Part shown: positions 1-64,000 of the stretch, piece by piece
Numbering within the stretch: position 1 is the first letter of the stretch
How the letters are laid out: each line of letters begins with the position of its first letter
Sequence record: PQ642267
DNA: 64,000 bases
Reading direction: 5' to 3' (one strand)
Source: Shigella phage SH-2
Made by a program: the position numbers and the translations under genes
The notes under the pieces: model-generated
Database searches by the model: none
Seen by the model: only the letters and a program-made list of their open reading frames with translations
What the model was told of the DNA's origin: nothing

Positions 1-186
1 ATGTTAATAATCTTTCCATCAGAAAGTTCAATTTCAATAATTCCAGTATCAGGTTCTATATCATCTTCGCATTCTTTTGCGAGTTCACGAACTTTAAAGA
101 CAGTACCTGCACTAAGTTCCGGCCAATAATTACACAGCCCTGTATCAGCACGATTAATTCTAAACCACTTATCTACTGTAATCATG
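1..186 (-). CDS. hypothetical protein, partial (ATG at 186-184, runs off window start)
   Basis: Open minus-strand frame from ATG at 184-186 to position 1 (62 codons, no stop); no recognisable motif. Confidence 0.3.
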
Positions 187-308
187 TCCCATCTCCATAT
201 CAATTAAGTCATTTATCGTAGGTTCATTATATACTGTTTCTTCATCAGTGTAAACCGGTTCTTCCGGCTCTGGCTCTACAGTTTCCCATCTAGCCGCCCA
301 CCAAGGTT

Positions 309-629
309 TTATAGCGTAATCCATTCTCGTATTGTCTGAGTTACTACACGTTCACGGGGCTCGACTAGTTCAACAGTTGGAACTGCATAATACCAGTCAG
401 AATGGTAAGAACCTGAGCGAGATTCATTTACGGAAACATGTACATTATGTTTTGGACTAAAATAAACACACTGTCGATATTGGCATTTACCATCTTGTAC
501 CCAATCTTCTATTTCGACAGGTTTAAGATAATCCGAAAAATCGAAATCATAATTTTCTGAAAATGCATCATGGTCTTCGATGATTTCACTCAGAACTGCA
601 TCAACATCTAATTTATTTTCAATATTCAT
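309..629 (-). CDS. hypothetical early protein (106 aa)
   Basis: ORF track; ATG at 627-629; acidic, no motif recognised. Confidence 0.45.
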   Translation of the reverse strand: MNIENKLDVDAVLSEIIEDHDAFSENYDFDFSDYLKPVEIEDWVQDGKCQYRQCVYFSPKHNVHVSVNESRSGSYHSDWYYAVPTVELVEPRERVVTQTIREWITL

Positions 630-639
630 TTTTCACCAA

Positions 640-810
640 TTAATTTCGCAATTTATTAAGTTCTTCATAATCAATCCAGGATTCTAGTCCTGATGGCAAA
701 TCAGATTCAATTTCCCAAAGAAGCTCTTCAATTTTCTGAAGACGATCTAATTCTTCGGCTGGAATAGTAACCATTGACGGAGTTCTTGATACACTAATAT
801 CGTAAATCAT
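640..810 (-). CDS. hypothetical small protein
   Basis: ORF track 640-849; start moved to ATG at 808-810 (TAAATATG overlap with upstream stop). Confidence 0.35.
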   Translation of the reverse strand: MIYDISVSRTPSMVTIPAEELDRLQKIEELLWEIESDLPSGLESWIDYEELNKLRN

Positions 811-812
811 AT

Positions 813-1028
813 TTACCCCAGTTTGACCATGCAATCGCCATATTTCCATTTAGAAATAGACTTTTCACCGTTAGAATAATAAACTTCGAGTTTAGCACGA
901 TTATTTTTAATTTGAATAACCTTTGCTGTCATCAAAGTTCCATACCCGTAATAAACTGCAACCTCATCACCTACATATACCGCGCTTCCGCGGTAGTCAT
1001 GGATATAATCAGTTCCTTCGAGCATCAT
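813..1028 (-). CDS. hypothetical small protein (71 aa)
   Basis: ORF track; ATG overlaps nrdC stop as ATGA. Confidence 0.4.
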   Translation of the reverse strand: MMLEGTDYIHDYRGSAVYVGDEVAVYYGYGTLMTAKVIQIKNNRAKLEVYYSNGEKSISKWKYGDCMVKLG

Positions 1029-1288
1029 TTAAAGTATTCCCGCAATTGGTCAAATCCACCAATATGACTTCCATCAGGAGCAAATACTTGTGGCATCGTC
1101 AGTCCAATTTGAGTATCACGACCCAGTTTAGTTAGAAGCTCAGCGATTTTCTCATCATCAAAAACACCTTTTTCCGGCATAATATTGATAAATTCAAACG
1201 GCTGTTTCTTCACCGTCAAAAGACGTTTTGCATTATCGCAATACACACATTTATGGATGCTGCTATCATAACCATATACTTTAAACAT
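1025..1288 (-). CDS. nrdC: phage thioredoxin/glutaredoxin (87 aa, CVYC active site)
   Basis: 87 aa starting MFKVYGYDS with CVYC redox motif; matches T4 NrdC from memory. Confidence 0.85.
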   Translation of the reverse strand: MFKVYGYDSSIHKCVYCDNAKRLLTVKKQPFEFINIMPEKGVFDDEKIAELLTKLGRDTQIGLTMPQVFAPDGSHIGGFDQLREYFK

Positions 1289-1289
1289 A

Positions 1290-1532
1290 TTATTCCTTAA
1301 TTCCTAGTACTTGTTTAAAAGCCTCGTCGTAATCAAGACTTTGACCCGTTTGTTCTTTATGTTTGTATATAATATCACTTACTTCTGATAGCATATTTTT
1401 ATATGAACGAGTTAAAGCAGATTTAAGCACGCTGTATCTATCAGGAAATTTACCGTGTTCATTATAATACGCTATTGCTAATTCACGGACTGCCTTTTCA
1501 GCAATCTCCATATATTCTTTACGCTTTGTCAT
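1290..1532 (-). CDS. hypothetical small protein (~80 aa)
   Basis: ORF track 1290-1667; internal ATG at 1530-1532 directly follows upstream stop (TAAAATG). Confidence 0.4.
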
Positions 1533-1533
1533 T

Positions 1534-1923
1534 TTAATCCAAAATATTATTAGGCATTGGTTGAACACTCGCAAGTTCTTTAAAGAACTCAGTAGAGTCA
1601 GGTAATTTAACCATTTCCGGAGCATGCTTACTAAATTTATGTTTGCAATGACGGCATTTATATTCAAGTTCCGGTTTACGCCAGTTAATCAATTGAACCT
1701 GTTCAGTACCGCATTCAGGACAATTAGGAACGTTTTTAGAAGCCCTTTCGCGACGTTCAACCATAGCCATAATAGCATCCCAGGCTGGAGGTTTAAAATC
1801 TAAATCGTCACAACCATGAATCTTTCCACGCATTTCTAAATCGTCTTCTTCACCAGCCATAATAATTTTAATTAGACTGGAATTACTTGAAGCTGCAATA
1901 TCTTCTAATAAGCGCTTTTTCAT
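1534..1923 (-). CDS. hypothetical protein with Cys4 zinc-ribbon-like motif (CPECG...CRHC)
   Basis: 129-aa ORF, ATG at 1921-1923 overlapping upstream stop (ATGA); CxxC...CxxC pair. Confidence 0.45.
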
Positions 1924-2849
1924 TTCAGTACCTCAATAGCATTACGTAAACCATTTGCTTTTGCATTAAGAGCTTTTAACAGTTTGGTGTGTTCGGCAAT
2001 CTGGGCTTCAACTTCAATCAAACGAGCATTGAGATATTCGCGTTCTTCGCTCAGGTTATCAACCTTTTCTACTTTAGGTTCTTTTACAACTGGCTTATAT
2101 GTATTAGGGTTCTTCAGTTTAATTAGAATACGTGAACTGTATAACATTGAACCATTATTTTCGGTTTCGTCATACATTTCTACTACGTCCATGATTTTTA
2201 ACATCATGCGGAGTTTATAAGATAACGAACGAATAGTTTTGTTGTGCTTATTAATTTCTCTAGCTGTCATGGTGCCGAGATTACGTGAGTAATAATAAGG
2301 AACCTGGATATTAATTAATACTGATGAACCACCTGGCTTGTGTGTTACTTCATCAGCAATAACCCAATCCTTAACATGAACTGTATTTGTACGGTCATCG
2401 CCTGCGGTAAATAGTTTACGAGCATGCTTAAAAAGCATATTCACTTGGTCATTAAATTGACAGGCAAATTTATCAGCAAATTTAGTTTCAGGAATGGTAG
2501 ATAGCCAATCAGCCAAATGGGTCTTTTTAACATCGTTAACAATAGTAAATTCAACCAAATCAGTTATAGATGTCGCAGATTTAATAAAACTCGGCTTCAT
2601 AAAGTTTTTAATGTTATCGCGAGCTACAGTAGAAGATAACATACGAGAACGTTTAAACCATTCAAGCAAATTGCCTAATGAATGAGAATAGGCGTTCTGA
2701 GTATCTTTACAGATATGATTTTCCTGGCCAACATATTGAAGGAAATCACGAAGAATATTATTGATTACTGCTCTGTGCCCGATCTGATAATTACGATGTT
2801 TAGTAATAAGACTATCAAAATAATCAATATAATGTTTACGAGTTTTCAT
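1920..2849 (-). CDS. paralog-family protein 1 (309 aa, C-terminal coiled coil)
   Basis: ATG at 2847-2849; N-terminus MKTRKHYIDYF; shares N-terminal and central motifs plus a heptad-rich C-terminus with the next three genes. Confidence 0.55.
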   Translation of the reverse strand: MKTRKHYIDYFDSLITKHRNYQIGHRAVINNILRDFLQYVGQENHICKDTQNAYSHSLGNLLEWFKRSRMLSSTVARDNIKNFMKPSFIKSATSITDLVEFTIVNDVKKTHLADWLSTIPETKFADKFACQFNDQVNMLFKHARKLFTAGDDRTNTVHVKDWVIADEVTHKPGGSSVLINIQVPYYYSRNLGTMTAREINKHNKTIRSLSYKLRMMLKIMDVVEMYDETENNGSMLYSSRILIKLKNPNTYKPVVKEPKVEKVDNLSEEREYLNARLIEVEAQIAEHTKLLKALNAKANGLRNAIEVLK

Positions 2850-2901
2850 GTTCTTCTCACTTGATTAATGATTTATGCTCCGAGCCATCCTTGGCTTTAA
2901 A

Positions 2902-3903
2902 TTACTTAATTAGCTGTAAAGCTTGTTCAAGACGATCCAGACGATTAACAGATTCTTCCCAAATCCTTTTAGCCTTCTCATATTCTTTCTGCGCTTTATT
3001 AGAAATTTCTAGAACTTCTTTATAAGCTTTTTCTAGTGCAATAACTTCTGGACGAATTTCTATCGGTTCAGGCGAATCGTCAAGACATTCCATTAGTTCT
3101 TCAAGGGTAGTTTCTTCTTTAGGAGTATTCACAATTTCATCACATTTTTGTTGGTAAATTTCTTTATCAGTCGGTGAATAAGCGCATTTCACTTCACGAA
3201 GGCTAATTATAATTTTATATCCTTCCCACCCACACATATTTTTGAAAGGATATGTATGAATACTTTTTACAGTTTCCATACAGCCCAAAACCGCCTCTAA
3301 TTGATAAGTTATAGTGCTAGCAATTGAGAAAAATTTATTAATATTCTTTTGGTTAGCGTTTGGTGTAAAAAATCCATAATTCACAAAAATAGCTACTTTA
3401 TTTTTATCAAGCTCATATTCTTTTACGATAATCATATCAGAAGCCAAAGGATGAATTTGACGATAATCGCCATAACATAATTTAGAAGCTGATTTTAGAA
3501 TTTGTCCTTTGAAAAGTCTGAAATTACTAATCCAACGACGAGTAAAAATATTCTCAGGGTCTTCTTTATTATTAAGATGATAAGAATTAACATCACCGAA
3601 CCAATTATATCCTACTACATCTTTAGTTCGTTTAATTTCTTTCCCAAATTTACCAAGAATATCTCTGTTGACTAAGTATGAAAGAAGACGAGACCCTTTA
3701 AAGGTTTTCTTAATGTCATCTTTATCTGTACGACTAGAAATTTCACGAACTTCGTGAATAAATCTGCTGGAAGAAACAATGCTTACATCAATATTATTGA
3801 GCCATTGATTGATAATAGAAAGAACACTATTCTGACTAGACATAGGTTTAACTTTATCATCAATAACACTGTTGAATGATTTGATATATTCGTTACGAGT
3901 CAT
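2902..3903 (-). CDS. paralog-family protein 2 (~333 aa, C-terminal coiled coil)
   Basis: Track start 3954 is upstream of the promoter; ATG at 3901-3903 has GAGGAG SD; begins MTRNEYIKSF. Confidence 0.55.
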   Translation of the reverse strand: MTRNEYIKSFNSVIDDKVKPMSSQNSVLSIINQWLNNIDVSIVSSSRFIHEVREISSRTDKDDIKKTFKGSRLLSYLVNRDILGKFGKEIKRTKDVVGYNWFGDVNSYHLNNKEDPENIFTRRWISNFRLFKGQILKSASKLCYGDYRQIHPLASDMIIVKEYELDKNKVAIFVNYGFFTPNANQKNINKFFSIASTITYQLEAVLGCMETVKSIHTYPFKNMCGWEGYKIIISLREVKCAYSPTDKEIYQQKCDEIVNTPKEETTLEELMECLDDSPEPIEIRPEVIALEKAYKEVLEISNKAQKEYEKAKRIWEESVNRLDRLEQALQLIK

Positions 3904-3932
3904 ATTAATCTCCTCAGTAGAAAGTAAGAACA

Positions 3933-3961
3933 TTATACCACATCCTTGTGGCAAAGTAAAC
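3933..3961 (-). promoter_or_regulatory. T4-type early promoter (GTTTAC -35, TATAAT -10)
   Basis: Minus strand reads GTTTAC...TATAAT, followed by SD and ATG at 3903. Confidence 0.5.
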
Positions 3962-4989
3962 TAGTTTAGTGCATTTAGTGCATTGTTCAGTTTAGAACGT
4001 TGCTTCGTAAGATTTTTGACTTTTTCTTGAGCTTTTTCTAGCATCTTTTCAGCTTCTAGCACTTCATTAGTTGCTTTAACGAGTTCATCATCTACTGCCT
4101 TGATAGACTTCTCAATCGCATCGGCATGCCATTTTTCAACAGGTTTAAGACTCGGATTTTCAACAGGAAGAAAATTCACTTTATTGAATTTCCATTCATC
4201 CTTATTACCTGAACTATACATCCAAAATTTAGGATCGTTTGATGGGTAATTGGATAAATTTAAATTTAAGTTATCTTGCACTTCCTGCTTTTTCTCTTGC
4301 GGGACTTCGTCCTTTCTCAAAAAATCGTATTTAAATGAAACGATCATATCAAGTTCATATGTTGTTGTGTCTAATTTAAATCGTTCGAAATGTTGTGAAA
4401 TCTTAGACTGAACAGCAGCAACAACATCCATATACTTAAATGCTTCTGTCAACTGCGATTTAAGGCATTCGCAAATTGAAAGAGAATTTTTTGTATTAGG
4501 TTTAAAGCTAATTCGTGCAGTTCTGTTATTTTCTTTTAATGGTCTTACTTCCATCTGAAGAGTATAACCATCAAATTTCAGATTCTTTAAGTTAATATCA
4601 GAACCTTTTAATCGACTCGCAGTTGATAAAATTTGCTTTAATTGTCTACGGAACAGAGCAATAAATCTCCATTCAATACGATAATGATTTGGATTGAAAA
4701 ATCCAGATGATAAATCGACCTTACTTTGACCAACGCCTTGAACAAATAGAGGATTTTTATAATCAATAGTTTTACAGAAATCGGTGAGCTGCTCACGAGC
4801 AGTCATTTGCGTAATATACCCTGCTTTACTAAAATTACGCACCCATTCACTGCTATTCGTATACTTAAAGTGATGAATAACACGATTAACTTTGTCAGGG
4901 TCTAAATTATTTTCACACAAAAATGTCATAACATCACGAGTATAGCTGGCATTACGAACCATATCTTCAATTTGAGAACGAGTTTTCAT
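3961..4989 (-). CDS. paralog-family protein 3 (342 aa, C-terminal coiled coil)
   Basis: ATG at 4987-4989 with AAGGAA SD; MKTRSQIEDM N-terminus; motif W..I..FRRQLKQIL..AS.LKG shared with neighbours. Confidence 0.55.
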   Translation of the reverse strand: MKTRSQIEDMVRNASYTRDVMTFLCENNLDPDKVNRVIHHFKYTNSSEWVRNFSKAGYITQMTAREQLTDFCKTIDYKNPLFVQGVGQSKVDLSSGFFNPNHYRIEWRFIALFRRQLKQILSTASRLKGSDINLKNLKFDGYTLQMEVRPLKENNRTARISFKPNTKNSLSICECLKSQLTEAFKYMDVVAAVQSKISQHFERFKLDTTTYELDMIVSFKYDFLRKDEVPQEKKQEVQDNLNLNLSNYPSNDPKFWMYSSGNKDEWKFNKVNFLPVENPSLKPVEKWHADAIEKSIKAVDDELVKATNEVLEAEKMLEKAQEKVKNLTKQRSKLNNALNALN

Positions 4990-4997
4990 GGTGTTCC

Positions 4998-5888
4998 TTA
5001 AGATTTAAGTAAATCAACAATTTTAATTAACTTTTCACGCTCAGATTTAGCTTTACTACTCAATCCAGATAGTCTGAAAATTTCATCGTCATATTGTTGA
5101 ATAGAAATATTCAGCTCTTCAATCTGCTTATTAAAATAATCAATTTGTTCAGAATGTTTTTCGTTACTACGAACCGGTACAGGTTTTGTAGGCAATTTAG
5201 TTGAACTGGATTCATCCGGGCGATAAATTAAAATACAACTTGAACCAATAGGGCATTTTGCACCAGATGAATATTCTAGTGTTCCAGCTTCTTTTAAAAC
5301 TTCAAAAGCTAAACAGAGATGATGACCCATATTGACATAATCTGTAGAGCGAGCTCTGATGTAATAATCATCTCCGCGAATACTAAATTTAAAGCATTTA
5401 AGGTCTTCTGTATTATTGGTCTTAAAAATCATTTGTTTATCTAGACCTTTAGCTAATCGAGCGCCTAATGCTAATAATCGTCGTTGATTTTCCCACAAAT
5501 CCGCAATCATTTGATCGAATGATAATTTCGGCATTAGTCGACCATAAAGGTCATATCCTTTATTATAATTACGAAGGATTTCACTCGCGTTAATACGAGA
5601 CAATGCTCCAATTTTATTAAGGGCTTTCATAATGCGATTAGATAAACTCATTCCAGATCCATTTGTTCGCTGCAAATGTTTTTCTAATCCAAATCCAATA
5701 TCAACTTTAAACTTATCTAAAATTTCTGCATGAACATCTTTGTCGATAACATTCAAATCCAAAGTTGGGTTAAATCTATGAAAAAATTTATCTGGCTCTC
5801 CACGGCGAAGTACAGTCCATTCATTCATCATTTTTTTATTAACTAATGATTTAATTACTGCATTGACATTATTAATTACTACTGACAT
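4998..5888 (-). CDS. paralog-family protein 4 (~296 aa, C-terminal coiled coil)
   Basis: Track start 5924 is GTG; ATG at 5886-5888 has GAGGAAA SD; C-terminal heptad region. Confidence 0.5.
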   Translation of the reverse strand: MSVVINNVNAVIKSLVNKKMMNEWTVLRRGEPDKFFHRFNPTLDLNVIDKDVHAEILDKFKVDIGFGLEKHLQRTNGSGMSLSNRIMKALNKIGALSRINASEILRNYNKGYDLYGRLMPKLSFDQMIADLWENQRRLLALGARLAKGLDKQMIFKTNNTEDLKCFKFSIRGDDYYIRARSTDYVNMGHHLCLAFEVLKEAGTLEYSSGAKCPIGSSCILIYRPDESSSTKLPTKPVPVRSNEKHSEQIDYFNKQIEELNISIQQYDDEIFRLSGLSSKAKSEREKLIKIVDLLKS

Positions 5889-5895
5889 ATTTTCC

Positions 5896-6303
5896 TCACT
5901 CAATTTCAATTTTACTAAATACACAGAATATGATTGAACAGACTACATAAGCGCCACACACGGATTGAACTAATACCATCCCAAAGAACCAAACAATATT
6001 ATCAAACAGTGTCTGTTTTACGTCGAAAGGACGTAAACTTACAGTAATATTATCACCTTTTTCTATTGAAGAATACATCTCTGGGGAAATATATTCACTA
6101 AATCTATAACCGTCTTTGAGTTCATATACGGCAATAAACGATAAACTAGACCCTTTTCCTTGAGTTCCTGTAATAGTATTAACTACAGTAACATCATAAT
6201 CTTTATAATGCATATAATCATTAATTGCGTAATAACCATATGCAACTACTATACATAAACAACATATCAATAAATTCAATCTTTTAATTATCAACCGTTT
6301 CAT
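5896..6303 (-). CDS. predicted membrane protein (135 aa, N- and C-terminal TM helices)
   Basis: Hydrophobic segments LLICCLCIVVAYGYYAI and IVWFFGMVLVQSVCGAYVVCSIIFCVF. Confidence 0.5.
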   Translation of the reverse strand: MKRLIIKRLNLLICCLCIVVAYGYYAINDYMHYKDYDVTVVNTITGTQGKGSSLSFIAVYELKDGYRFSEYISPEMYSSIEKGDNITVSLRPFDVKQTLFDNIVWFFGMVLVQSVCGAYVVCSIIFCVFSKIEIE

Positions 6304-6358
6304 AATAATCTCAATTAAAAGGGCTTAGAACCATTATACCATCCTTGGTATAAAGCGG

Positions 6359-6886
6359 TTATGCGAGTACCGTCTTTAACCGTTCTTCAAACTTCCGAAG
6401 AGTATTTTGGCGTTCAGCTCTTTGCTTTTTGTAAGTTTCAATACGCTCTGAAATGAGAGAGTATCGTTCATTTACTGATTCTTTCATAAAATCAGGAATT
6501 TCACGAGAAGCTTTAATCTCATCAAATTTATCAATAACAGCTTGCTCTTCAGCAATTAAATTATCATACATTAAAATATCTTTCTTGATGAACTCAATAT
6601 CTTCTTGAGTTACACGAGATAATTTAGATGCTTTATCCTTTTTGTACTGTTCGTTAGTATCACGAGACCAGTGTAATGTACGATTTTTATTCGTATTTTT
6701 GTAAATTTCGACAATACCAATCTCATCAATAATAACGATCCAATTCCAACGGGATTTGTAAATTTGTCCTCCATCAACTGTGATTTCACCTCCGATTGAG
6801 ATGTCGTTAAAGAACTTGCTTTGTGCTTCAGATTTAAATTTACCATCATTGTAATTTACCAGGTTGAAAATATCTTTAGCGTTCAT
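6359..6886 (-). CDS. hypothetical early protein (175 aa)
   Basis: ATG at 6884-6886 with GGAGG SD just downstream of early promoter. Confidence 0.5.
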   Translation of the reverse strand: MNAKDIFNLVNYNDGKFKSEAQSKFFNDISIGGEITVDGGQIYKSRWNWIVIIDEIGIVEIYKNTNKNRTLHWSRDTNEQYKKDKASKLSRVTQEDIEFIKKDILMYDNLIAEEQAVIDKFDEIKASREIPDFMKESVNERYSLISERIETYKKQRAERQNTLRKFEERLKTVLA

Positions 6887-6913
6887 TTTCTGTTCCTCCG
6901 TAGTTGATAGTTG

Positions 6914-6944
6914 TATAGTACCACAGAGGAACAGTCTTGTAAAC
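6914..6944 (-). promoter_or_regulatory. T4-type early promoter
   Basis: Minus strand GTTTAC (6939-6944) with TACTATAC -10 region; same motif recurs upstream of several early genes. Confidence 0.5.
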
Positions 6945-6946
6945 CA

Positions 6947-7261
6947 CTAAAAGAAACTTCTTTCACAATTTTTTCCACTGAACCATGCGCTCACTGCTTT
7001 CTTAGTCTCAGGAGCAGTGTTATCCATAAACCATTCAAAGGCAGCCTTTTTATGATTCTGGAGGGCTTCTCGGGCTTTAATCTGCTCACGGTCTATTAAC
7101 ACTAACATATGAGCCTTTCTTGTCACCATGGGCTTCTTATGATTTTTTGAATACTCCCAGTCATTTGTCCATCGCATTGTCGTTGCGAATTGAAATACAG
7201 CTTCTTTAATCTTAGTTTCGTAAATTTCACGAGCCTTTGAGTATAACATCACTACCTCCAT
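6947..7261 (-). CDS. hypothetical protein (104 aa)
   Basis: ORF track; no motif recognised. Confidence 0.45.
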   Translation of the reverse strand: MEVVMLYSKAREIYETKIKEAVFQFATTMRWTNDWEYSKNHKKPMVTRKAHMLVLIDREQIKAREALQNHKKAAFEWFMDNTAPETKKAVSAWFSGKNCERSFF

Positions 7262-7331
7262 TCACCAGTTTAATTCTAGTCATCTTTTTAATGGCAGTCC
7301 ATATAATCTATTTCTGAACTGCCTTTTTGTC

Positions 7332-8051
7332 TTAGGATTCTTCTAAATGTCTTTTCTGAAAAGTTGATACCATACTACGATACGGTTCATTTGGATACCC
7401 GTGTTTTATAGCTTCCTTTGTAAATTTTCTCCATCCATATTTAGTTTCTTTCCAAAGCTCGAATAATTCATCTTCATACTGCCATATAGTTAAATGAGAA
7501 CGCTTTGCAGCTTTAATTCCATTAATATGCTTTTCTTTTACTACAGGATTGTTTAGTTTCTTTTTAATAATATTACTAACTTTTCTAACAAAAACTGGGT
7601 CCTTATATCGTTGCGAAGTTTTTATTGAAGTGTTTAATTTAGCTTCCGGCGTGGATGTGACCTCTTTCATCTTTTTCTTCATATGCTGTATATGATTAGG
7701 ATTTTTCCATAAATTTATAGAATGCTTTTTGCATTTTATCCTAGTTTCATCTGCAACCTTTCCTCCTTCACCCCCGTATGACAGGTTAACACAGTTTTTT
7801 CCATATTTCAATTTACCTGCCATGATATATAATATTTCAGCTTGTACCATTTTATCATAATTATCAAAAACTTCTAAAACCGTTTTTGATAATATGTGGT
7901 CATTTGACACTTTTACACGTTCTATATAATTTCCACTACCAACATACGAATCATTGATGTTATTAGTTATATGTCGACCATAATAGTATTTCTTAATACC
8001 TGTCTTTAAATTTAATATTTCAGTTTTATAGATAGTAAAATATTTTTTCAT
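7332..8051 (-). CDS. GIY-YIG family homing endonuclease (seg-like)
   Basis: N-terminal IYK...YYYGRH...YVGSG (GIY-YIG) and NLSYGGEGG motif; parallels the segB-like protein at 26834-27499. Confidence 0.65.
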   Translation of the reverse strand: MKKYFTIYKTEILNLKTGIKKYYYGRHITNNINDSYVGSGNYIERVKVSNDHILSKTVLEVFDNYDKMVQAEILYIMAGKLKYGKNCVNLSYGGEGGKVADETRIKCKKHSINLWKNPNHIQHMKKKMKEVTSTPEAKLNTSIKTSQRYKDPVFVRKVSNIIKKKLNNPVVKEKHINGIKAAKRSHLTIWQYEDELFELWKETKYGWRKFTKEAIKHGYPNEPYRSMVSTFQKRHLEES

Positions 8052-9016
8052 TTTAATAATACCGTTTCAGCAATTTCTTCCCAACCGTTTTTGTCGGTCA
8101 TAATAAAGTCAGCAAGATAAAGAGCAGTACGCAGTGAAACATTGCGTAAACGGTTAACATTAACTTTCATCCATGATAATGCTTTATAAGTTTCTTCATC
8201 AGAAAGACCGCGCTTTTGCATCATGTCAGTTGAAAGAATAACATCTTCAACCCTGACCATAATTTCTTCATTAGTGTGAACACCCAAATCTAAATAAACC
8301 GAGCGGGACACTAATGCTTGTAAGTGTGGAGCAAGTTTAGTACCACGGTCTAATTCGCGGTCAATGTCAACGTTTGTGATAAAAACAATCGTTCCTTTAA
8401 ATTCAAACTCACGCTCAATGCCTTTTTCTTCTAAGTAAGAAGATGCAGTGCTCCAGCAGACTTTACGGGTCTCTCCAGTGTCCAGAGCGGCTTTTAGAAG
8501 ATTAAGAATGTCCATATCAGAGAAAACATCCACATCATCAATCAAAAGGACAGAATTCTCTTCACGATTATTCCAAAGCTGCTCATAAAGACCAATACCG
8601 GAGATTTTACCATTAATGCTTTTATATTCAATGTATCCAATATCATTTGCTTTATTTAAAGCTTTATCTAAAGAATACGTTTTACCAATACCTGCTGCGC
8701 CAGAGATAATCAATGAACGAATATTTCCGTTAATAATACCATTCGTCATCATTCCCATAACATTAAATCTTTTATTAATGCGGGTTTTCATATCTTCATA
8801 TGATTCTTTAACTTCTTCAACTTTTACACCATCATATGAAATATCTGATTTGTAAACCCAAACACCGCGACGTTTACCGTCAATTTCAACAAAAACTTTA
8901 CCATCTCCTTGTGCATCTACCGGAGCATTATCTGGGAACCATTCGCCTAAGAGCTCAAAAGTTCCAGAAATTTCTTTACCGAAGTAGATACCCTTATTGA
9001 TAGTTACAGTTTTCAT
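8048..9016 (-). CDS. P-loop ATPase (Walker A GAAGIGKT, Walker B LLIDDVD)
   Basis: Track start 9184 lies upstream of terminator and promoter; ATG at 9014-9016 with GGAGAA SD; Walker A/B motifs. Confidence 0.6.
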   Translation of the reverse strand: MKTVTINKGIYFGKEISGTFELLGEWFPDNAPVDAQGDGKVFVEIDGKRRGVWVYKSDISYDGVKVEEVKESYEDMKTRINKRFNVMGMMTNGIINGNIRSLIISGAAGIGKTYSLDKALNKANDIGYIEYKSINGKISGIGLYEQLWNNREENSVLLIDDVDVFSDMDILNLLKAALDTGETRKVCWSTASSYLEEKGIEREFEFKGTIVFITNVDIDRELDRGTKLAPHLQALVSRSVYLDLGVHTNEEIMVRVEDVILSTDMMQKRGLSDEETYKALSWMKVNVNRLRNVSLRTALYLADFIMTDKNGWEEIAETVLLK

Positions 9017-9049
9017 TTTATTCTCCAAATCCGTATCAGTTGATAGTTG

Positions 9050-9080
9050 TATAGTACCATAAAGCTTTATGCTTGTAAAC
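9050..9080 (-). promoter_or_regulatory. T4-type early promoter
   Basis: Minus strand GTTTAC (9075-9080) ... TACTATAC; A/T-rich upstream element. Confidence 0.5.
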
Positions 9081-9104
9081 CGTTTTGTGAAAAAATTTTT
9101 GAAA

Positions 9105-9129
9105 TAAAAAAGGGAGCCCGAAGGCTCCC
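9105..9129 (-). terminator. rho-independent terminator
   Basis: GGGAGCC-CGAA-GGCTCCC hairpin followed by T-run on minus strand, directly after stop at 9132. Confidence 0.6.
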
Positions 9130-9131
9130 TA

Positions 9132-10145
9132 TCATTTATAATAACTTCGGTGGTTTTCAAGATAAACCCTCTCAAGGAAGTCATCCCAGAAACCCATGTC
9201 TACTTTTTGTTGCATACCGTTCTTAGAAGCTTCAATGGATGCTGCTTCTACTTGATCGACCACATCTTCCAAAAACTCTTGAACGGTTTTAAATGGATGC
9301 TTACCCAGCTTCACGTCGAGAATAAATGGAGCGTCTTGAAGTGGATAAACTAAGTCACCAGTTTTGTAAATTTCCAATAGTTGGAGTCCACCACGACAAG
9401 CATGGCTCAAAGCTTTCCAGTCAATGCCCTCATTCGCTTCAGCTTTACGAGCACGTTCACCGTATTCGGCATCAAGTTTATTCAATGACTGCTTAAGCTC
9501 AATAAGAGAAAGTGTTGTCTGATATTTACGACCCAACACAGTGTAGAACGTTTGCGGGCCTGTTTTCTCATGATTATGGAATACCCATTCGCAGAATTCG
9601 TTCTCCGGAAGACGATGCTTAATATCTTCAACTTTAGTGCGACGCTGCTTAATGGAACCGTCTTCTTGGTAATCAACCCACTGATCAGGGATTTGATTAA
9701 CTACTTTCAATACATCACGCAATGCGGCCAAACGAGAACCCTTAACACCATATTTAGAAGCTTGCTTGCGGACATATCCTAAATAGGATTTCATGTTAGT
9801 CGTATAAAAACGAGAACGATTGTCTTGAATAAACTTCCATACATCAGGCAAATCAGATTTAACTACCAGTTCAGGTGGAGTGTGGAGCATATCCAATGCT
9901 ACGGTTTCACCATCTGCTGCTAATTTAAAGAAATACTTAAGACTGTATAGTTCATGGTCAATATCATCTTTAGTGTTTTTAGATGATGTGTTGTTAGTGT
10001 TTTTACTCATATGCTCTTTAACATTTCCGATAAGAATGTCGCGAGCAGGAGGAACAAAGATTTCTTTAAAATCTACATCAGATTCTGGAGTAGAAGTTCC
10101 ATAAAGATGACTACCAAAATAGCTTTTCATTACTGTTTTCATCAT
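9132..10145 (-). CDS. predicted nucleotidyltransferase-fold protein (Pol-beta superfamily signature GS-x10-DVDF)
   Basis: N-terminal GSHLYGTSTPESDVDF fits the [GS]-x9-13-D-h-[DE]-h motif; 337 aa; ATG at 10143-10145. Confidence 0.45.
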   Translation of the reverse strand: MMKTVMKSYFGSHLYGTSTPESDVDFKEIFVPPARDILIGNVKEHMSKNTNNTSSKNTKDDIDHELYSLKYFFKLAADGETVALDMLHTPPELVVKSDLPDVWKFIQDNRSRFYTTNMKSYLGYVRKQASKYGVKGSRLAALRDVLKVVNQIPDQWVDYQEDGSIKQRRTKVEDIKHRLPENEFCEWVFHNHEKTGPQTFYTVLGRKYQTTLSLIELKQSLNKLDAEYGERARKAEANEGIDWKALSHACRGGLQLLEIYKTGDLVYPLQDAPFILDVKLGKHPFKTVQEFLEDVVDQVEAASIEASKNGMQQKVDMGFWDDFLERVYLENHRSYYK

Positions 10146-10603
10146 TCAGCCTTATATTCAATAACAGGACATACTTTAGCTTTACGCGTTTTTAAAAATT
10201 CGACGATAATAGATTTCTTGGGTTTAATAGGAGGTAAACCTTTATACGCCCTATCAATATTTTCTACATGTAAAGCATAATCCTTTTTCCATTTATAATC
10301 TTTATATTTTTCATGCAGTTGTGCAGGAATAACAAATGAACCAATAATAAGTAAAACAAGCAAAATGGCAAGTATAAATGCTGATGGAATAAGAGTCCAT
10401 AAACTACCAAAAATAAGCCATTTCTGTATGATTTCTGCGCAGATGATAGTTAGACCTGCGAGTATAGTACATCCGAAAAAAGAAACGAAGAATGTAGGAA
10501 TAACAATAGACCAAAAATACGCACATAGTGTCTTAGGCCGTTTCCATTCATCATTAAACATTTTGAATAATTTATAGTGCCAAGAGTTTTCATTAATAAT
10601 CAT
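10142..10603 (-). CDS. predicted multi-pass membrane protein (153 aa)
   Basis: Several long hydrophobic stretches. Confidence 0.5.
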   Translation of the reverse strand: MIINENSWHYKLFKMFNDEWKRPKTLCAYFWSIVIPTFFVSFFGCTILAGLTIICAEIIQKWLIFGSLWTLIPSAFILAILLVLLIIGSFVIPAQLHEKYKDYKWKKDYALHVENIDRAYKGLPPIKPKKSIIVEFLKTRKAKVCPVIEYKAE

Positions 10604-10605
10604 AA

Positions 10606-11127
10606 TTATCCTTTCATTGATGGCGTAACAGTTGTTAAATACTTAATCATAGCTTCAGCTTCTGATTTTGATAATGAAATTTCTCCATTGTTTTGACGAA
10701 TAGAAATAAAATCCGGATGACGGTCACCACCAGCTTTTAAAACACACATATAAGTATCAGTTTCATCTTCAATATTTGAAACGATTGAAGCAGTTCCACA
10801 TGAATGTGGTTTTTGATAAATCAATGCAGCTTTTCTTCCACCGTTTGACTGTTCATAAACTTTTAACACATCAAACAAATCACTTCTTTTATCAATAGCT
10901 AAGATGTTGTTTTCATCTTCAATGTTAAATCCTTCGGATACTTCATAAAGTGTCACCCATAAATCACCTATATCGATAGTAGCATTTACTTTTCCACGGA
11001 TTTCAAGAGCATGACAAATTTTCTTGATTTCGTCATAACTCATTTTAATAATATCATCTCCTTGAATAAGGAAGATGTCATTTTTAAATTCAACACGAAT
11101 TAAACCGCTTTCACTTGAAATAAACAT
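10606..11127 (-). CDS. hypothetical protein, tandem paralog A (173 aa)
   Basis: Shares GFNIE motif and C-terminal K.EA.A.IKYL..V.P.M with adjacent gene. Confidence 0.5.
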   Translation of the reverse strand: MFISSESGLIRVEFKNDIFLIQGDDIIKMSYDEIKKICHALEIRGKVNATIDIGDLWVTLYEVSEGFNIEDENNILAIDKRSDLFDVLKVYEQSNGGRKAALIYQKPHSCGTASIVSNIEDETDTYMCVLKAGGDRHPDFISIRQNNGEISLSKSEAEAMIKYLTTVTPSMKG

Positions 11128-11133
11128 ATTTCC

Positions 11134-11700
11134 TCACTTTGAAATCATAGTTGGAATGACAGAATCAAGATAAGTCTTTAGCGCAATAGCTTCGTCTTTG
11201 GTAAATGTGACAATATGTGATCGAAAATCATCAATTTGACGAATAGTTAAGACATCTCCCTCTTCATAACATTTTGATACATTTAAAAGAGTTTCATCAT
11301 TCTGATCGCACTGATCACAAGCGTTAGTAATAATAGCATTGCAATTTTTAAGCCATTTTAAACTATGTTTTCTTTCATTAGAATAATAAAAATATTTAAC
11401 GTAAGTTATAAAATTATCCCAATTATTAATTGATAAGCATATTGACTCGCTTTCAATATTAAATCCTGGGCATAAAGAATAAAAATGAATTTTATGCTCA
11501 TCATTAATGCTTACAATTTTATCAGTGTAAGGATTTTCAATTTGGGTTAAATGAATGATTTCACTAGGAGTAAAATACAGCATATCGTCTTCTTGCGTCA
11601 AACGATACATATTATTTACTTTTTCTATAGCCAATTCACCAAAAAGTGAACTAACTTCTAGTACTAATCGTTTCATATTGATTCTCTTCGACTCACTCAC
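11134..11700 (-). CDS. hypothetical protein, tandem paralog B (188 aa; start uncertain, track start is GTG)
   Basis: Paralogous to 10606-11127; possible ATG start at 11676. Confidence 0.45.
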   Translation of the reverse strand: MSESKRINMKRLVLEVSSLFGELAIEKVNNMYRLTQEDDMLYFTPSEIIHLTQIENPYTDKIVSINDEHKIHFYSLCPGFNIESESICLSINNWDNFITYVKYFYYSNERKHSLKWLKNCNAIITNACDQCDQNDETLLNVSKCYEEGDVLTIRQIDDFRSHIVTFTKDEAIALKTYLDSVIPTMISK

Positions 11701-11835
11701 AATTACATACTCCTTTGAATAATATCAATAATGTTGTTCACCAGATTATAAGTAAACATCGGGTGATAATATTGAATCATCACATACACAACAAACAAAA
11801 CTTTCATTCTCTTCTCCCTGGCAGTTGACAAGATT

Positions 11836-11865
11836 ACTATACCATAACCTTGCCAACTTGTAAAC
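11836..11865 (-). promoter_or_regulatory. T4-type early promoter
   Basis: Minus strand GTTTAC (11860-11865) ... TATAGT. Confidence 0.45.
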
Positions 11866-12030
11866 CATTAAATGACGTTTTCAATAAAATTCTGGAGTTT
11901 TGTGTGAGCATCAACCATAATTTTCATTTCTTCCTTTGCGAAAGCTGTACCTCTTTCACGAGAAGAATACTCATAGTCAGAAACTGCATTAGCATATTCT
12001 TCAATTAGCTTCATTAAAAACATCTGCTTT

Positions 12031-12225
12031 TCAGTTTTCATTATTCCACCTAATCATTTCAAGATATTGAACTAACTTAGCTTTGGATTTATCCAAATCC
12101 CTTTTAGCTGCTGCTATACCTTCGTATGAATATCCTTCACAATGCTCAACTGCTAATTGATATGAATCTATTTCAACATCACGTGCTAATTTAATGATTT
12201 TTTCAAACTGTTCATGTGTCAGCAT
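12031..12225 (-). CDS. hypothetical small protein (64 aa)
   Basis: ORF track only. Confidence 0.4.
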   Translation of the reverse strand: MLTHEQFEKIIKLARDVEIDSYQLAVEHCEGYSYEGIAAAKRDLDKSKAKLVQYLEMIRWNNEN

Positions 12226-12227
12226 AC

Positions 12228-12467
12228 TTAAACTCTCGTATTGTGATCGATAATTTCATCAAGAAACATATCTAAAGCTTCTACAGCATTATCAACTTTA
12301 GCTTCAAGTTCTTCAGCGCCTTTATTTGCAATGCCTGCCGAAAACCAAGCAAAGTCACTAAGTTCCTCGTCTGCTTTGCGAATTAAAGCTACCAATTCTT
12401 TAATTTTATCTGCTTGTTCGATACTAATCATTATTCCACCACATATGAAAGAGAGAATATTGCACAC
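12228..12467 (-). CDS. hypothetical small protein (79 aa)
   Basis: ORF track only. Confidence 0.4.
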
Positions 12468-12619
12468 GCCATATGAGTTGCAGCTTCATCACACATATCA
12501 TAACGTTTCTTAAGAAGTTTTTCAAGTTCTTCACTGGTAACTTCATCCATGTCGACGAAAAAATCACCATTAATGATGACGTAGATATTTCCTTCTTGAT
12601 TAAGTGCTTCAATTTTCAT
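12431..12619 (-). CDS. hypothetical small protein (~62 aa)
   Basis: Track start 12664 lies inside promoter; ATG at 12617-12619 has GAGGAG SD. Confidence 0.4.
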
Positions 12620-12646
12620 GATATTCTCCTCTTTATCCGATGGTTG

Positions 12647-12677
12647 TATAGTATCACAGCTCAAATGGAAAGTAAAC
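12647..12677 (-). promoter_or_regulatory. T4-type early promoter
   Basis: Minus strand GTTTAC (12672-12677) ... TACTATAC. Confidence 0.5.
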
Positions 12678-12687
12678 CGGTAAAATG

Positions 12688-12710
12688 AAAAAAGTCTCCC
12701 GAAGGAGACT
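12688..12710 (-). terminator. rho-independent terminator
   Basis: AGTCTCC-CGAA-GGAGACT hairpin plus T-run on minus strand, after stop at 12715. Confidence 0.6.
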
Positions 12711-12714
12711 AATG

Positions 12715-13101
12715 TTATTCGAGGGAAAGAAGATACTTACTTTGATAAAACATTCCAGTAATATCATCTATCGTGCTTTGAATGGCTGGAGGCATTTCTT
12801 TGTAAATGCTGTTAGATTGGTCTAATATGCGATCAATCATTTTAATTGTGTCGGTAGGAAGTTTACTGGCATCCGGAATTGACGGCGTGTATTTTCTACC
12901 AGAATACCCCAAATATTGCTCACCAAATTTATCAATCAAATCTGGTAACTCAGAGAAAATAAAATCGTATGCTTTGTGTCTAGCATAACTTTTAGTTTCA
13001 AAATGCGCAGAATGAAAATAAGCTTGCGCAGCCATTAATAAACCTAAGTATTCATCTGCCTTTGAAGGTTTTCCACTTTGTGAAAAGTCGCTGAATTTCA
13101 T
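12715..13101 (-). CDS. hypothetical protein (128 aa; T4 rI.-1 position)
   Basis: ORF track; position immediately downstream of rI. Confidence 0.45.
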
Positions 13102-13391
13102 TCAGTCTCCAATTTAATGTTCATAATTCTAGCGTATGATTGTGCCATCTCCGCGCCTCGCTCTATACATTCAAAATCGGAAGAGCACGGGTCATTTTTA
13201 TAGGTCGTTCGCATAAAACTATAGAACTGTTCAGATGATTCTACGCTTTTATTTTCAAAAAGCATATAAACATGTCTAATACCAGATTCCATAAATTTAT
13301 CAAAATGAGGATCGACATTCGCTTCAATCGGTGGAGATAAAGCAAACGCTAATCCTAGCATGGCAAATAGTGCCGTTGCTTTTAAGGCCAT
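13098..13391 (-). CDS. rI: lysis-inhibition regulator RI (periplasmic antiholin, signal-anchor)
   Basis: 97 aa, MALKATALFAMLGLAFALSPPIEA signal-anchor, recognised as T4 RI-like; adjacent to tk as in T4. Confidence 0.75.
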   Translation of the reverse strand: MALKATALFAMLGLAFALSPPIEANVDPHFDKFMESGIRHVYMLFENKSVESSEQFYSFMRTTYKNDPCSSDFECIERGAEMAQSYARIMNIKLETE

Positions 13392-13403
13392 AAAGGCCTC
13401 CTA

Positions 13404-13616
13404 TCATTTTTGTCCTGTATTTACTTTGTGCCGATGCACGGCCTTAACTTTATCAAGGTATTTTTCAAAATTTCGCAATCTAGTATAGTCTGCCGGAGAT
13501 TGGTTGAGTGATACTTCTCGACGCAAAGCTGAAATGATATTTCCAACTTCCCTACGAATTTCATCTAATTGAAGAACAGTAAGATTGCGAAGTTGCTTTT
13601 CAGTTAATTGTAGCAT
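13404..13616 (-). CDS. hypothetical small protein (70 aa)
   Basis: ORF track; between tk and rI. Confidence 0.4.
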
Positions 13617-13658
13617 ATATACCCCTTTAGTTAGATAAACCTATTTATAACTTTTGCA

Positions 13659-14240
13659 CTAACCGAGCTTTTTAGTTAATTCATTCCAATGTTTTCTGCA
13701 CAAAGAAACATAAATTTCATCACCAATACAGATTTGATTACCTTCTTTAACTGGTGTTCCATCTTCCATTAATCGAGCCGTCATAATCGCTTTTTTACCG
13801 CAATGACAAACTGCCTTTAGTTCAATAAGTTTATCTGCAATCGCCAAAAGTTCTTTAGAACCTTCAAATAATTTTCCAGCGAAATCAGTCCTTAGCCCAT
13901 AAGCCATAACAGGAACATTGTATGTATCGACAATTCGGCTTAATTGATGCACCTGTTCAGTTTTTAAAAACTGAGCTTCATCTACAAATACGCAATGAAT
14001 ATCTTTTTGTGCTTCAGCCCATTTATAGAACTCAAAAATATCCATATCATCCGTAATAATATTCGCTTCCTGCTTAATTCCAATGCGAGAAACGACTTCA
14101 CAGACAGAATCGCGAGTATCAATAGCAGGTTTAAGAACTAATACACCCATTCCGCGTTCTTTATAATTATGCGCAGCAGTCAAAAGAGAAGCAGATTTTC
14201 CAGCATTCATTGCTGCATAAGTAAAAATTAAACTCGCCAT
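13659..14240 (-). CDS. tk: thymidine kinase
   Basis: 193 aa; P-loop AAMNAGKS; zinc-ribbon CHCGKK...C..C; T4 Tk-like. Confidence 0.85.
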   Translation of the reverse strand: MASLIFTYAAMNAGKSASLLTAAHNYKERGMGVLVLKPAIDTRDSVCEVVSRIGIKQEANIITDDMDIFEFYKWAEAQKDIHCVFVDEAQFLKTEQVHQLSRIVDTYNVPVMAYGLRTDFAGKLFEGSKELLAIADKLIELKAVCHCGKKAIMTARLMEDGTPVKEGNQICIGDEIYVSLCRKHWNELTKKLG

Positions 14241-14249
14241 ATCACCTTC

Positions 14250-14456
14250 TTAAAGCGTATTCACATAAGCTATTAATTCGTTTTCTTTCTTATCAAACCG
14301 GTCAGCAAATTCTTCTTGCTGTTCGGGAGATAGCGGGCCGTATTCATCATAAAAGGTGTTTGCTTCTGTATGCTCATCTAGAAGTTCATGGATAAGCTCA
14401 AACAATTTATCTTTTTGTTCTTTACTCAGACTCATAACCATGTAACCTTTAAGCAA
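14250..14456 (-). CDS. hypothetical small acidic protein (68 aa)
   Basis: ORF track only. Confidence 0.4.
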   Translation of the reverse strand: MLKGYMVMSLSKEQKDKLFELIHELLDEHTEANTFYDEYGPLSPEQQEEFADRFDKKENELIAYVNTL

Positions 14457-14644
14457 TATTCTTCTACATGTTGTTTACGACCTTTCCTATCAATAAAGGT
14501 ATATTCAACGAATGTTCCAATATAATCTTTATCTACATCATGAGAACTATTAATTGGGCATTTAGTACGGCAAATGCGTTCCCATTGACGAATAATTTCC
14601 GCTTTGTTTTTAGGATCAAACGGATGCGGGTAATGTACTTTCAT
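14432..14644 (-). CDS. hypothetical small protein (70 aa)
   Basis: ORF track only. Confidence 0.4.
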   Translation of the reverse strand: MKVHYPHPFDPKNKAEIIRQWERICRTKCPINSSHDVDKDYIGTFVEYTFIDRKGRKQHVEEYCLKVTWL

Positions 14645-15095
14645 AATCCACCACTATTAAATCAATATCAGGAGTAAACATATCGATTAATTTAGAAACC
14701 TTATCCCAATCACCGCCAGCAATACCACAACCTATGCGTGGAATGTAAATTACTGGTTTAAACAAAAGGGTCTCTGCCTGTAGATTTAATTCTATCATGC
14801 AGTTTACTAAAGCACCATAATCAAGATTAGGACCCGGTTCGTATTGCGTATACAGGTTATAGCATATACCAAATCCCGTAGGACTATGTTTAAAAACAAT
14901 AGACATATCGCCTAATTTATCGCGAGAACCGTACTCGGTAGTAGTTTTATCTATTTCTAAAATTTTGGGATAGGCTCTTGCTAATTGACCCGCTACACCT
15001 GAACCCATAGTATGAAAACAATTGCACCCGTGCGCAATAATATTACCTTGAAGAAATAGGGCGACAATATCGCCCTTGATATATTTTACAATCAT
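14616..15095 (-). CDS. macro-domain protein (Poa1p-like ADP-ribose-processing fold)
   Basis: GDIV...AHGCNCFHTMGSGVAG and PRIGCGIAGG motifs match macro-domain signatures; 159 aa. Confidence 0.6.
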   Translation of the reverse strand: MIVKYIKGDIVALFLQGNIIAHGCNCFHTMGSGVAGQLARAYPKILEIDKTTTEYGSRDKLGDMSIVFKHSPTGFGICYNLYTQYEPGPNLDYGALVNCMIELNLQAETLLFKPVIYIPRIGCGIAGGDWDKVSKLIDMFTPDIDLIVVDYESTLPASV

Positions 15096-15433
15096 CTAGT
15101 ACTCAATCCTCGATTATAAGAATCTACCAAACGGTCAACCATTGAATGACAAGCGGCTTTATCTTTCTCCTCCGCAACTGAACATTCTAAGGTATTCCAC
15201 TTTTTAGCATATCGTTTTAACAATGTATCATTTTTATATCTACTTGATTTATCTCTTTCTCCGTCTTTATATGCATATATTAATTTCTGCGCAAATTCAG
15301 CTTGGCATGCTTTATTTTTCCCGCAATAATCCGCGGCAGTACGATTTACATACTCTCTAATTTCAGTATATGATGTATTTGCTAACGCAGAAAATGAAAT
15401 TAATCCTATACATAAAACCAAAATTTTAGTCAT
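15092..15433 (-). CDS. small secreted/periplasmic protein (113 aa, signal peptide)
   Basis: N-terminal MTKILVLCIGLISFSALA; possibly the vs-position gene but not recognised. Confidence 0.45.
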   Translation of the reverse strand: MTKILVLCIGLISFSALANTSYTEIREYVNRTAADYCGKNKACQAEFAQKLIYAYKDGERDKSSRYKNDTLLKRYAKKWNTLECSVAEEKDKAACHSMVDRLVDSYNRGLSTR

Positions 15434-15971
15434 TTACTATTTCCAAAAGTTTATTATTTTTAAGGTAGTTAGCCTTTTCTAGGACTTCAGAAGCATATTT
15501 AGAACCTGCTTTAACATTCCATCCCGAATTATAAGAGGATATAGCCTTTCTTATATCGCCCTTATGTATATTTAACCAATAAGAAAGTTCAATGTACGCC
15601 CAGGAAGCTGAATTGGACCGTTTATTCAACATTCTTTTTATTTCGGCATCGGTCATATTATAACCAAGTTCCTTAACTCTTGCTCGCATAGTTGGCAAAT
15701 AATTTTGGAACATTCCATAGGCATGATGTTTTGGTTTAGATTTTAAATTAACTCCGGCAGAGCTTTCTTGCCATAAAATAGCAGCCATTATATGACCTAA
15801 TCCGCTCTTATGGATATTTTTGTGTGTTTTATATTTTCCATCCTTAGAAAATTGTTCCCCGAATTGATACGCGTAACGCATGTTATCGAGTTGGACATTA
15901 CTGAAAGTATGCTCGGAGCTATGTGCCATCATAGAAATGGCCAATAGACCAGCGAGTAGTGCTTTTCTCAT
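15426..15971 (-). CDS. periplasmic lytic transglycosylase-like protein (SLT domain, signal peptide)
   Basis: Signal peptide MRKALLAGLLAISMMAHS; catalytic-region motif WQESS...YGMFQ typical of SLT domains. Confidence 0.55.
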   Translation of the reverse strand: MRKALLAGLLAISMMAHSSEHTFSNVQLDNMRYAYQFGEQFSKDGKYKTHKNIHKSGLGHIMAAILWQESSAGVNLKSKPKHHAYGMFQNYLPTMRARVKELGYNMTDAEIKRMLNKRSNSASWAYIELSYWLNIHKGDIRKAISSYNSGWNVKAGSKYASEVLEKANYLKNNKLLEIVND

Positions 15972-15978
15972 GCTTACC

Positions 15979-16440
15979 TCATTGAGTTTTAATTACTGCT
16001 TTAGAAGCCTTTCCTGGTAAACGACGACTGTTAATAATTGCCATCCTGCATTGAAGCGACGGGTCTTTGAACTTCGCATTAGGTTTACAAACTGTAAATC
16101 CAAGCCAAAGATTTCCATCTGTGATTTCTAAACGCCCAGGACGATATTCAACCCCATCAATAAAATCCTCGTCAATGTCAGGACGCGGAGGCATACTCAG
16201 GAATTCATTAACTTCTAAAACATGGTCTTTTATTTTGTGGAATAATTCAAAAACATATGTCTCATCAATCTCCCGTTGAATTGCACGATCAAGAAGATGC
16301 TGAGAATATTTTAGATGAAACGATGAGACCCCTGCTGCTTTTGATGCCTCACGAATCTCATTGTTAATTTGACGAAACTCCGACTCAAAGTGACGACGGA
16401 GCTTATTTCGACGGATAAAAACTTCTGTGTTGATAGTCAT
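15979..16440 (-). CDS. regB: RegB-like sequence-specific endoribonuclease
   Basis: 153 aa starting MTINTEVFIRRNKLRR, recognised as T4 RegB-like; SD GAGGAG; own early promoter. Confidence 0.7.
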   Translation of the reverse strand: MTINTEVFIRRNKLRRHFESEFRQINNEIREASKAAGVSSFHLKYSQHLLDRAIQREIDETYVFELFHKIKDHVLEVNEFLSMPPRPDIDEDFIDGVEYRPGRLEITDGNLWLGFTVCKPNAKFKDPSLQCRMAIINSRRLPGKASKAVIKTQ

Positions 16441-16467
16441 GTTATTCTCCTCTTAACTGATAGAAAA

Positions 16468-16497
16468 ATTATACCACAGTCAAGAGGAAAAGTAAAC
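16468..16497 (-). promoter_or_regulatory. T4-type early promoter (GTTTAC, 18 bp spacer, TATAAT)
   Basis: Minus strand GTTTACTTTTCCTCTTGACTGTGGTATAAT upstream of regB. Confidence 0.55.
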
Positions 16498-16499
16498 AG

Positions 16500-16820
16500 T
16501 TATTCTTTAAATCTAATCAATTTATTCATAGACTTTGTAACTTCTGCACGAACCTCATGTAGGTTTTTAAGCTGTTCAAGACGCTGCTCATAGTAAGCAA
16601 TTTCATCTTCTTCGAGACAGTCCTGCGAATCTTCTTTAAGATAACGTGCATAGTCCTGGAAAGCTTTACGGACTACTTCCTGGAAGTCATCAAGACTTTG
16701 AATTTTCTTAGGAGCAACAGATACACGACGAGGGGCAGTATAATACTCATAACCAAACCCTGCGCTTAATTGAGCCATTAATATTTTTCCTCTGGTTGGA
16801 ACACAGCACGACAAGCCCAC
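16500..16820 (-). CDS. hypothetical protein (106 aa)
   Basis: ORF track only. Confidence 0.4.
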
Positions 16821-17044
16821 ATACTGGCTTCTTTGAGTTTCGTTTTAGCAATAGTTAACTGATCAAGACTTTCAGCATAATTCTTCGCGAATTCACAGTC
16901 TTCACAATTATCTAGTGCTTCCCAGAATTCATCATATAAAGCATCAAAGATAAGTCCTAAACGAACTTCAGCATCTTTGATAGCATTCACTTTACCGATT
17001 TTCTCTTCAGTATGTGGCTTATAACCCTTAATATCTTCAATCAT
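16778..17044 (-). CDS. hypothetical protein (88 aa)
   Basis: ORF track only. Confidence 0.4.
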
Positions 17045-17258
17045 ATTTTACTTCCTCACCAGTACCTAAATCATATTCAACTAAACGAATAGGTTCATGA
17101 ATGCCATATCCCTGAACAGTGATATCGGTTGTCGGATATTTTCCGGTAATATCACCCATTCTAAATGCTTCAATGAATGATTGCTCGCCTGAATTACTAA
17201 ACCACTCGGCGAAAGCATTTAGCACATCTTTAGAACCTTCAATAATTATCTTTGCCAT
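17037..17258 (-). CDS. hypothetical protein (73 aa)
   Basis: ORF track only. Confidence 0.4.
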   Translation of the reverse strand: MAKIIIEGSKDVLNAFAEWFSNSGEQSFIEAFRMGDITGKYPTTDITVQGYGIHEPIRLVEYDLGTGEEVKYD

Positions 17259-17620
17259 TACAGACTCTCGGTAAAGGTACGAGCGATAACGTCGCGCTGC
17301 TGTTCCGGAGTCAGAGAGTTAAAGCGAACTGCATAACCGGATACACGGATGGTCAGCTGCGGATATTTTTCCGGATGCTTAACTGCATCTTCCAGAGTTT
17401 CACGACGCAGAACGTTAACGTTCAGGTGTTGACCACCTTCAATTTTAACTGTAGGTTGTGTTTCAATTTCAATTTCACGGGCATGCAAACCGTAGAAAAT
17501 TTCCGGGTCTACAAAAGAGTCCTCTTTAAAGGTTTTAGAGACAATAATTCGTGCTTGAATACCATCTTCAAAATAAATAGTACCTTTATGCGTGCCTTCA
17601 AGAATTTGATATGCTTTCAT
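17258..17620 (-). CDS. autonomous glycyl-radical cofactor (GrcA/YfiD-like; T4 Y06I-type)
   Basis: C-terminal ...[59 protein letters not shown] with the RVSGYAVRF glycyl-radical motif; ATG at 17618-17620 (track start is TTG). Confidence 0.75.
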
Positions 17621-17628
17621 ATAACCTC

Positions 17629-17958
17629 TCAATTAGAAAATAAATTTATCCAAGATTGCTCTTTAATTAAAAATGGCTCAGAATCATATGCCATTAAACT
17701 TTGGGTGATTAGTCCTTTAAAAGGTCCATCAATAAATTCCATGGTAAAATATGGAATTTTATTCATTAATCTTGCATTAGGAGCAGTACACAAAACTCTG
17801 CATCCTTTGAATACGCCTTTTTGTAATTTGTATTGCTTAGGATAAAATTCGCTCAAGACGTTGTTATTTGCCAAAATTTCAAAATGATTCACCAATTTAT
17901 TTTTAATAGTTTTTGGCGAAAAATAAAGATATTCGAAAAGTTGCGTGTCTGTCATCAT
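17629..17958 (-). CDS. hypothetical protein (~109 aa)
   Basis: ATG at 17956-17958 overlaps upstream stop (ATGA); track start 18009 also ATG. Confidence 0.4.
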
Positions 17959-18497
17959 TGCATTCCGATTATGAAAAACTGTGGACGAGTAATACCACCA
18001 ATGCAGCATTTACTACTGCAACAGTGGTGCACAGTTTCAATATGAATATCGTAAATTTTATCCATATCAGGAGATTTAACAGGCTCATCGATTATATACA
18101 AAATCCGCGAAAGCGATAAACCTCTGAACTTGCTTCCTTTATTACCGATAAAACTACGGACAGAATCGGTAAATAAGCGGAATCGAATATCATCGCCAGA
18201 ATAACGAGAAAATTCTTTTTTAATGTGGCCCGCAGAAATTTTAGCGTAAGCTGAAGTATTAGAAAGAACAATAACTGTTCCACCATCATACAGCCAATTA
18301 GCGGCAAAATTAGTTACTGCAGTTGATTTACCGGATTGTCTGCCACCATCTAAACGAAGTGTACAATATTCTTTAAATAAATGCGACGAATCAGGTACAT
18401 AAAATCCACTATTACAGATTTCTTCTACTCTAGCATCAGAATGGTGTGTAAAAGCATTCATCAGGGATAGATAAGGACCAGTTAAAAATGTTCTCAT
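17955..18497 (-). CDS. small P-loop NTPase (Walker A GGRQSGKST, Walker B-like IIDEP)
   Basis: ATG at 18495-18497 with AGAGAGAA SD (track start 18545). Confidence 0.45.
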   Translation of the reverse strand: MRTFLTGPYLSLMNAFTHHSDARVEEICNSGFYVPDSSHLFKEYCTLRLDGGRQSGKSTAVTNFAANWLYDGGTVIVLSNTSAYAKISAGHIKKEFSRYSGDDIRFRLFTDSVRSFIGNKGSKFRGLSLSRILYIIDEPVKSPDMDKIYDIHIETVHHCCSSKCCIGGITRPQFFIIGMQ

Positions 18498-18645
18498 TTT
18501 ATTCTCTCTAAATTTGGGCCATTCCATGGCGCATGAATTGTCCATTTCTGTATTTACCCATTACCGCACTTGGGCTCGACCTTATTACAGGTTGGCGGGA
18601 ATCCCTCACAGAATCATGAGGTCCAGCTTGTTCCCATGTTATTTG

Positions 18646-18712
18646 AATGTAAATATTTTTGCCGTAATACTTGTACCAGTGTGGCTTTATTAAAATTTTT
18701 TCATCGAGTCAT
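18646..18712 (-). pseudogene. denV remnant: start codon fused to 3' terminal ~65 bp of denV (reads ATG ACT CGA TGA)
   Basis: 18646-18710 identical to 19421-19485 (denV 3' end); preceded by a copy of the denV promoter/RBS; junction at shared ACTCG. Confidence 0.6.
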
Positions 18713-18721
18713 TTTACCTCT

Positions 18722-18767
18722 CCAAGTAATTATGAATATACTATCACAATTTTAGGAGAAAGTAAAC
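18722..18767 (-). promoter_or_regulatory. early promoter/RBS repeat, copy 2 (46 bp, 3 mismatches vs 19844-19889)
   Basis: Minus strand GTTTAC...TAGTATATT then GGAGAGG SD; duplicate of denV upstream region. Confidence 0.55.
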
Positions 18768-18769
18768 TG

Positions 18770-19072
18770 TTATTTACCTTTAATTACTTTAGCTGCTTCG
18801 ATAGCCGCTTGCTGAAGGTCATCCATAGACATACCGAATTTAGAAGCAAAGTTATCAATTTTCTTTTCGACAGCATTCAAAGGCTTGGCCTGTTTACCTT
18901 CATTAGCACCAGGAAGAGCGAGAATACGCTCTTTGTCAATATAAAGGCTTACAAGTTTCTTACGGTCTTTATCGGACAAATCATGAAATGAATGGGCCTT
19001 TTTATTTATAGCGGCTTCTAATTTACCTGCACTCACTCGCGCTTCAGTAATAAATTCTTGATATGTTTTCAT
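18770..19072 (-). CDS. internal head protein, IPII-like (100 aa, capsid-targeting leader MKTYQEFITE)
   Basis: N-terminal leader with predicted gp21 cleavage site after ITE; 100 aa as T4 IPII. Confidence 0.65.
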   Translation of the reverse strand: MKTYQEFITEARVSAGKLEAAINKKAHSFHDLSDKDRKKLVSLYIDKERILALPGANEGKQAKPLNAVEKKIDNFASKFGMSMDDLQQAAIEAAKVIKGK

Positions 19073-19090
19073 GTGTGTATCCTTTAATTT

Positions 19091-19408
19091 TTATTCTTTA
19101 GGGAAGTTTTTAGAATATGCATCATAAAGCTTATTTCCAATACGGCGGAAAACTCTAGCCGCAAAACGATTTTCTGGGTTTTTAATCATGATTTGCATCA
19201 TATAAGTACCCGCGTCAGAAAGAGCTTCTTCATAGTACCCATTAATTTCTTTAAGAGTCCTACGTTTACCACCAGGACCATCAACAGTAATTTTCCATTT
19301 ACCTGTAGAAGTGCGGCTCGGTGGCTCAACTTGTTCAATCCAAATATAACCTCCTTCTACACGTTGTCCTTGGGCAGATTCTGCAATAAATTCTTTATAC
19401 GTTTTCAT
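19091..19408 (-). CDS. internal head protein candidate (105 aa, leader MKTYKEFIAE)
   Basis: Same leader class; body not recognised as T4 IPIII (194 aa in T4). Confidence 0.6.
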   Translation of the reverse strand: MKTYKEFIAESAQGQRVEGGYIWIEQVEPPSRTSTGKWKITVDGPGGKRRTLKEINGYYEEALSDAGTYMMQIMIKNPENRFAARVFRRIGNKLYDAYSKNFPKE

Positions 19409-19417
19409 ATGTTTCCT

Positions 19418-19834
19418 TTAAATGTAAATATTTTTGCCGTAATACTTGTACCAGTGTGGCTTTATTAAAATTTTTTCATCGAGTCGTTGTTGACTCAATT
19501 TAATAGCTGATTTGCATGGGTTATAATCATTTTTCCATTCTACTGGAATATCGCTGATGTCAGGAACTTCAGTGTCTTTTATACTGAACCCGCGTTTTAA
19601 GCATTCCATTATAATGTCTGATTGACGCTTTCGCAAAAATTCTAACTTGTCGTAAAAGAACGTAACATGACCAGAACCTAAAATAAACTCGGAAGATATT
19701 TTAAAATCTTTAACCCGCTTACCATTTGCCACGTGTTTACGAACTATACCAAAAACGCGTGGCAATTCACGGTATTCTGCGATTAAATGTTGATCAGCAA
19801 GTTCAGATACTAAAGTCAAATTAATACGAGTCAT
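19418..19834 (-). CDS. denV: endonuclease V (pyrimidine-dimer DNA glycosylase)
   Basis: 138 aa starting [17 protein letters not shown]...[10 protein letters not shown], recognised as T4 endonuclease V. Confidence 0.85.
19421..19485 (-). repeat. 65-bp direct repeat, copy 1 (denV 3' end); copy 2 at 18646-18710
   Basis: Exact 65-nt match read from the sequence. Confidence 0.8.
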
Positions 19835-19843
19835 TTTATCCCT

Positions 19844-19889
19844 CCAAGTAACTGTGAATATACTATCACAATTCTAGGAGAAAGTAAAC
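19844..19889 (-). promoter_or_regulatory. early promoter/RBS of denV (repeat copy 1)
   Basis: Minus strand GTTTAC...TAGTATATT...GGAGGGATAAAATG. Confidence 0.55.
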
Positions 19890-19893
19890 CACT

Positions 19894-20424
<531 letters not shown>

Positions 20425-20880
20425 TTAAAAGAGGCTGTTCATTATTCGGTAAAGTGAAGGACCCATCACATATTGCCACTGAGTACGAGGAATAAGGGCA
20501 AAAGCATCCATCTCTGGAATCATAACACCATCTTTATTTTCAAAATAAGACTCGCAATGGCAATTTCTAAACATCTCATGCTCTACTGGAATCGTATAAT
20601 AAAATAACTGTAAGTCTTTATTACTAGAATATTTAAATACACCTAGGTCTTCTAGAAGGTCTGGACTATAATTGCTAAAACCGGTCTCTTCTAAACATTC
20701 TCTTCGTGCTGCATCTAGTGCGCTTAAATCAGAATTTTCTACGCGGCCCTTTGGAATATCCCAGCGATGTGCCATCATTCCAGGCTTACGAGAACCAGTA
20801 ACCCGTCCCATGAATAAATCTTTATCTTCGGTCATAAAGATAATACCAGCTGATAGTGTTTTCATTTTAATTTCCTGCAT
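20425..20880 (-). CDS. nudE: Nudix hydrolase
   Basis: 151 aa; Nudix box G...RECLEETGF; position next to e as in T4 (e.1). Confidence 0.7.
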   Translation of the reverse strand: MQEIKMKTLSAGIIFMTEDKDLFMGRVTGSRKPGMMAHRWDIPKGRVENSDLSALDAARRECLEETGFSNYSPDLLEDLGVFKYSSNKDLQLFYYTIPVEHEMFRNCHCESYFENKDGVMIPEMDAFALIPRTQWQYVMGPSLYRIMNSLF

Positions 20881-21350
20881 TCAGTGATAAAGTTATTTAA
20901 ATTTTGAGTATATTTCTTTTCATCAAAAATCTTTTGTTGTCTGCGTAGTCGCCATGGCATTTCAATGAACACGCACCATATTCCTGATAGTACTGCTGCT
21001 GTAAAAATATTAACAAGTATAATTAAAAGAATCCAATCTTCCGTTCTGCCTACTGGACTTTCTCCAAAGAAGCAAAATACAAATGATGTCACAGGAAAAC
21101 TAATAATATACCACAGAATAACCTTCTTATCTGTGAACCAATCAGCGTTCGTTAATTTAGCGCGACCATTATGAATACACACGAATTTATCATCTGTTGC
21201 AGTAGATGGCTTAACTGGCTGATATCCCATTCTAAACTCCCTAATTAACAAATTTTTCATATCTTCGGAACAGCCATTCCAGTCAACTCTATCAACTGGA
21301 ATGCCATCGTCCCCATCATCTAAATCATACCAGCGAGTTTTTAAAATCAT
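20862..21350 (-). CDS. predicted membrane protein (162 aa)
   Basis: Hydrophobic helices ILWYIISFPVTSFVFCFFG and WILLIILVNIFTAAVLSGIWCVFI. Confidence 0.45.
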   Translation of the reverse strand: MILKTRWYDLDDGDDGIPVDRVDWNGCSEDMKNLLIREFRMGYQPVKPSTATDDKFVCIHNGRAKLTNADWFTDKKVILWYIISFPVTSFVFCFFGESPVGRTEDWILLIILVNIFTAAVLSGIWCVFIEMPWRLRRQQKIFDEKKYTQNLNNFITECRKLK

Positions 21351-21721
21351 TTGATTTTCCTACAATCATTCACGAATTCTTTCATTGATTCATTTTCAAT
21401 ATAAGACATGTAGTTATTATATTCTTTTAATTGTATTTTGTAATCCTTTTTTCTTTGCCAATTTATTTTAAAATTATCATAATGAAAATATAAAATAATA
21501 CCAAAGAATGAAAATAATGAAATCGCTATAGTATAATGAAGTTCACTCCAAACTTCTATTATATCTACTATACCGCTGACGTTACTGCGGATGTTTAAAA
21601 TAATACAGTCAATCATTAATCCAATAAGACTACCAGCAAGAGCTGCAGCCAACGCCACAGCAAAAATTAAAAATGACTCAGAAAAAGAATATTTGACTTT
21701 ATTTAGTTTTGGCTTTTGCAT
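21347..21721 (-). CDS. predicted membrane protein (124 aa)
   Basis: Two TM-like segments. Confidence 0.45.
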   Translation of the reverse strand: MQKPKLNKVKYSFSESFLIFAVALAAALAGSLIGLMIDCIILNIRSNVSGIVDIIEVWSELHYTIAISLFSFFGIILYFHYDNFKINWQRKKDYKIQLKEYNNYMSYIENESMKEFVNDCRKIK

Positions 21722-22095
21722 CGTGATTCCTTAACAAATTTCATAATTTCATTAAATTCATACATATTTAGTTTAAGCTGGTGTTCCTTTTTAATCTTTT
21801 TACACTGAGCTTTCCATTCACGTACACGTTTACGATAATGCCTTCCTTGATACCAATATCCTACCCAATTTACAGGTACCAATAAAAATGGAACTACTAA
21901 TGGAAGAATTAATACTAACAAAAATATTACGCCAGATTCAATATCAGTCATAAAGTCTATAACCATTCCAACAATCAATAGAATTACAAATGATATAGCT
22001 GTCACAGGACCTATTAATACATCAGTAGGAATTAGCTGACGCTTTAGTTCATACTTCACAGGTTTACTTGGAAGGTATAGTGATGGCTTTGACAT
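21703..22095 (-). CDS. predicted membrane protein (~130 aa)
   Basis: Track start 22116 is TTG; ATG at 22093-22095; two TM-like segments. Confidence 0.45.
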   Translation of the reverse strand: MSKPSLYLPSKPVKYELKRQLIPTDVLIGPVTAISFVILLIVGMVIDFMTDIESGVIFLLVLILPLVVPFLLVPVNWVGYWYQGRHYRKRVREWKAQCKKIKKEHQLKLNMYEFNEIMKFVKESRCKSQN

Positions 22096-22669
22096 ATTCT
22101 CTACATTCCTTAACAAATTTTTCTAATAATAAATCGCTTTCAAAATTAGGATTTTCCACGAATTTATCAAAAAGATCATCAACGATAGTTAAGATATTCT
22201 TTTTACTAAGAATACGCTTATTTTCATATTTTGTTTCAGAGTCAACTATAAGAGTAAAGAAATATTTCTTTCCCTGAAATTTTACCGTAGTATCAATATA
22301 AAATAAATTTGACTTTTGTAAATTACGTTTAAACCATGCGTCACTTAAACTATAAACGCCAAGATAATCATAATCGTCATTTAAATAACAAACTGTCCAT
22401 TCAGGAGAAATGAAATCAGTAAATTCAACATCAAAATCACATGTCAATGAATGAATTGATTCAATACTTTTAATGAGTATTCCAGGACGTATTAAAGACT
22501 TTTTACCTTTATAAAATCCAGAAAGACTTTCATCAGTTTCATATGAAGAGCTCCAATAGTAATTACGTCCTTCTGCCATGCGTTTAAGAGCATTTAGTAA
22601 TTGGTCTGGAACATCAACTTGTCTTTGGAACTCTTCAAACATTGAATTGAAATCACTTTGCATTTTCAT
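22064..22669 (-). CDS. hypothetical protein (201 aa)
   Basis: ATG with AGGAA SD; no motif recognised. Confidence 0.45.
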   Translation of the reverse strand: MKMQSDFNSMFEEFQRQVDVPDQLLNALKRMAEGRNYYWSSSYETDESLSGFYKGKKSLIRPGILIKSIESIHSLTCDFDVEFTDFISPEWTVCYLNDDYDYLGVYSLSDAWFKRNLQKSNLFYIDTTVKFQGKKYFFTLIVDSETKYENKRILSKKNILTIVDDLFDKFVENPNFESDLLLEKFVKECREYVKAITIPSK

Positions 22670-22710
22670 TCCTATTTACTCCAAGTAATAGGGGCCGAAG
22701 CCCCTTATCA

Positions 22711-23304
22711 TTATTTCAGAGAATTAATATATTCCTGGACATCGGCAGAGGTAGTTTCAACCCCGGAAATATTACCGTTAAAGGTTTCAACTCGAGCAAG
22801 GGTATCTTCAATATCAACCTTAGTCAGTGCTGCAATTTCAACTACATCATCGGCAGTACTAATTCCAAGGGCATTTGCCGCACGAGTTTCACGGATATAT
22901 TCCAATTTAACCGCAAGTTCTTGGCGAGCATCATCTAACTCAACTACTTTCTTGGCGATTTCAATTCGCATTTCAGCATAACCGTCAGCCTTAGTAGTCA
23001 ACTGCTCAGCTGTTCGACGATATAGTAAACCGAGTTTAGCATGCATTGTTACATCTTGACCTTCGGAAAGAAGTTTACGAATTTCACGCTCTTTTGATTC
23101 GGCTTGTCGATTCTTTTCGATAATAAGTTCACGAATACGTTTTTCTTCATTAATAGATTTAACAGAAGCAGTTTTTAGATCTTTAATTTTATCAAGCAGT
23201 TTTGCTGCTGCAGCAGTATACTGTTCTTCAACAGATAGATTTTTAGCCATAGCAGAACCAAGTTTAGTGCGAATAAACTCAACAATTTTCTTCAGTGTGT
23301 TCAT
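22711..23304 (-). CDS. coiled-coil protein, possible PspA/IM30-like
   Basis: 197 aa, largely alpha-helical/heptad; N-terminal pattern loosely resembles PspA. Low confidence. Confidence 0.4.
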
Positions 23305-23347
23305 AGTATTTCCTTAGGTTGATTAAGATTTAAAATCTGTGGAAGAA

Positions 23348-23878
23348 TTATATCCCATTATTTGAGAGATGTAAACTATTTTTAATTTTACAAATTCGTT
23401 CAGCTTCATCGATAGCAGCATTAATAATGCTTTTAGCTATAGGAGTACTAATACTAGTAGCTTTTACACTTAACACGATTTCTTTATTTTTACCAGGCCA
23501 ACCCCACGATTTTTCACCGTGAGTGCCTTTAATTACAGCAGACACCTCAAGTGAGCATCCATTATCACATGTTTTTACATTAACAACCCAAGGGTCACTT
23601 TTCTCAATCGGTTTCTCAATCGGTTTATCCCAGTAAATATTAAGAATACGTGGAACATCAAATTTGGCAGGACAAATCTTAACCGTAAGACCTTCGCTTT
23701 CTAGCCAATTAATAAGAGGGCGTTCATACAGGCGACGATGTGGGCTTGGGATTCGACAAGCCTTATGTCCGTTGCTTGCGGCTTCACTAAGCTGTTCTAA
23801 TACCTGCTTTTGCATTATTGATAAAATACCATCAAAAGATCTTTCGGAAGTTTCATTCAGTTCAGTATAAAGAGACAT
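23348..23878 (-). CDS. hypothetical protein (176 aa)
   Basis: ATG with GAGGAAA SD. Confidence 0.45.
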   Translation of the reverse strand: MSLYTELNETSERSFDGILSIMQKQVLEQLSEAASNGHKACRIPSPHRRLYERPLINWLESEGLTVKICPAKFDVPRILNIYWDKPIEKPIEKSDPWVVNVKTCDNGCSLEVSAVIKGTHGEKSWGWPGKNKEIVLSVKATSISTPIAKSIINAAIDEAERICKIKNSLHLSNNGI

Positions 23879-23940
23879 AACAGTTTCCTCATGTCGGTAT
23901 AATTAGATAATATCACGTTTCTAATAGATAGATTGTATAC

Positions 23941-24279
23941 TTATTCTTCATCTGAATTCAGCGTAATAAAGTCATCGATGGCCTCTATAATAGCATCGTT
24001 AATAGCCAGTAAAATAAAATCGTCGTCAGTACCTTTATAAGATTCTGAAGCATTGATATATGCTTGATTGGCGAGTTCCCAAGCCTTTTTAAAATAAGGA
24101 GCTTCATCATCAGGACAAATATCCCGCACACCTTCAAAGATACGATTGGCATAATCTAACACCCATTGTACAGGCATGTTTTGAGAACGTTCATTAAACT
24201 CTTTAAAGTCCTTAGATTCAAAAAGCTCTTCGGGATAATAATTTCGATTACAAAAAGCTTTACTAAAGTTACGTTTCAT
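23941..24279 (-). CDS. hypothetical acidic protein (112 aa)
   Basis: ATG with AGGAGA SD. Confidence 0.45.
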   Translation of the reverse strand: MKRNFSKAFCNRNYYPEELFESKDFKEFNERSQNMPVQWVLDYANRIFEGVRDICPDDEAPYFKKAWELANQAYINASESYKGTDDDFILLAINDAIIEAIDDFITLNSDEE

Positions 24280-24334
24280 AATGTTCTCCTCAAGTTACAG
24301 GCTCATAATATCTCAATCATGAGCCTGTGTAAAC

Positions 24335-24598
24335 TTATTTCATATTATTGAAATATTCTTCTGCGATTTCGTCGTTATCATGGTAAACTTTAGAAGACAG
24401 TTTAACATAACCTTCTGCTGTGAACATGTTAATCACAACCTTTACAGTATACCACTGACCGTCTTCATTACCCATTACTGCGTAAGTTTCAAACATCGGA
24501 TGGTCAGGACCGATAACTTTAATATCATTCACAGTACGACCGAAATCTTCTGAAACACATTTCATAAAGAAGTTGAACAGTTCGCCGTAATTATCCAT
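24335..24598 (-). CDS. hypothetical protein (~87 aa)
   Basis: Track start 24610 is TTG; ATG at 24596-24598 with GGAG SD. Confidence 0.45.
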   Translation of the reverse strand: MDNYGELFNFFMKCVSEDFGRTVNDIKVIGPDHPMFETYAVMGNEDGQWYTVKVVINMFTAEGYVKLSSKVYHDNDEIAEEYFNNMK

Positions 24599-24640
24599 TT
24601 CATTCTCCAAGTTGTTTTCTGTATCAGTAGTTGATAGTTG

Positions 24641-24671
24641 TATAGTACCATGGAAGAACAGGGATGTAAAC
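24641..24671 (-). promoter_or_regulatory. T4-type early promoter
   Basis: Minus strand GTTTAC (24666-24671) ... TACTATAC. Confidence 0.5.
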
Positions 24672-24837
24672 AGTTTTGTGAAAAATTTTTTAAAAAGTTT
24701 TAGGGAATTCTAGGGATGGAAGGGGCAATTAAAGGATAGGATAATATATTATAAAGGGTAGAAACTAAATGATGCCTAGAGAGGTCCAGAAAGGCCTAGA
24801 TGTCAAAAGGCCCTATCATTTAGATAGGGATTTAAAA

Positions 24838-25401
24838 TTATTTATCTAGTTTAGTTATTATAGCTTCTGCGGCAGCTTTTAGCTTAGATGCGGTGTTAAT
24901 ACGATTTTTAATTTCAGTATACGCATCGCCAAGAACGTCAAGGCTATCAGAATAAACACTTACACTATTGCGTTCGCTATTTGAAATAGAACCTTTAGTT
25001 TTACGATCAAAATCGGTGTACACGTCTTGAAGATCACGGGCTGCCTTCTTTGCATCATCCAATGCATCAAGAGCTTTATTCAAAGCATTAACGTATTTTT
25101 TAGTGTCGAACATATTCTTAGAAATTTTAACAGGTGCGCGTTCAGGAGTAGCTAATGCAGATTTAGGAACCTGAGCGCCAGATGCCAATTTCTTAGAAAT
25201 TTTGAAAAACGCTTTATTGAATTTATTTTCTTGACTCATCGTAAAAGAACTATTATCGATGTTGTACATTTCAATAGCTTTAGCTTTCCACTTAAGAAAA
25301 TCGCCTCGGTCTTTTGGGTCCAAGTGGAAGAATACTTTAGTAAGATCTGCTTCAGATGGTAATTTTGCTGCTTCGGTTAAAAATTCGGCATAGGTTTTCA
25401 T
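24838..25401 (-). CDS. candidate capsid-targeted internal protein (187 aa, leader MKTYAEFLTE)
   Basis: N-terminus matches the leader of IPI/IPII (MK[TS]Y.[EQ]F...E); predicted gp21 site L-T-E/A. Confidence 0.55.
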   Translation of the reverse strand: MKTYAEFLTEAAKLPSEADLTKVFFHLDPKDRGDFLKWKAKAIEMYNIDNSSFTMSQENKFNKAFFKISKKLASGAQVPKSALATPERAPVKISKNMFDTKKYVNALNKALDALDDAKKAARDLQDVYTDFDRKTKGSISNSERNSVSVYSDSLDVLGDAYTEIKNRINTASKLKAAAEAIITKLDK

Positions 25402-25491
25402 TTAAAATCCTTGAAATAATTTATCGGTTGGTTATTAATTATTTATTACTTTGTTATTATCCGTAACAGCATTCTCTATGTGATTCAAACT

Positions 25492-25516
25492 AAAAACCCC
25501 AACCTTTCGGTCGGGG
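25492..25516 (-). terminator. rho-independent terminator
   Basis: CCCCGACC-GAAA-GGTTGGGG hairpin plus T-run on minus strand. Confidence 0.6.
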
Positions 25517-25525
25517 CTAAGAATG

Positions 25526-25999
25526 TTATTTGATTTGTTTAGCAGACCAAATGCGGTCTTTGATGATTTTTTGGATGTCTTCAACATACTCTAGGTCATG
25601 AGCATGTGGGTTATCTTTGAAACTATAAGCACGAGCTAGTTTTTGGCCTTCAGTTTTGATTACTAAAAGCTCTTTAAGGATAGCTTCATATTTAGCGATA
25701 ATTCCTTTAACAATATTTTTTTCTTGTGCAGCTTTAGGATCTGCTTTAGGAGCAGGTTTACCCGAAGCCTTTGCAAAAGCAGCACCAGTAGCAACTAAAC
25801 TTTTCCAGGCCATACTAACCGCATTTCCTGTAAATCCTTCTGCTTTCATGTCGCGAGCAAACTGGAATCGTGATTCGTCAGAAGCATCTTTATAGGAATA
25901 TTTACCCGCTGCAATGGCTGCTTTTGCGACAGCTTGAATTTCGGTGCTAGATGCTTCATTTAACACCGCTTCATTTAAAAATTGAGCATATGATTTCAT
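25526..25999 (-). CDS. candidate capsid-targeted internal protein (157 aa, leader MKSYAQFLNE)
   Basis: Same leader class with L-N-E/A site; flanked by terminators; late promoter upstream. Confidence 0.55.
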   Translation of the reverse strand: MKSYAQFLNEAVLNEASSTEIQAVAKAAIAAGKYSYKDASDESRFQFARDMKAEGFTGNAVSMAWKSLVATGAAFAKASGKPAPKADPKAAQEKNIVKGIIAKYEAILKELLVIKTEGQKLARAYSFKDNPHAHDLEYVEDIQKIIKDRIWSAKQIK

Positions 26000-26038
26000 C
26001 TTATTTCCTGTTTTAATTCGTGATTTAATATACTACTA

Positions 26039-26046
26039 TATTTATA
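26039..26046 (-). promoter_or_regulatory. late promoter (TATAAATA on minus strand)
   Basis: Plus-strand TATTTATA at 26039-26046, ~40 nt upstream of ATG at 25999. Confidence 0.5.
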
Positions 26047-26048
26047 CT

Positions 26049-26075
26049 AAAAAGCCCCAACCTTTCGGTCGGGGC
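26049..26075 (-). terminator. rho-independent terminator (same hairpin as 25492-25516)
   Basis: GCCCCGACC-GAAA-GGTTGGGGC plus T-run on minus strand. Confidence 0.6.
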
Positions 26076-26128
26076 TAAGCCTTGCGGCAACCTTGTCGGG
26101 GTTCCACCTGCTAAGGCAAGTGTTTGTA

Positions 26129-26219
26129 CGAAACGCCGGGATTCGAACCCGGTTATTAAGCAGTTGACGCTACTCAATATTTTTAAAAGGCCATATCTCG
26201 ACCATATCCGAACGTTCCG
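26129..26219 (-). ncRNA. tRNA-like stable RNA candidate (canonical T-arm CCGGGTTCGAATCCCGG, atypical body)
   Basis: Minus-strand T-arm and a 7-bp acceptor-like pairing (CGGAACG/CGTTTCG) spanning ~91 nt; no standard cloverleaf found by eye. Confidence 0.3.
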
Positions 26220-26387
26220 TCAAAAACGCTACTCGGCTTACGGCAAAGATATTTCCTCGAATCGATAATTCGGTGCGCCGTTTCTGCTGTGATGTAAAGG
26301 GATATTAACAAATCGTAAAGATTTATTAAGACCAGTCCTTACGCAGGGAACATCAGTCCGACGACTTACCGGTAGCGACCCGGTTTC

Positions 26388-26738
26388 TTAATATTCTTTT
26401 AAAGCATCAATCTGTTCACGACGTTTACGCCATAAATCAATTGCTTCATACGCAGATTCAGCATTTCGAATTGGACGGCATTTATATAAAGATTTGTGAT
26501 TTTGATATTGTGTAGATAACGGAATTTTATCTAAAAGGTCTTTACGTTCAAAGTATTCGTAACCATCTAAGCCAAATGAACGATTTTTGAGAAATTGCCA
26601 ATGACCGTATTCGTTTTCGACATAAACATAATCCGCGTGTTGATAAAGCAAATTAATTACACGTTCAGAAATAACAGTGTCATTGTGATTAAAATAAAAT
26701 GTTAAATCATGAACTACTAAATAAACATTACCTTTCAT
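26388..26738 (-). CDS. hypothetical protein (116 aa)
   Basis: ORF track; lies between tRNA-Arg and the tRNA-like region. Confidence 0.4.
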   Translation of the reverse strand: MKGNVYLVVHDLTFYFNHNDTVISERVINLLYQHADYVYVENEYGHWQFLKNRSFGLDGYEYFERKDLLDKIPLSTQYQNHKSLYKCRPIRNAESAYEAIDLWRKRREQIDALKEY

Positions 26739-26754
26739 ATTTTCCTCACTTAAT

Positions 26755-26830
26755 TGGTCGAGGCAGTAGGGATCGAACCTACGACCTAGGACTTAGAAGG
26801 TCCTTGCTCTTCCTTCTGAGCTATGCCCCG
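26755..26830 (-). tRNA. tRNA-Arg (anticodon TCT), CCA encoded
   Basis: Manual fold: acceptor CGGGGCA/TGCCTCG, D-arm GCTC/GAGC, anticodon loop CTTCTAA, T-arm GTAGG-TTCGATC-CCTAC, 76 nt. Confidence 0.8.
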
Positions 26831-26833
26831 TAA

Positions 26834-27499
26834 TTAAAATTTCATTTTTCGACCTTTAAACCATCCTTCTGGAATTGGGTCAGTTTTCTTAATACGTTTA
26901 GAAACTTTTTCATCTAATGAATGAATCCACATCATACCAAATTGGGAATTCTTTTCTCCTTTCTGATGATTATTTTTAGCGTGAATTTCTTTCATTTTAT
27001 TAATAGTTTCAGGAGTATGATGCTTATTTAAAAATCTGCTATTATTTAAAAATTTTTCCTTGTATTCAGGAGTTGACCACAAACGTTTAAATACATTTGA
27101 ACCAATTTTACGATATTTTTCTTGAAGTAAAATATCATTTTCAAAACGTGATTTAAACGATTTAGCTCCTTTTAAACTAGCATCTTTCTTCTGGTTTAGC
27201 ATCCCAGGAATATTTATATGGTCCCATCCACCTTCACCACCAAGTTTTAAATTATACACATCTGGTCTATTTAAAAACTCTTCTGTGACAATATTTTTCT
27301 CAGCTTCAAGCATAGATTCTTTATCATCAAAATACTCTAATATTTCTTTAGAAAAATTTTCTATACCATACTTGTCTTGGGCTCTTTTTAATAATTTACC
27401 AGAACCCATATATCCATCATCTAAATTTTCGGTAGAATGCACACCAATATAAATTTTATTATTAATTTTATTTGTTATTTTATAAAGATAAAAATGCAT
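26834..27499 (-). CDS. segB: GIY-YIG homing endonuclease (SegB-like)
   Basis: YLYKI...IYIGVHST...YMGSG motif; ATG at 27497-27499 gives 221 aa; alternative ATG at 27541. Confidence 0.7.
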   Translation of the reverse strand: MHFYLYKITNKINNKIYIGVHSTENLDDGYMGSGKLLKRAQDKYGIENFSKEILEYFDDKESMLEAEKNIVTEEFLNRPDVYNLKLGGEGGWDHINIPGMLNQKKDASLKGAKSFKSRFENDILLQEKYRKIGSNVFKRLWSTPEYKEKFLNNSRFLNKHHTPETINKMKEIHAKNNHQKGEKNSQFGMMWIHSLDEKVSKRIKKTDPIPEGWFKGRKMKF

Positions 27500-27545
27500 A
27501 TCAGTCCCTAATAAAGAACTGAGCGTCTCACGACGAGTCATAAAT

Positions 27546-27619
<74 letters not shown>

Positions 27620-27624
27620 AAATT

Positions 27625-27711
27625 TGGTGCGAGAAGTGGGACTCGAACCCACAAGGAAATCATTCCGCAGCATTTTAAGTGCTGTGCCTTTACCAATTTG
27701 ACCATTCTCGC
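27625..27711 (-). tRNA. tRNA-Leu (anticodon TAA), class II long variable arm, CCA encoded
   Basis: Acceptor GCGAGAA/TTCTCGC, anticodon loop CTTAAAA, T-arm GTGGG-TTCGAGT-CCCAC, 87 nt. Confidence 0.8.
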
Positions 27712-27717
27712 TCTATA

Positions 27718-28350
27718 TTATTTATTACGTGAAAAAGATTGTTCTATCAATTCTGGACACTTTCGTTCTATCCATTTTCTAGCTTTTTGTGGGCTTATAC
27801 CTATTATTTTAGCAGCTTTACTAACCCATCCAAATTTAGAATAATCGATTTTAACTAATTCTTCGTAAATTTCATCAGTTAAAATGTTTTCATTAATATT
27901 TACCAGTAAATGATATAATTTATTATCATTAGCAATTTTAATGAATCTTTTATAGTTTCCGCCTTTACTTAAACCTAATGAAGTAATTGCAGATGATATA
28001 GTAGCAGAATTTAATAATGCGTTTAAAATTTCTTCATCACTAACATTATAACGCTTTTTATTATTTTTAATATTTTTACCAGCAAAAGTATCAGTTTGCG
28101 AATGGCAATTTGGACATAATAATCTTAAATTTGATTTAAGATGATTTTTGTTATTTCCGTCAATATGGTCTAATTGCAGAACAATATGCTTATTTTGCCA
28201 TTTTGAAATTTTACAAATTGCACACTCATATGGAAAAATATTTTCTTTTATTATTTTATCTTTCAGCTTTCCTGTACTAAAATTTGGATGTTTTCCTTCA
28301 AAAATTTCAGCTAATTTAGTATCCATAATATAATTCCCAATTATTAACAA
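27718..28350 (-). CDS. HNH homing endonuclease (mob-like) with C-terminal helix-turn-helix
   Basis: CAICK...H-x-DHIDGNNKN...CPNCH (HNH zinc motif); abuts the 5' end of tRNA-Leu. Confidence 0.65.
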   Translation of the reverse strand: MLIIGNYIMDTKLAEIFEGKHPNFSTGKLKDKIIKENIFPYECAICKISKWQNKHIVLQLDHIDGNNKNHLKSNLRLLCPNCHSQTDTFAGKNIKNNKKRYNVSDEEILNALLNSATISSAITSLGLSKGGNYKRFIKIANDNKLYHLLVNINENILTDEIYEELVKIDYSKFGWVSKAAKIIGISPQKARKWIERKCPELIEQSFSRNK

Positions 28351-28436
28351 AGGCTCTCAGGAAAGAACCCTTGATGATAGAGGGTATTAATCAGTGCGAT
28401 ATGAGTTAATAATAACAAATAATTCTTAAAGCATAT

Positions 28437-28730
28437 TTACCATTTATGATAATACATATTTACGATGCATTCAAGACCCAAAGGATTCTTGAAAATATCA
28501 TATTCAAGAGGACCTTTTTCTGTTTCAATAAAGAAATCAAAGTTAACTGTGTTAAATTTACGGTCTTCCTTTACTAATTTAACCTGAGAAGATGAACGGT
28601 CAATGTAAACCTTTTCAACTTCAAAATATGTTAAAATGCCATAATCATCAATCAAGGATTTAGCTGCTTCTTGATCATATTTATATCCATTTTCAATGGA
28701 TGATACTTTCGCGTAAAGAATCATTATCAA
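28437..28730 (-). CDS. hypothetical protein (97 aa)
   Basis: ORF track only. Confidence 0.4.
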   Translation of the reverse strand: MIMILYAKVSSIENGYKYDQEAAKSLIDDYGILTYFEVEKVYIDRSSSQVKLVKEDRKFNTVNFDFFIETEKGPLEYDIFKNPLGLECIVNMYYHKW

Positions 28731-29149
28731 CCTTCATCAACAATAGTATGAGTATGGGCATTTACGATTTGCCACCAATCAAAGCGATTAGAACCATACA
28801 TCGGTTTGTTTTCATTTTCTTTGATAATATCACGGAGTTCATCTTCGGTAGCGGCTTTCGCGATTAAATCAGCATATCCACCGCGAGGATAATAATTATC
28901 ACCTGCAAAAAGTAAAAAGTTTGGTTTAATATTATTGAACTCTTCAAGAGTAATAACTTTTCCTGATGGTAGTTGAACAATCTCTACATATTTATATCCT
29001 AATTTTTGAGCAGCATCTACTGCTTCAAGCAAAGTATCATGAGCCCATCCAATTTGACAACCTGGCTTTTCAGATGGATTAGCCTGATAATCCGCATACA
29101 CTTTATACATTCTATTCACCTTTAGAAATTTTATCCATAACGATAGCAA
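28727..29149 (-). CDS. hypothetical protein (140 aa; start uncertain)
   Basis: ORF track; likely starts at an internal Met. Confidence 0.4.
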   Translation of the reverse strand: MLSLWIKFLKVNRMYKVYADYQANPSEKPGCQIGWAHDTLLEAVDAAQKLGYKYVEIVQLPSGKVITLEEFNNIKPNFLLFAGDNYYPRGGYADLIAKAATEDELRDIIKENENKPMYGSNRFDWWQIVNAHTHTIVDEG

Positions 29150-29297
29150 TTAAACCAATTAAAAATGCTACTACAAGTGAAAACACATTTTCTGCTGTAG
29201 TTAATAATCCACATATAAATCCAACAAACATTGAAAAACTAAAAGCAGAAGCAGAAATTGCAATAGCAACATTTCGAATTAATTCACAACGTTTCAT
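29112..29297 (-). CDS. small hydrophobic membrane protein (61 aa)
   Basis: ATG with AGGAGA SD downstream of early promoter; two TM-like segments. Confidence 0.4.
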   Translation of the reverse strand: MKRCELIRNVAIAISASAFSFSMFVGFICGLLTTAENVFSLVVAFLIGLIAIVMDKISKGE

Positions 29298-29323
29298 TTT
29301 ATTCTCCTCAGTAGTTGATAGGG

Positions 29324-29355
29324 TAATAGTATCACAACTAAAACCCTATGTAAAC
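29324..29355 (-). promoter_or_regulatory. T4-type early promoter
   Basis: Minus strand GTTTAC (29350-29355) ... TACTATTA. Confidence 0.45.
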
Positions 29356-29373
29356 AACTTTGTGAAATATTTA

Positions 29374-29661
29374 TTACAAAAGATTTTTAGCAATAATCTT
29401 GAGATGTGCCACAGAAATGTGTTTAGCTTTAAACAACGCAGTTTCTTCAGCAGGAGAGATAATGATTGTAGCACCATCCTTTTTAGCAGACCACCCATCA
29501 CCTAGGTAAACAGTACCTTTGATTTCTTCGCCATCAACCAAACTAATCATTGGTTTACCTTCTCGTCCTTTATTTGCTTTAATAACTTCAGAAGTAAGAG
29601 TAGCTTCAGTAATAGTAGAAACCGGGGTAGTTTTTGTAGTAAACTCTTTGAAAGTTTTCAT
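29374..29661 (-). CDS. ipI: internal head protein I (IPI-like; leader MKTFKEF...ITE/A)
   Basis: 95 aa with capsid-targeting leader, located before 57B as in T4. Confidence 0.7.
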   Translation of the reverse strand: MKTFKEFTTKTTPVSTITEATLTSEVIKANKGREGKPMISLVDGEEIKGTVYLGDGWSAKKDGATIIISPAEETALFKAKHISVAHLKIIAKNLL

Positions 29662-29689
29662 TTTATTTTCCTAATTAATTTTGATGAGA

Positions 29690-29721
29690 TAATAGTATCA
29701 CTACCTCATCAACGTGTAAAC
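29690..29721 (-). promoter_or_regulatory. T4-type early promoter upstream of ipI
   Basis: Minus strand GTTTAC (29716-29721) ... TACTATTA. Confidence 0.45.
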
Positions 29722-29733
29722 AACTTTGTGAAA

Positions 29734-30430
<697 letters not shown>

Positions 30431-30431
<1 letters not shown>

Positions 30432-31144
30432 TATAGTACCTTTAGTGTATTTTTAATTTTAGAAAAAAGTTCTTCAAGAGAACCATCGTTTGTAATTACT
30501 AAATCGCCATCACGAATTGGCAATCCAGCTTCTGTAATATGAGTATCATTGGATTTTTGACCAGGACGAACTACATGAATTACTGTAGCACCCATCGCCC
30601 TAGCCGCATCCATTTCATGATCTTGACGAGTATCAGGAACGATATAATAATCATAACCTGAGTTAAATTTATCAAGATAATCTAAAGCAAATAATTTTAC
30701 CCAATACATGCGGTCGAAGTTATTAACAATCAAATCCGTACCTAGGGCTTGCATCAGACGACGGACTGACCATTGATCTTCAATATTATTTATAACGTCA
30801 GCAATCTTGTTAAATGCTACGAAATTAACTGCGTCATCAAAAACAAACACACCTTTAATTGGGCTTTTACTATTAAGATAGCAAAATGCTTGTTCCATAA
30901 TCGTAATTACTTCTAATTTAGTCAGATTTAAATTAGTTTCACGATCATAGTCAATTCCTTCAAACTCTTTACGAGTTAAACAAGGATAGCCAGTGTTTGC
31001 TGCAAATACACCCCATGCATAAGCCAATGCATCCTTAATAGGACCAGCAAGTTGATATTTAACTGCAGAATAATTATTCATAATAAAATCTGCAGTAGTA
31101 TCTTTTCCACTACGCTTTACACCACTTAAAAAGATTAGTTTCAT
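30431..31144 (-). CDS. 1: deoxynucleoside monophosphate kinase
   Basis: P-loop LSGVKRSGKDT at N-terminus; 237 aa; T4 gene 1 position. Confidence 0.85.
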
Positions 31145-31193
31145 ATGTTTCTCCTCAAATTTAGTTAAGATTATAACACATGAAACTGAAGCA

Positions 31194-31724
31194 TTAAACT
31201 TCTGCTATAATTTTTCCATCTTTTTCTACTTGAAAATACGTATAAGGAATCGTTGCTGTGCATACTAAGGCTGGGTCTGAATCTTCTGTGTAGCTAAATT
31301 CTACTTCAGACAGGTCAGAAACCCAGGGCTTATAAAAATTTATTGACATCACGATTTCAGTTTTACTATTATCTAAAATGTAAAGCGTAATGTATTCAGG
31401 ACCTGTTTTTTGGGCAGTATTTTCGCCTGTAAGATAGTTACTAGTTCCTAGCATCCATTCATACATTCCTATCCATGACTTAAGCTCTTCATCAACTATA
31501 AATCTCACGATGAGTGGGTCGTACTCAAATGTAACACCTGGACGTTGTGCTCGGCCTAGTCCAAACGGCCCAGTCACGGTATCAGTAACAGGTATCCTAA
31601 TTCCCGGAATAGGAACTGACTGAGCATTTAAAGTAAAAGCAGATGTAGTATTACTATGCGGTATTGATACTACAAAGTTAGTTGTATTTGCTTGGTTAAA
31701 AATTTGTTGTAGTGCTTGCGACAT
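31194..31724 (-). CDS. 3: gp3 tail completion / tube terminator protein
   Basis: Track start 31805 is TTG; ATG at 31722-31724 gives 176 aa starting MSQALQQIFNQ as in T4 gp3. Confidence 0.8.
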   Translation of the reverse strand: MSQALQQIFNQANTTNFVVSIPHSNTTSAFTLNAQSVPIPGIRIPVTDTVTGPFGLGRAQRPGVTFEYDPLIVRFIVDEELKSWIGMYEWMLGTSNYLTGENTAQKTGPEYITLYILDNSKTEIVMSINFYKPWVSDLSEVEFSYTEDSDPALVCTATIPYTYFQVEKDGKIIAEV

Positions 31725-31830
31725 ATATTCCTCATAATGCTTCATAAATGTTGGTGGTATAATGGGTCTAAGTCCCTTCCATTCAATTCCAATTAGAACA
31801 AACAATAGAAAAGAATGGAAGATAATAGAA

Positions 31831-32655
31831 TTAGATATTTGACCAGACTTTGTTTGCAGAGAAACGTTTTCCTTTTGAAACGAACTGCTGAAGTGGCATT
31901 AACACAACGTTCGCCCAGTCTTTCGGGGCGATTTCAACAAGGCTACCCATAATATTACCAGGTATATATGCCTTAATCATTTGGTCTGCACCCCTAAATC
32001 CTTTCACTTGACTCCAATCAATTTTTAATTTCGTTTTATTAGTAATAGTAGGTGTATTTGAATATTGCTTTAAAAGCTCTTCTAGAAATTGCTGACGAGC
32101 TTTAGGTGGAATATAGTGCAAGTTCAATCCGTACATTAAATTATGTTTACCTAAACCGAGGTAAATTATCAAAGGAAATTTATCCCAGTAAGGAAGAGTT
32201 TCTTTGTGTTTAGCATCGTAAGCAAAAGCATATATTCGTCCCGGCTGCGGGCGAACAACTTTATGTCCTTTTACCTGCTTAATAGTTTCAGCAAACCACT
32301 TTCTGGTTTTATTATTAATTGCTGCACCTTCATTACGAATTTTATCACGCAATGTTTGCCTGAATGAATTTATCATAAGCAGTTGTCTTTCTTGCTTATT
32401 GAGTTTATTCATTGGTTTTGATTCAAGCTTTTGAATCTTTTCAGCCGTTTTAATTCCTGAAGCATATTTTGACATTGCCGAAGTAAACGTAGAGTATTTA
32501 ATTCCTCTTTCTTCAGCAAATTGCTTTCCTGTCATTCCTTTTGCTTTGGCCTTTCTGTATTCAAGACCTATCTGAATCCATTTCTTTTCGTTTAATGATT
32601 GCTTAACCTTTGGAACTTGGGGAGTGCTTTCATTAATTATTTGAAAAATAGCCAT
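31831..32655 (-). CDS. 2: gp2 DNA end-protector protein
   Basis: 274 aa, T4 gp2 length and position. Confidence 0.8.
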
Positions 32656-33107
32656 TATGCCCCCTTAAAGCCAAGAGCTCTTAATCCATCTTCTGTTAGA
32701 ATTCTAAATTTTATTCCACGCTTTTCAGCTAAAGCTTGTGCTGCTTTCCATTTGTCGGTATTAACGGAATATGTATAAATTTCATTCATAAATCTTTTCT
32801 TCGCTGCAGTTGTTAGATGTGCTGGTTTAACTGGTGGTTGTGTTTCTTTTTTAGGTTTTATTTCAATAAAAAATTCTTGCCCAGAAGAATCTTTCATCCA
32901 AATATCCATGAAGTATCTACGTTTTTTCCCTTCTGCATTACAAAAATAAGGAATTACTGCTGTTTCACTACCCCATGCAATAATTTCTGGATTTTTATCT
33001 AACCATTCAAAAAAGAATTTTTCCCAATTTGATCTATACGTAATTTTTTTAGGGTCACCTCTATATTTTGATATATTTTTAGGAACCCATTTTCCAGAAT
33101 ATGCCAT
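32655..33107 (-). CDS. 4: gp4 head completion protein
   Basis: 150 aa, T4 gp4 length and position; divergent from gene 53. Confidence 0.8.
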
Positions 33108-33154
33108 TGGATTCTCCTTATAAATAGATAATATATTTATAAACAGGAGGGCCC

Positions 33155-33745
33155 ATGCTCTTTACATTTTTTGATCCGATTGAATATGCGGCCAAAACGG
33201 TGAATAAAAACGCGCCGACTATTCCTATGACAGATATTTTTAGAAACTATAAAGACTATTTCAAACGTGCTCTTGCGGGATACCGTTTACGCACTTATTA
33301 TATTAAAGGTTCACCACGCCCGGAAGAATTAGCAAATGCTATATATGGAAATCCGCAGTTGTATTGGGTTTTATTGATGTGTAATGATAATTATGATCCG
33401 TATTATGGATGGATTACTTCGCAAGAAGCTGCTTATCAAGCATCTATACAAAAATACAAAAACGTAGGTGGAGACCAAATAGTATATCATGTGAATGAAA
33501 ACGGTGAAAAATTTTATAATTTAATATCATATGATGATAATCCATATGTTTGGTATGACAAAGGCGATAAAGCTAGAAAATATCCTCAATATGAAGGAGC
33601 ACTTGCTGCGGTAGATACGTATGAAGCTGCTGTTCTTGAAAATGAAAAACTTCGTCAAATAAAAATAATAGCAAAATCAGACATCAATTCATTTATGAAC
33701 GACCTTATACGTATAATGGAGAAATCTTATGGAAATGATAAGTAA
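33155..33745 (+). CDS. 53: gp53 baseplate wedge protein
   Basis: 196 aa; AGGAGG SD; precedes gene 5 as in T4. Confidence 0.85.
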   Translation: MLFTFFDPIEYAAKTVNKNAPTIPMTDIFRNYKDYFKRALAGYRLRTYYIKGSPRPEELANAIYGNPQLYWVLLMCNDNYDPYYGWITSQEAAYQASIQKYKNVGGDQIVYHVNENGEKFYNLISYDDNPYVWYDKGDKARKYPQYEGALAAVDTYEAAVLENEKLRQIKIIAKSDINSFMNDLIRIMEKSYGNDK

Positions 33746-35456
33746 TAACCTTAATTGGTTTGTTGGTGTTGTTGAAGATAGAATGGACCCATTAAAATTA
33801 GGTCGTGTTCGTGTTCGTGTAGTTGGTCTGCATCCACCTCAAAGAGCACAAGGCGACGTAATGGGTATTCCAACTGATAAATTACCATGGATGTCAGTTA
33901 TTCAACCTATAACTTCTGCAGCAATGTCTGGAATTGGAGGCTCCGTTACTGGTCCGGTAGAAGGAACTAGAGTTTATGGTCATTTTTTAGACAAATGGAA
34001 AACTAACGGAATTGTCCTTGGCACGTATGGTGGAATAGTTCGCGAAAAGCCTAATAGACTTGAAGGATTTTCTGACCCGACTGGACAGTATCCTAGACGT
34101 CTAGGAAATGATACTAACGTATTAAACCAAGGCGGAGAAGTAGGATATGATTCGTCTTCTAATATTATCCAAGATAGTAATTTAGACACTGCGATAAATC
34201 CCGATGATAGACCACTATCAGAGATTCCAACTGATGATAATCCAAATATGTCAATGGCTGAAATGCTTCGCCGCGATGAAGGATTAAGACTAAAAGTTTA
34301 TTGGGATACCGAAGGATATCCGACAATTGGCATTGGTCATCTTATCATGAAGCAGCCAGTTCGTGATATGGCCCAAATTAATAAAGTTTTATCAAAACAA
34401 GTTGGTCGTGAAATTACCGGAAATCCAGGTTCTATTACAATGGAAGAAGCGGTAACTTTATTTGAACGTGATTTAGCTGATATGCAACGTGACATTAAAT
34501 CACATTCTAAAGTTGGCCCAGTTTGGCAGGCAGTTAATCGTTCTCGTCAAATGGCGTTAGAAAATATGGCATTTCAGATGGGCGTTGGCGGTGTAGCTAA
34601 ATTTAACACAATGTTAACTGCTATGTTAGCCGGAGATTGGGAAAAAGCATATAAAGCTGGTCGTGATTCATTGTGGTATCAACAAACAAAAGGCCGTGCA
34701 TCCCGTGTTACCATGATTATTCTTACCGGTAATTTGGAATCATACGGTATTGAAGTGAAAACACCGGCTAGGTCTTTGTCAGCAATGGCTGCTGCTGTAG
34801 CAAAGTCTTCTGATCCAGCTGACCCTCCTATTCCGAATGATTCGAGAATTTTATTTAAAGAACCTGTTTCTTCATATAAAGGTGAATATCCGTATGTTCA
34901 CACAATGGAAACTGAAAGCGGTCATATTCAGGAATTTGACGATACCCCGGGACAAGAACGATACAGATTAGTTCATCCGACTGGAACATATGAGGAAGTA
35001 TCACCGTCAGGAAGAAGAACAAGAAAAACTGTTGATAATTTGTATGATATAACAAATGCTGATGGTAATTTTTTGGTAGCTGGCGATAAAAAGACTAACG
35101 TCGGTGGATCAGAAATTTATTACAACATGGATAATCGTCTCCACCAAATAGATGGAAGCAATACAATATTTGTACGTGGCGATGAAACTAAGACAGTTGA
35201 AGGTAATGGAACTATCCTAGTCAAAGGTAATGTTACTATTGTAGTCGAAGGTAATGCTGACATTACAGTTAAAGGAGATGCTACCACTTTAGTTGAAGGA
35301 AATCAGACTAATACAGTAAATGGAAATCTTTCTTGGAAAGTTGCTGGGACGGTTGATTGGGACGTTGGTGGTGATTGGACAGAAAAAATGGCATCTATGA
35401 GTTCTATTTCATCTGGTCAATACACAATTGATGGATCGAGGATTGACATTGGCTAA
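33729..35456 (+). CDS. 5: gp5 baseplate hub / cell-puncturing protein with lysozyme domain
   Basis: 575 aa; internal lysozyme domain MAEMLRRDEGLRLKVYWDTEGYPTIGIGH paralogous to gene e; C-terminal VxGxxxxx beta-helix repeats. Confidence 0.95.
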   Translation: MEMISNNLNWFVGVVEDRMDPLKLGRVRVRVVGLHPPQRAQGDVMGIPTDKLPWMSVIQPITSAAMSGIGGSVTGPVEGTRVYGHFLDKWKTNGIVLGTYGGIVREKPNRLEGFSDPTGQYPRRLGNDTNVLNQGGEVGYDSSSNIIQDSNLDTAINPDDRPLSEIPTDDNPNMSMAEMLRRDEGLRLKVYWDTEGYPTIGIGHLIMKQPVRDMAQINKVLSKQVGREITGNPGSITMEEAVTLFERDLADMQRDIKSHSKVGPVWQAVNRSRQMALENMAFQMGVGGVAKFNTMLTAMLAGDWEKAYKAGRDSLWYQQTKGRASRVTMIILTGNLESYGIEVKTPARSLSAMAAAVAKSSDPADPPIPNDSRILFKEPVSSYKGEYPYVHTMETESGHIQEFDDTPGQERYRLVHPTGTYEEVSPSGRRTRKTVDNLYDITNADGNFLVAGDKKTNVGGSEIYYNMDNRLHQIDGSNTIFVRGDETKTVEGNGTILVKGNVTIVVEGNADITVKGDATTLVEGNQTNTVNGNLSWKVAGTVDWDVGGDWTEKMASMSSISSGQYTIDGSRIDIG

Positions 35457-35490
35457 TATACTTCCAATGAGCGCTGATTTAGGAGAATCC

Positions 35491-35985
35491 ATGGAAGGTT
35501 CTTCTATCGACGTCACCTTTACCGCTCAATTAGAAACAGGTGAAACGTTAGTATCTATAAATATAACTAGTTACGAAGAAACTCCTGGGGTTTTAGTAGA
35601 AGAAAATCGTTTATATGGAACGTATGAATCTGTATTTGGATTTGGAAATGATGCGTTGAAATATCGTTTAGATAATGAATTTAAAACCGCTGCTTCATGG
35701 GAAGACCTTCCAACTGATTCTAATACTCAGTTATATTTATGGAAAGCTCCTCAAAACCTCCAGAAGACATTCACTTACGAAGTAACATTAATATATGACT
35801 ACCAAGAACAAAGTGAATCTGGAGGTTCTGGCAGTAATTCTAGGTCATCTTCTGATACTACTGAACCAACGAATCCTCCAGCTCCAATAAGAAAAACTCT
35901 TGTTAAAAATTATACAAAAACTATAGTTGGAAATTGGAGTCGTTGGGCTAATAAATTGAGAAGCTACGTGTATGAGAGGCCATAA
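35491..35985 (+). CDS. 5.1: gp5.1-like protein (start alternatives 35428/35467)
   Basis: ORF between 5 and 5.4; ATG at 35491 has AGGAG SD. Confidence 0.55.
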
Positions 35986-36279
35986 ATGTCAGGATTAAGT
36001 TATGATAAGTGTGTTACTGCCGGCCATGAAGCATGGCCTCCAACAGTTGTGAATGCTACACAAAGTAAAGTATTCACTGGAGGAATTGCTGTTCTCGTAG
36101 CAGGTGATCCAATTACAGAACATACAGAAATTAAAAAGCCATATGAAACACATGGCGGAGTGACACAACCTAGAACTTCTAAGGTATATGTCACTGGAAA
36201 GAAAGCTGTTCAAATGGCTGATCCAATATCATGCGGTGATACTGTGGCTCAGGCATCATCTAAAGTATTCATTAAATAG
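35986..36279 (+). CDS. 5.4: gp5.4 PAAR-repeat spike-tip protein
   Basis: 97 aa, T4 gp5.4 size and position. Confidence 0.8.
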
Positions 36280-36287
36280 GATTTAAA

Positions 36288-38270
36288 ATGGCAAATACCC
36301 CTGTAAATTATCAATTAACAAGAACAGCAAATGCTATTCCCGAGATATTCGTCGGGGGTACATTTGCTGAAATAAAACAAAACCTCATTGAATGGCTTAA
36401 TGGCCAAAATGAATTTTTGGATTATGATTTTGAAGGCTCAAGATTAAACGTTCTGTGCGACCTTTTGGCTTATAATACATTATACATTCAGCAGTTTGGT
36501 AATGCTGCCGTGTATGAAAGCTTTATGCGTACTGCTAACTTACGTAGTTCAGTAGTTCAAGCTGCACAAGATAATGGATATTTACCTACTTCAAAAGCAG
36601 CTGCTCAAACTGAAATTATGCTAACTTGTACAGATGCATTGAATAGAAATTACATTACTATTCCTCGTGGTACTCGCTTTTTAGCATATGCAAAGGATAC
36701 TTCCGTTAATCCTTATAACTTTGTATCTACCGAAGATGTTATTGCTATTCGCGATAAAAATAACCAATATTTTCCGCGTTTAAAATTAGCCCAGGGACGT
36801 ATAGTAAGAACTGAAATCATTTATGATAAATTAACACCTATTATCATTTATGACAAAAATATAGATAGAAACCAAGTTAAACTGTACGTTGATGGAGCAG
36901 AATGGATTAACTGGACAAGAAAGTCAATGGTTCATGCTGGTTCTACATCAACAATTTACTACATGCGTGAAACTATTGATGGAAATACTGAGTTTTATTT
37001 TGGTGAAGGCGAGATTTCTGTTAATGCGGCAGAAGGAGCATTGACTGCTAATTATATTGGAGGTCTTAAACCTACCCAGAACTCTACGATTGTTATTGAG
37101 TACATCAGTACTAACGGTGCAGATGCGAATGGCGCAGTCGGATTTTCATACGCAGATACATTAACAAATATAACTGTCATCAACATTAATGAAAATCCAA
37201 ACGATGACCCAGATTTTGTTGGGGCAGATGGCGGCGGTGATCCAGAAGATATTGAACGTATTCGCGAATTGGGTACTATTAAACGCGAAACCCAGCAACG
37301 CTGCGTAACTGCGACTGACTATGATACATTCGTTTCAGAGAGATTTGGTTCTATTATTCAAGCAGTTCAGACTTTCACTGATTCTACTAAACCTGGTTAT
37401 GCATTTATTGCTGCTAAACCTAAATCAGGGCTGTATTTAACTACTGTACAGCGCGAAGATATTAAAAATTATCTCAAAGACTATAATTTAGCTCCTATTA
37501 CGCCATCAATTATTTCTCCTAATTATCTTTTTATTAAGACTAATTTAAAAGTCACATATGCTTTAAATAAGCTGCAAGAATCCGAACAGTGGCTCGAAGG
37601 TCAAATAATTGATAAAATTGATCGTTATTATACCGAAGATGTAGAAATTTTTAACTCATCTTTCGCTAAATCTAAGATGTTGACATATGTAGATGATGCA
37701 GATCATTCTATCATTGGCTCATCAGCGACAATTCAAATTGTTCGTGAAGTACAAAACTTCTATAAAACGCCTGAAGCAGGTATTAAATACAATAATCAAA
37801 TAAAAGATCGTTCTATGGAATCTAATACGTTTTCATTTAATTCCGGACGAAAGGTTGTAAATCCTGATACTGGTTTAGAAGAAGATGTATTATATGACGT
37901 TCGCATAGTATCAACAGACCGAGATTCTAAAGGAATTGGTAAAGTTATTATTGGTCCATTTGCTTCTGGCGATGTTACAGAAAATGAAAACATTCAGCCG
38001 TATACAGGCAACGATTTTAACAAATTAGCAAATTCTGATGGACGCGACAAATACTATGTTATCGGTGAAATAAATTATCCAGCTGATGTGATTTATTGGA
38101 ATATCGCTAAAATTAATTTAACATCTGAAAAATTTGAAGTTCAGACTATTGAATTATATTCTGACCCAACCGATGATGTTATCTTTACTCGCGATGGTTC
38201 ACTGATTGTATTTGAAAATGACTTACGTCCACAATACTTAACTATCGATTTGGAGCCTATATCACAATGA
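36288..38270 (+). CDS. 6: gp6 baseplate wedge protein
   Basis: 660 aa, T4 length and order. Confidence 0.9.
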   Translation: MANTPVNYQLTRTANAIPEIFVGGTFAEIKQNLIEWLNGQNEFLDYDFEGSRLNVLCDLLAYNTLYIQQFGNAAVYESFMRTANLRSSVVQAAQDNGYLPTSKAAAQTEIMLTCTDALNRNYITIPRGTRFLAYAKDTSVNPYNFVSTEDVIAIRDKNNQYFPRLKLAQGRIVRTEIIYDKLTPIIIYDKNIDRNQVKLYVDGAEWINWTRKSMVHAGSTSTIYYMRETIDGNTEFYFGEGEISVNAAEGALTANYIGGLKPTQNSTIVIEYISTNGADANGAVGFSYADTLTNITVININENPNDDPDFVGADGGGDPEDIERIRELGTIKRETQQRCVTATDYDTFVSERFGSIIQAVQTFTDSTKPGYAFIAAKPKSGLYLTTVQREDIKNYLKDYNLAPITPSIISPNYLFIKTNLKVTYALNKLQESEQWLEGQIIDKIDRYYTEDVEIFNSSFAKSKMLTYVDDADHSIIGSSATIQIVREVQNFYKTPEAGIKYNNQIKDRSMESNTFSFNSGRKVVNPDTGLEEDVLYDVRIVSTDRDSKGIGKVIIGPFASGDVTENENIQPYTGNDFNKLANSDGRDKYYVIGEINYPADVIYWNIAKINLTSEKFEVQTIELYSDPTDDVIFTRDGSLIVFENDLRPQYLTIDLEPISQ

Positions 38271-41200
38271 CAGTAAAAGCACCTTCAGTCACTAGTCTCA
38301 GAATTTCCAAGTTATCCGCAAATCAGGTGCAAGTACGCTGGGATGACGTTGGTGCTAATTTCTACTATTTTGTAGAAATCGCTGAGACAAAAACAAACTC
38401 GGGGGAAAATCTCCCGAGTAATCAATACAGATGGATTAACTTAGGATATACTGCAAATAACAGCTTCTTTTTTGATGATGCTGACCCATTGACATCATAC
38501 GTTATTAGAGTAGCTACAGCTGCACAAGATTTTGAGCAGTCTGATTGGATTTATACCGAAGAGTTTGAAACTTTTGCTACAAATGCTTATACATTTCAAA
38601 ACATGATTGAAATGCAATTAGCTAATAAATTCATTCAGGAAAAATTTACTCTTAATAATTCTGATTACGTTAATTTTAACAATGACACTATAATGGCTGC
38701 ATTGATGAATGAATCGTTCCAATTCAGCCCGTCATATGTTGATGTTTCATCAATAAGTAATTTTATTATTGGTGAAAATGAGTATCATGAAATACAAGGT
38801 TCTATTCAGCAAGTATGTAAGGATATTAACCGAGTTTATTTGATGGAATCAGAAGGGATTCTATACCTTTTTGAGCGCTATCAACCTGTAGTTAAAGTAT
38901 CCAATGATAAAGGACAAACTTGGAAAGCTGTAAAGCTCTTCAATGACCGCGTAGGATATCCTTTATCTAAGACAGTATATTACCAATCTGCGAACACAAC
39001 ATACGTTCTAGGATACGACAAGATTTTCTATGGCCGCAAATCTACTGATGTTAGATGGTCAGCTGATGATGTTAGATTTAGTTCTCAGGATATAACATTT
39101 GCTAAACTTGGCGACCAATTACATTTAGGATTTGATGTAGAAATTTTTGCCACTTACGCAACTTTGCCAGCGAATGTATATCGCATTGCAGAAGCTATTA
39201 CTTGCACCGATGATTACATTTACGTTGTCGCCAGAGACAAAGTTAGATACATAAAAACGAGTAATGCACCTATAGATTCTGATCCATTATCTCCAACATA
39301 TTCGGAAAGGCTTTTTGAACCTGATACAATGACTATAACCGGAAATCCTAAAGCAGTATGCTATAAAATGGATTCTATTGGTGATAAAGTTTTTGCTCTT
39401 ATTATTGGTGAAGTTGAAACATTAAATGCTAATCCTAGAACATCAAAAATAATTGATTCTGCTGATAAAGGAATATATGTTTTAAATCACGACACAAAAA
39501 CATGGAAAAGAGTTTTTGGCAACACTGAAGAAGAAAGAAGACGTATTCAACCAGGGTATGCGAATATGTCAACTGATGGTAAATTAGTTTCTCTATCATC
39601 GAGTAATTTTAAATTTCTAAGTGATAATGTTGTTAATGACCCTGAAACTGCAGCAAAATATCAGTTAATCGGTGCTGTTAAATATGAATTTCCTCGTGAA
39701 TGGTTAGCTGATAAGCATTATCATATGATGGCATTTATAGCAGATGAAAAGTCTGATTGGGAAACTTTTACTCCTCAGCCGATGAAATACTACGCAGAAC
39801 CATTCTTTAACTGGTCTAAAAAATCTAACACACGTTGTTGGATAAACAACTCCGATAGGGTTGTAGTAGTTTATGCTGATTTAAAATACACTAAAGTTAT
39901 TGAAAATTTTCCAGAAACATCACCAGATAGATTAGTTCATGAATACTGGGATGATGGCGATTGTACTATAGTAATGCCAAATGTTAAATTCACTGGATTT
40001 AAAAAATATGCATCTGGGATGCTTTTCTATAAAGCCTCCGGTGAAATAATTTCTTACTATGATTTTAACTATCGTGTTAGAGACACCGTCGAAATTATTT
40101 GGAAGCCAACTGAAGTATTTTTAAAAGCATTTTTACAAAACCAAGAGCATGAAACTCCTTGGTCGCCTGAAGAAGAGCGTGGATTAGCTGACCCTGATTT
40201 AAGACCGTTGATTGGCACAATGATGCCTGATTCTTATTTGTTACAGGATTCGAATTTTGAGGCATTTTGCGAAGCATATATTCAATATCTTTCTGATGGA
40301 TATGGAACCCAATATAACAATTTACGAAATTTAATTCGTAACAAATATCCACGAGAAGAGCATGCATGGGAATATTTGTGGTCAGAGATATATAAAAGAA
40401 ACATTTATTTAAATGCTGACAAACGTGATGCTGTTACAAGATTTTTCGAATCACGTAGCTATGATTTTTATTCTACTAAAGGAATTGAAGCATCATACAA
40501 ATTTCTTTTTAAAGTTCTTTATAATGAAGAGGTTGAAATTGAAATTGAATCTGGGGCTGGTACTGAATATGATATAATCGTTCAATCCGATTCTTTGACT
40601 GAAGATTTAGTAGGACAAACGATTTATACAGCTACAGGAAGATGTAATGTTACTTATATAGAAAGAAGTTATTCTAACGGTAAATTGCAATGGACCGTAA
40701 CTATTCATAATCTTTTGGGAAGATTAATTGCCGGTCAAGAAGTTAAAGCAGAAAGACTCCCTAGTTTTGAAGGCGAAATTATTCGTGGAGTTAAAGGGAA
40801 GGATTTGCTTCAAAATAATATAGACTATATTAATAGAAGTCGGTCATATTATGTAATGAAAATTAAATCCAATTTACCTTCTTCCCGCTGGAAATCTGAC
40901 GTTATTCGTTTTGTTCATCCAGTAGGATTTGGATTTATAGCAATTACCCTTTTAACAATGTTTATTAATGTTGGTTTAACTCTTAAACATACAGAGACTA
41001 TAATTAATAAATACAAAAACTACAAATGGGATTCTGGATTGCCTACTGAATATGCTGATAGAGTAGCTAAATTAACTCCAACCGGTGAAATTGAGCATGA
41101 TTCGGTAACAGGCGAAGCAATTTATGAGCCTGGCCCAATGGCTGGCGTAGAATATCCTCTTCCTGATGACTATAATGCTGAAAATAACAATTCAATATTT

Positions 41201-41365
41201 CAAGGTCAATTGCCGTCTGAACGACGTAAATTAATGAGTCCTTTATTCGATGCATCTGGAACAACATTTGCACAATTTAGGGATTTAGTTAATAAACGTC
41301 TAAAAGATAATATAGGAAATCCAAGAGACCCTGAAAATCCAACACAGGTTAAAATAGATGAATGA
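38267..41365 (+). CDS. 7: gp7 baseplate wedge protein
   Basis: 1032 aa, T4 length and order. Confidence 0.9.
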   Translation: MTVKAPSVTSLRISKLSANQVQVRWDDVGANFYYFVEIAETKTNSGENLPSNQYRWINLGYTANNSFFFDDADPLTSYVIRVATAAQDFEQSDWIYTEEFETFATNAYTFQNMIEMQLANKFIQEKFTLNNSDYVNFNNDTIMAALMNESFQFSPSYVDVSSISNFIIGENEYHEIQGSIQQVCKDINRVYLMESEGILYLFERYQPVVKVSNDKGQTWKAVKLFNDRVGYPLSKTVYYQSANTTYVLGYDKIFYGRKSTDVRWSADDVRFSSQDITFAKLGDQLHLGFDVEIFATYATLPANVYRIAEAITCTDDYIYVVARDKVRYIKTSNAPIDSDPLSPTYSERLFEPDTMTITGNPKAVCYKMDSIGDKVFALIIGEVETLNANPRTSKIIDSADKGIYVLNHDTKTWKRVFGNTEEERRRIQPGYANMSTDGKLVSLSSSNFKFLSDNVVNDPETAAKYQLIGAVKYEFPREWLADKHYHMMAFIADEKSDWETFTPQPMKYYAEPFFNWSKKSNTRCWINNSDRVVVVYADLKYTKVIENFPETSPDRLVHEYWDDGDCTIVMPNVKFTGFKKYASGMLFYKASGEIISYYDFNYRVRDTVEIIWKPTEVFLKAFLQNQEHETPWSPEEERGLADPDLRPLIGTMMPDSYLLQDSNFEAFCEAYIQYLSDGYGTQYNNLRNLIRNKYPREEHAWEYLWSEIYKRNIYLNADKRDAVTRFFESRSYDFYSTKGIEASYKFLFKVLYNEEVEIEIESGAGTEYDIIVQSDSLTEDLVGQTIYTATGRCNVTYIERSYSNGKLQWTVTIHNLLGRLIAGQEVKAERLPSFEGEIIRGVKGKDLLQNNIDYINRSRSYYVMKIKSNLPSSRWKSDVIRFVHPVGFGFIAITLLTMFINVGLTLKHTETIINKYKNYKWDSGLPTEYADRVAKLTPTGEIEHDSVTGEAIYEPGPMAGVEYPLPDDYNAENNNSIFQGQLPSERRKLMSPLFDASGTTFAQFRDLVNKRLKDNIGNPRDPENPTQVKIDE

Positions 41366-42362
41366 TTCAAGTGTTATCTATCGTGCGATAGTTACTTCAA
41401 AATTTAGAACAGAAAAAATGTTGAATTTTTATAATTCAATTGGAAGTGGTCCGGATAAAAACACTATCTTTATCACATTTGGAAGATCAGAACCGTGGTC
41501 ATCAAATGAAAATGAGGTGGGATTTGCCCCACCTTATCCCACCGATTCTGTATTAGGTGTAACTGACATGTGGACTCATATGATGGGAACCGTGAAGGTT
41601 CTTCCATCTATGCTCGATGCAGTTATTCCTCGTAGAGATTGGGGAGATACTAGATATCCTGATCCATACACATTTAGAATTAACGATATTGTAGTGTGTA
41701 ACTCAGCTCCTTACAATGCTACTGAATCAGGTGCAGGCTGGTTAGTATATCGTTGTTTAGATGTTCCTGACACGGGAATGTGTTCAATAGCATCTTTAAC
41801 TGATAAAGATGAATGCCTTAAGTTAGGTGGAAAATGGACTCCTTCTGTTAGGTCAATGACTCCTCCTGAAGGTCGAGGAGACGCGGAAGGAACAATCGAG
41901 CCTGGAGACGGATATGTTTGGGAATATCTTTTTGAGATTCCGCCTGATGTATCTATAAATAGATGCACGAATGAATATATCGTGGTTCCTTGGCCTGAGG
42001 AATTAAAAGAAGACCCGACTAGATGGGGGTATGAAGATAATCTCACTTGGCAACAAGATGATTTTGGATTAATTTACCGTGTTAAGGCAAATACTATCCG
42101 TTTTAAAGCATATTTAGATTCAGTTTATTTTCCTGAAGCTGCACTGCCAGGAAATAAAGGATTTAGACAAATATCAATAATCACGAATCCTCTTGAAGCT
42201 AAAGCTCATCCAAATGACCCAAACGTTAAAGCTGAAAAGGATTATTATGATCCGGAAGATTTAATGAGGCATTCGGGCGAAATGATTTATATGGAAAATA
42301 GGCCACCTATTATCATGGCAATGGATCAAACAGAAGAAATCAATATTCTGTTTACATTTTAA
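41358..42362 (+). CDS. 8: gp8 baseplate wedge protein
   Basis: 334 aa, T4 length and order. Confidence 0.9.
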   Translation: MNDSSVIYRAIVTSKFRTEKMLNFYNSIGSGPDKNTIFITFGRSEPWSSNENEVGFAPPYPTDSVLGVTDMWTHMMGTVKVLPSMLDAVIPRRDWGDTRYPDPYTFRINDIVVCNSAPYNATESGAGWLVYRCLDVPDTGMCSIASLTDKDECLKLGGKWTPSVRSMTPPEGRGDAEGTIEPGDGYVWEYLFEIPPDVSINRCTNEYIVVPWPEELKEDPTRWGYEDNLTWQQDDFGLIYRVKANTIRFKAYLDSVYFPEAALPGNKGFRQISIITNPLEAKAHPNDPNVKAEKDYYDPEDLMRHSGEMIYMENRPPIIMAMDQTEEINILFTF

Positions 42363-42367
42363 CTTAA

Positions 42368-42390
42368 GGGAGCCCATGGGCTCCCTTTTT
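42368..42390 (+). terminator. rho-independent terminator after gene 8
   Basis: GGGAGCC-CATG-GGCTCCC hairpin followed by TTTTT. Confidence 0.65.
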
Positions 42391-42393
42391 CTT

Positions 42394-42401
42394 TATAAAT
42401 A
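42394..42401 (+). promoter_or_regulatory. late promoter TATAAATA (gene 9)
   Basis: Exact TATAAATA 25 nt upstream of ATG at 42426. Confidence 0.65.
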
Positions 42402-42425
42402 CTATAAACTCATAAGGAAACCGCT

Positions 42426-43292
42426 ATGTTCATTCAAGAACCAAAGAAATTGATTGATACCGGCGAAATTGGTAACGCTTCTACTGGTGATATCTTATTC
42501 GACGGTGGTAATAAAATTAATAGTGATTTTAACGCAATTTATAATGCGTTTGGCGATCAACGTAAAATGGCAGTAGCAAATGGCACTGGAGCAGATGGCC
42601 AAATTATCCATGCTACTGGATATTATCAAAAACACTCTATTGCAGAGTACGCAACTCCAGTAAAAGTTGGCACTAGGCATGATATTGATACCTCTACTGT
42701 AGGTGTTAAAGTTATCATTGAAAGAGGCGAACTTGGCGACTGCGTTGAATTTATTAACTCAAATGGATCTATATCAGTTACTAATCCTTTAACAATTCAA
42801 GCCATTGATTCAATTAAAGGTGTTTCGGGTAATTTAGTAGTAACTAGCCCATATAGTAAAGTAACTTTACGTTGTATTTCATCTGATAATTCTACATCGG
42901 TTTGGAATTATTCTATTGAAAGCATGTTTGGACAAAAGGAATCACCAGCTGAAGGTACATGGAATATTTCTACATCCGGATCAGTTGATATTCCACTATT
43001 TCATCGTACTGAATATAACATGGCTAAATTGTTAGTTACATGCCAATCAGTAGATGGAAGAAAAATTAAAACAGCAGAAATAAATATTCTTGTGGATACT
43101 GTTAATTCAGAGGTCATTTCTTCTGAATATGCTGTCATGCGAGTTGGGAATGAAACCGAAGAAGACGAAATCGCTAATATTGCATTTAGTATTAAAGAAA
43201 ATTATGTAACGGCGACTATAAGTTCTCCAACTGTCGGTATGAGAGCAGCAGTTAAAGTTATCGCTACGCAGAAAATCGGGGTGGCTCAATAA
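42426..43292 (+). CDS. 9: gp9 baseplate protein (long tail fiber socket)
   Basis: 288 aa, T4 length and order. Confidence 0.9.
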   Translation: MFIQEPKKLIDTGEIGNASTGDILFDGGNKINSDFNAIYNAFGDQRKMAVANGTGADGQIIHATGYYQKHSIAEYATPVKVGTRHDIDTSTVGVKVIIERGELGDCVEFINSNGSISVTNPLTIQAIDSIKGVSGNLVVTSPYSKVTLRCISSDNSTSVWNYSIESMFGQKESPAEGTWNISTSGSVDIPLFHRTEYNMAKLLVTCQSVDGRKIKTAEINILVDTVNSEVISSEYAVMRVGNETEEDEIANIAFSIKENYVTATISSPTVGMRAAVKVIATQKIGVAQ

Positions 43293-45100
43293 TGAAACAA
43301 AATATTAATATCGGTAATGTTGTTGATGATGGTACCGGTGACTACCTGCGTAAAGGTGGTATAAAAATAAATGAAAACTTTGATGAGCTTTATTATGAGC
43401 TTGGTGATGGAGATGTTCCATATTCAGCCGGTGCCTGGAAAACTTATGATGCTTCATCTGGCCAAACACTAAAAGCTGAGTGGGGAAAATCATACGCTAT
43501 TAATACCTCTTCTGGAAGAGTGACTATAAATCTTCCAAAAGGAACTGTCAATGATTACAACAAGGTAATTAGAGCTAGAGACGTATTTGCTACATGGAAC
43601 GTCAACCCAGTTACATTAGTAGCTGCTTCCGGCGATACGATTAAAGGGTCTGCAGTACCAGTTGAAATTAATGTTCAATTCAGCGATTTGGAATTAGTGT
43701 ATTGCGCCCCAGGACGTTGGGAATATGTCAAAAATAAGCAAATTGACAAAATTACCAGTTCAGACATCAGTAATGTAGCTCGTAAAGAATTTTTAGTCGA
43801 AGTCCAAGGGCAAACAGACTTTTTAGATGTTTTCCGTGGAACTAGTTATAACGTAAATAACATCAGAGTAAAACATCGTGGTAACGAATTGTATTACGGC
43901 GATGTATTTAGTGAAAACAGTGATTTTGGCTCTCCGGGCGAAAATGAAGGAGAACTAGTTCCTCTTGATGGATTTAATATTCGATTAAGACAGCCTTGTA
44001 ATATTGGTGACACTGTTCAAATCGAAACATTTATGGATGGTGTATCGCAGTGGAGAAGTTCATATACAAGACGTCAAATTAGATTGTTAGATTCAAAATT
44101 AACGTCAAAAACTTCTTTAGAAGGAAGCATTTACGTTACTGATTTATCAACAATGAAATCAATTCCATTTTCAGCTTTTGGATTAATTCCAGGTGAACCT
44201 ATTAATCCTAATTCTCTTGAGGTTCGTTTTAATGGAATTTTACAAGAATTGGCTGGAACAGTTGGAATGCCATTATTTCATTGTGTTGGTGCCGATTCAG
44301 ACGATGAAGTAGAATGCTCTGTTTTAGGTGGAACTTGGGAACAGTCTCATACAGACTATTCAGTTGAAACTGATGAAAACGGCATACCGGAAATTTTACA
44401 TTTCGATAGAGTATTTGAGCATGGCGACATTATCAATATCACCTGGTTTAATAATGATTTAGGTACATTATTAACAAAAGACGAGATTATTGATGAAACT
44501 GATAATCTCTATGTATCGCAAGGACCAGGAGTAGATATTTCCGGTGATGTAAATTTAACAGACTTCGATAAAATTGGTTGGCCAAATGTAGAAGCAGTTC
44601 AATCCTATCAACGCGAATTTAATGCTGTTTCAAATATCTTTGATACGATTTATCCTATTGGAACTATATATGAAAACGCTGTTAATCCAAATAACCCTGT
44701 TACATATATGGGATTCGGCTCATGGAAATTATTTGGGCAAGGAAAAGTTTTAGTTGGATGGAATGAAGATATTTCGGACCCTAACTTTGCTCTAAATAAC
44801 AACGATTTAGATTCGGGTGGAAATCCTTCACATACTGCAGGCGGAACAGGTGGTTCTACTTCTGTTACATTGGAAAATGCTAATCTTCCTGCAACTGAGA
44901 CAGATGAAGAAGTTCTAATAGTTGATGAAAATGGATCAGTCATTGTTGGTGGATGTCAATACGATCCAGATGAATCCGGTCCAGTTTACACGAAATACCG
45001 TGAAGCTAAAGCATCTACTAACTCTACTCACACTCCGCCAACATCAATAACTAACATTCAACCATATATTACAGTTTATCGTTGGATAAGGATTGCATAA
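43292..45100 (+). CDS. 10: gp10 baseplate wedge protein
   Basis: 602 aa, T4 length and order. Confidence 0.9.
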
Positions 45101-45759
45101 TGAGTTTACTTAATAATAAAGCGGGAGTTATTTCCCGCTTAGCCGATTTTCTTGGTTTTAGACCTAAAACTGGCGACATCGATGTAATGAATCGTCAATC
45201 AGTTGGGTCAGTGACAATTTCTCAACTAGCGAAAGGATTTTATGAACCAAACGTAGAATCAGCTATTAATGATGTTCATAATTTTTCTATAAAAGACGTT
45301 GGTACAATTATTACTAATAAAACTGGTGTTTCTCCTGAGGGTGTTTCTCAAACTGATTATTGGGCGTTTTCGGGAACTGTAACAGATGATTCGCTTCCTC
45401 CTGGTTCTCCTGTTACTGTATTAGTATTCGGTCTTCCAGTTTCAGCAACAACCGGAATGACAGCTATTGAGTTTGTCGCCAAAGTTCGTGTTGCTCTACA
45501 AGAAGCTATTGCGTCATTTACTGCTATCAATTCATATAAAGACCATCCAACCGATGGTAGTAAATTAGAAGTTACTTATTTAGATAATCAGAAACATGTA
45601 TTAAGCACATATTCCACATATGGAATAACTATTTCCCAAGAAATTATTTCAGAATCTAAGCCTGGATATGGCACATGGAATTTGCTTGGTGCACAAACTG
45701 TAACTTTAGATAATCAGCAAACTCCAATAGTACTTTATCATTTTGAGAGAACAGCATGA
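45100..45759 (+). CDS. 11: gp11 baseplate wedge / short-tail-fiber connector
   Basis: ATG at 45100 overlaps gp10 stop (TAATG); 219 aa as in T4. Confidence 0.85.
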
Positions 45760-47339
45760 GTAATAATACATATCAACACGTTTCTAATGAATCTCGCTAT
45801 GTAAAATTTGATCCAACTGGTACAAATTTTCCGGCAGAGATTACTGATGTTCAGGCTGCTATAGCAGCCATTTCTCCTGCTGGTGTAAATGGAGTTCCTG
45901 ACGCATCATCAACAACAAAGGGAATTTTATTTCTTGCCACTGAACAGGAAGTTATCGACGGAACTGATAATACCAAAGCAGTTACACCAGCAACGTTGGC
46001 AACAAGATTATCTTATCCAAACGCAACTGAAACTGTTTATGGATTAACAAGATATTCAACCAATGATGAAGCAATTGCCGGAGTTAATAATGAATCTTCT
46101 ATAACTCCTGCTAAATTTACTGTTGCCCTTAATAATGCCTTTGAAACTCGTGTTTCAACTGAATCATCAAATGGAGTTATTAAAATTTCATCTCTACCAC
46201 AAGCATTAGCTGGCGCAGATGATACTACTGCGATGACTCCGTTAAAAACACAGCAGTTAGCTATTAAACTAATTGCGCAAATCGCTCCTTCTGAAACCAC
46301 AGCTACCGAATCGGACCAAGGTGTTGTTCAATTAGCGACAGTAGCTCAAGTTCGTCAAGGAACATTAAGAGAAGGCTATGCAATTTCTCCTTATACGCTA
46401 ATGAATTCTACTGCTACTGAAGAATATAAAGGCGTAATTAAATTAGGAACACAATCAGAAGTTAACTCGAATAATGCTTCTGTTGCTGTTACTGGCGCAA
46501 CTCTTAATGGTCGTGGTTCTACAACGTCTATGAGAGGCGTAGTTAAATTAACTACAACCGCCGGCTCACAGAGTGGAGGTGATGCTTCATCAGCATTAGC
46601 TTGGAATGCTGATGTTATCCACCAAAGAGGTGGTCAAACGATTAATGGAACACTTCGCATTAATAATACGCTCACAATAGCTTCAGGCGGAGCAAATATT
46701 ACCGGAACAGTTAACATGACCGGTGGTTATATTCAGGGTAAGCGTGTTGTAACACAGAATGAAATAGATAGAACTATTCCTGTCGGAGCTATTATGATGT
46801 GGGCGGCAGATAGTCTTCCTAGTGATGCTTGGCGCTTCTGCCATGGCGGAACTGTTTCAGCATCAGATTGTCCATTATATGCTTCTAGAATTGGAACAAG
46901 ATACGGCGGAAGCTCATCAAATCCTGGATTACCTGATATGCGTGGTCTTTTTGTTCGTGGCTCTGGTCGTGGCTCTCACTTAACAAATCCAAACGTTAAT
47001 GGTAATGACCAATTTGGTAAGCCTAGATTAGGTGTAGGTTGTACCGGTGGATATGTTGGCGAAGTGCAAAAACAGCAGATGTCTTATCATAAACACGCTG
47101 GCGGATTTGGTGAGCATGATGATTCTGGAGCATTCGGTAATACCCGTAGATCAAATTTTGTTGGTACACGTAAAGGACTTGACTGGGATAACCGTTCATA
47201 TTTCACCAATGACGGATATGAAATTGACCCAGCATCACAACGAAATTCCAAATATACACTAAATCGTCCTGAATTAATTGGAAATGAAACACGTCCATGG
47301 AACATTTCTTTAAACTACATAATTAAGGTAAAAGAATGA
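45756..47339 (+). CDS. 12: gp12 short tail fiber
   Basis: 527 aa, T4 length and order. Confidence 0.9.
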
Positions 47340-48799
47340 CAGATATTGTACTGAATGACTTACCATTCGTTGACGGCCCTCCTGCAGAGGGCCAGAGCCG
47401 CATTTCCTGGATTAAAAACGGCGAAGAAATATTAGGAGCTGACACACAGTATGGAAGTGAAGGCTCAATGAATAGACCTACAGTTTCTGTACTAAGAAAT
47501 GTTGAAGTTCTTGATAAAAACATCGGAATACTTAAAACATCTTTAGAAACCGCAAATAGTGATATTAAAACAATTCAGGGCATCTTAGATGTATCTGGTG
47601 ATATTGAAGCTTTGGCCCAAATAAGTATCAATAAAAAGGATATTTCTGACCTTAAAACGCTAACCAGTGAACATACAGAAATATTAAATGGGACTAATAG
47701 TACGGTTGACAGCATTCTTGCTGATATTGGTCCATTTAACTCCGAGGCCAACTCTGTATACAGAACGATCAGAAATGATTTACTGTGGATAAAGCGTGAA
47801 CTTGGACAATACACAGGCCAAGATATTAATGGTCTTCCTGTTGTAGGAAATCCTAGCACAGGAATGAAGCATCGCATTATTAATAATACTGATGTCATCA
47901 CTTCACAGGGAATACGTTTAAGCGAATTAGAAACAAAATTTATTGAATCTGATGTAGGTTCTTTAACTATTGAAGTTGGTAATCTTCGCGAAGAGCTTGG
48001 ACCTAAACCACCGTCATTTTCACAAAACATCTACAGTCGTTTAAATGAAATTGACACTAAACAGACAACAGTTGAGTCTGACATTAGTGCTATTAAGACC
48101 TCAATAGGATATCCAGGAAATAATTCGATTATCACGAGTGTTAATACAAACACTGATAATATTGCATCTATTAATTTAGAGCTAAATCAAAGTGGAGGTA
48201 TTAAACAACGTTTAACCGTTATTGAAACTTCTATTGGTTCAGATGATATTCCTTCGAGTATTAAAGGTCAAATCAAAGATAATACGACTTCAATTGAAGC
48301 TCTAAATGGAATCGTCGGCGAAAACACTTCATCTGGTTTAAGAGCGAATGTTTCGTGGTTAAACCAAATTGTTGGAACTGATTCTAGCGGTGGACAACCT
48401 TCTCCTCCTGGGTCTCTTTTAAACCGAGTTTCTACAATTGAAACTTCTGTTTCAAGCTTGAACAACGATGTTCAGAACCTACAAGTAGAGATTGGTAATA
48501 ACAGCACAGGAATTAAAGGGCAAGTTGTAGCATTAAATACTTTAGTAAATGGAACTAATCCAAACGGTTCAACTGTCGAAGAACGTGGATTAACCAATTC
48601 AATAAAAGCTAACGAAACCAACATTGCATCAGTTACACAAGAAGTAAATACAGCCAAAGGTAGTATATCTTCTCTGCAAGGTGATGTTCAAGCTCTACAA
48701 GAAGCAGGTTATATTCCTGAAGCTCCAAAAGATGGTCAAGCTTACGTTCGTAAAGACGGCGAATGGGTATTACTTTCTACCTTTTTATCACCAGCATAA
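47336..48799 (+). CDS. wac: fibritin (whisker antigen control, neck whiskers)
   Basis: 487 aa; extended heptad coiled coil; C-terminal foldon [27 protein letters not shown]. Confidence 0.95.
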
Positions 48800-48802
48800 C
48801 AT

Positions 48803-48830
48803 GGGGCCGCAAGGCCCCAAAGGATTTTTA
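48803..48830 (+). terminator. hairpin after wac (weak T-run)
   Basis: GGGGCC-GCAA-GGCCCC followed by A/T-rich tract. Confidence 0.4.
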
Positions 48831-48831
48831 A

Positions 48832-50533
<1,702 letters not shown>

Positions 50534-50574
50534 TAAATATTATAAACTAATTAAAGCCCAGATTAGGAGAAATC

Positions 50575-53715
<3,141 letters not shown>

Positions 53716-53743
53716 TATTAAAGCATATTAAAGAGGATTAAAA

Positions 53744-55723
53744 ATGACTTTATTATCTCCGGGCATTGAGCTCAAAGAAACTACGGTTCAAAGCACCGTG
53801 GTTAATAACTCTACTGGTACAGCAGCTTTGGCCGGTAAATTCCAGTGGGGTCCTGCTTTTCAAATTAAACAGGTTACAAATGAAGTAGATTTAGTTAATA
53901 CTTTTGGTCAACCTACAGCTGAAACTGCTGACTATTTTATGTCTGCAATGAATTTCTTACAATACGGAAATGATTTGCGAGTTGTGCGTGCTGTCGATAG
54001 AGATACCGCTAAAAACTCATCTCCAATTGCCGGTAATATTGAATACACTATTTCTACCCCAGGTAGTAACTACGCGGTTGGAGATAAAATCACGGTTAAG
54101 TATGTTTCAGAAGACATTGAAACAGAATGTAAAGTTACCGAAGTAGATGCTGATGGAAAAATTAAGAAAATTAATATTCCTACCGCAAAAATTATCGCTA
54201 AAGCGAAAGAAGTAGGCGAATATCCAGCATTAGGTTCTAACTGGACCGCGGAAATTTCTTCGTCTTCCTCTGGTTTAGCTGCAGTAATAACTCTTGGAAA
54301 AATTATTACTGATTCTGGTATTTTATTAGCTGAAATTGAAAATGCCGAAGCTGCTATGACAGCTGTTGACTTTCAAGCAAATCTCGAAAAATATGGAATT
54401 CCAGGAGTAGTAGCTCTTTATCCAGGCGAGTTGGGCGATAAAATTGAAATTGAAATCGTATCTAAAGCTGACTACGCAAAAGGTGCTTCTGCATTACTTC
54501 CAATTTATCCAGGCGGCGGCACACGCGCATCTACTGCCAAAGCAGTGTTTGGATACGGACCACAAACTGATTCACAATACGCTATTATAGTTCGTCGCAA
54601 TGATGCTATTGTTCAAAGCGTTGTTCTTTCAACGAAGCGTGGTGAAAAAGATATTTACGATAGTAACATCTATATTGATGACTTTTTCGCAAAAGGTGGT
54701 TCAGAATATATTTTCGCAACTGCACAAAACTGGCCAGAAGGCTTCTCTGGAATTTTAACTCTGTCTGGTGGATTATCGTCAAATGCTGAAGTAACAGCAG
54801 GAGATTTGATGGAAGCTTGGGACTTCTTTGCTGACCGTGAATCTGTTGACGTTCAGTTGTTTATTGCGGGTTCTTGCGCCGGCGAATCTTTAGAAACAGC
54901 ATCTACTGTCCAAAAACACGTCGTTTCAATTGGTGATGCTCGCCAAGATTGCTTAGTACTGTGCTCACCACCGCGTGAAACTGTAGTTGGAATTCCTGTA
55001 ACTCGTGCTGTTGATAACTTAGTCAATTGGAGAACTGCAGCAGGTTCATACACTGATAACAACTTTAATATCAGTTCAACCTATGCAGCAATCGATGGTA
55101 ACTACAAGTATCAGTATGACAAATATAATGATGTGAATCGTTGGGTTCCATTAGCAGCTGATATTGCTGGTTTGTGTGCAAGAACTGATAACGTTTCTCA
55201 GACTTGGATGTCTCCAGCTGGTTATAATCGTGGCCAGATTCTTAACGTTATTAAACTTGCTATTGAAACTCGCCAGGCGCAACGCGACCGTTTATATCAA
55301 GAAGCTATCAACCCAGTAACTGGTACAGGTGGTGATGGTTACGTATTGTATGGTGATAAAACAGCTACTTCTGTTCCTTCTCCATTTGATCGTATTAACG
55401 TTCGTCGTCTGTTTAATATGTTGAAAACGAATATCGGACGTAGTTCAAAATATCGTTTGTTCGAATTAAACAACGCGTTTACTCGTTCATCGTTCCGCAC
55501 AGAAACTTCCCAGTACTTACAGGGAATTAAAGCTCTCGGTGGAATTTATGAATATCGTGTAGTTTGCGATACAACAAATAACACTCCGTCAGTAATTGAT
55601 AGAAATGAGTTTGTTGCAACATTCTACATTCAACCGGCTAGAAGCATTAACTACATTACCTTAAACTTCGTAGCAACTGCTACTGGTGCAGATTTCGATG
55701 AGTTAACTGGTCTTGCAGGTTAA
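53744..55723 (+). CDS. 18: tail sheath protein
   Basis: 659 aa, T4 length and order. Confidence 0.95.
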   Translation: MTLLSPGIELKETTVQSTVVNNSTGTAALAGKFQWGPAFQIKQVTNEVDLVNTFGQPTAETADYFMSAMNFLQYGNDLRVVRAVDRDTAKNSSPIAGNIEYTISTPGSNYAVGDKITVKYVSEDIETECKVTEVDADGKIKKINIPTAKIIAKAKEVGEYPALGSNWTAEISSSSSGLAAVITLGKIITDSGILLAEIENAEAAMTAVDFQANLEKYGIPGVVALYPGELGDKIEIEIVSKADYAKGASALLPIYPGGGTRASTAKAVFGYGPQTDSQYAIIVRRNDAIVQSVVLSTKRGEKDIYDSNIYIDDFFAKGGSEYIFATAQNWPEGFSGILTLSGGLSSNAEVTAGDLMEAWDFFADRESVDVQLFIAGSCAGESLETASTVQKHVVSIGDARQDCLVLCSPPRETVVGIPVTRAVDNLVNWRTAAGSYTDNNFNISSTYAAIDGNYKYQYDKYNDVNRWVPLAADIAGLCARTDNVSQTWMSPAGYNRGQILNVIKLAIETRQAQRDRLYQEAINPVTGTGGDGYVLYGDKTATSVPSPFDRINVRRLFNMLKTNIGRSSKYRLFELNNAFTRSSFRTETSQYLQGIKALGGIYEYRVVCDTTNNTPSVIDRNEFVATFYIQPARSINYITLNFVATATGADFDELTGLAG

Positions 55724-55758
55724 TACGGTGCATTCTAAAGGCCTGTTTCGGCAGGCCA

Positions 55759-55825
55759 TATAAATACACTATATCCTTAATTCTTTAATTCTATATGCCC
55801 TAGGTTAAACATAGGGATATAAATA
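55759..55825 (+). promoter_or_regulatory. two late promoters TATAAATA (55759-55766 and 55818-55825) for gene 19
   Basis: Two exact TATAAATA copies upstream of ATG at 55840. Confidence 0.6.
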
Positions 55826-55839
55826 CTACAGAGGCTAAT

Positions 55840-56331
55840 ATGTTTGTAGATGATGTAACACGAGCGTTTGAATCTGGTGATTTTGCTCGACCTAACTTAT
55901 TCCAAGTAGAAATTTCTTATCTTGGACAAAATTTTACGTTTCAATGTAAAGCCACTGCTTTACCAGCTGGTATTGTAGAAAAAATTCCAGTCGGATTCAT
56001 GAACCGTAAAATTAACGTAGCAGGCGATCGTACATTCGATGACTGGACTGTTACAGTAATGAACGATGAGGCACATGATGCTCGCCAGAAGTTTGTTGAT
56101 TGGCAAAGCATTGCTGCTGGGCAAGGGAACGAAATTACTGGTGGAAAACCAGCAGAGTATAAAAAGAGCGCTGTTGTTCGCCAATATGCTCGTGACGCTA
56201 AAACTGTAACAAAAGAAGTCGAAATTAAAGGTCTGTGGCCTACTAACGTGGGTGAACTTCAATTAGATTGGGATTCAAACAATGAAATCCAAACGTTTGA
56301 AGTAACTCTCGCTCTCGATTATTGGGAATAA
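55840..56331 (+). CDS. 19: tail tube protein
   Basis: 163 aa, T4 length and order. Confidence 0.95.
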   Translation: MFVDDVTRAFESGDFARPNLFQVEISYLGQNFTFQCKATALPAGIVEKIPVGFMNRKINVAGDRTFDDWTVTVMNDEAHDARQKFVDWQSIAAGQGNEITGGKPAEYKKSAVVRQYARDAKTVTKEVEIKGLWPTNVGELQLDWDSNNEIQTFEVTLALDYWE

Positions 56332-56363
56332 AATGAATGGGGAGAAATCCCCATCCTGCTTAA

Positions 56364-57988
<1,625 letters not shown>

Positions 57989-57989
<1 letters not shown>

Positions 57990-58201
57990 TGGAAGGTTTA
58001 ATTGAAGCTATTAAATCAAACGACCTCGTAGCCGCTCGTAAATTATTTGCTGAAGCCATGGCTGCAAGAACGATTGATTTAATTAAAGAAGAAAAAATCG
58101 CTATCGCTCGTAATTTCTTAATCGAAGGTGAAGAACCTGATGATGAGGATGACGAAGACGAGGATGATGACGAAGATGACGAAGACGAGGATGATGAATA
58201 A
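57989..58201 (+). CDS. 67: prohead core protein gp67 with poly-acidic C-terminal tail
   Basis: [20 protein letters not shown]... then ~30 consecutive D/E residues encoded by GAT/GAA/GAC/GAG repeats. Confidence 0.9.
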
Positions 58202-58626
58202 TGCTTCTGATCCCTGAAACTCATGAATTAGTTCTCGAGAATGTCGAAGCACTTATTCCTGAAGCACAGGGTCGCTTTGACGAATTGTCTTCTGCTTTAA
58301 ATAAAGACGATATAAATACAATTGTCGAGAATATGCTTGATGATGAAACTGATTTAGCAATTGCATTAGCTTCTATTAATGAAGATATGCCGCTAAATGA
58401 ATTCATCGTTAAACATGTTTCTGCTCGTGGTGAAATTACACGTACTAAAGACCGCAAGACGCGTGAACGTAATGCATTTCAAACCACCGGGCTGTCTAAA
58501 GCAAAACGTAGACAAATTGCTCGCAAAGCTACCAAAACGAAGATTGCCAATCCAGCAGGTCAATCTCGTGCTCAGCGTAAGCGTAAAAAAGCTCTTAAAC
58601 GCCGTAAAGCATTAGGATTAAGCTAA
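58201..58626 (+). CDS. 68: prohead core protein gp68
   Basis: 141 aa, T4 length and order. Confidence 0.85.
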
Positions 58627-59264
58627 TGAATGAACCCCAATTACTAATTGAAACTTGGGGTCAACCTGGCGAAATTATTGATGGTGTGCCAATGCTTGAA
58701 TCCCACGATGGAAAAGACTTAGGTTTAAAACCTGGTTTATACATCGAAGGAATATTCATGCAAGCGGAAGTCGTCAATAGAAATAAACGTCTTTATCCAA
58801 AACGCATATTAGAAAAAGCGGTAAAAGACTATATCAATGAGCAAGTTTTAACTAAACAAGCTCTCGGAGAATTAAATCATCCTCCACGCGCTAATGTTGA
58901 CCCGATGCAAGCCGCTATCATTATAGAAGATATGTGGTGGAAAGGAAATGACGTATACGGACGAGCTCGTGTTATTGAAGGTGACCATGGTCCTGGAGAT
59001 AAATTAGCAGCTAATATTCGTGCCGGATGGATTCCAGGAGTTTCTTCTCGTGGATTAGGTTCATTGACTGACACAAATAAAGGTTATCGTATCGTAAACG
59101 AAGGATTCAAATTAACTGTAGGTGTTGATGCAGTATGGGGTCCAAGTGCTCCAGATGCATGGGTAACTCCTAAGGAAATTACCGAATCACAGACGGCGGA
59201 AGCCGATACAAGTGCCGATGACGCCTATATGGCTCTCGCAGAGGCCATGAAAAAAGCGTTATAA
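58626..59264 (+). CDS. 21: prohead core protease
   Basis: 212 aa, T4 length and order. Confidence 0.9.
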   Translation: MNEPQLLIETWGQPGEIIDGVPMLESHDGKDLGLKPGLYIEGIFMQAEVVNRNKRLYPKRILEKAVKDYINEQVLTKQALGELNHPPRANVDPMQAAIIIEDMWWKGNDVYGRARVIEGDHGPGDKLAANIRAGWIPGVSSRGLGSLTDTNKGYRIVNEGFKLTVGVDAVWGPSAPDAWVTPKEITESQTAEADTSADDAYMALAEAMKKAL

Positions 59265-59267
59265 ATA
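59260..59267 (+). promoter_or_regulatory. late promoter TATAAATA (gene 22)
   Basis: Exact TATAAATA 28 nt upstream of ATG at 59295. Confidence 0.65.
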
Positions 59268-59294
59268 TTATTATCTAAACAACAGGACTACAAA

Positions 59295-60104
59295 ATGCTT
59301 AAAGAACAACTGATTGCTGAAGCGCAAAAAATTGATGCTTCCGTTGCTCTTGATAGTATTTTCGAATCAGTTAATATTTCTCCGGAAGCAAAAGAAACTT
59401 TCGGCACTGTATTCGAAGCTACCGTCAAGCAGCACGCCGTTAAATTAGCTGAATCTCATATCGCTAAAATTGCTGAAAAAGCAGAAGAAGAAGTAGAAAA
59501 AAATAAAGAAGAAGCCGAAGAAAAAGCTGAGAAGAAAATCGCTGAGCAAGCTTCTAAATTCATCGACCATCTTGCGAAAGAATGGCTCGCCGAAAATAAA
59601 TTAGCAGTTGATAAAGGCATCAAAGCCGAACTGTTTGAATCCATGCTTGGTGGATTAAAAGAGCTCTTTGTTGAACACAACGTTGTTGTTCCAGAAGAAT
59701 CAGTTGATGTTGTGGCTGAAATGGAAGAAGAGCTGCAAGAACATAAAGAAGAATCAGCTCGTCTGTTCGAAGAACTCAATAAGCGTGACGCATATATCAA
59801 TTATGTGCAGCGTGAAGTGGCATTGAGCGAAAGTACTAAAGATCTGACTGAGTCTCAAAAAGAAAAAGTCTCTGCTCTGGTCGAAGGTATGGATTATTCA
59901 GATGAATTCTCAAGTAAATTGAGTGCCATCGTAGAAATGGTGAAGAAGTCTAATAAAGATGAAAGCACTATTACTGAGGGTATAAATACTCCTGATACTG
60001 AAGCAGCCGGACTGAATTTCGTCACTGAAGCTGTAGAAGATAAAACTGCACCTGGTGCAGAAGATATTGTAAGTGTATATGCGAAAGTCGCATCTCGTTT
60101 CTAA
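59295..60104 (+). CDS. 22: prohead core scaffold protein
   Basis: 269 aa, highly charged E/K-rich helical protein. Confidence 0.9.
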   Translation: MLKEQLIAEAQKIDASVALDSIFESVNISPEAKETFGTVFEATVKQHAVKLAESHIAKIAEKAEEEVEKNKEEAEEKAEKKIAEQASKFIDHLAKEWLAENKLAVDKGIKAELFESMLGGLKELFVEHNVVVPEESVDVVAEMEEELQEHKEESARLFEELNKRDAYINYVQREVALSESTKDLTESQKEKVSALVEGMDYSDEFSSKLSAIVEMVKKSNKDESTITEGINTPDTEAAGLNFVTEAVEDKTAPGAEDIVSVYAKVASRF

Positions 60105-60122
60105 TTTTAAAGGTTAACACAA

Positions 60123-61688
60123 ATGACTATCAAAACTAAAGCTGAACTTTTGAACAAATGGAAGCCATTACTGGAAGGTGAAGGTTTACCGGAAATTGCT
60201 AATAGCAAACAAGCGATTATCGCTAAAATCTTTGAAAACCAGGAAAAAGATTTCCAGACAGCTCCAGAGTACAAAGACGAAAAAATTGCTCAGGCATTTG
60301 GTTCTTTCTTAACAGAAGCTGAAATCGGTGGTGACCACGGTTACAATGCTACTAACATCGCTGCCGGTCAGACTTCTGGTGCAGTAACTCAGATTGGCCC
60401 AGCTGTTATGGGTATGGTACGTCGTGCTATTCCTAACCTGATTGCTTTCGATATTTGCGGTGTTCAGCCGATGAACAGCCCGACTGGTCAGGTATTCGCA
60501 CTGCGCGCAGTATATGGTAAAGACCCAATCGCTGCCGGTGCTAAAGAAGCATTCCACCCAATGTATGGTCCAGATGCAATGTTCTCTGGTCAGGGTGCTG
60601 CTAAGAAATTCGCTGCTTTGAAAGCAAGTGATACTCTTGAAGTTGGAACTATTTACACCCACTTCTTCCAGGACACTGGTACTGTGTATCTGCAAGCTAC
60701 AGAAGTTAAGCAAATTGATACTAGTGCAACTGACGCAGCTAAATTAGATGCTGAAATTAAGAAACAAATGGAAGCTGGTGTACTGGTAGAAATCGCTGAA
60801 GGTATGGCTACTTCTATCGCTGAACTTCAGGAAGGTTTCAACGGTTCTACCGATAACCCATGGAATGAAATGGGCTTCCGTATCGATAAACAAGTTATCG
60901 AAGCTAAATCTCGTCAGCTGAAAGCTGCTTACTCTATCGAATTAGCACAAGACCTCCGCGCTGTTCACGGTATGGATGCTGATGCTGAACTGTCTGGTAT
61001 TCTGGCTACCGAAATCATGCTGGAAATCAACCGTGAAGTTGTTGATTGGATTAACTACTCAGCTCAGGTTGGTAAATCTGGTATGACCCTGACTCCGGGT
61101 TCTAAAGCTGGTGTATTTGACTTCCAGGATCCGATTGATATTCGTGGTGCTCGCTGGGCGGGTGAATCCTTTAAAGCTCTGTTGTTCCAGATTGACAAAG
61201 AAGCAGTTGAAATTGCTCGTCAGACCGGTCGTGGTGAAGGTAACTTCATTATCGCTTCCCGTAACGTAGTTAACGTTCTGGCTTCAGTTGATACTGGCAT
61301 TTCTTATGCTGCACAGGGTCTGGCTACCGGCTTTAACACTGATACTACCAAGTCAGTATTTGCTGGTGTTCTGGGTGGTAAATACCGTGTATATATCGAC
61401 CAGTATGCTAAACAGGATTATTTCACTGTAGGTTATAAAGGTCCGAACGAAATGGATGCTGGTATTTACTATGCTCCATATGTAGCTCTGACTCCGCTGC
61501 GTGGTTCCGATCCGAAGAACTTCCAACCAGTAATGGGATTCAAAACTCGTTACGGTATCGGTATCAACCCATTTGCAGAATCCGCTGCTCAGGCTCCGGC
61601 TTCTCGCATCCAGAGCGGTATGCCTTCTATTCTGAATAGCCTTGGTAAAAACGCTTACTTCCGCCGTGTATATGTTAAAGGTATCTAA
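60123..61688 (+). CDS. 23: major capsid protein
   Basis: 521 aa; MTIKTKAELLNKWKPLLEGEGLPEIANSKQAIIAKIFENQ... T4 gp23-like; codon usage typical of highly expressed late gene. Confidence 0.97.
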   Translation: MTIKTKAELLNKWKPLLEGEGLPEIANSKQAIIAKIFENQEKDFQTAPEYKDEKIAQAFGSFLTEAEIGGDHGYNATNIAAGQTSGAVTQIGPAVMGMVRRAIPNLIAFDICGVQPMNSPTGQVFALRAVYGKDPIAAGAKEAFHPMYGPDAMFSGQGAAKKFAALKASDTLEVGTIYTHFFQDTGTVYLQATEVKQIDTSATDAAKLDAEIKKQMEAGVLVEIAEGMATSIAELQEGFNGSTDNPWNEMGFRIDKQVIEAKSRQLKAAYSIELAQDLRAVHGMDADAELSGILATEIMLEINREVVDWINYSAQVGKSGMTLTPGSKAGVFDFQDPIDIRGARWAGESFKALLFQIDKEAVEIARQTGRGEGNFIIASRNVVNVLASVDTGISYAAQGLATGFNTDTTKSVFAGVLGGKYRVYIDQYAKQDYFTVGYKGPNEMDAGIYYAPYVALTPLRGSDPKNFQPVMGFKTRYGIGINPFAESAAQAPASRIQSGMPSILNSLGKNAYFRRVYVKGI

Positions 61689-61703
61689 TCTTTGACGATT
61701 TAA

Positions 61704-61731
61704 GGGACCTTCGGGTCCCTTTAGTTGTTTT
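61704..61731 (+). terminator. rho-independent terminator after gene 23
   Basis: GGGACC-TTCG-GGTCCC hairpin followed by T-rich tract. Confidence 0.6.
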
Positions 61732-61736
61732 TATGG

Positions 61737-61744
61737 TATAAATA
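61737..61744 (+). promoter_or_regulatory. late promoter TATAAATA (gene 24)
   Basis: Exact TATAAATA 27 nt upstream of ATG at 61772. Confidence 0.65.
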
Positions 61745-61771
61745 AATCATATAAACCAAAAGGAAAGCGCA

Positions 61772-63055
61772 ATGGCTAAAATCAACGAACTTCTGCGCGA
61801 ATCAACCACAACGAATAGCAACTCAATCGGTCGCCCAAATCTCGTTGCTTTGACTCGCGCTACCACTAAATTAATATATTCTGACATTGTAGCAACGCAA
61901 AGAACTAATCAACCTGTTGCTGCTTTTTATGGTATCAAATACCTTAACCCAGATAACGAATTTACGTTTAAAACTGGTGCTACTTACGCTGGCGAAGCTG
62001 GGTACGTAGACCGAGAACAAATCACAGAATTAACAGAAGAGTCTAAATTAACTCTCAATAAAGGCGATTTATTCAAATATAATAATATCGTTTATAAAGT
62101 ATTAGAAGATACACCATTTGCTACCATTGAAGAAAGCGATTTAGAATTAGCTCTTCAGATCGCAATTGTTCTTTTAAAGGTTCGCCTATTTTCTGACGCA
62201 GCGTCAACGAGCAAATTTGAAAGCTCTGATAGTGAAATTGCGGATGCTAGATTCCAGATTAATAAATGGCAAACCGCAGTTAAATCTCGTAAACTTAAAA
62301 CTGGTATCACAGTTGAATTAGCGCAAGATTTAGAAGCAAATGGATTCGATGCTCCTAATTTCTTGGAAGATTTGCTTGCAACTGAAATGGCAGATGAAAT
62401 CAATAAAGATATTCTGCAATCTTTGATTACAGTATCAAAACGCTATAAAGTTACAGGAATTACTGATACTGGATTCATTGATTTGAGTTATGCATCTGCA
62501 CCTGAAGCTGGTCGTTCATTATACCGAATGGTATGTGAAATGGTTTCGCATATCCAAAAAGAATCAACTTATACTGCAACGTTCTGTGTTGCTTCAGCTC
62601 GTGCCGCTGCGATTCTTGCTGCATCAGGTTGGTTAAAACATAAACCAGAAGATGACAAATATCTTTCACAAAATGCCTACGGGTTCTTAGCTAATGGTTT
62701 ACCGCTTTATTGCGATACTAACAGCCCATTAGATTATGTAATCGTTGGTGTAGTAGAAAATATCGGTGAAAAAGAAATTGTTGGATCAATTTTCTATGCT
62801 CCGTATACAGAAGGTCTTGACTTAGATGACCCTGAACATGTAGGTGCATTTAAAGTTGTAGTTGATCCAGAAAGCTTACAACCATCTATCGGTTTATTGG
62901 TTAGATATGCTTTATCTGCAAATCCTTACACTGTAGCAAAAGATGAAAAAGAAGCAAGAATAATTGATGGTGGAGACATGGATAAAATGGCGGGTCGTTC
63001 AGATTTGTCTGTTTTATTAGGTGTTAAATTACCAAAAATTATCGTTGATGAATAA
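61772..63055 (+). CDS. 24: capsid vertex protein
   Basis: 427 aa, gp23 paralog; follows gene 23 with only 83 bp between (no segD). Confidence 0.95.
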   Translation: MAKINELLRESTTTNSNSIGRPNLVALTRATTKLIYSDIVATQRTNQPVAAFYGIKYLNPDNEFTFKTGATYAGEAGYVDREQITELTEESKLTLNKGDLFKYNNIVYKVLEDTPFATIEESDLELALQIAIVLLKVRLFSDAASTSKFESSDSEIADARFQINKWQTAVKSRKLKTGITVELAQDLEANGFDAPNFLEDLLATEMADEINKDILQSLITVSKRYKVTGITDTGFIDLSYASAPEAGRSLYRMVCEMVSHIQKESTYTATFCVASARAAAILAASGWLKHKPEDDKYLSQNAYGFLANGLPLYCDTNSPLDYVIVGVVENIGEKEIVGSIFYAPYTEGLDLDDPEHVGAFKVVVDPESLQPSIGLLVRYALSANPYTVAKDEKEARIIDGGDMDKMAGRSDLSVLLGVKLPKIIVDE

Positions 63056-63061
63056 AACAAA

Positions 63062-63082
63062 GGGACCGAAAGGTCCCTTTTT
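63062..63082. terminator. bidirectional rho-independent terminator between gene 24 and rnlB
   Basis: GGGACC-GAAA-GGTCCC hairpin flanked by A-run upstream and T-run downstream. Confidence 0.7.
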
Positions 63083-63084
63083 AT

Positions 63085-64000
63085 TTAACTTACCAATTCA
63101 ATCCAAGCCGGACGAAGTACATCTTGTACCATTTTAACTAATTCCTTTTTAATCAAAGAAGGATTATCCGCTTGAGTTAAAGTAATACCTTCACGAGAAG
63201 TTTCTTCCAAAATATCTTGAACAGTTAGCCCCATCACCTTTCCAAAATCTTTTGGACCAATTTCGCCAATTTTAGAAATAACGTTATTTACCCGATTCAG
63301 TGTAACGTAGCAAGCTAAAATTCCCAGCAATTTATTATCAGCTTCTGACAGCTCAACTTTAGCTTTAATAGGCTTATCAGACTTTTTCTTTTCGCTAAAT
63401 TTAGAGTTCTTGCATTTAATAGCTACACGATTGCCATTAGGCATCCAAGAAGGATAACAAGGTTTCAATACATATCCTTCAGCGGTAAATACTTCGCCTT
63501 TTGCTTCGGCATTCCAAACGCATTTATTTGCATCAACTAATCCAGCATGGTCTACCGTAAAATTATAATCCTGGACTACAGAATCTAAATCATTTGGCAA
63601 TTTAATAAGCTCTTCAAATTTACCGCGGCCCAAAAGTGGAGCCATTTTAAATTTAAATGTATTACAGAATGATTCCATCATATAATCATCGACATAAGTC
63701 ACATCACCACTTTCGGTAGTAACAATAATGTCAAATACATAAAAATCTTTATCACCATAATCAACATTCTTCTGAATGCCAGGTCCGGCGAATTCGCCAA
63801 AGACTTGATAAGATACAACTGCTGAAGTTTCCATAATATCTTGTACTGCTTTAATGGAATCAGCGTAATTCTTTAAAATAATTTCATACCCAAAGAAATC
63901 TTCAGCAGGAAGAATAGGACCAGTACGTTTAGCACAAGTTGCTTTATCACGCTCAATAATCAATGAAAAGTTTGTACCGTGAATCTTTTCACGAGCTACC
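63085..64000 (-). CDS. rnlB: RNA ligase 2, N-terminal ~20 residues beyond window end
   Basis: Matches Rnl2 including nucleotidyl-transfer motif KIHGTN at the window edge (~63961-63978) and C-terminus ...RPAWIELVS. Confidence 0.85.

Follow-up and report, generated by a model that had tools for sequence, protein, structure and literature searches.

[quoted passage not shown] Mutagenesis of the IPIII leader assigned targeting to positions 4 and 7 and processing to positions 8 and 10 (PMC9026906). All four T-even internal proteins with a known function are restriction inhibitors: each of Ip1, Ip2 and Ip3 inhibits a different GmrSD enzyme, and McrBC is blocked by Bas37_0260, a 77-aa protein from the classical ipI locus of a Tequatrovirus other than T4 (10.1101/2025.11.20.689424).

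Two genes of Shigella phage SH-2, encoding proteins of 187 and 157 aa, closely resemble this class at their start and depart from it elsewhere. They share with the T4 internal proteins the length and key residues of the leader, the predicted gp21 site, the small size and basic character of the product, the hyperplastic region and the strand, and have late or late-like promoter motifs, but they show no similarity to them past the leader, occupy another locus (between e.8 and rnaC) that is empty in T4, are predicted to have a helical domain joined through a linker to a helical hairpin, and include one member, the 187-aa protein, whose homologue scores essential in transposon sequencing. Unrelated bodies behind the leader have likewise been reported for Ip1-3 and Bas37_0260. 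The latter is the nearest precedent in further respects, having been a leader-bearing "hypothetical" protein recognised by its N-terminal signal only, and its genome also holds copies of both proteins described here, each 98% identical (bas37_0243 for the 187-aa and bas37_0244 for the 157-aa protein); unlike these two larger proteins from another site, Bas37_0260 has a demonstrated target.

According to Silas et al. 2025 and Comeau et al. 2014, additional T-even internal proteins, with a common leader on unrelated bodies shuffled among related phages, were described by Repoila et al. 1994, at an IP locus that these later accounts place beside ipI, unlike the one described here; Silas et al. 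2025 count two Ip loci. A further parallel is offered by the PeSL cassettes (Arbiol 2010; Comeau 2014, PMC4122927), in which, as at our locus, a terminator stem-loop and a promoter are repeated on either side of a variable ORF in the hyperplastic region.

Results

The window analysed, a 64 kb stretch of the SH-2 genome (PQ642267), belongs to a Tequatrovirus and is 100% identical to Shigella phage SH-1. An earlier note, made from the sequence alone, had singled out two ORFs in it as bearing an internal-protein type leader and cleavage site. Both ORFs were found where that note had put them, the 187-aa ORF at 24838-25401 and the 157-aa ORF at 25526-25999, and both are on the minus strand, which the note had left unsaid. 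The leader occupies amino acids 1-10 in each, reading MKTYAEFLTE↓A in the 187-aa protein and MKSYAQFLNE↓AVLNE↓AS in the 157-aa protein, where a doubled LNE↓A site extends it to amino acid 15. The attribution of the leader pattern was thereby borne out, as Y4, F7, L8 and E10 are kept in both and followed by Ala; that is, both proteins carry the targeting residues at positions 4 and 7 and also the residues that direct gp21 processing, of which the eighth is hydrophobic and the tenth is Glu, with a small residue next to it. The predicted gp21-type sites, a single LTE↓A for the 187-aa ORF and two copies of LNE↓A for the 157-aa ORF, are also the only [LI]xE sites in either protein, except for an LKEL at residue 108 of the 157-aa protein that has no small residue after it.

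A relaxed form of the leader pattern was matched by exactly five ORFs among 506 Met-start candidates. Besides our two ORFs these were IPI (29374-29661; PF11634, 1.1e-52) and the two leader-bearing ORFs of the ipII/ipIII locus (18770-19408), namely an IPII-like gene (18770-19072) and a 105-aa ORF that differs from ipIII and takes its place (19091-19408), all on the minus strand, and the occurrence of the leader in both new ORFs is thus far above chance. Their distance from the ip loci, which the earlier note had called great, is relative, since both genes fall in the interval that separates the ipII locus (18.8-19.4 kb) from ipI (29.4-29.7 kb). In addition to IPI, the window carries genes for the prohead protease gp21 (58626-59264, plus strand; Peptidase_S77, 1.5e-111), the scaffold gp22 (59295-60104, plus strand; T4_CASP, 3.3e-90) and gp23. 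A search of Rfam over 24-28.5 kb returned tRNAs and nothing else.

The leader is conserved where the remainder of the protein is not. Even at about 35-60% identity, homologues of the 157-aa protein still begin with M-x-x-[YF]-x-x-F-L-x-E-[AG], in which F7 is invariant across the family. Behind the leader, the mature domains showed no homology to the IPI (PF11634), IPII or IPIII families, neither protein matched Pfam over threshold (with only coiled-coil-like noise below it), and an exhaustive profile search yielded 13 proteins, none with a source name or Pfam domain that would identify it as a known internal protein. PHROGs places both in phrog_2280, of unknown function, which raised the possibility of paralogy; however, in an hhalign comparison of the two families only residues 1-10 aligned, and as the leader is all they have in common, the two proteins are not paralogues. 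A resemblance between the C-terminal helix of the 187-aa protein and an alternative C-domain of Klebsiella and Yersinia members of the 157-aa family was likewise rejected as not significant (hhalign probability 11%). In predicted structures, the helical N-domain of the 157-aa protein (~aa 18-75) is followed by a linker rich in Lys and Pro and then by a helical hairpin (aa 88-154). In the model of the 187-aa protein, which is of low confidence, the N-domain is small and helical, and a disordered linker (aa 81-98) connects it to a long helical hairpin. Both models matched generic helical hairpins only, so that structure prediction, which the earlier note had proposed, gave no functional lead. 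The mature proteins are basic, with a pI of ~9.4-9.5 for the 157-aa and ~9.5 for the 187-aa protein, compared with 9.0-9.7 for the other internal proteins of this phage.

We then considered how the two genes are delimited. The 157-aa gene is bracketed, as the earlier note had observed, by two near-identical hairpins, which are 97% identical over 30 nt and form a direct repeat on the minus strand: the upstream copy, H1 (26050-26079; predicted -20.3 kcal/mol, z -4.3), is the rnaC terminator, and the downstream copy, H2 (25492-25521; predicted -17.9 kcal/mol, z -4.9), is the terminator of the 157-aa gene itself. Their 22-nt core occurs exactly twice in the window and in none of 100 shuffles. Directly after the T-run of H1 stands the T4-type late promoter motif TATAAATA (26039-26046, minus strand), 39 nt upstream of the ATG of the 157-aa gene, again in agreement with the earlier note. 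Of 13 loci of 157-aa homologues, 12, one of them in a Klebsiella phage, have a motif of the form [T/A]ATAAATA at 26-40 nt upstream of the ATG, and the motif is conserved across three genera.

The 187-aa gene is arranged differently. At an equivalent distance (38 nt upstream of its ATG) it has AATAAATA (25440-25447, minus strand), a predicted promoter that matches the perfect motif of the 157-aa gene at seven of eight positions and is kept as [A/G]ATAAATA in PhAPEC2 and CT01, and its terminator is a third hairpin, H3 (24804-24829, minus strand; CCCTATC-TAAAT-GATAGGG followed by CCTTTTG; predicted -11.2 kcal/mol, z -3.6), which is unrelated in sequence to H1 and H2 and is annotated as a terminator in phage G50. 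The arrangement described in the earlier note, a late promoter motif and two near-identical terminators, is that of the 157-aa gene; the 187-aa gene has an imperfect motif and, as its own terminator, a different and weaker hairpin. The 5' ends of the two genes have in common a 42-nt stretch of 76% identity.

Comparison of the T4 rnaC-e.8 gap with the window by blastn delimits an insertion of 1,230 bp relative to T4 (24814-26043, minus strand), which holds both cassettes and comes immediately after the rnaC terminator. In T4, H1 is fused straight to the sequence beyond H3, leaving an empty site with one hairpin copy of the H1 type. Sequenced phages exhibit four states at this site: empty, as in T4 and T6, the 157-aa gene only, the 187-aa gene only, or both. 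Members of the 157-aa family are common, being present in 511 phage records, and so are those of the 187-aa family, with 164 records; the latter family is missing from T4, T6, RB27, fD1 and most relatives, and in nearly all of the 164 records the 187-aa protein is at least 96% identical. At the DNA level the 187-aa gene is 96% identical to that of the Mosigvirus PhAPEC2, versus 74-84% for the flanking genes. Together, these DNA and protein identities across genera suggest a recent spread of the 187-aa gene under strong constraint.

The empty, single and double occupancy fits the repeat-mediated excision and insertion of PeSL cassettes, but the correspondence with that system is partial. The motif after H1 is the late-type TATAAATA, in contrast to the early sigma-70-like promoter that defines PeSLs (TTTACW-N17-TAYWAT); no early promoter was found downstream of H1, only weak 9/12 sigma-70 matches occur downstream of H2, and the unrelated H3 is a further difference.

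In all of the 120 GenBank matches listed, the 157-aa and 187-aa proteins are labelled "hypothetical", for which the empty site of T4 and T6 is the probable reason. Searches by gene name and accession in the literature other than Repoila et al. 1994 found nothing, and the supplements of Silas et al. contained no matching leader strings; the sequences may already have been seen in Repoila et al. 1994. Proteomic data exist for a close homologue of the 157-aa protein, fD1 g140 (97.5% identical), which was particle-associated by LC-MS/MS at a strict threshold in purified virions. That preparation was impure: of the 277 phage proteins, 113 were scored, among them rIIA and a homologue of e.6, and 672 host proteins had co-purified, and the detection of g140 is therefore weak proof of packaging.

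Discussion

Taken together, these data indicate, with a probability that we put at roughly 70%, that the products of both ORFs are internal, head-packaged proteins of the T-even type, and they are probably additions to this known class at a third locus, between e.8 and rnaC, which the publications consulted do not list as an internal-protein site. Of the earlier note's proposal of an expanded set of injected proteins, the part concerning extra leader-bearing, head-destined proteins is well supported, by the leader residues, by the presence of gp21, gp22 and IPI, by conservation and by the fD1 virions, while targeting, cleavage and injection are what we infer for them. Each gene would be transcribed separately, in a unit running from a terminator hairpin through a late or late-like promoter, a ribosome-binding site and the ORF to the next terminator. 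The 10-residue N-terminal capsid-targeting sequence would then bind the gp22 scaffolding core of the assembling prohead, and gp21 would cut after Leu-x-Glu, following E10 in the 187-aa protein and E10 and/or E15 in the 157-aa protein, leaving basic mature proteins of ~19.7 kDa and 15.5-16 kDa, respectively, in the head. At the next infection these would exit with the DNA and may counteract one of the host's first lines of defence, for instance a type IV restriction enzyme; by analogy to Ip1-3 and Bas37_0260, an anti-defence role is the most likely one for both proteins. The cassettes may have been gained and lost independently, via recombination at or beside the terminator hairpins, and the locus would therefore constitute a third ip site, polymorphic for presence and absence.

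Other readings of the leader and of the proteins' role have to be weighed against this one. The leader-like N-termini might be relics of recombination between cassettes, given that the 42-nt stretch common to the gene 5' ends could make the leaders recombination points, that the 187-aa gene has no perfect late promoter and that the fD1 virion proteome is unspecific. A relic would decay, however, whereas the leader and its LxE↓A/G site are kept where the mature regions have diverged to about 35-40% identity; moreover, the residues kept are those found critical by experiment (PMC9026906) and the late promoter is conserved across three genera, and we consider this reading very unlikely. It is also conceivable, though still distinctly unlikely, that the proteins are packaged for morphogenesis and not for anti-defence, as auxiliary prohead core or scaffold-like or DNA-condensing proteins. 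Both are basic and, in the models, almost wholly helical with long helical hairpins, scaffold and core proteins are likewise cut by gp21, and the insertion intolerance of the 187-aa homologue (see below) fits a structural role. Against this stand the patchy distribution and horizontal exchange of the cassettes, the lack of a Pfam match to the T4 scaffold family or gp67, the dispensability of the 157-aa homologue in Bas37, and the restriction inhibitor function of every T-even internal protein whose function is known.

The published transposon data of Bas37 bear on whether both proteins are dispensable effectors. The 157-aa homologue, bas37_0244, is non-essential (29/34 sites hit), as expected of an accessory internal protein; that it showed no significant depletion in one clinical-isolate comparison counts against the main reading. 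The 187-aa homologue, bas37_0243, was scored essential on E. coli K-12, with 1 of 48 TA sites hit between neighbours saturated at 23/23 and 29/34, and its saturation of 0.02 is a value that true essential genes typically have in the same table; by contrast, T4 ipI, ipII and ipIII are fully dispensable in that assay. An essential score is not what one would expect of a simple accessory effector. Polarity was rejected as its cause, as bas37_0235-0242, which lie between bas37_0243 and the lysozyme gene e, all tolerate insertions, and so was substitution for IPIII, since Shfl2, G3F7, ECML-134, PhAPEC2 and other genomes carry both proteins. The transposon method does have known false "essential" calls; T4 5.1, segC, 5.3, 5.4 and wac, in contrast to bas37_0243, sit within essential late operons. 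It is thus possible, if tentative, that the 187-aa protein is indispensable for the phages that carry it and no ordinary dispensable effector, and its near-uniform sequence across genera fits with this. It could then be an injected or early antidote to something in K-12 or in the phage itself (compare dmd versus RnlAB), or a component on which head assembly depends once it is present. Yet T4, T6, RB27, fD1 and most relatives grow on K-12 without the gene, the authors of the Bas37 data do not mention the essential score, and, had the working stock lost the cassette, gene-level tables would show the same single-gene gap. The stronger statement, that the 187-aa protein is the first head-packaged protein a T-even phage needs on E. 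coli K-12, encoded by a spreading cassette that is required once acquired, strikes us as rather unlikely; if true, the protein could disarm a K-12 function that T4 evades otherwise, or could have become an obligatory partner of the carrier's head or infection machinery. The unremarked "essential" score in Bas37 is, in any case, a directly testable lead.

Reading both ORFs as internal proteins, a third ip locus of swappable cassettes at e.8-rnaC would improve the annotation of therapeutic T4-like phages, and its recognition would explain part of the host-range variation among T4-like phages. For engineering, the cassettes would also supply packaging tags of natural origin and a site where insertions are tolerated. 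Finally, no two T-even internal proteins of known function block the same type IV restriction enzyme, so that any new family is a candidate inhibitor and may serve to probe for a host defence not yet recognised.

Two leader-bearing genes occupy tandem cassettes after the rnaC terminator

The region under study matches Shigella phage SH-1 at 100% identity and hundreds of Tequatrovirus genomes at 95-99%. It keeps the T4 gene order (GenBank orientation) with the whole block on the minus strand, so that with rising coordinates, against transcription, it reads denV, the ipII locus, e, nudE, e.2-e.8, rnaC/rnaD, the tRNAs, ipI (a bona fide IPI gene, PF11634, at 29374-29661) and 57B/57A. The window also carries the head-assembly genes gp67, gp21 (the prohead protease, 58626-59264), gp22 (the scaffold, 59295-60104) and gp23. 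In T4, the sequence towards e.8 directly adjoins the rnaC terminator hairpin, whereas the window holds 1,230 additional bases (24814-26043) exactly after this hairpin (26050-26079). The insert consists of two cassettes in series, the first comprising a late promoter, a 157-aa ORF (25526-25999) and a second copy of the hairpin (25492-25521), and the second a 93-nt spacer with a late-like motif, a 187-aa ORF (24838-25401) and a different hairpin (24804-24829).

Both ORFs, proposed in the earlier note as leader-bearing, proved real, each on the minus strand. Their N-termini, MKTYAEFLTE/AAK (187 aa) and MKSYAQFLNE/AVLNE/AS (157 aa; slashes mark predicted gp21 cuts), resemble that of T4 IPII and IPIII (MKTYQEFIAE/A). 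According to a review of the Mullaney and Black mutagenesis (PMC9026906), leader residues 4 and 7 serve targeting and residues 8 and 10 processing; Y4, F7, L8 (Ile to Leu) and E10 are kept in both ORFs, in line with the IPI/IPII-like pattern first noticed. A relaxed leader pattern matched only 5 of 506 Met-start candidates, namely the IPII-like gene, a 105-aa ORF at the ipIII position, IPI and the two ORFs themselves. [LI]xE sites are confined to the leaders save for one in the 157-aa protein (LKEL, residue 108), where the next residue is not small.

Two further observations concern leaders. A 15-bp tandem duplication in the 157-aa gene (25955-25999, minus strand; TTAAATGAAGCGGTG / TTAAATGAAGCATCT) produces two predicted LNE/A cleavage sites, as against a single site in Mosigvirus-type homologues. 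The 105-aa ORF (19091-19408, minus strand) replaces T4 ipIII in position and bears a perfect leader (MKTYKEFIAE/S); it matches no Pfam family, is not similar to IPIII, and appears to be a further unnamed internal-protein candidate.

The hairpins at 25492-25521 and 26050-26079 share 97% identity over 30 nt, occur nowhere else in the window, fold stably (-17.9 and -20.3 kcal/mol, respectively) and are each followed by a T-run, bearing out the earlier description of near-identical terminators around the 157-aa gene. The late promoter motif TATAAATA (26039-26046, minus strand) directly follows the upstream hairpin, 39 nt before the 157-aa ATG. The 187-aa gene has a late-like motif, AATAAATA (25440-25447), at an equivalent distance (38 nt) from its ATG and a terminator that is weaker than, and unrelated in sequence to, the other two.

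Beyond the 10-residue leader the two proteins have nothing in common, and PHROGs assigns both to phrog_2280. Their mature forms are basic (pI 9.4-9.5), as is the case for this phage's other internal proteins. AlphaFold predicted for the 157-aa protein (pLDDT 75) a small helical domain, a Lys/Pro-rich linker and a long helical hairpin, a layout that the poor model of the 187-aa protein (pLDDT 58) resembles. Fold searches with these models returned nothing beyond generic helical hairpins or self-hits, and Pfam holds no family for either protein.

The cassettes vary independently among T4-like phages

All four occupancy states of the insertion site were found in sequenced phages: empty (T4, T6, ACG-C40), 157 only (RB27, RB68, fD1), 187 only (RB14, HY03, CT01) and both (the window, Bas37, fPS-65, HP3.2). 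The RB27 state without the stretch between the two hairpin copies is the T4 state, which is exactly what direct-repeat recombination would yield. In this respect the insert behaves as the promoter/stem-loop (PeSL) cassettes of T4-like phages (PMC4122927), but since its promoter is late, it falls outside the PeSL definition.

By tblastn, 511 phage records carry the 157-aa family and 164 the 187-aa family, and all 120 matches listed were annotated as hypothetical or not at all. In Tequatrovirus, Mosigvirus (PhAPEC2) and Jiaodavirus (Klebsiella phage KP1) alike, the 157-aa family is found at this same site, so that the empty site of T4 is the exceptional case. When 1.8 billion representative proteins were searched exhaustively with a profile, only 13 matched, four of them fragments or fusions; of the nine complete relatives, eight begin M-x-x-[YF]-x-x-F-[LV]-x-E-[AG], and in the ninth this motif lies 43 residues in. 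Of 13 loci examined, 12, that of the divergent Klebsiella phage among them, have [T/A]ATAAATA 26-40 nt before the ATG. The 187-aa family varies extremely little, nearly all records agreeing at 96% protein identity or more. At the DNA level, the window and PhAPEC2 agree at 96% over its gene (24838-25401 versus 3589-4152 of the Mosigvirus locus), as compared to 74-84% for the flanking genes and the 157-aa gene, which indicates a recent horizontal exchange of this single cassette between Tequatrovirus and Mosigvirus.

The tRNA cluster (26755-28350) comprises only tRNA-Arg, tRNA-Leu and a sub-threshold tRNA-like element (27549-27619; 27.8 bits versus a cut-off of 29), compared to 11 tRNAs in relatives such as G50, and includes two candidate homing endonuclease ORFs, GIY-YIG/SegB-like (26834-27541) and HNH-like (27718-28350), proposed by position and sequence motifs. 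Between rnaD and tRNA-Arg lies a 116-aa ORF (26388-26738, minus strand) that T4 lacks; it corresponds in position and length to bas37_0245, which is dispensable in Bas37, shares 74% DNA identity with PhAPEC2_135 (annotated as similar to RB69ORF150c), and looks like another insertion within the same hyperplastic stretch. A 94-aa protein from a public assembly (P0014, Logan contig) joins the N-terminal part of trna.3 (28727-29149 in the window) to the last ~32 residues of the 157-aa protein (25526-25620), which implies that some natural phage has undergone a ~3 kb deletion taking out the tRNA region together with most of the 157-aa gene.

Published experiments on homologues

In the virion proteome of phage fD1, g140, which is 97.5% identical to the 157-aa ORF, was classed as particle-associated at the strict threshold, in an impure preparation that scored 113 of 277 phage proteins, rIIA included, alongside 672 co-purified host proteins (PMC8309999); this offers a weak experimental hint that the 157-aa protein is packaged.

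Bas37 (MZ501089) carries both cassettes. Its bas37_0243 matches the 187-aa protein and its bas37_0244 the 157-aa protein, each at 98% identity, and their TA-site counts (48 and 34) agree with the published transposon tables of the HIDEN-SEQ preprint (10.1101/2025.11.20.689424). In the reference library, bas37_0244 was non-essential (29 of 34 sites hit) and bas37_0243 was scored essential (1 of 48), with saturated neighbours and without comment by the authors. Polarity is excluded as the cause, since bas37_0235-0242, up to lysozyme e, tolerate insertions. Loss of the cassette from the Bas37 working stock would give an identical picture in gene-level tables, and in T4 the same method scored hoc, inh, segE, uvsW, segC and wac as essential, admittedly with no explanation. 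For the 187-aa gene, the apparent essentiality is either artefactual or the point of greatest interest at this locus.

In the same tables, bas37_0239 and bas37_0240, which we take by position and length as counterparts of the e.5/e.6 homologues at 22064-22669 and 22711-23304, were strongly depleted in one clinical-isolate comparison (log2 fold changes of -3.6 and -6.5, q = 0), suggesting that these 'hypothetical' genes act conditionally against host defences; a bas37_0240 deletion was made by the authors.

Probable additional internal proteins at a proposed third locus

Internal proteins as a class, with their leader and their shuffling, have been on record since the 1990s. T4 Ip1, Ip2 and Ip3 inhibit GmrSD type IV restriction enzymes, a different one in each case, and two Ip loci are spoken of (Silas et al. 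2025, PMC12373910); an inhibitor of McrBC, the leader-bearing Bas37_0260, is encoded at the ipI locus (HIDEN-SEQ preprint). Neither the two families nor the e.8-rnaC site as an Ip locus is named in the annotations and literature covered, though a prior description, for instance in Repoila et al. 1994, is possible.

To summarize, the leaders, cleavage motifs, head-assembly machinery, promoter and cassette polymorphism stand as observations, and the best-supported reading is that the 157-aa and 187-aa genes encode additional T-even-type internal proteins. By analogy with the known members, these would enter the prohead via their leaders, be trimmed by gp21 and be delivered together with the phage DNA, and they may counter host defences. 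Their genes presumably ride cassettes that move independently of each other, at a third locus for internal proteins.

Follow-up and report, generated by a model that had tools for sequence, protein, structure and literature searches.

Our analysis revealed that the window, the whole 64,000-nt stretch of Shigella phage SH-2 DNA studied here (record PQ642267), carries what is, by sequence comparison, the Tequatrovirus orthologues of T4 rnaD (species 2 RNA, T4s002) and rnaC (species 1 RNA, T4s001). On comparative evidence, rnaC is a 139-nt tRNA look-alike with a covariation-supported fold. We are highly confident of the identity, the structure and the tRNA-like processing context of the region, taken jointly.

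Locus of the rnaD and rnaC orthologues

BLAST comparison with the T4 annotation (NC_000866) matched the rnaC orthologue, 26265-26127 (minus strand), to T4 rnaC at 70908-71046 with 98.6% identity over 139/139 nt, and the rnaD orthologue, 26388-26272 (minus strand), to T4 rnaD at 71053-71171 with 87% identity over 118 nt. A first-pass annotation of the window had described a single tRNA-like region of about 300 bp, either a counterpart of the two stable RNAs of T4 or a novel tRNA-derived RNA. The BLAST identities bear out the former and, given this orthology, make the latter superfluous; the 306-nt span is not one RNA region but consists of rnaD, rnaC, a 6-nt spacer and a 3' trailer. The features of the locus are as follows.

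26272..26391, minus strand: rnaD (T4 species 2 RNA) orthologue, about 120 nt; 87% T4 identity and a 16-sequence consensus fold
26266..26271, minus strand: spacer GAAUUA, 6 nt, between rnaD and rnaC; alignment to T4
26127..26265, minus strand: rnaC (T4 species 1 RNA) orthologue, 139 nt; T4 identity, covariance model R1 and fold
26105..26122, minus strand: 3' trailer hairpin CACUUGC-CUUA-GCAGGUG; read from the sequence
26048..26076, minus strand: intrinsic terminator of the tRNA/rnaD/rnaC unit; stem, loop and T run

The gene order on the minus strand of the window is tRNA-Leu, tRNA-Arg, rnaD, rnaC and terminator. Lying 3' of rnaD on the same strand, rnaC is the last gene of the tRNA transcription unit, and the order, strand and downstream terminator of the two RNAs match those of T4. 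The previously noted terminator is present on the minus strand (stem 26053-26076 plus T run): read from 26076 to 26053, it has the 10-bp stem with seven G-C pairs, GAAA loop and TTTTT of an intrinsic terminator. The trailer hairpin (26105..26122, minus strand) is kept even in JS98-like phages that lack rnaC; no covariation was seen in it.

In T4, rnaD begins 2 nt past tRNA-Arg, whereas in the window a 116-aa ORF intervenes, as in RB69, and the first bases of rnaD overlap the TAA stop codon of this ORF (26388-26390). Since rnaD here follows an ORF and not a tRNA, the formation of its 5' end may differ from that in T4. The tRNA-Arg of the window is of a different sequence type from that of T4. 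Between the two rnaC sequences there are two substitutions, at nt 66 (unpaired) and nt 105 (U-A to U.G), where nt p of rnaC is window coordinate 26266-p.

The tRNA operon of T4 gives one primary transcript that spans the tRNAs and both RNAs and ends after species I (PMC2330249). Both rnaC and rnaD are classed as late T4 RNAs, and RNAC, a stable RNA of about 140 nt, is the one that was probed and found positive by northern blot in T4 (PMC9697503). As the locus is the counterpart of T4 rnaC/rnaD, the feature is already known; it is ordinary for a T4-like phage, which here carries its own version of two RNAs that the T4 reference genome already lists.

Deposited genomes routinely leave both RNAs unannotated or list them as "hypothetical proteins", and the rnaC site is called tRNA-Lys in one record. 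Small ORFs do exist here (26025-26177, 50 aa; 26183-26311, 42 aa; plus strand 26164-26268, 34 aa), and many GenBank records annotate CDSs at this place, but it is scarcely credible that the region encodes small proteins. Substitutions track RNA pairing and not codon structure, closely related sequences differ by single-nucleotide indels (alignment columns 73 and 83), and the T4 reference annotates RNAs here on the basis of RNA sequencing and, for RNAC, northern blot.

Searches for canonical tRNA and tmRNA

ARAGORN found no canonical cloverleaf, with D arm and 7-nt anticodon loop, in the region; its only calls were 26755-26830 and 27625-27711, in agreement with the earlier statement that the region holds no standard tRNA. 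The Infernal/Rfam scan that had been proposed as a check likewise returned nothing there at the gathering score. With the Rfam 15 covariance models on 25900-26900, the best matches stayed at or below 18 bits with E of at least 0.5, which is chance level, and the use of gathering and permissive thresholds yielded nothing beyond the two tRNAs. Among Rfam tRNA hits in the region with E up to 10, the only one was tRNA-Sec (16.6 bits against a cut-off of 47, E=3.3), a chance-level match. Neither ARAGORN nor Rfam detected a tmRNA, that is, a tRNA-like domain with a tag frame.

Comparative fold of rnaC

The fold of rnaC was derived by comparison of 26 distinct sequences from at least nine phage genera. 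It comprises the following parts.

26258..26265, minus strand: acceptor-stem 5' strand, nt 1-8, UCGAUUCG; partner 26128-26135; covariation
26188..26257, minus strand: long "D-like" arm, nt 9-78, with H2 at its tip
26211..26230, minus strand: hairpin H2, nt 36-55; 7-bp stem and 6-nt loop UUGACG (26218-26223)
26154..26179, minus strand: arm H3, nt 87-112; 10-bp stem and 6-nt loop CGUCAA (26164-26169)
26136..26152, minus strand: T arm CCGGG-UUCGAAU-CCCGG, nt 114-130; 26-sequence alignment
26128..26135, minus strand: acceptor-stem 3' strand, nt 131-138, CGUUUCGU; covariation

In 17 full-length sequences, 94.3% of cells were paired according to this model, against 36–46% in slid controls, and 14 pairs had changed on both sides. 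In the 26 distinct core sequences the corresponding values were 90.8% and 33–50%, with 18 compensatory pairs. The minimum-free-energy fold of the single window sequence reproduced the model (-50.2 kcal/mol, z = -4.55, 0/200 shuffles as stable). Our own covariance model, R1, scored 166 bits (E 1e-38) at rnaC, its sole copy in the window.

The ends of rnaC form an acceptor stem (nt 1-8/131-138) that adjoins the T arm (nt 114-130), the T arm lying directly next to the acceptor 3' strand, which is the layout of a tRNA. At acceptor pair 4/135, ten sequences carry A-U and 16 carry G-C. In fHe-Yen9-01, all seven acceptor pairs are canonical after four substitutions. In all lineages but one, the stem contains two central U.U mismatches. 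Because these mismatches occur in nearly all lineages, only 66% of acceptor-stem cells are paired. The 3' strand is followed by A139 (26127), at which the T4 annotation of rnaC ends, and then by CAA (26124-26126) at the place of the CCA of a tRNA. Of the 26 aligned sequences, 25 have the tail N-CAA, and Ursula has CAG.

The T arm CCGGG-TTCGAAT-CCCGG reported in the first-pass annotation is present as the reverse complement of 26136-26152, on the minus strand like both tRNAs. Its stem is 100% paired in the 26 sequences, and two of the five pairs show compensatory changes (G-C / U-A / A-U). The T loop of Kanagawavirus, UGCAUGC, is non-canonical and so weakens the case for strict mimicry of a tRNA. 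The T-loop motif GGTTCRANYCC occurs four times in the window (0.2 expected), namely in tRNA-Arg, tRNA-Leu, the rnaC T arm and at 52798. The last of these was rejected as a chance match, as it lies inside a 610-aa ORF and has no flanking stem.

The remaining arms vary more widely. The D-like arm is built of helices 9-11/76-78, 15-20/67-72, 22-27/60-65 and 30-32/56-58; 99–100% of its cells are paired in the 17 type-A sequences, with three compensatory pairs. Eight phages (type B) have a different arm in its place, which still presents a 6-nt loop, UUGACG or UUGGCG. All five inner pairs of the H2 stem covary across both arm types. Arm H3 has 93.5% of its cells paired, and in eight of its ten pairs both partners have changed.

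An acceptor-like pairing 91 nt apart had been proposed earlier. It exists in the sequence, as ACGGAACG (rnaC nt 46-53) with CGUUUCGU (rnaC nt 131-138), and would close a tRNA-like body of about 94 nt with a 45-nt 5' extension; the covariation check argues against it. Although 92.6% of cells are paired in the 17 type-A sequences, and the weak Rfam tRNA-Sec alignment relies on this same pairing, there are zero compensatory changes, position 49/135 switches between G.U and an A.C mismatch (9 versus 8 sequences), and the pairing is, by inspection, broken in all eight type-B phages. It would also exclude both hairpin H2 and the kissing loops described below, both of which covary. The nt 131-138 strand covaries with the 5' end of rnaC instead, with Watson-Crick covariation between nt 135 and nt 4, and the annotated mature T4 rnaC begins at nt 1, not at nt 46. 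We therefore consider the earlier fold very unlikely; the rnaC of type-A phages might still adopt this pairing in a minor alternative conformation.

In comparison with canonical tRNA (RF00005), rnaC has a similar end-formed acceptor stem of 7–8 bp, contiguous with a 5-bp T stem, and in most lineages the T loop UUCGAAU. Like a tRNA gene, it fills a gene slot in tRNA arrays with tRNA-like spacers. In contrast to canonical tRNA, it is 139 nt long, lacks a 7-nt anticodon loop, has a composite arm of about 70 nt for the D arm, and ends in a CAA and not a CCA tail. The tRNA-like domain of tmRNA, plant-virus tRNA-like structures and YrlA/Y-RNA-like RNAs are non-decoding acceptor/T-arm mimics that engage tRNA enzymes. 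By analogy, rnaC may share with them the idea of an acceptor/T-arm mimic plus extra structure; however, it has no sequence or covariance-model match to these RNAs and no tag reading frame. The ends of rnaC lie in its acceptor stem, unlike those of YrlA, which lie in the Ro-binding stem.

Kissing loops of rnaC

The H2 loop UUGACG and the H3 loop CGUCAA are complementary at 6/6 Watson-Crick positions in all 26 distinct sequences. This complementarity includes two independent compensatory double changes, UUGAUG/CAUCAA and UUGGCG/CGCCAA. These results suggest that the H2 and H3 loops form a 6-bp kissing interaction, which could take place within one rnaC molecule or between two. Because of the kissing loops, rnaC would have no free 7-nt anticodon loop. 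A by-eye search for any correspondence between these loops and particular anticodons gave nothing convincing. The HIV TAR-TAR* complex and the L2-L3 contact of the lysine riboswitch likewise join two fully Watson-Crick complementary 6-nt hairpin loops; the likeness is one of motif only, the context in rnaC being a tRNA-like four-way junction.

Complementary hexamers might also act in DNA, as a -35-like inverted repeat (TTGACa) recognised by a sigma factor or a DNA-binding protein. TTGACG agrees with the sigma-70 -35 consensus at five of six positions, TTG is unchanged in all three loop variants, and a dimeric DNA binder would need the same inverted-repeat symmetry that the covariation keeps. 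Nevertheless, both hexamers are the exact 6-nt loops of two covariation-supported hairpins in an RNA that northern blotting has detected in T4, and no matching -10 element stood out in a promoter scan. We regard a role of the hexamers in DNA as highly improbable.

Structure of rnaD

Two elements were recognized in rnaD.

26368..26384, minus strand: 5' hairpin ACCGG-GUCGCUA-CCGGU; 16-sequence consensus
26273..26365, minus strand: long arm; alignment and consensus fold

The alignment suggests that rnaD consists of a 5' hairpin and a long rod with a fast-evolving tip. The closing pair of the 5' hairpin is A-U in 13 sequences, G-C in two and G-U in one; its inverted repeat was also flagged on the plus strand by the terminator scan. 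The helix at the base of the long arm, GUCGUCG/CGGCG-C-AC, is invariant. Towards its tip the arm is hypervariable, and close relatives carry three unrelated cassettes there. At alignment columns 40/112, nine sequences have U-A and six have A-U, and every variant still forms a hairpin. Base pairing between rnaC and rnaD was sought by eye, and nothing convincing was found.

A recent study reports a mutation in this RNA. When the T4-like phage BW-1 was adapted to E. coli ECOR34, all three lines converged on a single SNP in rnaD, and virulence in this adaptation rose from 0.17 to 0.98 (PMC12685909). The adaptive SNP sits in rnaD, not in rnaC.

Distribution among phages

The region is carried by 760 phage records, and in 490 of 750 records the identity of rnaC reaches at least 99%. 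This RNA was found in at least nine genera, always within tRNA arrays. In Moonvirus, Karamvirus and Gelderlandvirus it lies flush between tRNA genes, and in Kanagawavirus right after a tRNA. Like the spacer between rnaD and rnaC in the window, one of about 5–6 nt with the pattern AAWWA separates rnaC from the upstream tRNA in other genera. JS98-like phages show a clean deletion of rnaC, and the rnaC arm and the rnaD tip have undergone exchanges of entire modules.

When 185,579 bacterial and archaeal genomes were scanned with the rnaC T-arm and acceptor motif, no match emerged, and a metagenome scan added almost no rnaC diversity. A loose loop-based DNA pattern applied to viral contigs returned mostly chance matches (L023 onward); the covariance model gave no hit on a sample of these matches, which served as negative controls. 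Two further pattern hits, L012, an ordinary tRNA, and L155, were likewise due to chance.

Proposed processing and function

We propose that transcription of the tRNA operon runs on through rnaD and rnaC as its last part and ends at the terminator at 26048-26076. An acceptor/T arrangement such as that of rnaC is the feature recognised by tRNA-processing enzymes, and rnaC would be excised from the precursor in a tRNA-like manner, putatively by RNase P at the 5' end and by trimming at the 3' end. Such excision fits its place flush between tRNA genes in other genera.

A literature search on the function of rnaC and rnaD returned only statements of unknown function, including those in reviews and recent papers. 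Among the alternatives, we rate highest, and still only as a tentative proposal, that rnaC is a non-decoding tRNA mimic that titrates a host tRNA-binding factor or shields against it. The candidate factor would be, for example, a defence nuclease that targets tRNA or an enzyme of processing or modification, and rnaC and rnaD would then be accessory RNAs affecting host range. The points that we count for an accessory or host-interaction role are the rnaC deletion in JS98-like phages, the module swaps, the rnaD SNP and the lack of copies in the bacterial and archaeal genomes scanned. The pseudo-ToxI RNA of phage PhiTE, a phage RNA mimic that defeats host defence (PMC3594212), sets a precedent for molecular mimicry by a small RNA in the conflict of phage and host. 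Its patchy accessory distribution is similar; however, rnaC and rnaD have no sequence or structural relation to it.

The two RNAs might instead act in cis, for example by giving RNase P, RNase E or RNase III a place to enter or to stop, or by protecting the 3' end of the tRNA precursor, so that the stable RNAs would be the remainder after processing. Such a role is consistent with their constant position, inside tRNA arrays or at the end of them and just 5' of the terminator, and with the resemblance of their long irregular helices to RNase III substrates; in vitro, RNase III cuts T4 species 1. A cis role leaves the covarying kissing loops unexplained, including the same loops on the wholly different type-B arm. 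Furthermore, the place of rnaC in the arrays varies, and the tRNA arrays of JS98-like phages work without it. We thus consider a cis role improbable. Somewhat less probable again is that rnaC and rnaD are inert relics, either degenerate tRNA genes or stable by-products of tRNA-operon processing. The imperfect acceptor stem of rnaC, its CAA tail in place of CCA, its dispensability in lineages such as the JS98-like phages and the failure of about 50 years of work to turn up a function would all suit relics. These observations are outweighed by strong purifying selection on structure, seen in the 18 compensatory pairs and in loop complementarity kept through two double substitutions, by the retention of rnaC in at least nine genera with at least 99% identity in 490/750 records, and by the convergent adaptive SNP in rnaD.

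The tRNA-mimic proposal can be taken further, with correspondingly greater doubt: rnaC may represent a new phage tRNA-mimic class, a decoy or inhibitor of a host tRNA-targeting immunity factor or tRNA enzyme, with rnaD and its hypervariable tip as a second host-range RNA. Carrying a full acceptor/T-arm module, rnaC as a member of such a class would enter tRNA-processing and tRNA-binding pathways, and since its anticodon-equivalent loop would be locked by the 6-bp kissing contact, it could never decode.

The fold of rnaC is probably new relative to the literature searched; publications of the 1970s on species 1 RNA may contain a similar one. Within this covariation-supported fold, the kissing loops are a specific, testable feature. 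Together with the 2025 report of the convergent rnaD mutation, the fold leads to concrete mutants and assays for the role of these RNAs. If rnaC does represent a class of phage tRNA mimics and rnaD is a second host-range RNA, the question of the role of T4 species 1 and species 2 RNAs, which has stood for about 50 years, would be answered.

Identity and layout of the region

The source of the window is a Tequatrovirus, and the region has matches in 760 phage records, mostly at 90–99% identity. In the annotated tRNA region of T4 (NC_000866), the order is tRNA-Arg, rnaD (species 2 RNA; 71053-71171), and rnaC (species 1 RNA; 70908-71046). BLAST matched T4 rnaC to window positions 26265-26127 with 98.6% identity over all 139 nt, and T4 rnaD to 26388-26272 with 87% identity over 118 nt. 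Judged from these matches, the region holds a T4-like phage's orthologues of rnaC and rnaD, a feature already known, and the first-pass annotation was correct in proposing a counterpart of T4's two stable RNAs. The 306-nt span consists of rnaD, a spacer, rnaC, and a trailer hairpin. All of these features, like both tRNA genes of the window, lie on the minus strand, and the terminator that had been noted beside the region is present.

Features of the rnaD–rnaC region
27625-27711, minus strand, tRNA-Leu(TAA) (ARAGORN/Rfam)
26755-26830, minus strand, tRNA-Arg(TCT) (ARAGORN/Rfam)
about 26391-26272, minus strand, rnaD (BLAST to T4 rnaD)
6 nt, minus strand, spacer between rnaD and rnaC
26265-26127, minus strand, rnaC (BLAST to T4 rnaC)
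26122-26105, minus strand, conserved trailer hairpin, 3' of rnaC
26076-26048, minus strand, intrinsic terminator, 3' of the trailer hairpin

The tRNA cluster (26755-28350, minus strand) is down to two genes, tRNA-Arg(TCT) and tRNA-Leu(TAA), and carries two homing-endonuclease-type ORFs, whereas the T4 cluster has eight tRNAs and only segB. One ORF is of GIY-YIG type (235 aa; 26834-27541, minus strand; phrog_314) and the other of HNH type (210 aa; 27718-28350, minus strand; phrog_14736). The tRNA-Arg sequence is of the RB69/JS98 type, unlike that of T4. A 116-aa ORF (26388-26738, minus strand; phrog_3355) lies between tRNA-Arg and rnaD, the same layout as in RB69 (ORF150c), so that in both phages rnaD is preceded by this ORF and not by tRNA-Arg; its TAA stop falls across the site that corresponds to the 5' end of T4 rnaD. 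Past the terminator lie two adjacent paralogous ORFs of 187 aa (24838-25401, minus strand) and 157 aa (25526-25999, minus strand), which both match phrog_2280 and begin MK(T/S)YA(E/Q)FL.

tRNA-like features

The perfect T arm seen in the first pass, CCGGG-UUCGAAU-CCCGG, was located on the minus strand (26152-26136). The T-loop motif, expected 0.2 times in the window, occurs four times; three of the occurrences belong to the two tRNAs and to rnaC. The remaining one, GGTTCAAACCC (52798-52808, minus strand), sits inside a 610-aa ORF on the plus strand (51880-53712), has no flanking stem, and was judged to be a chance match. Neither ARAGORN nor Rfam calls a tRNA at rnaC or rnaD, in agreement with the earlier view that no canonical tRNA is present. 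A permissive Rfam scan of the region gave chance-level matches only, the top tRNA-type match being tRNA-Sec at 16.6 bits (cut-off 47), and in the Rfam comparison that the first-pass annotation had suggested, rnaC and rnaD matched no family of Rfam 15.

Structure of rnaC

rnaC occurs in two forms, the T4-like type A, with 17 distinct sequences, and type B, with 8; the interior of one arm is entirely different between them. A model built on the 17 full-length type A sequences has 54 pairs in 7 helices. Its cells are paired in 94.3% of cases versus 36–46% with the partners slid, both-sided changes occur in 14 pairs, and none of 500 shuffles reached the observed covariation. In a core alignment of 26 distinct sequences of both types, from which the non-homologous arm interior was removed, 90.8% of cells are paired (slid controls, 33–50%) and 18 pairs are compensatory. 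Covariation across phages, a check also suggested in the first pass, supports this rnaC fold, which differs from the one first proposed. For the window rnaC alone, the minimum-free-energy fold matches the model (-50.2 kcal/mol, z = -4.55; 0/200 shuffles as stable).

Elements of the rnaC model (minus strand; nt p is window position 26266-p)
nt 1-8/131-138, acceptor stem
nt 9-11/76-78, then 15-20/67-72, 22-27/60-65, and 30-32/56-58, long arm, closed by the first of these helices
nt 36-42/49-55, hairpin H2, tip of the long arm, with the 6-nt loop UUGACG
between the long arm and H3, A-rich linker
nt 87-96/103-112, arm H3, with the 6-nt loop CGUCAA
nt 114-118/126-130, T arm, one nucleotide after H3

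The T arm directly adjoins the 3' strand of the acceptor stem, as in tRNA. The acceptor stem is weaker than any other helix, since two central U.U mismatches are present in most lineages. Its support comes from pair 4/135, which is A-U in 10 sequences and G-C in 16; from fHe-Yen9-01, where four substitutions make 7/7 pairs canonical; and from its ends, which coincide with the annotated mature T4 RNA ends and the limits of the inter-tRNA slot. Within the window, a covariance model from type A has a single hit (166 bits); it scores type B at 74–90 bits, and gives ordinary tRNAs at most 26 bits. At the place of the tRNA N73-CCA, 25 of the 26 sequences encode a 3' N-CAA tail; Ursula has CAG. In the window, the CAA after the discriminator position is 26124-26126 (minus strand), one base off the tRNA CCA; it may be what is left of a CCA, serve as a processing signal, or block aminoacylation.

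The 6-nt loops of H2 and H3 show perfect Watson-Crick complementarity in 26/26 distinct sequences. The complementarity outlasts two independent double substitutions: most sequences have UUGACG/CGUCAA, fHe-Yen9-01 has UUGAUG/CAUCAA, and Marfavirus has UUGGCG/CGCCAA. The H2-bearing arm of type B is unrelated in sequence and still shows the same hexamer in a 6-nt loop. From this conservation, we take the loops as a predicted kissing contact, within one molecule or between two. The loops can also be read at the DNA level, as an inverted repeat of the -35-like TTGACG, which is less parsimonious. Because of the predicted kissing contact, rnaC would lack a free anticodon-like loop.

The first-pass annotation had noted an acceptor-like pairing 91 nt apart. 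This pairing, of nt 46-53 (ACGGAACG) with nt 131-138 (CGUUUCGU), exists in the sequence and is 92.6% paired among type A sequences, but it is not what evolution preserves. It shows no compensatory changes, one position is G.U in some sequences and A.C in others, and by inspection it is broken in 8/8 type B sequences. It is also incompatible with H2, where covariation is seen at all five inner pairs.

Structure and relatives of rnaD

The rnaD fold was derived from 16 distinct sequences. The 5' hairpin is (A/G)CCGG-GUCGCUA-CCGG(U/C), with a compensatory closing pair, and the base helix of the long arm, GUCGUCG/CGGCG-C-AC, is invariant. One pair is U-A in 9 of these sequences and A-U in 6. The arm apex holds three unrelated cassettes in close relatives, each still a hairpin. 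The window rnaD alone is not unusually stable (z = -1.6).

A profile search found remote homologues of the core in tRNA arrays of Marfavirus (E 1e-6) and Moonvirus KM16 (E 0.004), the latter directly after a tRNA and with a different 5' hairpin. They occupy gaps in these arrays (contigs L140, 1007-1083; L141, 1067-1143; L142, 497-578), share the motif AAGUCGUCGG ... GUUCCCUG ... UCACAGC..GAAxCGGCGCA, and have shorter apical arms.

Distribution

Distant rnaC homologues were found in Kanagawavirus (Entb_45, Kosakonia 305), Moonvirus (Moon, KM16, NM4.3), Karamvirus (Pet-CM3-4, KMB17, KMB20), Gelderlandvirus (Melville), Tegunavirus (fHe-Yen9-01), Marfavirus PWKp18 (the same variant occurs in Clarke_MM3, a record without genus), Edwardsiella phage PEi20, and the unclassified Citrobacter phage Ursula. 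Mosigvirus RB69 has both RNAs, unannotated (NC_004928, 74156-74422). In Moon, Pet-CM3-4, and Melville, rnaC lies directly between tRNA genes (tRNA-Met or tRNA-Trp upstream, tRNA-Gly downstream); it directly follows tRNA-Trp in Ursula and tRNA-Met in Entb_45. The upstream spacer in these arrays is 5–7 nt, and rnaC therefore fills a tRNA slot.

JS98-like phages retain rnaD, with exactly the rnaC module cleanly deleted. In their contigs L145, L147, L148, L149, and L150, the junction is GGCGCACCGAA joined to CACTTGCC, rnaC having been deleted or never inserted, and the trailer hairpin, terminator, and rnaD are all kept. The clean absence of just this module indicates that rnaC acts as a self-contained cassette. 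When 185,579 bacterial and archaeal species, each represented by one genome, were searched by pattern scan, there was no copy of rnaC, and a metagenome scan found T4-like and Marfa-like contigs only.

Among deposited T4-like genomes (records matching window 26040-26400), the two RNAs are mostly unannotated or overlain by "hypothetical protein" CDSs; the vB_EcoM_G2133 record names the rnaC site "tRNA-Lys".

Discussion

The primary transcript of the T4 tRNA operon, about 1.75 kb, includes both RNAs and ends after species I (PMC2330249). Both are classed as late RNAs in T4, where the northern probes were RNAC and host ssrA, so that the blot detects RNAC (PMC9697503). The window has 22 copies of the T4 late-promoter motif TATAAATA, where 10.8 are expected. 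One copy (27211-27218, minus strand), within the GIY-YIG ORF and some 820 nt upstream of rnaD, could explain the reported late expression of both RNAs; another (26039-26046, minus strand) lies just past the terminator, before the 157-aa ORF.

The acceptor/T-arm module and the tRNA slot suggest that rnaC is excised like a tRNA, and the locked loop and missing CCA suggest that it cannot decode. Papers from 2010, 2022, and 2025 assign no role to either RNA. The only functional hint is a 2025 report on BW-1, a T4-like phage adapted to E. coli ECOR34, in which a convergent rnaD SNP arose in all three lines and virulence rose from 0.17 to 0.98 (PMC12685909). rnaC might be a tRNA mimic that would bind or divert a host tRNA-binding factor, candidates for this factor being a defence nuclease that targets tRNAs and a processing or modification enzyme. 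We hold this idea tentatively, as the likeliest of several; the others considered were that the RNAs are inert relics, that they act in cis during processing, the fold first proposed, which covariation does not favor, the DNA-level motif, and small ORFs.

Leaving aside the 1970s sequencing papers and the 2003 T4 genome review, the covariation-tested rnaC fold and its kissing loops may be new. The lack of an Rfam match for either RNA, together with their frequent mis-annotation, may also be a new observation, as may the recognition of rnaC and rnaD as families found across tRNA arrays in many Tevenvirinae genera and in Marfavirus. Accessory RNAs with an effect on the host interaction would fit their patchy presence, the exchange of modules, and the BW-1 result.
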